A stretch of 6,063 bases of DNA from IMG/VR virus record IMGVR_UViG_3300020040_000003, positions 1 to 6,063 of that record. One strand, given 5' to 3'. Origin of the DNA: a virus. The translations under genes were made by a program, and so were the position numbers. This document shows, piece after piece, positions 1-6,063 of this stretch. A model generated the notes under the pieces. It was given only the letters and a program-made list of their open reading frames with translations. It was not told where the DNA came from and made no database searches. Numbering within the stretch: the stretch's first letter is position 1; every line of letters starts with the position of its first letter.

Positions 1-121
1 ATTGATATGTTGAGCATTCGCCCTGTTTATTTTTGGAGTGGCGTGACTCCCGATTATTTGAACTACCAGGGCGCTGATTATTTTAACCCCATCTATAATG
101 ATATTGGTTATCAAGATGTTC
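1..121. repeat. Terminal redundancy, copy 1 (identical to 5943-6063); overlap of a circular 5,942-nt genome
   Basis: Base-by-base comparison shows 1-121 (attgatatgttgagcattcgccc...ggttatcaagatgttc) is identical to 5943-6063. The repeat lies inside one continuous reading frame (capsid gene), so it behaves as a circular-assembly overlap, not an att/LTR/ITR element. Confidence 0.95.
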
Positions 122-489
122 CTGCTGCGCGACTTTTTAGTAACTCCTCGGGCTCGAACCTCGGCCTTACCGTTGCTTACGAGCCTTGCTTCAATGAGTT
201 CCGCTCGTCTTACGATGAAGTACTAGGTTCTCTCTCTTCGTACCCTGCTCCCTCCCTCGGCGCCAGTGTTCCGCTCTATTCGTATTGGGTACAGCAGCGC
301 TCTCTTGGCTTTTCGTATGTAGGTTCGGCGCAGGCGAATTATTACCCCGCGCTTTTCGTGGATATAGCACAAGTTAACTCCCCCTTCGCTTCTGGCGTAG
401 AGGATAATTTTTTCGTAAACTTGTCTTATTCGGTTCAGAAGAAGAATTTGGTTAACAAGACGTTTGCAACTCGTTTGTCTAATCGTTAA
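1..489 (+). CDS. VP1: Microviridae major capsid protein, 3' part (continuation of 4632-5942; bases 1-121 duplicate 5943-6063)
   Basis: Base 1 corresponds to 5943, and 4632 and 5943 are both divisible by 3, so the frames agree. att gat atg ttg... reads IDMLSIRPVYFWSGVTPDY..., exactly as at 5943 onward. The C-terminal part contains YEPCFNEFRSSYDEVLG, resembling the conserved Y-x-x-R-x-x-E-Y-R block of microvirus capsids, and ends at TAA 487-489. Joined length is 1311 + 489 nt = 599 aa, typical of non-phiX Microviridae capsids. The track ORF 7-489 is just the internal-Met version of this segment. Confidence 0.92.
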   Translation: MDMLSIRPVYFWSGVTPDYLNYQGADYFNPIYNDIGYQDVPAARLFSNSSGSNLGLTVAYEPCFNEFRSSYDEVLGSLSSYPAPSLGASVPLYSYWVQQRSLGFSYVGSAQANYYPALFVDIAQVNSPFASGVEDNFFVNLSYSVQKKNLVNKTFATRLSNR

Positions 490-501
490 ACCCTTAATAT
501 T

Positions 502-798
502 ATGGCACTTGATTGGTTACTCGAAGATGTCCCTACCTACGTTTCCCGTGGTCAGCGCATTCTTTCTGTTCTTGATGGTTCTGGATCTGTCGATGTCTTG
601 CCCGGTCGTCCAGACGTGGCCGCCGAGCCTTCTGATTTTGACAAGGGTGAAAAATATAACCCTGATATTGATTTTGACCCCAATGCTTTCTGCCGTATGG
701 ATAAGTTTGACGGTCTAGAGGTTGGTCAGGAACTTATTGATTCAGAGCTAGATAGATCGAAGTCCGCTTCAAAATCCCCTAATTCTGAAGAAAAATAG
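502..798 (+). CDS. Small acidic protein (98 aa), function unknown; possible scaffolding-type protein
   Basis: ATG lies 12 nt after the capsid stop. By my hand count about 46 of 98 codons end in T, the same bias as the capsid and Rep genes. The overlapping frame 464-718 has only about 18 of 84. Net charge is about -11 (22 D/E versus 11 K/R). I recognise no motif; the scaffolding idea rests only on size, acidity and position. Confidence 0.7.
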   Translation: MALDWLLEDVPTYVSRGQRILSVLDGSGSVDVLPGRPDVAAEPSDFDKGEKYNPDIDFDPNAFCRMDKFDGLEVGQELIDSELDRSKSASKSPNSEEK

Positions 799-931
799 CT
801 ACTCTTTACTTGACGATATATGCTACGTGCGCGGACCCCTTTGGCAAGAGTCCGTGAATTGCTAAAGGTTATTGGTAACGACTGCCGGAGAGGCCGCGCA
901 TTTTTCTATCGTTCTTTAATTTCTTAACGTT

Positions 932-1123
932 ATGTCGAATACTAAACAGCCTTTCTATAGATCAAAGGCCTTTTGGACACTTATTTCGTCTATTGTTGCC
1001 GCATTGGCTGCCTTTTTCCTTGCCTCCTGTTCAGCTCAAGCTAGGATTCAGCGTAGCGGCGTTCACATCGATACAGTTCGCGTCGATTACATTATTCGTT
1101 CTAACAGTTTAATTAATACTTAG
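932..1123 (+). CDS. Predicted small lipoprotein (63 aa precursor, 31-aa mature peptide)
   Basis: MSNTKQPFYRSKAFWTLISSIVAALAAFFLASCSAQ... has a positively charged n-region (K5, R10, K12), a hydrophobic h-region of about 17 residues, then L-A-S-C (Cys33), which fits the lipobox [LVI][ASTVI][GAS]C. About 30 of 63 codons end in T by hand count. The stop TAG 1121-1123 is 1 nt from the pilot-gene ATG at 1125 (TAGTATG), so it is packed like a real gene. Confidence 0.65.
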   Translation: MSNTKQPFYRSKAFWTLISSIVAALAAFFLASCSAQARIQRSGVHIDTVRVDYIIRSNSLINT

Positions 1124-1124
1124 T

Positions 1125-2378
1125 ATGGCTGTCCCCATTGCCGCTGCTGCGTCTTTTGGTCAGGCTCTCGGCCAGTCTGCCTCCTCCACAGGTGTTACAG
1201 GTTTGATTTCTGGCGCCCTCGGTCAACTTTTTGGCGGCATGAACGCCCGCCGCCAATGGCGCTTTCAACAGAAGCAAATGAAGCTTCAACAGCAGTATGC
1301 TCTTGAGCAAATGCAGAAGCAATCAGAGCTTTCTTACGCTAATTGGCAAAGACAATTTGATTACGAAAATGCCTACAACGACCCTTCGAAGGTTTTCGAC
1401 CGCTATTTGAAGGCTGGCGTAACCCCCGCCGCTGTTTTAGGCTCTTCCGGCGTTGGCGTGAACGCTACTATGTCCGGCGGTTCCGCTCCTATGCCCTCCG
1501 CTTCTGGCCCTTCGGGTGGTTCACCCGTCGCTCCCGGCGGTTTCGCTACCACTGACCCTACTGCTATCGCGCAGAATATGGTCGCGCGATCCACCGTCGA
1601 CCGCAATGCTGCTGCTGCTAATCGAGACGACGCCGAAGCTGATCTTATGCGAGGCAATACCCATAGTACGGAGTGGCGAAAGGAAATTGATGAGCTAGAG
1701 AAGAAGTCTCTAGAACATAACATCGATAATGTTTCTGAATTAATTCGTCTCAATCGCGCTTTGGCTGACATTCATACTGCTGACGCTGAGTACGCTGATC
1801 TTATGGCTACGTATAGGTTTCAAGACTTTGTTGCCCTGTATGCGAAACACGTTGAGGAGGCGAATCAGATCAAGAGATACAATGATAAATTTTTTGATTC
1901 TGTTTATGCTGCTCAAATCGCTCGGGACTTCGCGGCCGCTTACGAATCTGCCGCCTCTGGCGCTGTCTTAAACGTTGAGTCTGAAATACGTAAGGTTAAT
2001 TTGGCTGATCTTCGTGAGTGGTTCTCCCTGAATTGGGATTCTGAAGTCGATGTTCCGGAGGTTGATGAGAAGGGTAAGCCTACTGGTAGGACAATAAAGA
2101 TGACAGGTCGTCAGATTCATCAGAAGTTAATGGGCCTTGCCGCCTCGGAAGGCGAGCAGAGCCTTTCAGGTCGTTGGTTTCAAAACCGATCTAGCAAGAA
2201 CGCTTTTGGTTATAGTCTAGCGAGAACTGCCTTGGTTGGCGCTTTGGCTGTTGCCGGCACAGCCGCGACAAAGCGTCCTGTTTCGGTTGGTTATGATGAA
2301 GAAAGGGAAATTTACAACAGAGATGGTGAATTTGTCGGAGGCACAAGGGTGGCCCGCCGTCATTTGAGGAGAAATTGA
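1125..2378 (+). CDS. VP2: Microviridae DNA pilot / minor capsid protein (H/VP2-like), 417 aa
   Basis: The N-terminus is Gly/Ala/Ser-rich and hydrophobic (MAVPIAAAASFGQALGQSASSTGVTGLISGALGQLFGG). A Q-rich predicted helical segment follows. YNDPSKVFDRYLKAGVTPAAVLG (1374-1442) matches the N-x-P-x-x-x-x-x-R-x-x-x-A-G-(L/V)-N/T-P signature I know from gokushovirus VP2 proteins. After that comes a long helical, charged region and a C-terminal hydrophobic stretch (ALVGALAVAGTAAT). Its size and position downstream of the capsid gene are typical. Confidence 0.85.
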   Translation: MAVPIAAAASFGQALGQSASSTGVTGLISGALGQLFGGMNARRQWRFQQKQMKLQQQYALEQMQKQSELSYANWQRQFDYENAYNDPSKVFDRYLKAGVTPAAVLGSSGVGVNATMSGGSAPMPSASGPSGGSPVAPGGFATTDPTAIAQNMVARSTVDRNAAAANRDDAEADLMRGNTHSTEWRKEIDELEKKSLEHNIDNVSELIRLNRALADIHTADAEYADLMATYRFQDFVALYAKHVEEANQIKRYNDKFFDSVYAAQIARDFAAAYESAASGAVLNVESEIRKVNLADLREWFSLNWDSEVDVPEVDEKGKPTGRTIKMTGRQIHQKLMGLAASEGEQSLSGRWFQNRSSKNAFGYSLARTALVGALAVAGTAATKRPVSVGYDEEREIYNRDGEFVGGTRVARRHLRRN

Positions 2379-2401
2379 ACAATTCTTTTAACCTTTTGAA
2401 C

Positions 2402-2433
2402 TTTGCGTTTACTCTCCTTTTGTTGTATATTTG
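2402..2433 (+). promoter_or_regulatory. Candidate Bacteroidota-type promoter (-33 TTTG, 20-nt spacer, -7 TAnnTTTG)
   Basis: TTTG at 2402-2405 and TATATTTG at 2426-2433 are separated by 20 nt. This matches the published Bacteroides fragilis primary-sigma consensus (TTTG, 19-21 nt, TAnnTTTG). It sits in the 81-nt gap between the pilot gene and ORF 2460, about 27 nt upstream of that ATG. It is a motif match only. Confidence 0.4.
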
Positions 2434-2459
2434 CATTGTAAACCAATAACCACATTGTC

Positions 2460-2780
2460 ATGAAAACGGTTAGTAAAAAGTCCCGTATCAACGATTTAAT
2501 GATTGACGTTGTCGAGTACGCTTTCACTGAGTGGCTCGTTCGCCAAGGCGTATTCACCTCTTTTAAGACGAACTATGAGTGCATCGTTTCGCCTTATAGG
2601 AGTTTTCGCGAACGTTTGCGCGCCCATATTCGGCGCTCCCTCTGTAGCCCCGGTTTTGATCCAGGCAATCTCATTTCCTCTGCTTTCTTATTTACTGCGA
2701 CGCCCGAGGGTGCTGAGTTTTGGCAGAAGCAGTCGGATGCTTGGCAGCGATTTTACGTAAGATTACAAACAAGACTTTAA
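2460..2780 (+). CDS. Basic 106-aa protein, function unknown (candidate DNA-binding/packaging protein)
   Basis: This is the first ORF after the candidate promoter. About 37 of 106 codons end in T. Net charge is about +6 (16 K/R versus 10 D/E), with an Arg cluster RSFRERLRAHIRR and an aromatic C-terminal segment TPEGAEFWQKQSDAWQRFY. I cannot assign a family. The overlapping alternative frame 2503-2760 is rejected. Confidence 0.62.
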   Translation: MKTVSKKSRINDLMIDVVEYAFTEWLVRQGVFTSFKTNYECIVSPYRSFRERLRAHIRRSLCSPGFDPGNLISSAFLFTATPEGAEFWQKQSDAWQRFYVRLQTRL

Positions 2781-2791
2781 ATTATACTACT

Positions 2792-3115
2792 ATGACAGAA
2801 ATTCATGTCGTTATTCGTCGAATTAACCCGGCCCTCAAAATCGATCTTGTTCAGGTAGGGCGTCTTAAAGATTGTCAATTTGAGCCCCTTCCCCCCAGTG
2901 CTATCGAGAACTCTCCTATTGCACGCTTTTTGAAGAGTTCGAACATCAGCGATTCGCCCTACATTGATCATTCAGACGTCTCTAATCTCATTGCCGCCTG
3001 CGAAGATCTTCCCGGCTTCGACATTGAGTTTTTCGACAATACAATTATTCTTATTTTTGACCTTGAACTTGACTACGATGAAATCACGACGAAAGAAAAA
3101 GAGTCGGGGCACTAA
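2792..3115 (+). CDS. Acidic 107-aa protein, function unknown (candidate scaffolding protein or other accessory function)
   Basis: The track gives 2720-3115, but that start overlaps the previous gene by 61 nt. The in-frame ATG at 2792 (MTEIHVVIRR...) lies 11 nt after the previous stop and matches the tight packing seen elsewhere. About 42 of 107 codons end in T. Net charge is about -11 (20 D/E versus 9 K/R), with an acidic C-terminal half (DLPGFDIEFFDNTIILIFDLELDYDEITTKEKE). Confidence 0.62.
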   Translation: MTEIHVVIRRINPALKIDLVQVGRLKDCQFEPLPPSAIENSPIARFLKSSNISDSPYIDHSDVSNLIAACEDLPGFDIEFFDNTIILIFDLELDYDEITTKEKESGH

Positions 3116-3160
3116 AGTGGTAACCCGCCCCCTTGGTGGAAGAGTTCTTTAACCGTGGCG

Positions 3161-3192
3161 CTCCCCGGGGGGTCCCCCCCCCTGGGAGTTTT
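3161..3192 (+). terminator. GC-rich hairpin plus T-tract; candidate intrinsic terminator
   Basis: CTCCC (3161-3165) pairs with GGGAG (3184-3188). The G6 run (3167-3172) pairs with part of the C9 run (3174-3182), with one C/T mismatch (3166/3183). TTTT follows directly at 3189-3192. The element begins 46 nt downstream of the stop at 3113-3115. The T-tract is short at 4 nt. Confidence 0.5.
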
Positions 3193-3205
3193 CGCTTGTA
3201 CACTC

Positions 3206-3334
3206 ACCGAATTTATTCGGTATATATTTTTGTGAAGTGAGCCATGGAGCTCGAAGACGCGAAGCGTCCCGGCCGTTAAGGCCGTCGAGCGGCGTAACGA
3301 AACAGTTTTCGCGCTCGAAAGTACCGCCTTTCGA
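3206..3334 (+). promoter_or_regulatory. Cluster of stem-loops in the rep-upstream non-coding region; candidate ssDNA origin and/or rep leader structure
   Basis: All stems were checked by hand. (1) ACCGAA/TTCGGT at 3206-3221 with loop TTTA. (2) GACGC-GAA-GCGTC at 3256-3268, containing the d(GCGAAGC) mini-hairpin at 3259-3265. (3) CGGCC-GTTAA-GGCCG at 3270-3284. (4) TCGAGCG (3285-3291) pairs with CGCTCGA (3312-3318), enclosing an inner CGAAA/TTTCG stem (3298-3302/3307-3311). (5) TCGAAAG (3315-3321) pairs with CTTTCGA (3328-3334), which overlaps stem 4 and so excludes it. The direct repeats GCTCGAA (3249, 3313) and CGAAGCG (3260, 3332) are also present, as is a -7-like TATTTTTG at 3225-3232. Confidence 0.45.
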
Positions 3335-3339
3335 AGCGC

Positions 3340-3558
3340 ATGGTAATGTTTTTGGATATGGATCATTTTGACTTTAGACCTAGATTTTCCCCGATAGTTG
3401 ATTGTATATCGTATCGCTATTCTGTTGGTGCATATCGTGGCAAAAAACGAGTTATTATTGCTTGGTTTGCCGACAAAGCCCCCGCTGAAGATTATCTCGC
3501 TCGTTGTCGTCTTGATAGCCCTTATATTAAGTTTGATTGCCTTCAAAGCTTATTGTAA
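3340..3558 (+). CDS. Hypothetical 72-aa protein; stop overlaps the Rep start (TAATG)
   Basis: ATG at 3340 and TAA at 3556-3558 share base 3558 with the preferred Rep ATG (3558-3560), a classic translational-coupling arrangement. About 38 of 72 codons end in T by hand count, as high as in confirmed genes. I recognise no motif. The true start could instead be the in-frame ATG at 3346 or 3358. Confidence 0.45.
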   Translation: MVMFLDMDHFDFRPRFSPIVDCISYRYSVGAYRGKKRVIIAWFADKAPAEDYLARCRLDSPYIKFDCLQSLL

Positions 3559-4628
3559 TGCCTTGTTCGTCGCCCATATGGATACGCAACCGTCGTTATT
3601 TTGATAAGAAAAATCCTTGTCGAAACGGTTCCGACGCCGCCAAGTCCGCTTTGGCCCTTCGCCCTTGGGATATTTCGCGCCAGTGGCTGATGGTTCCTTG
3701 TGGAAAATGCGAGGACTGTTTGCGTCGCCAGCGTAATGATTGGTTCGTTCGCCTCGAGCGCGAGCTTGCTCGTTGTAAAGCCGAGTCTCGGCAGGCTATT
3801 TTTATTACAATAACCATAGCCCCTAAGTATTACGATGAAGCATTGCAGAGCCCCTCTAAGTTTATTCGACGATGGAATGAAAGAGTCCGCCACACGCTCG
3901 GACACACTTTTAAGCACGCGTTTTTCCAAGAGTTTGGCACCCACCCAGAAACAGGGTTAGAGCCACGTCTTCATTTTCACGGTTTTCTTTTTGGAACTAA
4001 CTGCATGTACAATGATATTCGAGCGGCCGTCCGCGACCTTGGTTTTGTTTGGCTTGCGAAAGCCACTCATAAACGCGCTCGTTATTGCGTTAAGTATGTT
4101 ACTAAACAGATTCAATTCAACCCCGAAGAAATTTCGGACAAATTTGTTAATGTAGATGGAAATCTTACACCTCTATCTTGCCTCCTCCAACATCGCCGTT
4201 ATACGCGAAAATTCGTATCTGCTGGCGTTGGTGATTTTCTTGGTTATATGCCTCGCCCTTCTGCCCGTACTTCGACGTGGTCTTATTTTGACTTTGAGAA
4301 GCGTATCAATTATAATTACGCGATTCCTCGATACTATCTTAAATATCTTAAATCAGAAGACGAGGTTACTCGTTCGATTGCCGCCGCTGATTCTTATGCA
4401 CGTTTTAGCAAGTCTTCTCTGGTTAAGCGTATTGTGTCTTTGTGCGTTGAGCGGTTCAGTCTCGATTCCGCCGTATCCCGTAGAGAGACGTATACCTGGG
4501 AGCAAAAGCAAATGATGCGTTTTTCTGCCTCTTCTCGCAAGATGCCTGATTTCGATCCCCCTACCTGGCTAGATTTGGATATTATTCAATTTTGGCGAGA
4601 TCACTACAAACTCCAACTAAACATTTAA
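3558..4628 (+). CDS. VP4: Microviridae replication initiation protein (A/VP4-like HUH rolling-circle endonuclease), 356 aa
   Basis: The track ORF begins at 3537. The in-frame ATG at 3558 gives MPCSSPIWIRNRRY..., the M-x-C-x-x-P-(I/V)-x-(I/L)-x-N opening typical of gokusho-type VP4. There is a CGKCEDC cluster (3699-3719). RCR motif I is IFITITI (F82-I87, 3801-3818). Motif II HUH is RLHFHGFLF (His codons at 3972-3974 and 3978-3980). Motif III is RYCVKYVTK (3083+1000 = 4083-4106) with two Tyr four residues apart (Y176 and Y180), as in the two-tyrosine phiX174 gpA class. Stop is TAA 4626-4628. Confidence 0.92.
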   Translation: MPCSSPIWIRNRRYFDKKNPCRNGSDAAKSALALRPWDISRQWLMVPCGKCEDCLRRQRNDWFVRLERELARCKAESRQAIFITITIAPKYYDEALQSPSKFIRRWNERVRHTLGHTFKHAFFQEFGTHPETGLEPRLHFHGFLFGTNCMYNDIRAAVRDLGFVWLAKATHKRARYCVKYVTKQIQFNPEEISDKFVNVDGNLTPLSCLLQHRRYTRKFVSAGVGDFLGYMPRPSARTSTWSYFDFEKRINYNYAIPRYYLKYLKSEDEVTRSIAAADSYARFSKSSLVKRIVSLCVERFSLDSAVSRRETYTWEQKQMMRFSASSRKMPDFDPPTWLDLDIIQFWRDHYKLQLNI

Positions 4629-4631
4629 TTT

Positions 4632-6063
4632 ATGGGAAAACAACCTTTTATTTCGCACGCTGTAAATGGTTATTCTCGATACGACGTTCCCGAGAGTAAG
4701 GCTTTTACGTGTACGCCGGGTATCCTTTATCCGGTTCGAATTGATTTTATTAACGCCCGTGATCGTGTGTCTATTGAGCAGGGAATTGACGTCCGTAGCA
4801 ACCCGCTCGCCGTCCCGACATTTAATCCTTACACTATTCGACTTCATCGTTTTTACGTGCCGCTTCAGCTGTATCACCCTGAAATGCGAACGAATAGTAG
4901 TAAGTTTGATATGAATGATTTGAGTTTGAATTGGATTACCGCTCTTGTTGGCACCTCGGGCACCACCACCCCTAACTCCGCTCTTGGTGTTACCCGAGCC
5001 TTCCCTAATTCGCTTATGTCTTGGCTTCGTATCTCCAATAAGTCGTCGTTGCAGCTTTCCAATCAGCCTCCTTATACCGCTTCCCTTCCTTCTGGAGCTC
5101 CGATCAATCAATGGGCGAACGCTGATACGTATTTAGCTTATTGGGACATCGTCCGAAACTACTACGGCTACTCGCAGTGGTCTTTGTACTCCGTTGCGTG
5201 GCCCGCCTCTTGGTCGATTCTTGATGACTCCTACTCCTTTAGTCCTAAGTCTGTTTTCTTTAAGCAGGAGTTTGCCAATCTCGAGTTTCTTGATGCTTAC
5301 TTTGAGAGCCAGTTCTATCCGTCGGCCGTTACTAGTACGAATAATACTTTTAATCGAGGCAATTTGTTTTTTCAAATAATTAACTCACAGCTCCCGAGTG
5401 GCAGCGATCAAGATGGTTACCCCGTTTCTTCTACGCTGCCCTCTGCTGCTGCAGCCGTTTCTGGCGGCGGCCCATCCGGACAGTTCAGTCTTTCTATAGG
5501 AGAGAGCTCTGTTCCTGGCATTTCGGCTTTTTTGTTTGCGCATCCTATGGCTGTCGTTCCCTCGAATCCTGACCGATTTAGTCGTCTTATTCCTACCGGT
5601 TCATCGTCCGCCGTTTCGATGTCTGGTGTTTCGACCATCCCTCAGTTGGCCATCGCTTCGCGTCTTCAGGAATATAAGGACCTTCTCGGCGCTGGCGGTA
5701 GTCGTTATAGCGATTGGCTGGAAACATTTTTTGCTTCTAAAATTGAGCACGTAGACCGTCCTAAGCTTCTTTTTAGTGCTTCGCAGACTGTTAATGTGCA
5801 GATTGTTATGAATCAATCTGGATATAACAATTTTTCCGGCGCGCCGGTCAGTAGTCCCCTCGGACAGCAGGGTGGCGCCATCGCGTTCAACGACAGATTA
5901 GGGCGTCGACAGTCTTATTATTTCCGGGAACCTGGTTATTTAATTGATATGTTGAGCATTCGCCCTGTTTATTTTTGGAGTGGCGTGACTCCCGATTATT
6001 TGAACTACCAGGGCGCTGATTATTTTAACCCCATCTATAATGATATTGGTTATCAAGATGTTC
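4632..6063 (+). CDS. VP1: Microviridae major capsid protein (F/VP1 family), 5' part; the ORF is open to the window end and continues at base 1
   Basis: ATG at 4632 lies 3 nt after the Rep stop (TAA 4626-4628). My hand translation in this frame has no stop through 6063: MGKQPFISHAVNGYSRYDVPESKAFTCTPGILYPVRIDFINARDRVSIEQGIDVRSNPLAVPTFNPYTIRLHRFYVPLQLY... It shows F/VP1-type landmarks. The N-terminal G-x-L-x-P-V strand is followed by R-x-x-P-(n)-F-Y-V-P. RLQEYKDLLGAGGSRYSDWLETFF (5661-5732) matches the conserved GGsRY-x-(D/E)-x-(L/I)-x-x-x-F block. EPGYLIDMLSIRPVY spans the junction. The gene is absent from the ORF track only because it has no stop inside the window. Confidence 0.92.
   Translation, partial: MGKQPFISHAVNGYSRYDVPESKAFTCTPGILYPVRIDFINARDRVSIEQGIDVRSNPLAVPTFNPYTIRLHRFYVPLQLYHPEMRTNSSKFDMNDLSLNWITALVGTSGTTTPNSALGVTRAFPNSLMSWLRISNKSSLQLSNQPPYTASLPSGAPINQWANADTYLAYWDIVRNYYGYSQWSLYSVAWPASWSILDDSYSFSPKSVFFKQEFANLEFLDAYFESQFYPSAVTSTNNTFNRGNLFFQIINSQLPSGSDQDGYPVSSTLPSAAAAVSGGGPSGQFSLSIGESSVPGISAFLFAHPMAVVPSNPDRFSRLIPTGSSSAVSMSGVSTIPQLAIASRLQEYKDLLGAGGSRYSDWLETFFASKIEHVDRPKLLFSASQTVNVQIVMNQSGYNNFSGAPVSSPLGQQGGAIAFNDRLGRRQSYYFREPGYLIDMLSIRPVYFWSGVTPDYLNYQGADYFNPIYNDIGYQDV
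5943..6063. repeat. Terminal redundancy, copy 2 (identical to 1-121)
   Basis: Same comparison as for copy 1; the offset is exactly 5942 nt. The match runs to the last base of the window, so the true extent of the overlap is set by the window edge. Confidence 0.95.

Follow-up and report, generated by a model that had tools for sequence, protein, structure and literature searches.

A 63-codon gene lying just ahead of the DNA pilot gene of a gut microvirus was shown, by comparison with its relatives, to be under strong purifying selection. We are highly confident that the gene is genuine and that its product is an exported lipoprotein. Its target is probably the envelope of the host and not the virion. 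Our leading proposal, held tentatively and somewhat short of an even chance, is that it is a release or lysis lipopeptide analogous to the colicin lysis proteins.

The window, meaning the whole stretch of 6,063 nt that was analysed, is a complete circular microvirus genome. It includes a 121-nt terminal direct repeat, leaving 5,942 unique nt, and all of its genes lie on the + strand. The closest GenBank records are faecal Microviridae at 70-76% nucleotide identity, and an Rfam scan of the whole window returned zero matches. The genes and elements are as follows.

4632 wrapping to 489, + strand: VP1, first in the listed gene order
502-798, + strand: acidic 98-aa ORF, between VP1 and the non-coding element
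825-918, + strand: structured non-coding element, directly upstream of the lipoprotein gene and outside the protein
932-1123, + strand: lipoprotein gene, 63 codons plus TAG stop (ORF listing, sequence and conservation in relatives)
1125-2378, + strand: VP2, DNA pilot protein (match to phrog_8689 'pilot protein for DNA ejection', E = 2.8e-9)
Between VP2 and Rep, + strand: two small ORFs, then a 24-aa basic mini-ORF (gene order)
3537-4628, + strand: Rep (phrog_942, PF23343)
4156-4515, + strand: 119-aa membrane-protein ORF overprinted in Rep, in frame +1 and open in relatives

The 24-aa basic mini-gene is J-like and DNA-binding in type, and it carries no annotation.

The lipoprotein gene and its predicted product

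The following features were assigned along the gene.

932-1027, + strand: signal peptide, codons 1-32 (hydropathy, AlphaFold helix 12-32, dN/dS 0.046)
932-967, + strand: n-region with K5, R10 and K12 (sequence)
968-1018, + strand: h-region, residues 13-29 (Kyte-Doolittle maximum 2.14)
1019-1030, + strand: lipobox L30-A31-S32-C33, with the Cys33 codon TGT at 1028-1030 (sequence)
1028-1120, + strand: predicted mature lipopeptide, 31 aa, net charge +2 (sequence; AlphaFold2)
1028-1057, 1058-1072 and 1073-1102, + strand: predicted beta-strand 1, hairpin tip and beta-strand 2 (AlphaFold2)
1058-1078, + strand: hairpin-tip motif G43-V-H45-I-D47-T48-V49 (conservation in diverse relatives)
1070-1078, + strand: O-glycosylation sequon D47-T48-V49, matching D-(S/T)-(A/I/L/V/M/T)
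1121-1127, + strand: junction TAG-T-ATG of lipoprotein stop and VP2 start (sequence)

The ORF opens with ATG and closes with TAG at 1121-1123; a single nucleotide, T1124, then separates it from the VP2 ATG at 1125. The first-pass annotation of this DNA had described a 63-aa ORF at 932-1123, 1 nt from the pilot ATG, with a lipobox ending in Cys33, and both the coordinates and the signal held up on reading the sequence and on applying a PROSITE-type lipoprotein rule. The mature peptide predicted here, CSAQARIQRSGVHIDTVRVDYIIRSNSLINT (31 aa), is exactly the one that it had given. The coding-type third-position bias that it had reported was also recovered, with T at 0.48 of third positions in frame vs 0.29-0.30 in the two other frames; the window's other genes range from 0.35 to 0.47. 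The form TAx-T-ATG covers all of the most frequent junction variants among 81 relatives, and the TAG-T-ATG junction suggests translational coupling of the lipoprotein and VP2 genes.

A protein was counted as a lipoprotein when it had a charged n-region, a hydrophobic h-region, a lipobox of the form [LVI][ASTVI][GAS]C and a Cys ~15-35 residues from the start. The window's protein shows all of these features of a Sec/SPase II substrate. Of the window's 56 ORF variants that start with Met and reach 40 aa or more, only the lipoprotein ORF passed the PROSITE-type rule, as did 80 of the 81 relatives and 0.67% of shuffles of the ORF's own residues. The sequence supports a signal of the signal-peptidase-II type, from which a lipopeptide of ~31 aa would be released.

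Surface lipoproteins of Bacteroidota carry an export signal after Cys+1 of the K-(D/E)2 or S-D-D-D-D type (PMC5080379). Positions +2 to +6 after Cys33 read S-A-Q-A-R, with no acidic residue among them, as the first-pass annotation had observed, and the lipoprotein thus falls outside that consensus. From the missing acidic signal we infer a periplasm-facing location.

AlphaFold2, run on a 28-sequence alignment, returned a mean pLDDT of 81.5, with a helix at residues 12-32 and strands at 33-42 and 48-57. In the model, V49, V51, Y53 and I55 face one side, and T48, R50, D52 and R56 face the other. The mature peptide is predicted to be a cationic amphipathic beta-hairpin. A profile search of the PDB with the lipoprotein gave nothing with E below 1, and neither did a Foldseek search of the PDB with the AlphaFold model. 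Strand 2 (D-T-V-R-V-D-Y) has what we take to be a resemblance to a TonB-box-like strand, a lead to which we gave no weight.

Of the 206 family members, 201 carry the hairpin-tip glycosylation sequon, which starts at +15 or +18 of the mature part, vs 12% of shuffles. General O-glycosylation in Bacteroidota uses the sequon D-(S/T)-(A/I/L/V/M/T) on non-cytoplasmic proteins, and its sites are usually near fully modified (PMC8550257, PMC12871550). T48 is predicted as a likely site of O-glycosylation by the host's general system.

For conservation, 81 related loci were compared with the window's ORF. The first-pass annotation had held that loss of the ORF or of the Cys, or frame disruption in relatives, would speak against it; the ORF was intact and exactly 192 nt long in 81/81 loci, with Met1 and Cys33 invariant throughout. 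Cys33 is also invariant in 24/24 diverse representatives and in every alternative mature-peptide type described below. Entropy over the three codon positions in the 81 loci was 0.27/0.15/1.11, and the Nei-Gojobori pairwise dN/dS was ~0.06, vs more than 2.4 in the other two frames. By part, dN/dS was 0.046 for the signal peptide, 0.08 for the mature part and 0.05 for codons 33-59. Diverse relatives show no variation at K12, F14, W15, F29, C33, G43, H45 and D47, and T48 is kept in 90% or more of them. Mean pairwise identity among them was 0.72 in the h-region and 0.76 at the hairpin tip, with 0.28-0.45 in the strands; the signal-peptide core stands at 0.72 vs a mean identity of 0.46. The triplet A-Q-A at 35-37 is invariant within the window's clade, but A-x-A is not kept in diverse relatives. 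That 932-1123 is no gene at all, being a chance ORF or owing its conservation to an overlapping nucleotide element, has a negligible chance of being right: the ORF is short, lacks family matches and is left unannotated in many GenBank records, but the codon-position entropy with its third-position value of 1.11, the dN/dS in frame against that in the other frames, and the fixed length in 81/81 loci rule it out.

Directly upstream lies the structured element at 825-918. Its stem-loop spans ~827-901, its T-run occupies 901-905, and the stretch 900-918 is an invariant block, ATTTTTCTATCGTTCTTTA. The element folds as a hairpin of -39.3 kcal/mol. RNAalifold found no pairs on a wide alignment of 57 sequences, owing to large insertions; after trimming to the element, pairs were found. 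Compensatory changes were seen at 6 of the 20 consensus pairs among 73 distinct sequences from 120 loci. In the databases, about half of the homologues run to 100 aa, which means 37 extra N-terminal residues. Owing to indels, the stretch upstream of the lipoprotein ATG is read in three different frames among relatives. We rejected the 37-residue extension because of these three frames and the compensatory base changes in a structured non-coding sequence, and the 100-aa protein is regarded as an annotation artefact.

Distribution, exchange and probable host

The 63-aa protein had only sub-threshold matches, to other signal regions, when compared with PHROGs, Pfam, NCBIfam and PADLOC. Full-text literature searches returned no paper describing a microvirus lipoprotein. 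A few nr entries are named "MAG TPA: lipoprotein [Microviridae sp.]", an automated third-party annotation, and in most GenBank records the gene is unannotated or called hypothetical. Among the small lipoproteins that phages and plasmids encode and that act on the envelope, this one is an uncharacterised, new variant.

A protein search with the lipoprotein gave 386 homologues, and the best 120 of the 386 were all at least 81% identical. In a profile search of 1.84 billion representative proteins the family amounted to only 64 clusters, which points to a small, microvirus-specific family. To judge how general the gene is within its own clade, we used 44 GenBank genomes, selected blind to the lipoprotein by a VP1 identity of 57% or more to the clade. 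A homologue was found by tblastn in 42 of them. The two tblastn-negative genomes share identical VP1 statistics, and inspection of one, MG945564, revealed a divergent 67-aa copy that overlaps the start of VP2 by 17 nt. By these sequence comparisons the lipoprotein gene is a core gene, with a homologue just before VP2 in 44/44 clade genomes.

The gene also moves. The lipoprotein module is 55-80% identical in microviruses whose VP1 is only ~22% identical, and in these distant microviruses it lies upstream of Rep, not VP2. In some clade members the shared signal peptide is followed by another mature peptide, such as CTTRHYVVQSASSIKSGDTTRTTITYEQVGNFKRP, and one signal peptide is common to at least five unrelated cationic mature peptides of 30-38 aa. 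Members with an alternative mature peptide form no separate VP1 group; the types are swapped between closely related capsid backgrounds.

Some relatives also have 'long forms' of 172-223 aa, with an extra hydrophobic segment of ~15 aa and a basic tail at the C-terminus. This basic tail is homologous to the window's separate J-like DNA-binding mini-gene. A frame analysis of two long forms, L085 vs L087, assigned the middle stretch to no single coding frame.

A scan of 185,579 genomes for cellular homologues gave a single locus, a microvirus prophage in Alistipes montrealensis (Bacteroidota). Since the sole cellular locus is a microvirus prophage, the family appears to be microvirus-specific, and the module's presence in this prophage suggests that the family's host phylum is Bacteroidota. 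Counting inwards from the left end of Alistipes prophages, the lipoprotein gene comes first, next to the host junction. A Shine-Dalgarno motif precedes none of the window's genes, which is consistent with a Bacteroidota host. The window's gut microvirus lineage most probably infects Bacteroidota.

Proposed release from the host and competing readings

In size and layout, the colicin lysis proteins, which the first-pass annotation had left out of its comparisons, are the closest match to the lipoprotein. They are made as 47-aa precursors and mature to 28-aa lipopeptides, which reach the outer membrane's inner leaflet via Lol, activate phospholipase A and bring about quasi-lysis (PMC2896534). 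Their signal peptide causes cell death, according to papers cited in PMC2896534. With a precursor below ~70 aa and a mature part of ~30 aa taken as the colicin lysis size, the 63 aa and 31 aa found here fall within it. Like the colicin lysis proteins/BRP (Kil, Cel; Pfam Lysis_col), the window's protein is a very small precursor with a lipobox signal. Its gene, too, lies at a transcription unit's downstream end, after a hairpin and U-run, and its signal peptide seems to play a separate part. Unlike them, it has no sequence similarity to the group (Pfam gave no Lysis_col match up to E = 1, nor did PHROGs or NCBIfam give any), and its signal peptide is 32 aa vs 19 aa. It also belongs to an ssDNA phage of Bacteroidota vs an enterobacterial plasmid, a beta-hairpin carrying a glycosylation sequon is predicted for its mature part, and its lysis activity is putative.

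In the course of events that we propose, the lipoprotein gene would be expressed within the same transcript region as the pilot protein. As lipoprotein biology would predict, the exported precursor would receive a diacylglycerol at Cys33, LspA would then cut it, and N-acylation would leave the 31-residue lipopeptide. This lipopeptide is predicted to fold as a cationic amphipathic beta-hairpin whose tip would be O-glycosylated on T48. Release or lysis would follow in the manner of the colicin lysis proteins, with the envelope permeabilised from the periplasmic side, and the lipoprotein could act alone or jointly with the 119-aa membrane protein whose ORF is overprinted in Rep, and would thereby fill the place held by M15 peptidases in other microviruses. 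The proposal in its full detail is a new single-gene ssDNA-phage release factor, a beta-hairpin lipopeptide of 31 residues, triacylated and O-glycosylated, that would break through the envelope of Bacteroidota from its periplasmic side, with the conserved signal peptide contributing or the 119-aa protein acting jointly; in that form we consider it rather doubtful.

Several observations favour release or lysis. The gene is intact in all 81 loci with an invariant Cys33 and a dN/dS of 0.06, and it is universal in the 44-genome clade. It is a portable module, 55-80% identical against ~22% for VP1 and found at another genome position. The M15 lysis peptidase of microviruses shows such mobility as well, with 74% identity vs 21% for VP1 (PMC9239249), and the movement of the lipoprotein module between distant lineages follows the same pattern. 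The architecture parallels that of the colicin lysis proteins, including a well-conserved signal core shared by at least five mature peptides. A cationic amphipathic hairpin is predicted, and no export signal follows the Cys. The Alistipes prophage, the sequon in 201 of 206 members and the lack of Shine-Dalgarno motifs supply a Bacteroidota context.

The window also offers no other lysis enzyme, with no peptidase or lysozyme family matches among its ORFs in PHROGs or Pfam. The first-pass annotation had taken the phiX174 E protein as the only well-characterised lysis route in Microviridae, with most gokusho/alpa-like phages lacking an identified lysis gene, a view that needs correcting: microviruses other than phiX174 do have recognised lysis genes, M15 peptidases being widespread (PMC9239249). 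Such a peptidase is also present in the isolated Bacteroides microvirus phiHBP1 (PMC13064476). When one microviral M15 peptidase was used as a tblastn query against 144 loci, ~140 of them lipoprotein-bearing, only its own source locus, L143, matched. Two peptidase-bearing genomes that were checked, MG945328 and the Bacteroides fragilis phage phiHBP1, contain no lipobox ORF. With one peptidase query and a limited sample, the peptidase-bearing and lipoprotein-bearing records did not overlap.

These points have to be set against others. Comparison of the lipoprotein with Pfam, PHROGs, NCBIfam, PADLOC and the PDB brought out no likeness in sequence or fold to a lysis protein of any kind. Its position as first gene at the left end of the Alistipes prophage is typical of exclusion or conversion genes, and the swapping of mature-peptide types among related capsid backgrounds also fits an arms-race gene. 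The mutual exclusivity of lipoprotein and M15 peptidase comes from one peptidase query and a limited sample. The 119-aa ORF in Rep could, moreover, supply lysis by itself.

The product of this overprinted ORF is very hydrophobic, with 2-3 hydrophobic helices and a basic C-terminus, and AlphaFold modelled it as helical with low to moderate confidence. The ORF is open in 77 of 78 relatives and is conserved as far as tortoise and rodent microviruses. The third-position variability of Rep drops from ~1.0-1.2 to 0.27-0.47 exactly over this stretch. Only five entries correspond to it among 5.8 billion database proteins. Other hydrophobic alternative-frame ORFs, at 464-718, 993-1112, 3398-3604, 4666-4914 and 5536-5754, are not kept open in relatives and were set aside. 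The 119-aa ORF and phiX174 E are both overprinted and membrane-embedded, which makes this ORF the closer E analogue and means that the lipoprotein is not the only lysis candidate in the window. By analogy with E, the 119-aa protein may be a lysis protein, alone or with the lipoprotein. The lipoprotein itself resembles E in being a small membrane-targeted microvirus protein with a highly conserved hydrophobic N-terminal segment, but E is overprinted in gene D, is neither cleaved nor lipidated, and has no lipobox. An E-type amurin was rejected for the lipoprotein gene, which stands by itself between the non-coding element and VP2 and encodes a lipobox whose Cys is invariant.

The rival that survives best is superinfection exclusion of the Llp/Cor kind, which we place on the unlikely side of possible. 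A periplasm-facing lipopeptide would bind the phage's outer-membrane receptor on its periplasmic side, or some other component needed for entry, blocking superinfection and sparing released progeny from loss on cell debris and outer-membrane vesicles. The Llp protein of T5, a small lipoprotein of the outer membrane, acts from FhuA's periplasmic face and contains a Cys11-Cys58 disulphide (PMC9586334). Like Llp and the Cor proteins of T1/phi80-type phages, the window's protein is a small phage lipoprotein, predicted to face the periplasm from the outer membrane, and it is encoded in a virulent-type genome beside entry and structural genes. The lipobox without an export signal predicts the same location as for Llp. 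The gene's place directly after the host junction in Alistipes prophages favours exclusion, as does the arms-race pattern of unrelated mature peptides carried on one signal peptide and exchanged independently of the VP1 tree. The first-pass annotation knew of no exclusion role in an ssDNA phage of ~6 kb; superinfection exclusion mediated by the pilot protein has been reported for gokushoviruses (Kirchberger et al. 2021, as cited in PMC9512667), and exclusion is to that extent a known selective pressure in microviruses. Likeness to Llp or Cor was sought in PHROGs, Pfam, and PDB sequence and fold searches, with nothing significant found. Mature Llp is about twice as long, and its internal disulphide has no counterpart here, the only cysteine of the mature peptide being the lipid anchor. 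The gene is also universal in the clade and very strongly conserved. The type-1 module, unlike Llp, is common to phages with very different capsids, being 55-80% identical between phages with ~22% identical capsids that are expected to use different receptors.

Another host-directed envelope function is distinctly unlikely. It could be remodelling of the outer membrane or of vesicles, interference with a periplasmic machine such as TonB, BAM, Lpt or Lol to favour replication, or a role dependent on the glycan at the hairpin tip. The invariant hairpin tip with its O-glycosylation sequon would suit such a function, the amphipathic beta-strands would suit beta-augmentation onto a partner, and the module's movement between phage lineages is compatible with it. 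Our searches indicate no specific target, and in a 5.9-kb genome each gene is expected to serve the infection cycle, in which lysis and exclusion are the two unassigned steps.

It is improbable that the active part is the transmembrane or signal segment. This segment might stay uncleaved in the style of the E helix on MraY, or persist as a stable released signal peptide; alternatively, SPase I might cut after A35-Q36-A37 to give a soluble 26-aa periplasmic peptide. The h-region is among the best conserved parts (0.72, with K12, F14, W15 and F29 invariant) and is retained where one mature part gives way to another, the window's clade keeps A-Q-A at 35-37 without variation, and the papers cited in PMC2896534 give a precedent in the killing of cells by colicin lysis protein signal peptides. 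The lipobox Cys, invariant in every mature type, is left unexplained by a pure membrane-helix or SPase I model. Furthermore, A-x-A is lost in diverse relatives, and the hairpin tip is as conserved (0.76) as the h-region.

A spanin component, either an Rz1-type o-spanin or a T1 gp11-type u-spanin fusing inner and outer membranes at the last lysis step, is highly improbable, and sequence features bring this reading of the window's gene close to refuted. O-spanins belong to a lysis cassette with an endolysin, and their mature domain carries Pro and/or Cys for covalent dimers. The window's protein shares with Rz1 and gp11 a signal-peptidase-II signal, a short periplasmic domain and origin in a phage of a Gram-negative host. 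The likeness to Rz1 drawn in the first-pass annotation did not stand: the window has no endolysin or holin cassette and no spanin-family match, and the mature peptide has neither a proline-rich domain nor any proline or extra cysteine. No i-spanin gene, which would encode a type II membrane protein with a coiled coil in the periplasm, lies adjacent to, overlapping with or embedded in the gene, the only other conserved hydrophobic ORF being the 119-aa ORF in Rep. A u-spanin combines a lipobox with a C-terminal transmembrane segment, but the 63-aa protein ends 30 residues past the Cys without a hydrophobic segment, and 31 aa cannot span the periplasm. The 172-223-aa long forms of relatives loosely recall u-spanin topology and are ambiguous by this measure, but their basic tail is homologous to the J-like DNA-binding mini-gene.

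Meaning for microviruses

Gut microviruses of these kinds are among the most abundant phages in mammalian guts. Outside the phiX174 group, exit from the host has been accounted for mainly in microviruses that have an M15 peptidase. The gene described here is a compact 192 nt, is universal in its clade and has been exchanged between distant microvirus lineages. Our findings bear on annotation as well: about half of the database versions of the lipoprotein are wrongly extended to 100 aa, and the Rep-overprinted membrane gene and the 24-aa J-like gene are wholly unannotated. Should the lipoprotein serve exclusion, it would be the first factor of that kind in an ssDNA phage to be based on a lipoprotein. 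Should it serve lysis, it would be the first lysis protein of the lipoprotein type in Microviridae, and its action would mark a vulnerable, unexploited envelope step or target in Bacteroidota.

Overprinted frame within Rep

The replication gene Rep (3537-4628, plus strand) contains a second open frame:

4156-4515, plus strand: overprinted 119-aa ORF within Rep, frame +1, ATG start

This frame was kept open in 77 of 78 relatives at 81% identity, and conservation extended to tortoise, rodent and dog-faeces microviruses. Third-codon variability of Rep fell roughly three-fold over a stretch whose limits coincided exactly with those of the ORF. Database searches returned only 5 protein matches, and a family search produced 0. 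The encoded protein has 2-3 helices that are strongly hydrophobic and ends in a basic C-terminus (…PPYPVERRIPGSKSK). We consider it a candidate membrane protein, E-like (after the phiX174 lysis protein) or holin-like.

J-like mini-ORF and long forms of the lipoprotein

Two neighboring frames and the lengthened relatives of the 63-aa lipoprotein, termed long forms, are described here:

3078-3152, plus strand: basic 24-aa mini-ORF, MKSRRKKKSRGTKVVTRPLGGRVL, conserved in related loci
2720-3115, plus strand: 131-aa ORF from the ORF listing
L085 1512-2114, L086 634-1218 and L087 5977-6585, strand not given: long-form lipoproteins, 172-223 aa, in three related loci

The mini-ORF, missed by ORF lists at the usual length cut-offs, was kept across 77 related loci with R and K interchanging. 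Its product is similar to the short DNA-packaging proteins of the J type found in phiX174-like phages. The 131-aa ORF probably begins at Met25 (position 2792, MTEIHVVIRR…); a 107-aa protein in the related loci L126 and L092 starts at the equivalent position and the longer frame is broken in most relatives.

Long forms fill about 25 representative clusters. In them, the lipoprotein module is followed by an in-frame, fast-evolving S/T/L-rich stretch, a hydrophobic segment that is conserved, and then a basic tail (…RRGGRRG.P.PK.K.IPLGGSHL) homologous to the 24-aa mini-ORF of the window. They are overlapped by an ORF of 117-135 aa in an alternative frame. The long forms may be genuine fusion proteins or may consist of a series of in-frame coding units.

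Non-coding elements and genome ends

Three further features lie outside the reading frames described so far:

825-918, plus strand: conserved structured non-coding element with stem-loop, T-run and invariant block
3160-3340, plus strand: non-coding region 5' of Rep with two hairpins and a recurrent block
1-121 and 5943-6063, strand not applicable: exact terminal direct repeat of 121 nt

The 825-918 element, found in 120 loci, combines a stem-loop supported by 6 compensatory pairs, a T-run and, at positions 900-918, the invariant block ATTTTTCTATCGTTCTTTA. A terminator/attenuator or a signal for ssDNA replication would be possible roles. A 35-aa ORF at 820-927 was rejected as a gene, and the 100-aa length of database proteins that extend the lipoprotein was rejected as its true length; both are artefacts of this element.

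Upstream of Rep, a terminator-like G/C-rich hairpin (3164-3186) and a further hairpin (3206-3221) accompany a block at about 3237-3300. Translated, this block gives the spurious peptide 'HGARRREASRPL', which is seen again in L085 near 830-900; this recurrence points to conservation of a nucleotide element, e.g., an att/dif site or origin. The contig represents a circular genome with a length of 5,942 nt, in which the capsid gene VP1 spans the junction.

Prophage site and host

One lipoprotein-bearing prophage was located as follows:

NZ_JAGYXY010000001 (Alistipes montrealensis), locus 5900-10800, strand not given: microvirus prophage L087

L087 and the prophages L095, L099 and L106 share one chromosomal site, 3' of two genes, one of the HIT family and one of the HTH type. 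Its occupants are different phages, with the long or the short lipoprotein form. No Shine-Dalgarno-like motif was present within 25 nt upstream of any of the ten gene starts examined in the window, which is consistent with a Bacteroidota host. The microvirus prophages in Alistipes indicate a host phylum for the lipoprotein family.

Follow-up and report, generated by a model that had tools for sequence, protein, structure and literature searches.

The hairpin cluster adjoining rep in this gut microvirus is real: it is a conserved, swappable, non-coding module of about 130 bases (3206-3338) composed of G-N-A DNA mini-hairpin motifs. We consider this cassette best explained, at a probability of about 0.45, as a complementary-strand origin-like element that would act on single-stranded DNA. 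The window, by which we mean the whole 6,063-nt stretch of DNA analyzed, is a complete microvirus genome of 5,942 nt, and its relevant features are as follows.

3078-3152, + strand: small, highly basic ORF of 24 aa (MKSRRKKKSRGTKVVTRPLGGRVL*), the left limit of the non-coding region
3161-3192, + strand: hairpin T, similar to an intrinsic terminator, with a GC-rich stem-loop at 3161-3188 and then TTTT
3206-3221, + strand: hairpin P, ACCGAA-TTTA-TTCGGT, the left end of the cassette
3221-3226, + strand: conserved TATATA directly after hairpin P
3232-3243, + strand: 5' arm of the rod (G3232-T3233, GAA at 3234-3236, G3237-T3238, GA at 3239-3240, G3241-C3243)
3244-3248, + strand: bulge ATGGA, 5 nt, invariant but for its second position, between the rod and the junction stem
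3249-3290, + strand: three-way junction of stem J, hp1 and hp2
3249-3254/3285-3290, + strand: stem J, GCTCGA with TCGAGC, enclosing hp1 and hp2
3252-3280, no strand assigned: protospacer, matched 29/29 by a gut-metagenome spacer (type II-C CRISPR array)
3256-3268, + strand: hp1, GACGC-GAA-GCGTC, with GCGAAGC at 3259-3265
3270-3284, + strand: hp2, CGGCC-GTTAA-GGCCG
3291-3303, + strand: 3' arm of the rod (G3291-C3293, GTA at 3294-3296, A3297-C3298, GAA at 3299-3301, A3302-C3303)
3310-3338, + strand: hairpin H5, TCGAAAG (3315-3321) with CTTTCGA (3328-3334) and loop TACCGC, the right end of the cassette
3340-3357, + strand: AT-rich tail, ATGGTAATGTTTTTGGAT, preceding the start of the small gene

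A sequence-only reading of this DNA had taken 3116-3339 to be non-coding. The first part of that interval, 3116-3152, lies in the ORF at 3078-3152, which overlaps the 3' end of the gene at 2792-3115 in the +1 frame, is kept in 71/71 relatives and shows third-position synonymous changes. Since this ORF is coding and the downstream small gene begins at a conserved ATGGAT at 3358 (not at 3340), the true non-coding gap is 3153-3357. The peptide had no Pfam or PHROG match; as a highly basic, overlapping ORF of 24 aa it resembles phiX174 J or gokushovirus VP8, and it is neighboring context outside the folded element. Coding potential of 3237-3371 (+) and 3112-3546 (-) was considered and rejected: in relatives the block contains 1-nt indels, its substitutions track pairing and not codons, and there were no Pfam matches. 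At the right end of the gap, a GTAAT(A/G)TTTT-like motif of the AT-rich tail recurs in most relatives, including most of those with a short gap.

Hairpin T is separate from the cassette and is predicted to act as an ordinary terminator-like element. A terminator scan found 3164-3186 plus a T-run (AGTTTT), that is, a GC-rich stem-loop with an immediate T-run downstream of a gene. The hairpin occurs in every relative and with all types of gap, the shortest included, and its stem covaries, with compensatory changes at five pairs. G-T pairs make up about 11% of the predicted hairpin T stems, compared to about 0.8% across the stems of the block.

The density of stems in the block had been judged non-random, and folding against shuffled sequences bears this out. 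As DNA, 3116-3339 folds at -51.9 kcal/mol (z -5.4), with 0/200 shuffles as good, and as RNA at -96.5 (z -5.1). In a genome-wide sliding scan of 120 nt, the three best z-scores all fell inside 3121-3360 (z about -4 to -5). The local hairpins proposed at 3206-3221, 3256-3268 and 3270-3284 and the stem 3315-3321/3328-3334 are all present in the sequence.

The fold is also supported by compensatory changes in an alignment of 42 related sequences. Among these relatives, 94.3% of cells were paired, compared to 34-50% when the partners were slid. Double-sided changes occurred in 106 cells versus 41.6 in shuffles (0/500 shuffles reached 106), counts that, like the orientation counts given below, overstate the number of independent events because the relatives comprise only about 3 to 5 independent lineages, among which lineage-linked false 'pairs' reach 93%. 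RNAalifold independently recovered P, the junction and H5, and added the long-range pairs of the rod, in which 3291-3303 pairs with 3232-3243. Mean pairwise identity of the block is 90.7%, compared to 76% for the adjacent gene and 58% for that gene's third positions.

Hairpin P is 98.8% paired in the 42 relatives, with column pair 66/73 being AT in 21 and GC in 21; variants elsewhere read CTGAA/TTCAG, CTGGC/GCCAG and ACC-GTA-GGT, and the GTATA that follows is mostly invariant. By eye, CTCAC may also pair with GTGAG to enclose P, and CCATGG may contribute to a closing stem, in parts of the alignment interrupted by indels. The long-range rod pairs occur in three states. Columns 89/161 (GC 23, AT 18) and 90/160 (TA 21, CG 21) covary and are 98-100% Watson-Crick, TA occupies column pair 95/155 in all but one sequence (TA 41, CG 1), and one relative (L028) has a base deleted on each side of the rod simultaneously. 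A local hairpin at 3292-3312 was at first placed in this region and was replaced by the rod: the changes in relative L019 give G-T in the local hairpin and C-G in the rod, and 89/161 and 90/160 covary. In the bulge, columns 102 and 104-106 are invariant; the one variable column, 103, has T in 38 sequences and C in 4. The helices of the junction are 100% paired, with G-T in only 2/672 cells, and they carry double-sided changes at 108/147 (CG 25, GC 17), 109/146 (TA 22, CG 20) and 129/141 (GC 24, AT 12, CG 6), and also at 132/138 and 115/125. H5, whose GC base is formed by 3310-3314 with 3335-3338, is conserved in sequence including its loop (T-A-C-C-G-Y); 6/9 of its pairs never vary.

The alignment also bears on the stems that had been proposed to compete for the same bases. 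The stem 3315-3321/3328-3334 stands, as H5. Its proposed competitor, 3285-3291/3312-3318, lacks compensatory change and is unpaired at one position in 18/42 sequences and G-T at the next in 20/42; 3285-3290 pairs instead with 3249-3254, with double compensatory changes and 100% pairing. Likewise, the repeats GCTCGAA and CGAAGCG do not behave as iterons: where the first GCTCGAA reads GGCCGAA or GCCCGAA, its pairing partner differs to match, and the second copy is fixed. A putative -7-like element, TATTTTTG at 3225-3232, lies among the least conserved stretches (mean pairwise identity 64%).

All non-Watson-Crick elements of the rod and junction are G-N-A or G-NN(N)-A: a triloop, a tetra- or pentaloop and two internal loops in which GNA faces GNA, two motifs from each arm of the rod. 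Across the 42 sequences, G is invariant in all five G-N-A motifs and A in four, the fifth lacking A in 3/42, and N is free, with two bases seen there in the fifth motif and 3 or 4 in each of the others. On the 5' arm, G and A are invariant in 42/42 apart from the 3 sequences without the A of the second motif; on the 3' arm they are invariant save in one gapped sequence, with columns 152-154 reading GTA 24, GAA 10, GCA 4, GGA 3 and columns 157-159 reading GAA 26, GTA 11, GGA 3, GCA 2. The loop of hp1 is GAA in 19, GCA in 16, GTA in 4 and GGA in 3, closed by an invariant C-G pair, and hp1 thus has the sequence of a d(GC-GNA-GC) mini-hairpin. The loop of hp2 is GTTAA in 25, GTTA in 10, GTTGA in 5, and GTCA and GCTA in one each. 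Fixed G and A around a varying N is recognizable as the DNA mini-hairpin signature, of which GCGAAGC is one instance. Formation of the DNA mini-hairpin is restricted to GNA triloops with a C-G closing pair; it melts at 70-76 C with all four N, and mini-hairpins are bound poorly by SSB, while the RNA tetraloop analogue r(GCGAAAGC) has a melting temperature of 39 C, far lower than that of the corresponding DNA (PMC13037366). The suggestion that GCGAAGC is known from phage origin regions was essentially right, with the correction that the documented cases are the complementary-strand origins of G4 (GCGAAAGC) and of St-1/alpha3 (GCGTTAGC); CCGAAGG occurs in RSF1010 ssiA (PMC13037366).

The cassette is strand-specific. 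C-GNA-G hairpins of at least 4 bp numbered 98 on the + strand and 16 on the - strand of 71 genomes, against an expected 15.6 per strand, and within this gap 58 on + and 1 on -. Furthermore, the orientation of the cassette follows strand composition, that is, the T-rich strand, and not gene direction. In T-rich-coding genomes all cassette markers lay on the gene strand (70, 74, 19 and 13 genomes for the respective markers), and in A-rich-coding genomes all lay opposite the gene strand (1, 6 and 4 genomes), with further cases seen as well.

These observations weigh on a reading in which the cassette works as RNA, either as an autonomous small structured RNA gene or as a cis RNA element running from the P/TATATA end through the rod and junction to near H5, with an RNA-level function such as regulation of replication or lysis or as a decoy for a host factor. 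We regard this as rather unlikely, although several features speak for it. The fold is equally significant with RNA parameters, the unit has constant ends and occurs in either orientation relative to genes, TATATA follows P in nearly all versions, and an accessory status fits a non-essential regulator. The multi-helix architecture, with its covarying long-range helix, also weakens the case for a DNA origin, because intricate junctions and long-range helices of 2 bp are no less typical of functional RNAs, and in the window's clade an RNA role is possible because viral strand and mRNA are identical in sequence there. However, Rfam covariance models run over the whole window on both strands gave 0 matches at E up to 1, and G-U pairs are nearly absent. 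C-GNA-G triloops and GUUA, GCUA and GUCA loops are unfavored in RNA and defining for DNA mini-hairpins; in RNA, GUUA falls outside the GNRA class. No conserved -35 box, no conserved -7 box of the Bacteroidetes type and no convincing terminator downstream of H5 were seen, and the T-rich-strand orientation would go unexplained, its chance occurrence being roughly 1 in 4 given the few lineages. The narrower proposal of a structured leader controlling rep translation is unlikely as a general function: the module is antisense to rep in a distant microvirus clade, the gene between module and rep has been lost in two relatives (L001, which keeps the present module, and L050, which has the L002-type cassette), and the '-7' is unconserved.

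The cassette is exchanged among relatives and can be absent. P, the junction and H5 are all missing from six complete genomes of this clade (Rep 86-89% identical to the query Rep profile), in whose gap the terminator hairpin stands alone; thus, the cassette is dispensable or its role is otherwise supplied. The short-gap genomes checked carried the block nowhere else and had no other sizeable non-coding region. Genomes with near-identical Rep also hold two alternatives in place of the block: a three-way junction inside the terminator loop (CC-GAA-GG and GC-GAA-GC), and an imperfect long hairpin of about 100 nt. The L002-type cassette holds exactly CCGAAGG and GCGAAGC, a mini-hairpin type that, in larger viral contigs, appeared only in unrelated or chance contexts. 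The cassette is common to distantly related microviruses, and H5, found in 89 viral contigs, occurs with two different interiors and in both orientations relative to genes.

This distribution makes it very unlikely that the cassette is part of a Rep-dependent plus-strand origin, in which an HUH Rep would bind a hairpin or the T-shaped junction and cut close by, perhaps within the AT-rich tail or the GTATATA that follows P, in the manner of relaxase nic sites or the AAV terminal hairpin. An orientation tied to replication polarity through strand skew would suit any origin. The arrangement of a hairpin with a conserved, AT-rich GTATATA behind it is reminiscent of HUH substrates, and the three-way junction recalls the T-shaped AAV hairpin that an HUH Rep recognizes; phiX174 is nicked in an AT-rich ..TTGATATTAAT.. 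sequence. Against this, the block is missing from the six genomes despite their closely similar Rep, an unrelated long hairpin can replace the interior while Rep stays the same, the putative iterons are stem halves whose changes follow their pairing partners and not each other, and none of the loops (GNA, GTTAA, TACCGY) is like a nonanucleotide nick loop.

Patchy presence, and exchange between distant microviruses via the conserved ends P and H5, would also fit a selfish or neutral recombining insert, or an element for condensation, packaging or protection from nucleases or defence, with no priming involved. Genome length is steady at 5.8-6.06 kb, and VP2 is longer (455-458 aa vs 417) in the short-gap genomes checked, namely five of the six and the differently arranged L206. 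The cassette is, in addition, recurrently targeted by CRISPR: besides the protospacer at 3252-3280, 3226-3255 is matched by spacers in four arrays. Nevertheless, spacers cover the whole genome and the cassette is no special hot spot, the 91% conservation and perfect compensatory changes across many genomes argue for purifying selection on the fold, and no transposase, target-site duplication or bacterial-genome copies of the cassette were seen. We therefore hold this explanation to be improbable, less so than a Rep-dependent origin and more so than an RNA role. The CRISPR repeat was first read as Cas13b-like, which was rejected since the adjacent genes are Cas9 and a type II Cas1; the spacers are thus uninformative on transcription.

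As an attachment site in lysogeny, used by a tyrosine recombinase or by XerCD, H5 is hardly credible. Its geometry (arms of 11 and 12 bases, a 6-base spacer) resembles a recombinase core, microvirus prophages integrated at dif-like sites are known, and one cassette-bearing relative (L163) is a prophage. However, the 15-nt direct repeat that flanks this prophage, AATTTAACATAATGA, is like the XerD arm of dif and lies about 530 nt from H5, and the window has no such dif-like motif within 3 mismatches. Across 185,579 species genomes, chromosomal matches to the H5 core did not exceed chance (14 vs about 9 expected), the contexts being unrelated and none having cassette flanks. With the prophage junction repeat elsewhere and the chromosomal matches at chance level, H5 as a dif/XerCD site is largely refuted.

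Of the functions proposed by the sequence-only reading, a complementary-strand origin is the best fit to the comparative data, and we favor it because of the DNA-type GNA/GNNA loops, the strand specificity, the cassette behavior and the T-rich-strand orientation. On this account, 3206-3338 would fold in single-stranded viral DNA into P, a rod ending in the three-way junction, and H5. The G-N-A and G-NN(N)-A motifs, we infer, form sheared G-A pairs; these would give the DNA fold unusual stability and leave it poorly bound by single-strand-binding protein. At this naked folded patch, the priming machinery of the host could then begin the complementary strand of an incoming genome, so that the cassette would serve as a single-strand origin working like those of G4, St-1 and alpha3 or like the sso cassettes of rolling-circle plasmids. 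Both its action as DNA and the priming itself are proposed on comparative grounds.

The primase-dependent origins of G4, St-1, alpha3 and phiK are likewise intergenic, viral-strand clusters of stable hairpins in Microviridae with d(C-GNA-G) or d(C-GNNA-G), an arrangement that the cassette shares, and the GTTA loop of St-1/alpha3 is common to hp2. The proposed logic, a folded, SSB-free patch recognized by a host priming enzyme, is the same for G4-type origins (PMC13037366). A G4-type origin is expected to resist SSB in vitro and to have primase begin its primer at a defined site next to hairpin I. In contrast to the cassette's rod and three-way junction with GNA-facing-GNA internal loops, G4-type origins consist of three tandem hairpins; they lie between the capsid and spike genes, while the cassette adjoins rep, and unlike them the cassette is dispensable and swappable within its clade. 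None of the characterized origins shows sequence similarity to the cassette: a blastn search (11-nt words) of 3100-3345 against 50,697 phage records returned close gut-microvirus relatives and one chance coliphage match, and nothing similar to G4, St-1, alpha3 or phiK.

Plasmid ssos are non-essential folded cassettes exchanged between replicons with related Rep proteins. Those of rolling-circle plasmids (ssoA, ssoT, ssoU, ssoW) and of ICEBs1 are, like the cassette, non-coding, heavily folded, strand- and orientation-specific, non-essential and exchanged; in the cassette, folding, dispensability and exchange were found directly, and orientation specificity is suggested by strand skew. The alternative long hairpin of some relatives resembles ssoA. 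On the other hand, RS_B and CS-6 elements were not identified in the cassette, its carrier is a phage and not a plasmid, and a plasmid search at E up to 1 gave only two chance matches of 25-28 nt and no sso similarity.

Other initiation signals offer partial parallels. The n' (PriA) primosome assembly hairpin of phiX174 is, according to work cited in PMC9865509, also an intergenic viral-strand hairpin and starts complementary-strand synthesis; it is a single hairpin recognized by PriA, whereas the cassette has no sequence similarity to it and nothing that points to PriA. Work on other microvirus clades has tentatively connected conserved rep-adjacent hairpins with compensatory changes to minus-strand initiation; the hairpins of roodoodoo- and reekeekeeviruses share with the cassette their position next to rep, nucleotide-level conservation and compensatory substitutions, but they belong to different clades, have different sequences and are simple hairpins for which GNA architecture, cassette exchange and orientation versus skew are undescribed (PMC9865509). 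RSF1010 ssiA and the promoters of the phage N4 virion RNA polymerase use CCGAAGG or GC-GNA-GC DNA mini-hairpins as initiation signals for a primase or polymerase (PMC13037366), with enzymes encoded by the element itself (RepB', vRNAP), neither of which this genome encodes. Like the cassette, the AAV inverted terminal repeat has one long stem and two short hairpins that meet in a three-way junction. In AAV this T-shaped hairpin in single-stranded viral DNA serves replication and is recognized by an HUH Rep; the AAV genome is linear with self-priming termini, and the cassette shows no GAGC repeat conservation, stem J being GGCC in half of the relatives.

The orientation of the cassette raises the question of which strand is packaged. 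The same CRISPR arrays target viruses of both orientation clades, which points to a shared host, and codon usage therefore fails to explain their mirror-image third-position composition. Third-position T-richness is a published signature of the single-stranded state (PMC3278643). It is possible, though on balance doubtful, that the cassette marks the encapsidated strand and that the A-rich, T-poor-coding lineage replicates with inverted polarity and packages the antisense strand. This lineage comprises the MG945515-like viruses and their bajarodmic, Dulem and tortoise-microvirus relatives; where its members have the cassette or other GNA hairpins, these lie opposite the genes. The strand argument requires that the MG945515-like clade package the strand antisense to its genes, as its composition suggests. 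A keyword search of the literature for antisense-strand packaging in Microviridae found no report, and we know of none.

To our knowledge, characterized complementary-strand signals come only from coliphages. For the conversion of the incoming single strand to duplex in the abundant microviruses of the gut, the cassette is a concrete, alignable candidate, which offers exact pairs to mutate as well as natural 'knock-out' and 'swap' variants. The G-N-A motif rule can be searched for in other ssDNA elements, and a compact, very stable DNA three-way junction made from sheared G-A motifs only may interest DNA structural and nanotechnology work. Because the cassette tracks strand composition, the packaged strand of A-rich microviruses is directly testable. 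If the antisense strand is indeed packaged, these would be the first negative-sense Microviridae known to us, and sequence alone could tell which strand is packaged, through the direction in which a GNA-hairpin single-strand origin lies.

The first 121 bases of the window recur at its end, and the genome is therefore circular, with a length of 5,942 nt. The + strand carries every gene, including those for a microvirus capsid protein (Phage_F), a replication initiator (Rep; REP_ORF2-G2P, phrog_942) and a DNA pilot protein. The closest GenBank records are uncultured Microviridae from faeces of pig, civet and deer (~75-80% DNA identity), and at least 80 IMG/VR relatives have a Rep 86-92% identical to the query Rep profile. 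The sequence-only reading had placed a non-coding block between 3116 and a gene start at 3340. Both boundaries proved wrong: 3078-3152 encodes a conserved 24-residue peptide and the next gene starts at 3358, and thus the non-coding gap is 3153-3357.

Features of the gap and its flanks
3078-3152, + strand: very basic ORF of 24 residues, MKSRRKKKSRGTKVVTRPLGGRVL*, overlapping gene 2792-3115 at its 3' end in the +1 frame
3161-3188, + strand: hairpin T, then TTTT; intrinsic-terminator-like in a terminator scan
3206-3221, + strand: hairpin P, a covarying stem, then conserved TATATA
3232-3233 with 3302-3303, + strand: outer pairs of the rod
3234-3236 opposite 3299-3301, + strand: outer internal loop of the rod, GAA against GAA (G-N-A against G-N-A)
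3237-3238 with 3297-3298, + strand: middle pairs of the rod
3239-3240 opposite 3294-3296, + strand: inner internal loop of the rod, GA against GTA (G-N-A motifs)
3241-3243 with 3291-3293, + strand: inner pairs of the rod, invariant, from RNAalifold
3244-3248, + strand: invariant rod bulge ATGGA, followed by stem J and two small hairpins
3249-3254 with 3285-3290, + strand: stem J, enclosing hp1 and hp2 as a three-way junction
3256-3268, + strand: hp1, inside the junction
3270-3284, + strand: hp2, inside the junction
3310-3338, + strand: hairpin H5, conserved in sequence
3358-3558, + strand: small gene before rep, 66 aa (MDHFDFRPRF...), starting at a conserved ATGGAT

The 24-residue ORF was kept in 71/71 relatives examined, with synonymous third-position changes, and is left unannotated in GenBank relatives; it is probably a DNA-packaging peptide of the J/VP8 class, which we take it to resemble. 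The small gene at 3358-3558, conserved in most relatives, is mostly deleted in MG945664 (about the last 45 nt are left) and entirely missing from the related sequence L050; it seems dispensable, or these two assemblies are defective. Between VP2 and the gene that follows (2379-2459) we noted TTTG-N20-TATATTTG, which presumably matches the promoter consensus of Bacteroidetes, TTTG / TAnnTTTG, and hints at a Bacteroidetes host.

The gap is modular among relatives, and we derived its anatomy from an alignment (A2) of 42 of them. Hairpin T looks like an intrinsic terminator and is present in every relative, even those with a gap of 73-85 nt. One pair of hairpin P is AT in 21 sequences and GC in 21, and other lineages hold more variants. 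In the junction (J, hp1 and hp2), 16/16 pairs were 100% paired in 42/42 sequences, with double-sided changes at 5 pairs and G-T in 2/672 cells. Unguided RNAalifold recovered the same junction and added the three invariant inner pairs of the rod and two long-range pairs (GC 23, AT 18, GT 1; and TA 21, CG 21 once a one-column misalignment was corrected); at a third pair of this long-range helix, 41 sequences have T-A and 1 has C-G. H5 lacks covariation because it is conserved as sequence, loop included. The stems recognized by eye at 3206-3221, 3256-3268, 3270-3284 and 3315-3321 with 3328-3334 were all recovered, as was GCGAAGC (3259-3265) within the second of them. The suspected excess of structure was also borne out: against dinucleotide shuffles, 3116-3339 folded with -51.9 kcal/mol and z -5.4 as DNA and with z -5.1 as RNA, and the three lowest z-scores of a whole-genome 120-nt scan with DNA parameters all fell within 3121-3360. 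A proposed competing stem (3285-3291/3312-3318) was discarded, its pairing being lost when stem J changes, and the repeats read as iterons are stem halves.

Across the 42 sequences there are five G-N-A motifs: one is the loop of hp1, and the others are the four strands in the two internal loops of the rod. In DNA, GNA motifs that face each other in this way give a stable zipper with sheared G-A pairs closing it. The G is invariant in all five motifs and the A in four (the fifth is without it in 3/42 sequences); at the middle position, four motifs show three or four different bases and the fifth shows two (A or G). The loop of hp2 reads G-NN(N)-A. As read from the alignment, this pattern of fixed G and A with free N is what published work defines as the DNA mini-hairpin, a structure which only C-G-closed GNA loops form and which melts at 70-76 C with all four N; GNNA versions are known too (PMC13037366). 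The Tm of the tetraloop RNA analogue r(GCGAAAGC) is 39 C, and the DNA counterpart melts much higher (PMC13037366). An autonomous structured RNA, in keeping with the RNA fold but not with motifs that stabilize DNA more than RNA, is a less likely identity for the cassette. Mini-hairpins bind SSB poorly and occur at the complementary-strand origins of G4 (GCGAAAGC) and St-1/alpha3 (GCGTTAGC), in RSF1010 ssiA (CCGAAGG) and in N4 hairpin promoters (PMC13037366). The + strand of 71 genomes carried 98 C-GNA-G hairpins of at least 4 bp and the - strand 16 (~15.6 expected per strand); within this gap the figures were 58 (+) and 1 (-). A second + strand mini-hairpin, GCGGTTC-GGA-GAACCGC (7-bp stem), occurs in about a dozen relatives between 98-aa and 63-aa ORFs (window ~800-930; relatives' rotated position ~3250); some relatives have this region annotated as coding, and the window itself lacks a perfect copy. 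Three related phage contigs of 26.9-50 kb (L259, L261, L269), unrelated to microviruses, have a lone GGCCACC-GCGAAGC-GGTAA mini-hairpin after a long perfect palindrome, CATGTATTACA(A/T)TGTAATACATG, which may be another DNA-level signal.

Mean pairwise identity was 90.7% in block 3242-3339, 76% in the adjacent small gene (third positions 58%) and 61-66% in hairpin T and the tail. Nevertheless, the block is missing from six complete genomes of the same clade (121-nt terminal repeats), and the block-less genomes checked have no other sizeable non-coding region. VP2 was 455-458 aa in the five short-gap genomes checked (L198, L228, L191, L207, L218) versus 417 in the window (1125-2378), and total genome length stays at ~5.8-6.06 kb, consistent with a packaging-size constraint under which coding is traded against non-coding DNA. 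Other relatives have alternative cassettes: a three-way junction within the terminator loop, with ACAACC-GAA-GGTTGT and ACCGC-GAA-GCGGT and a covarying outer stem and first hairpin; an imperfect long hairpin of ~100 nt; or P, this long hairpin and H5. A Rep-dependent plus-strand origin, one of the roles initially proposed, should accompany Rep everywhere, which the cassette does not, and a Rep accessory site is improbable.

The unit also occurs in distant microviruses, namely a prophage, two further gut-metagenome lineages and the MG945515 clade. The 5,815-nt prophage (L163 1985-7814) lies beside bacterial ZnuA and formate/nitrite-transporter genes, bounded on either side by a copy of the same 15-nt sequence, AATTTAACATAATGA, in direct orientation; this repeat resembles the XerD arm of dif. 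The prophage has P, the long-hairpin cassette and H5 ~530 nt from the junction, which excludes H5 as an attachment site. A selfish element, or some other single-strand role, appears rather improbable. In the MG945515 clade the unit lies immediately upstream of rep, inverted relative to all genes, an arrangement seen on contigs of several independent samples; its P-like and H5 ends stay the same, and the interior enclosed by them is of either the junction or the long-hairpin type. More distant members of the clade carry other GNA mini-hairpins, four or five in number, again on this non-coding strand; one of these shows a compensatory change (GTGC-GAA-GCAC versus GCGC-GAA-GCGC). With the unit antisense to rep in this clade, control of rep translation by a leader, also suggested at first, is not its general function; furthermore, the intervening gene is lost in MG945664, which kept this module, and in L050, which has the alternative cassette with CCGAAGG and GCGAAGC.

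Base composition of the MG945515 clade mirrors that of the window clade. The coding strand has 31.8% T and 22.1% A in the window clade (third positions T 40-42%, A 14-16%), and 36% A and 17% T in the MG945515 clade (third positions A 35-40%, T 9-12%, the latter also in one tortoise-microvirus relative). In ssDNA phages, T-rich third positions are a documented signature, attributed to deamination of C to T in the single strand (PMC3278643); the A-rich composition is the reverse of this usual pattern as well. The A-rich set comprises whole genomes (L010, which is MG945515, L275-L281, L290, L293, L299, L316-L321; coding-strand A 35-43%), and GenBank relatives of the MG945515 capsid are A-rich too, so the lineage is large. 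In genomes with a T-rich coding strand (70, 74, 19 and 13 genomes), all cassette markers share the strand of the genes; in those with an A-rich coding strand (1, 6 and 4), all are on the other one. These counts represent few independent lineages, and in every case the cassette sits on the T-rich strand. Type II-C CRISPR arrays, with Cas9 and type II Cas1 adjacent, hold spacers against both clades in the same arrays, which argues for a shared host and against host codon usage as the cause of the reversal. Judging from composition, the A-rich lineage may have inverted replication polarity and package the antisense strand. The arrays, in four gut metagenome contigs (L297, L307, L310, L311; 36-nt repeat GTTGTATCTTATCGAAATTCTACATCAAACCACAAC), contain 154 spacers, more than 60 of which match window-clade and MG945515-clade genomes, genome-wide and on both strands; one equals window 3252-3280 (29/29), and another protospacer lies at 3226-3255.

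Of the roles first proposed, we therefore favour a complementary-strand origin-like element on the viral single strand (probability roughly 0.45), since strand matters, the motifs stabilize DNA more than RNA, orientation follows strand asymmetry and the cassette behaves like a single-strand origin; absence from same-Rep genomes and antisense copies speak against the Rep origin and the leader. Like the single-strand origins of rolling-circle plasmids, the cassette is exchangeable and dispensable, and it would work in a manner analogous to these and to the G4/St-1/alpha3 origins, although by sequence it belongs to none of them. In two other microvirus clades, conserved rep-adjacent hairpins with compensatory changes have been cautiously tied to minus-strand synthesis (PMC9865509). 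New here are a rod-and-junction architecture built wholly of G-N-A motifs, the exchange of cassettes and an orientation linked to strand skew; the type II-C CRISPR arrays provide a route to the host.
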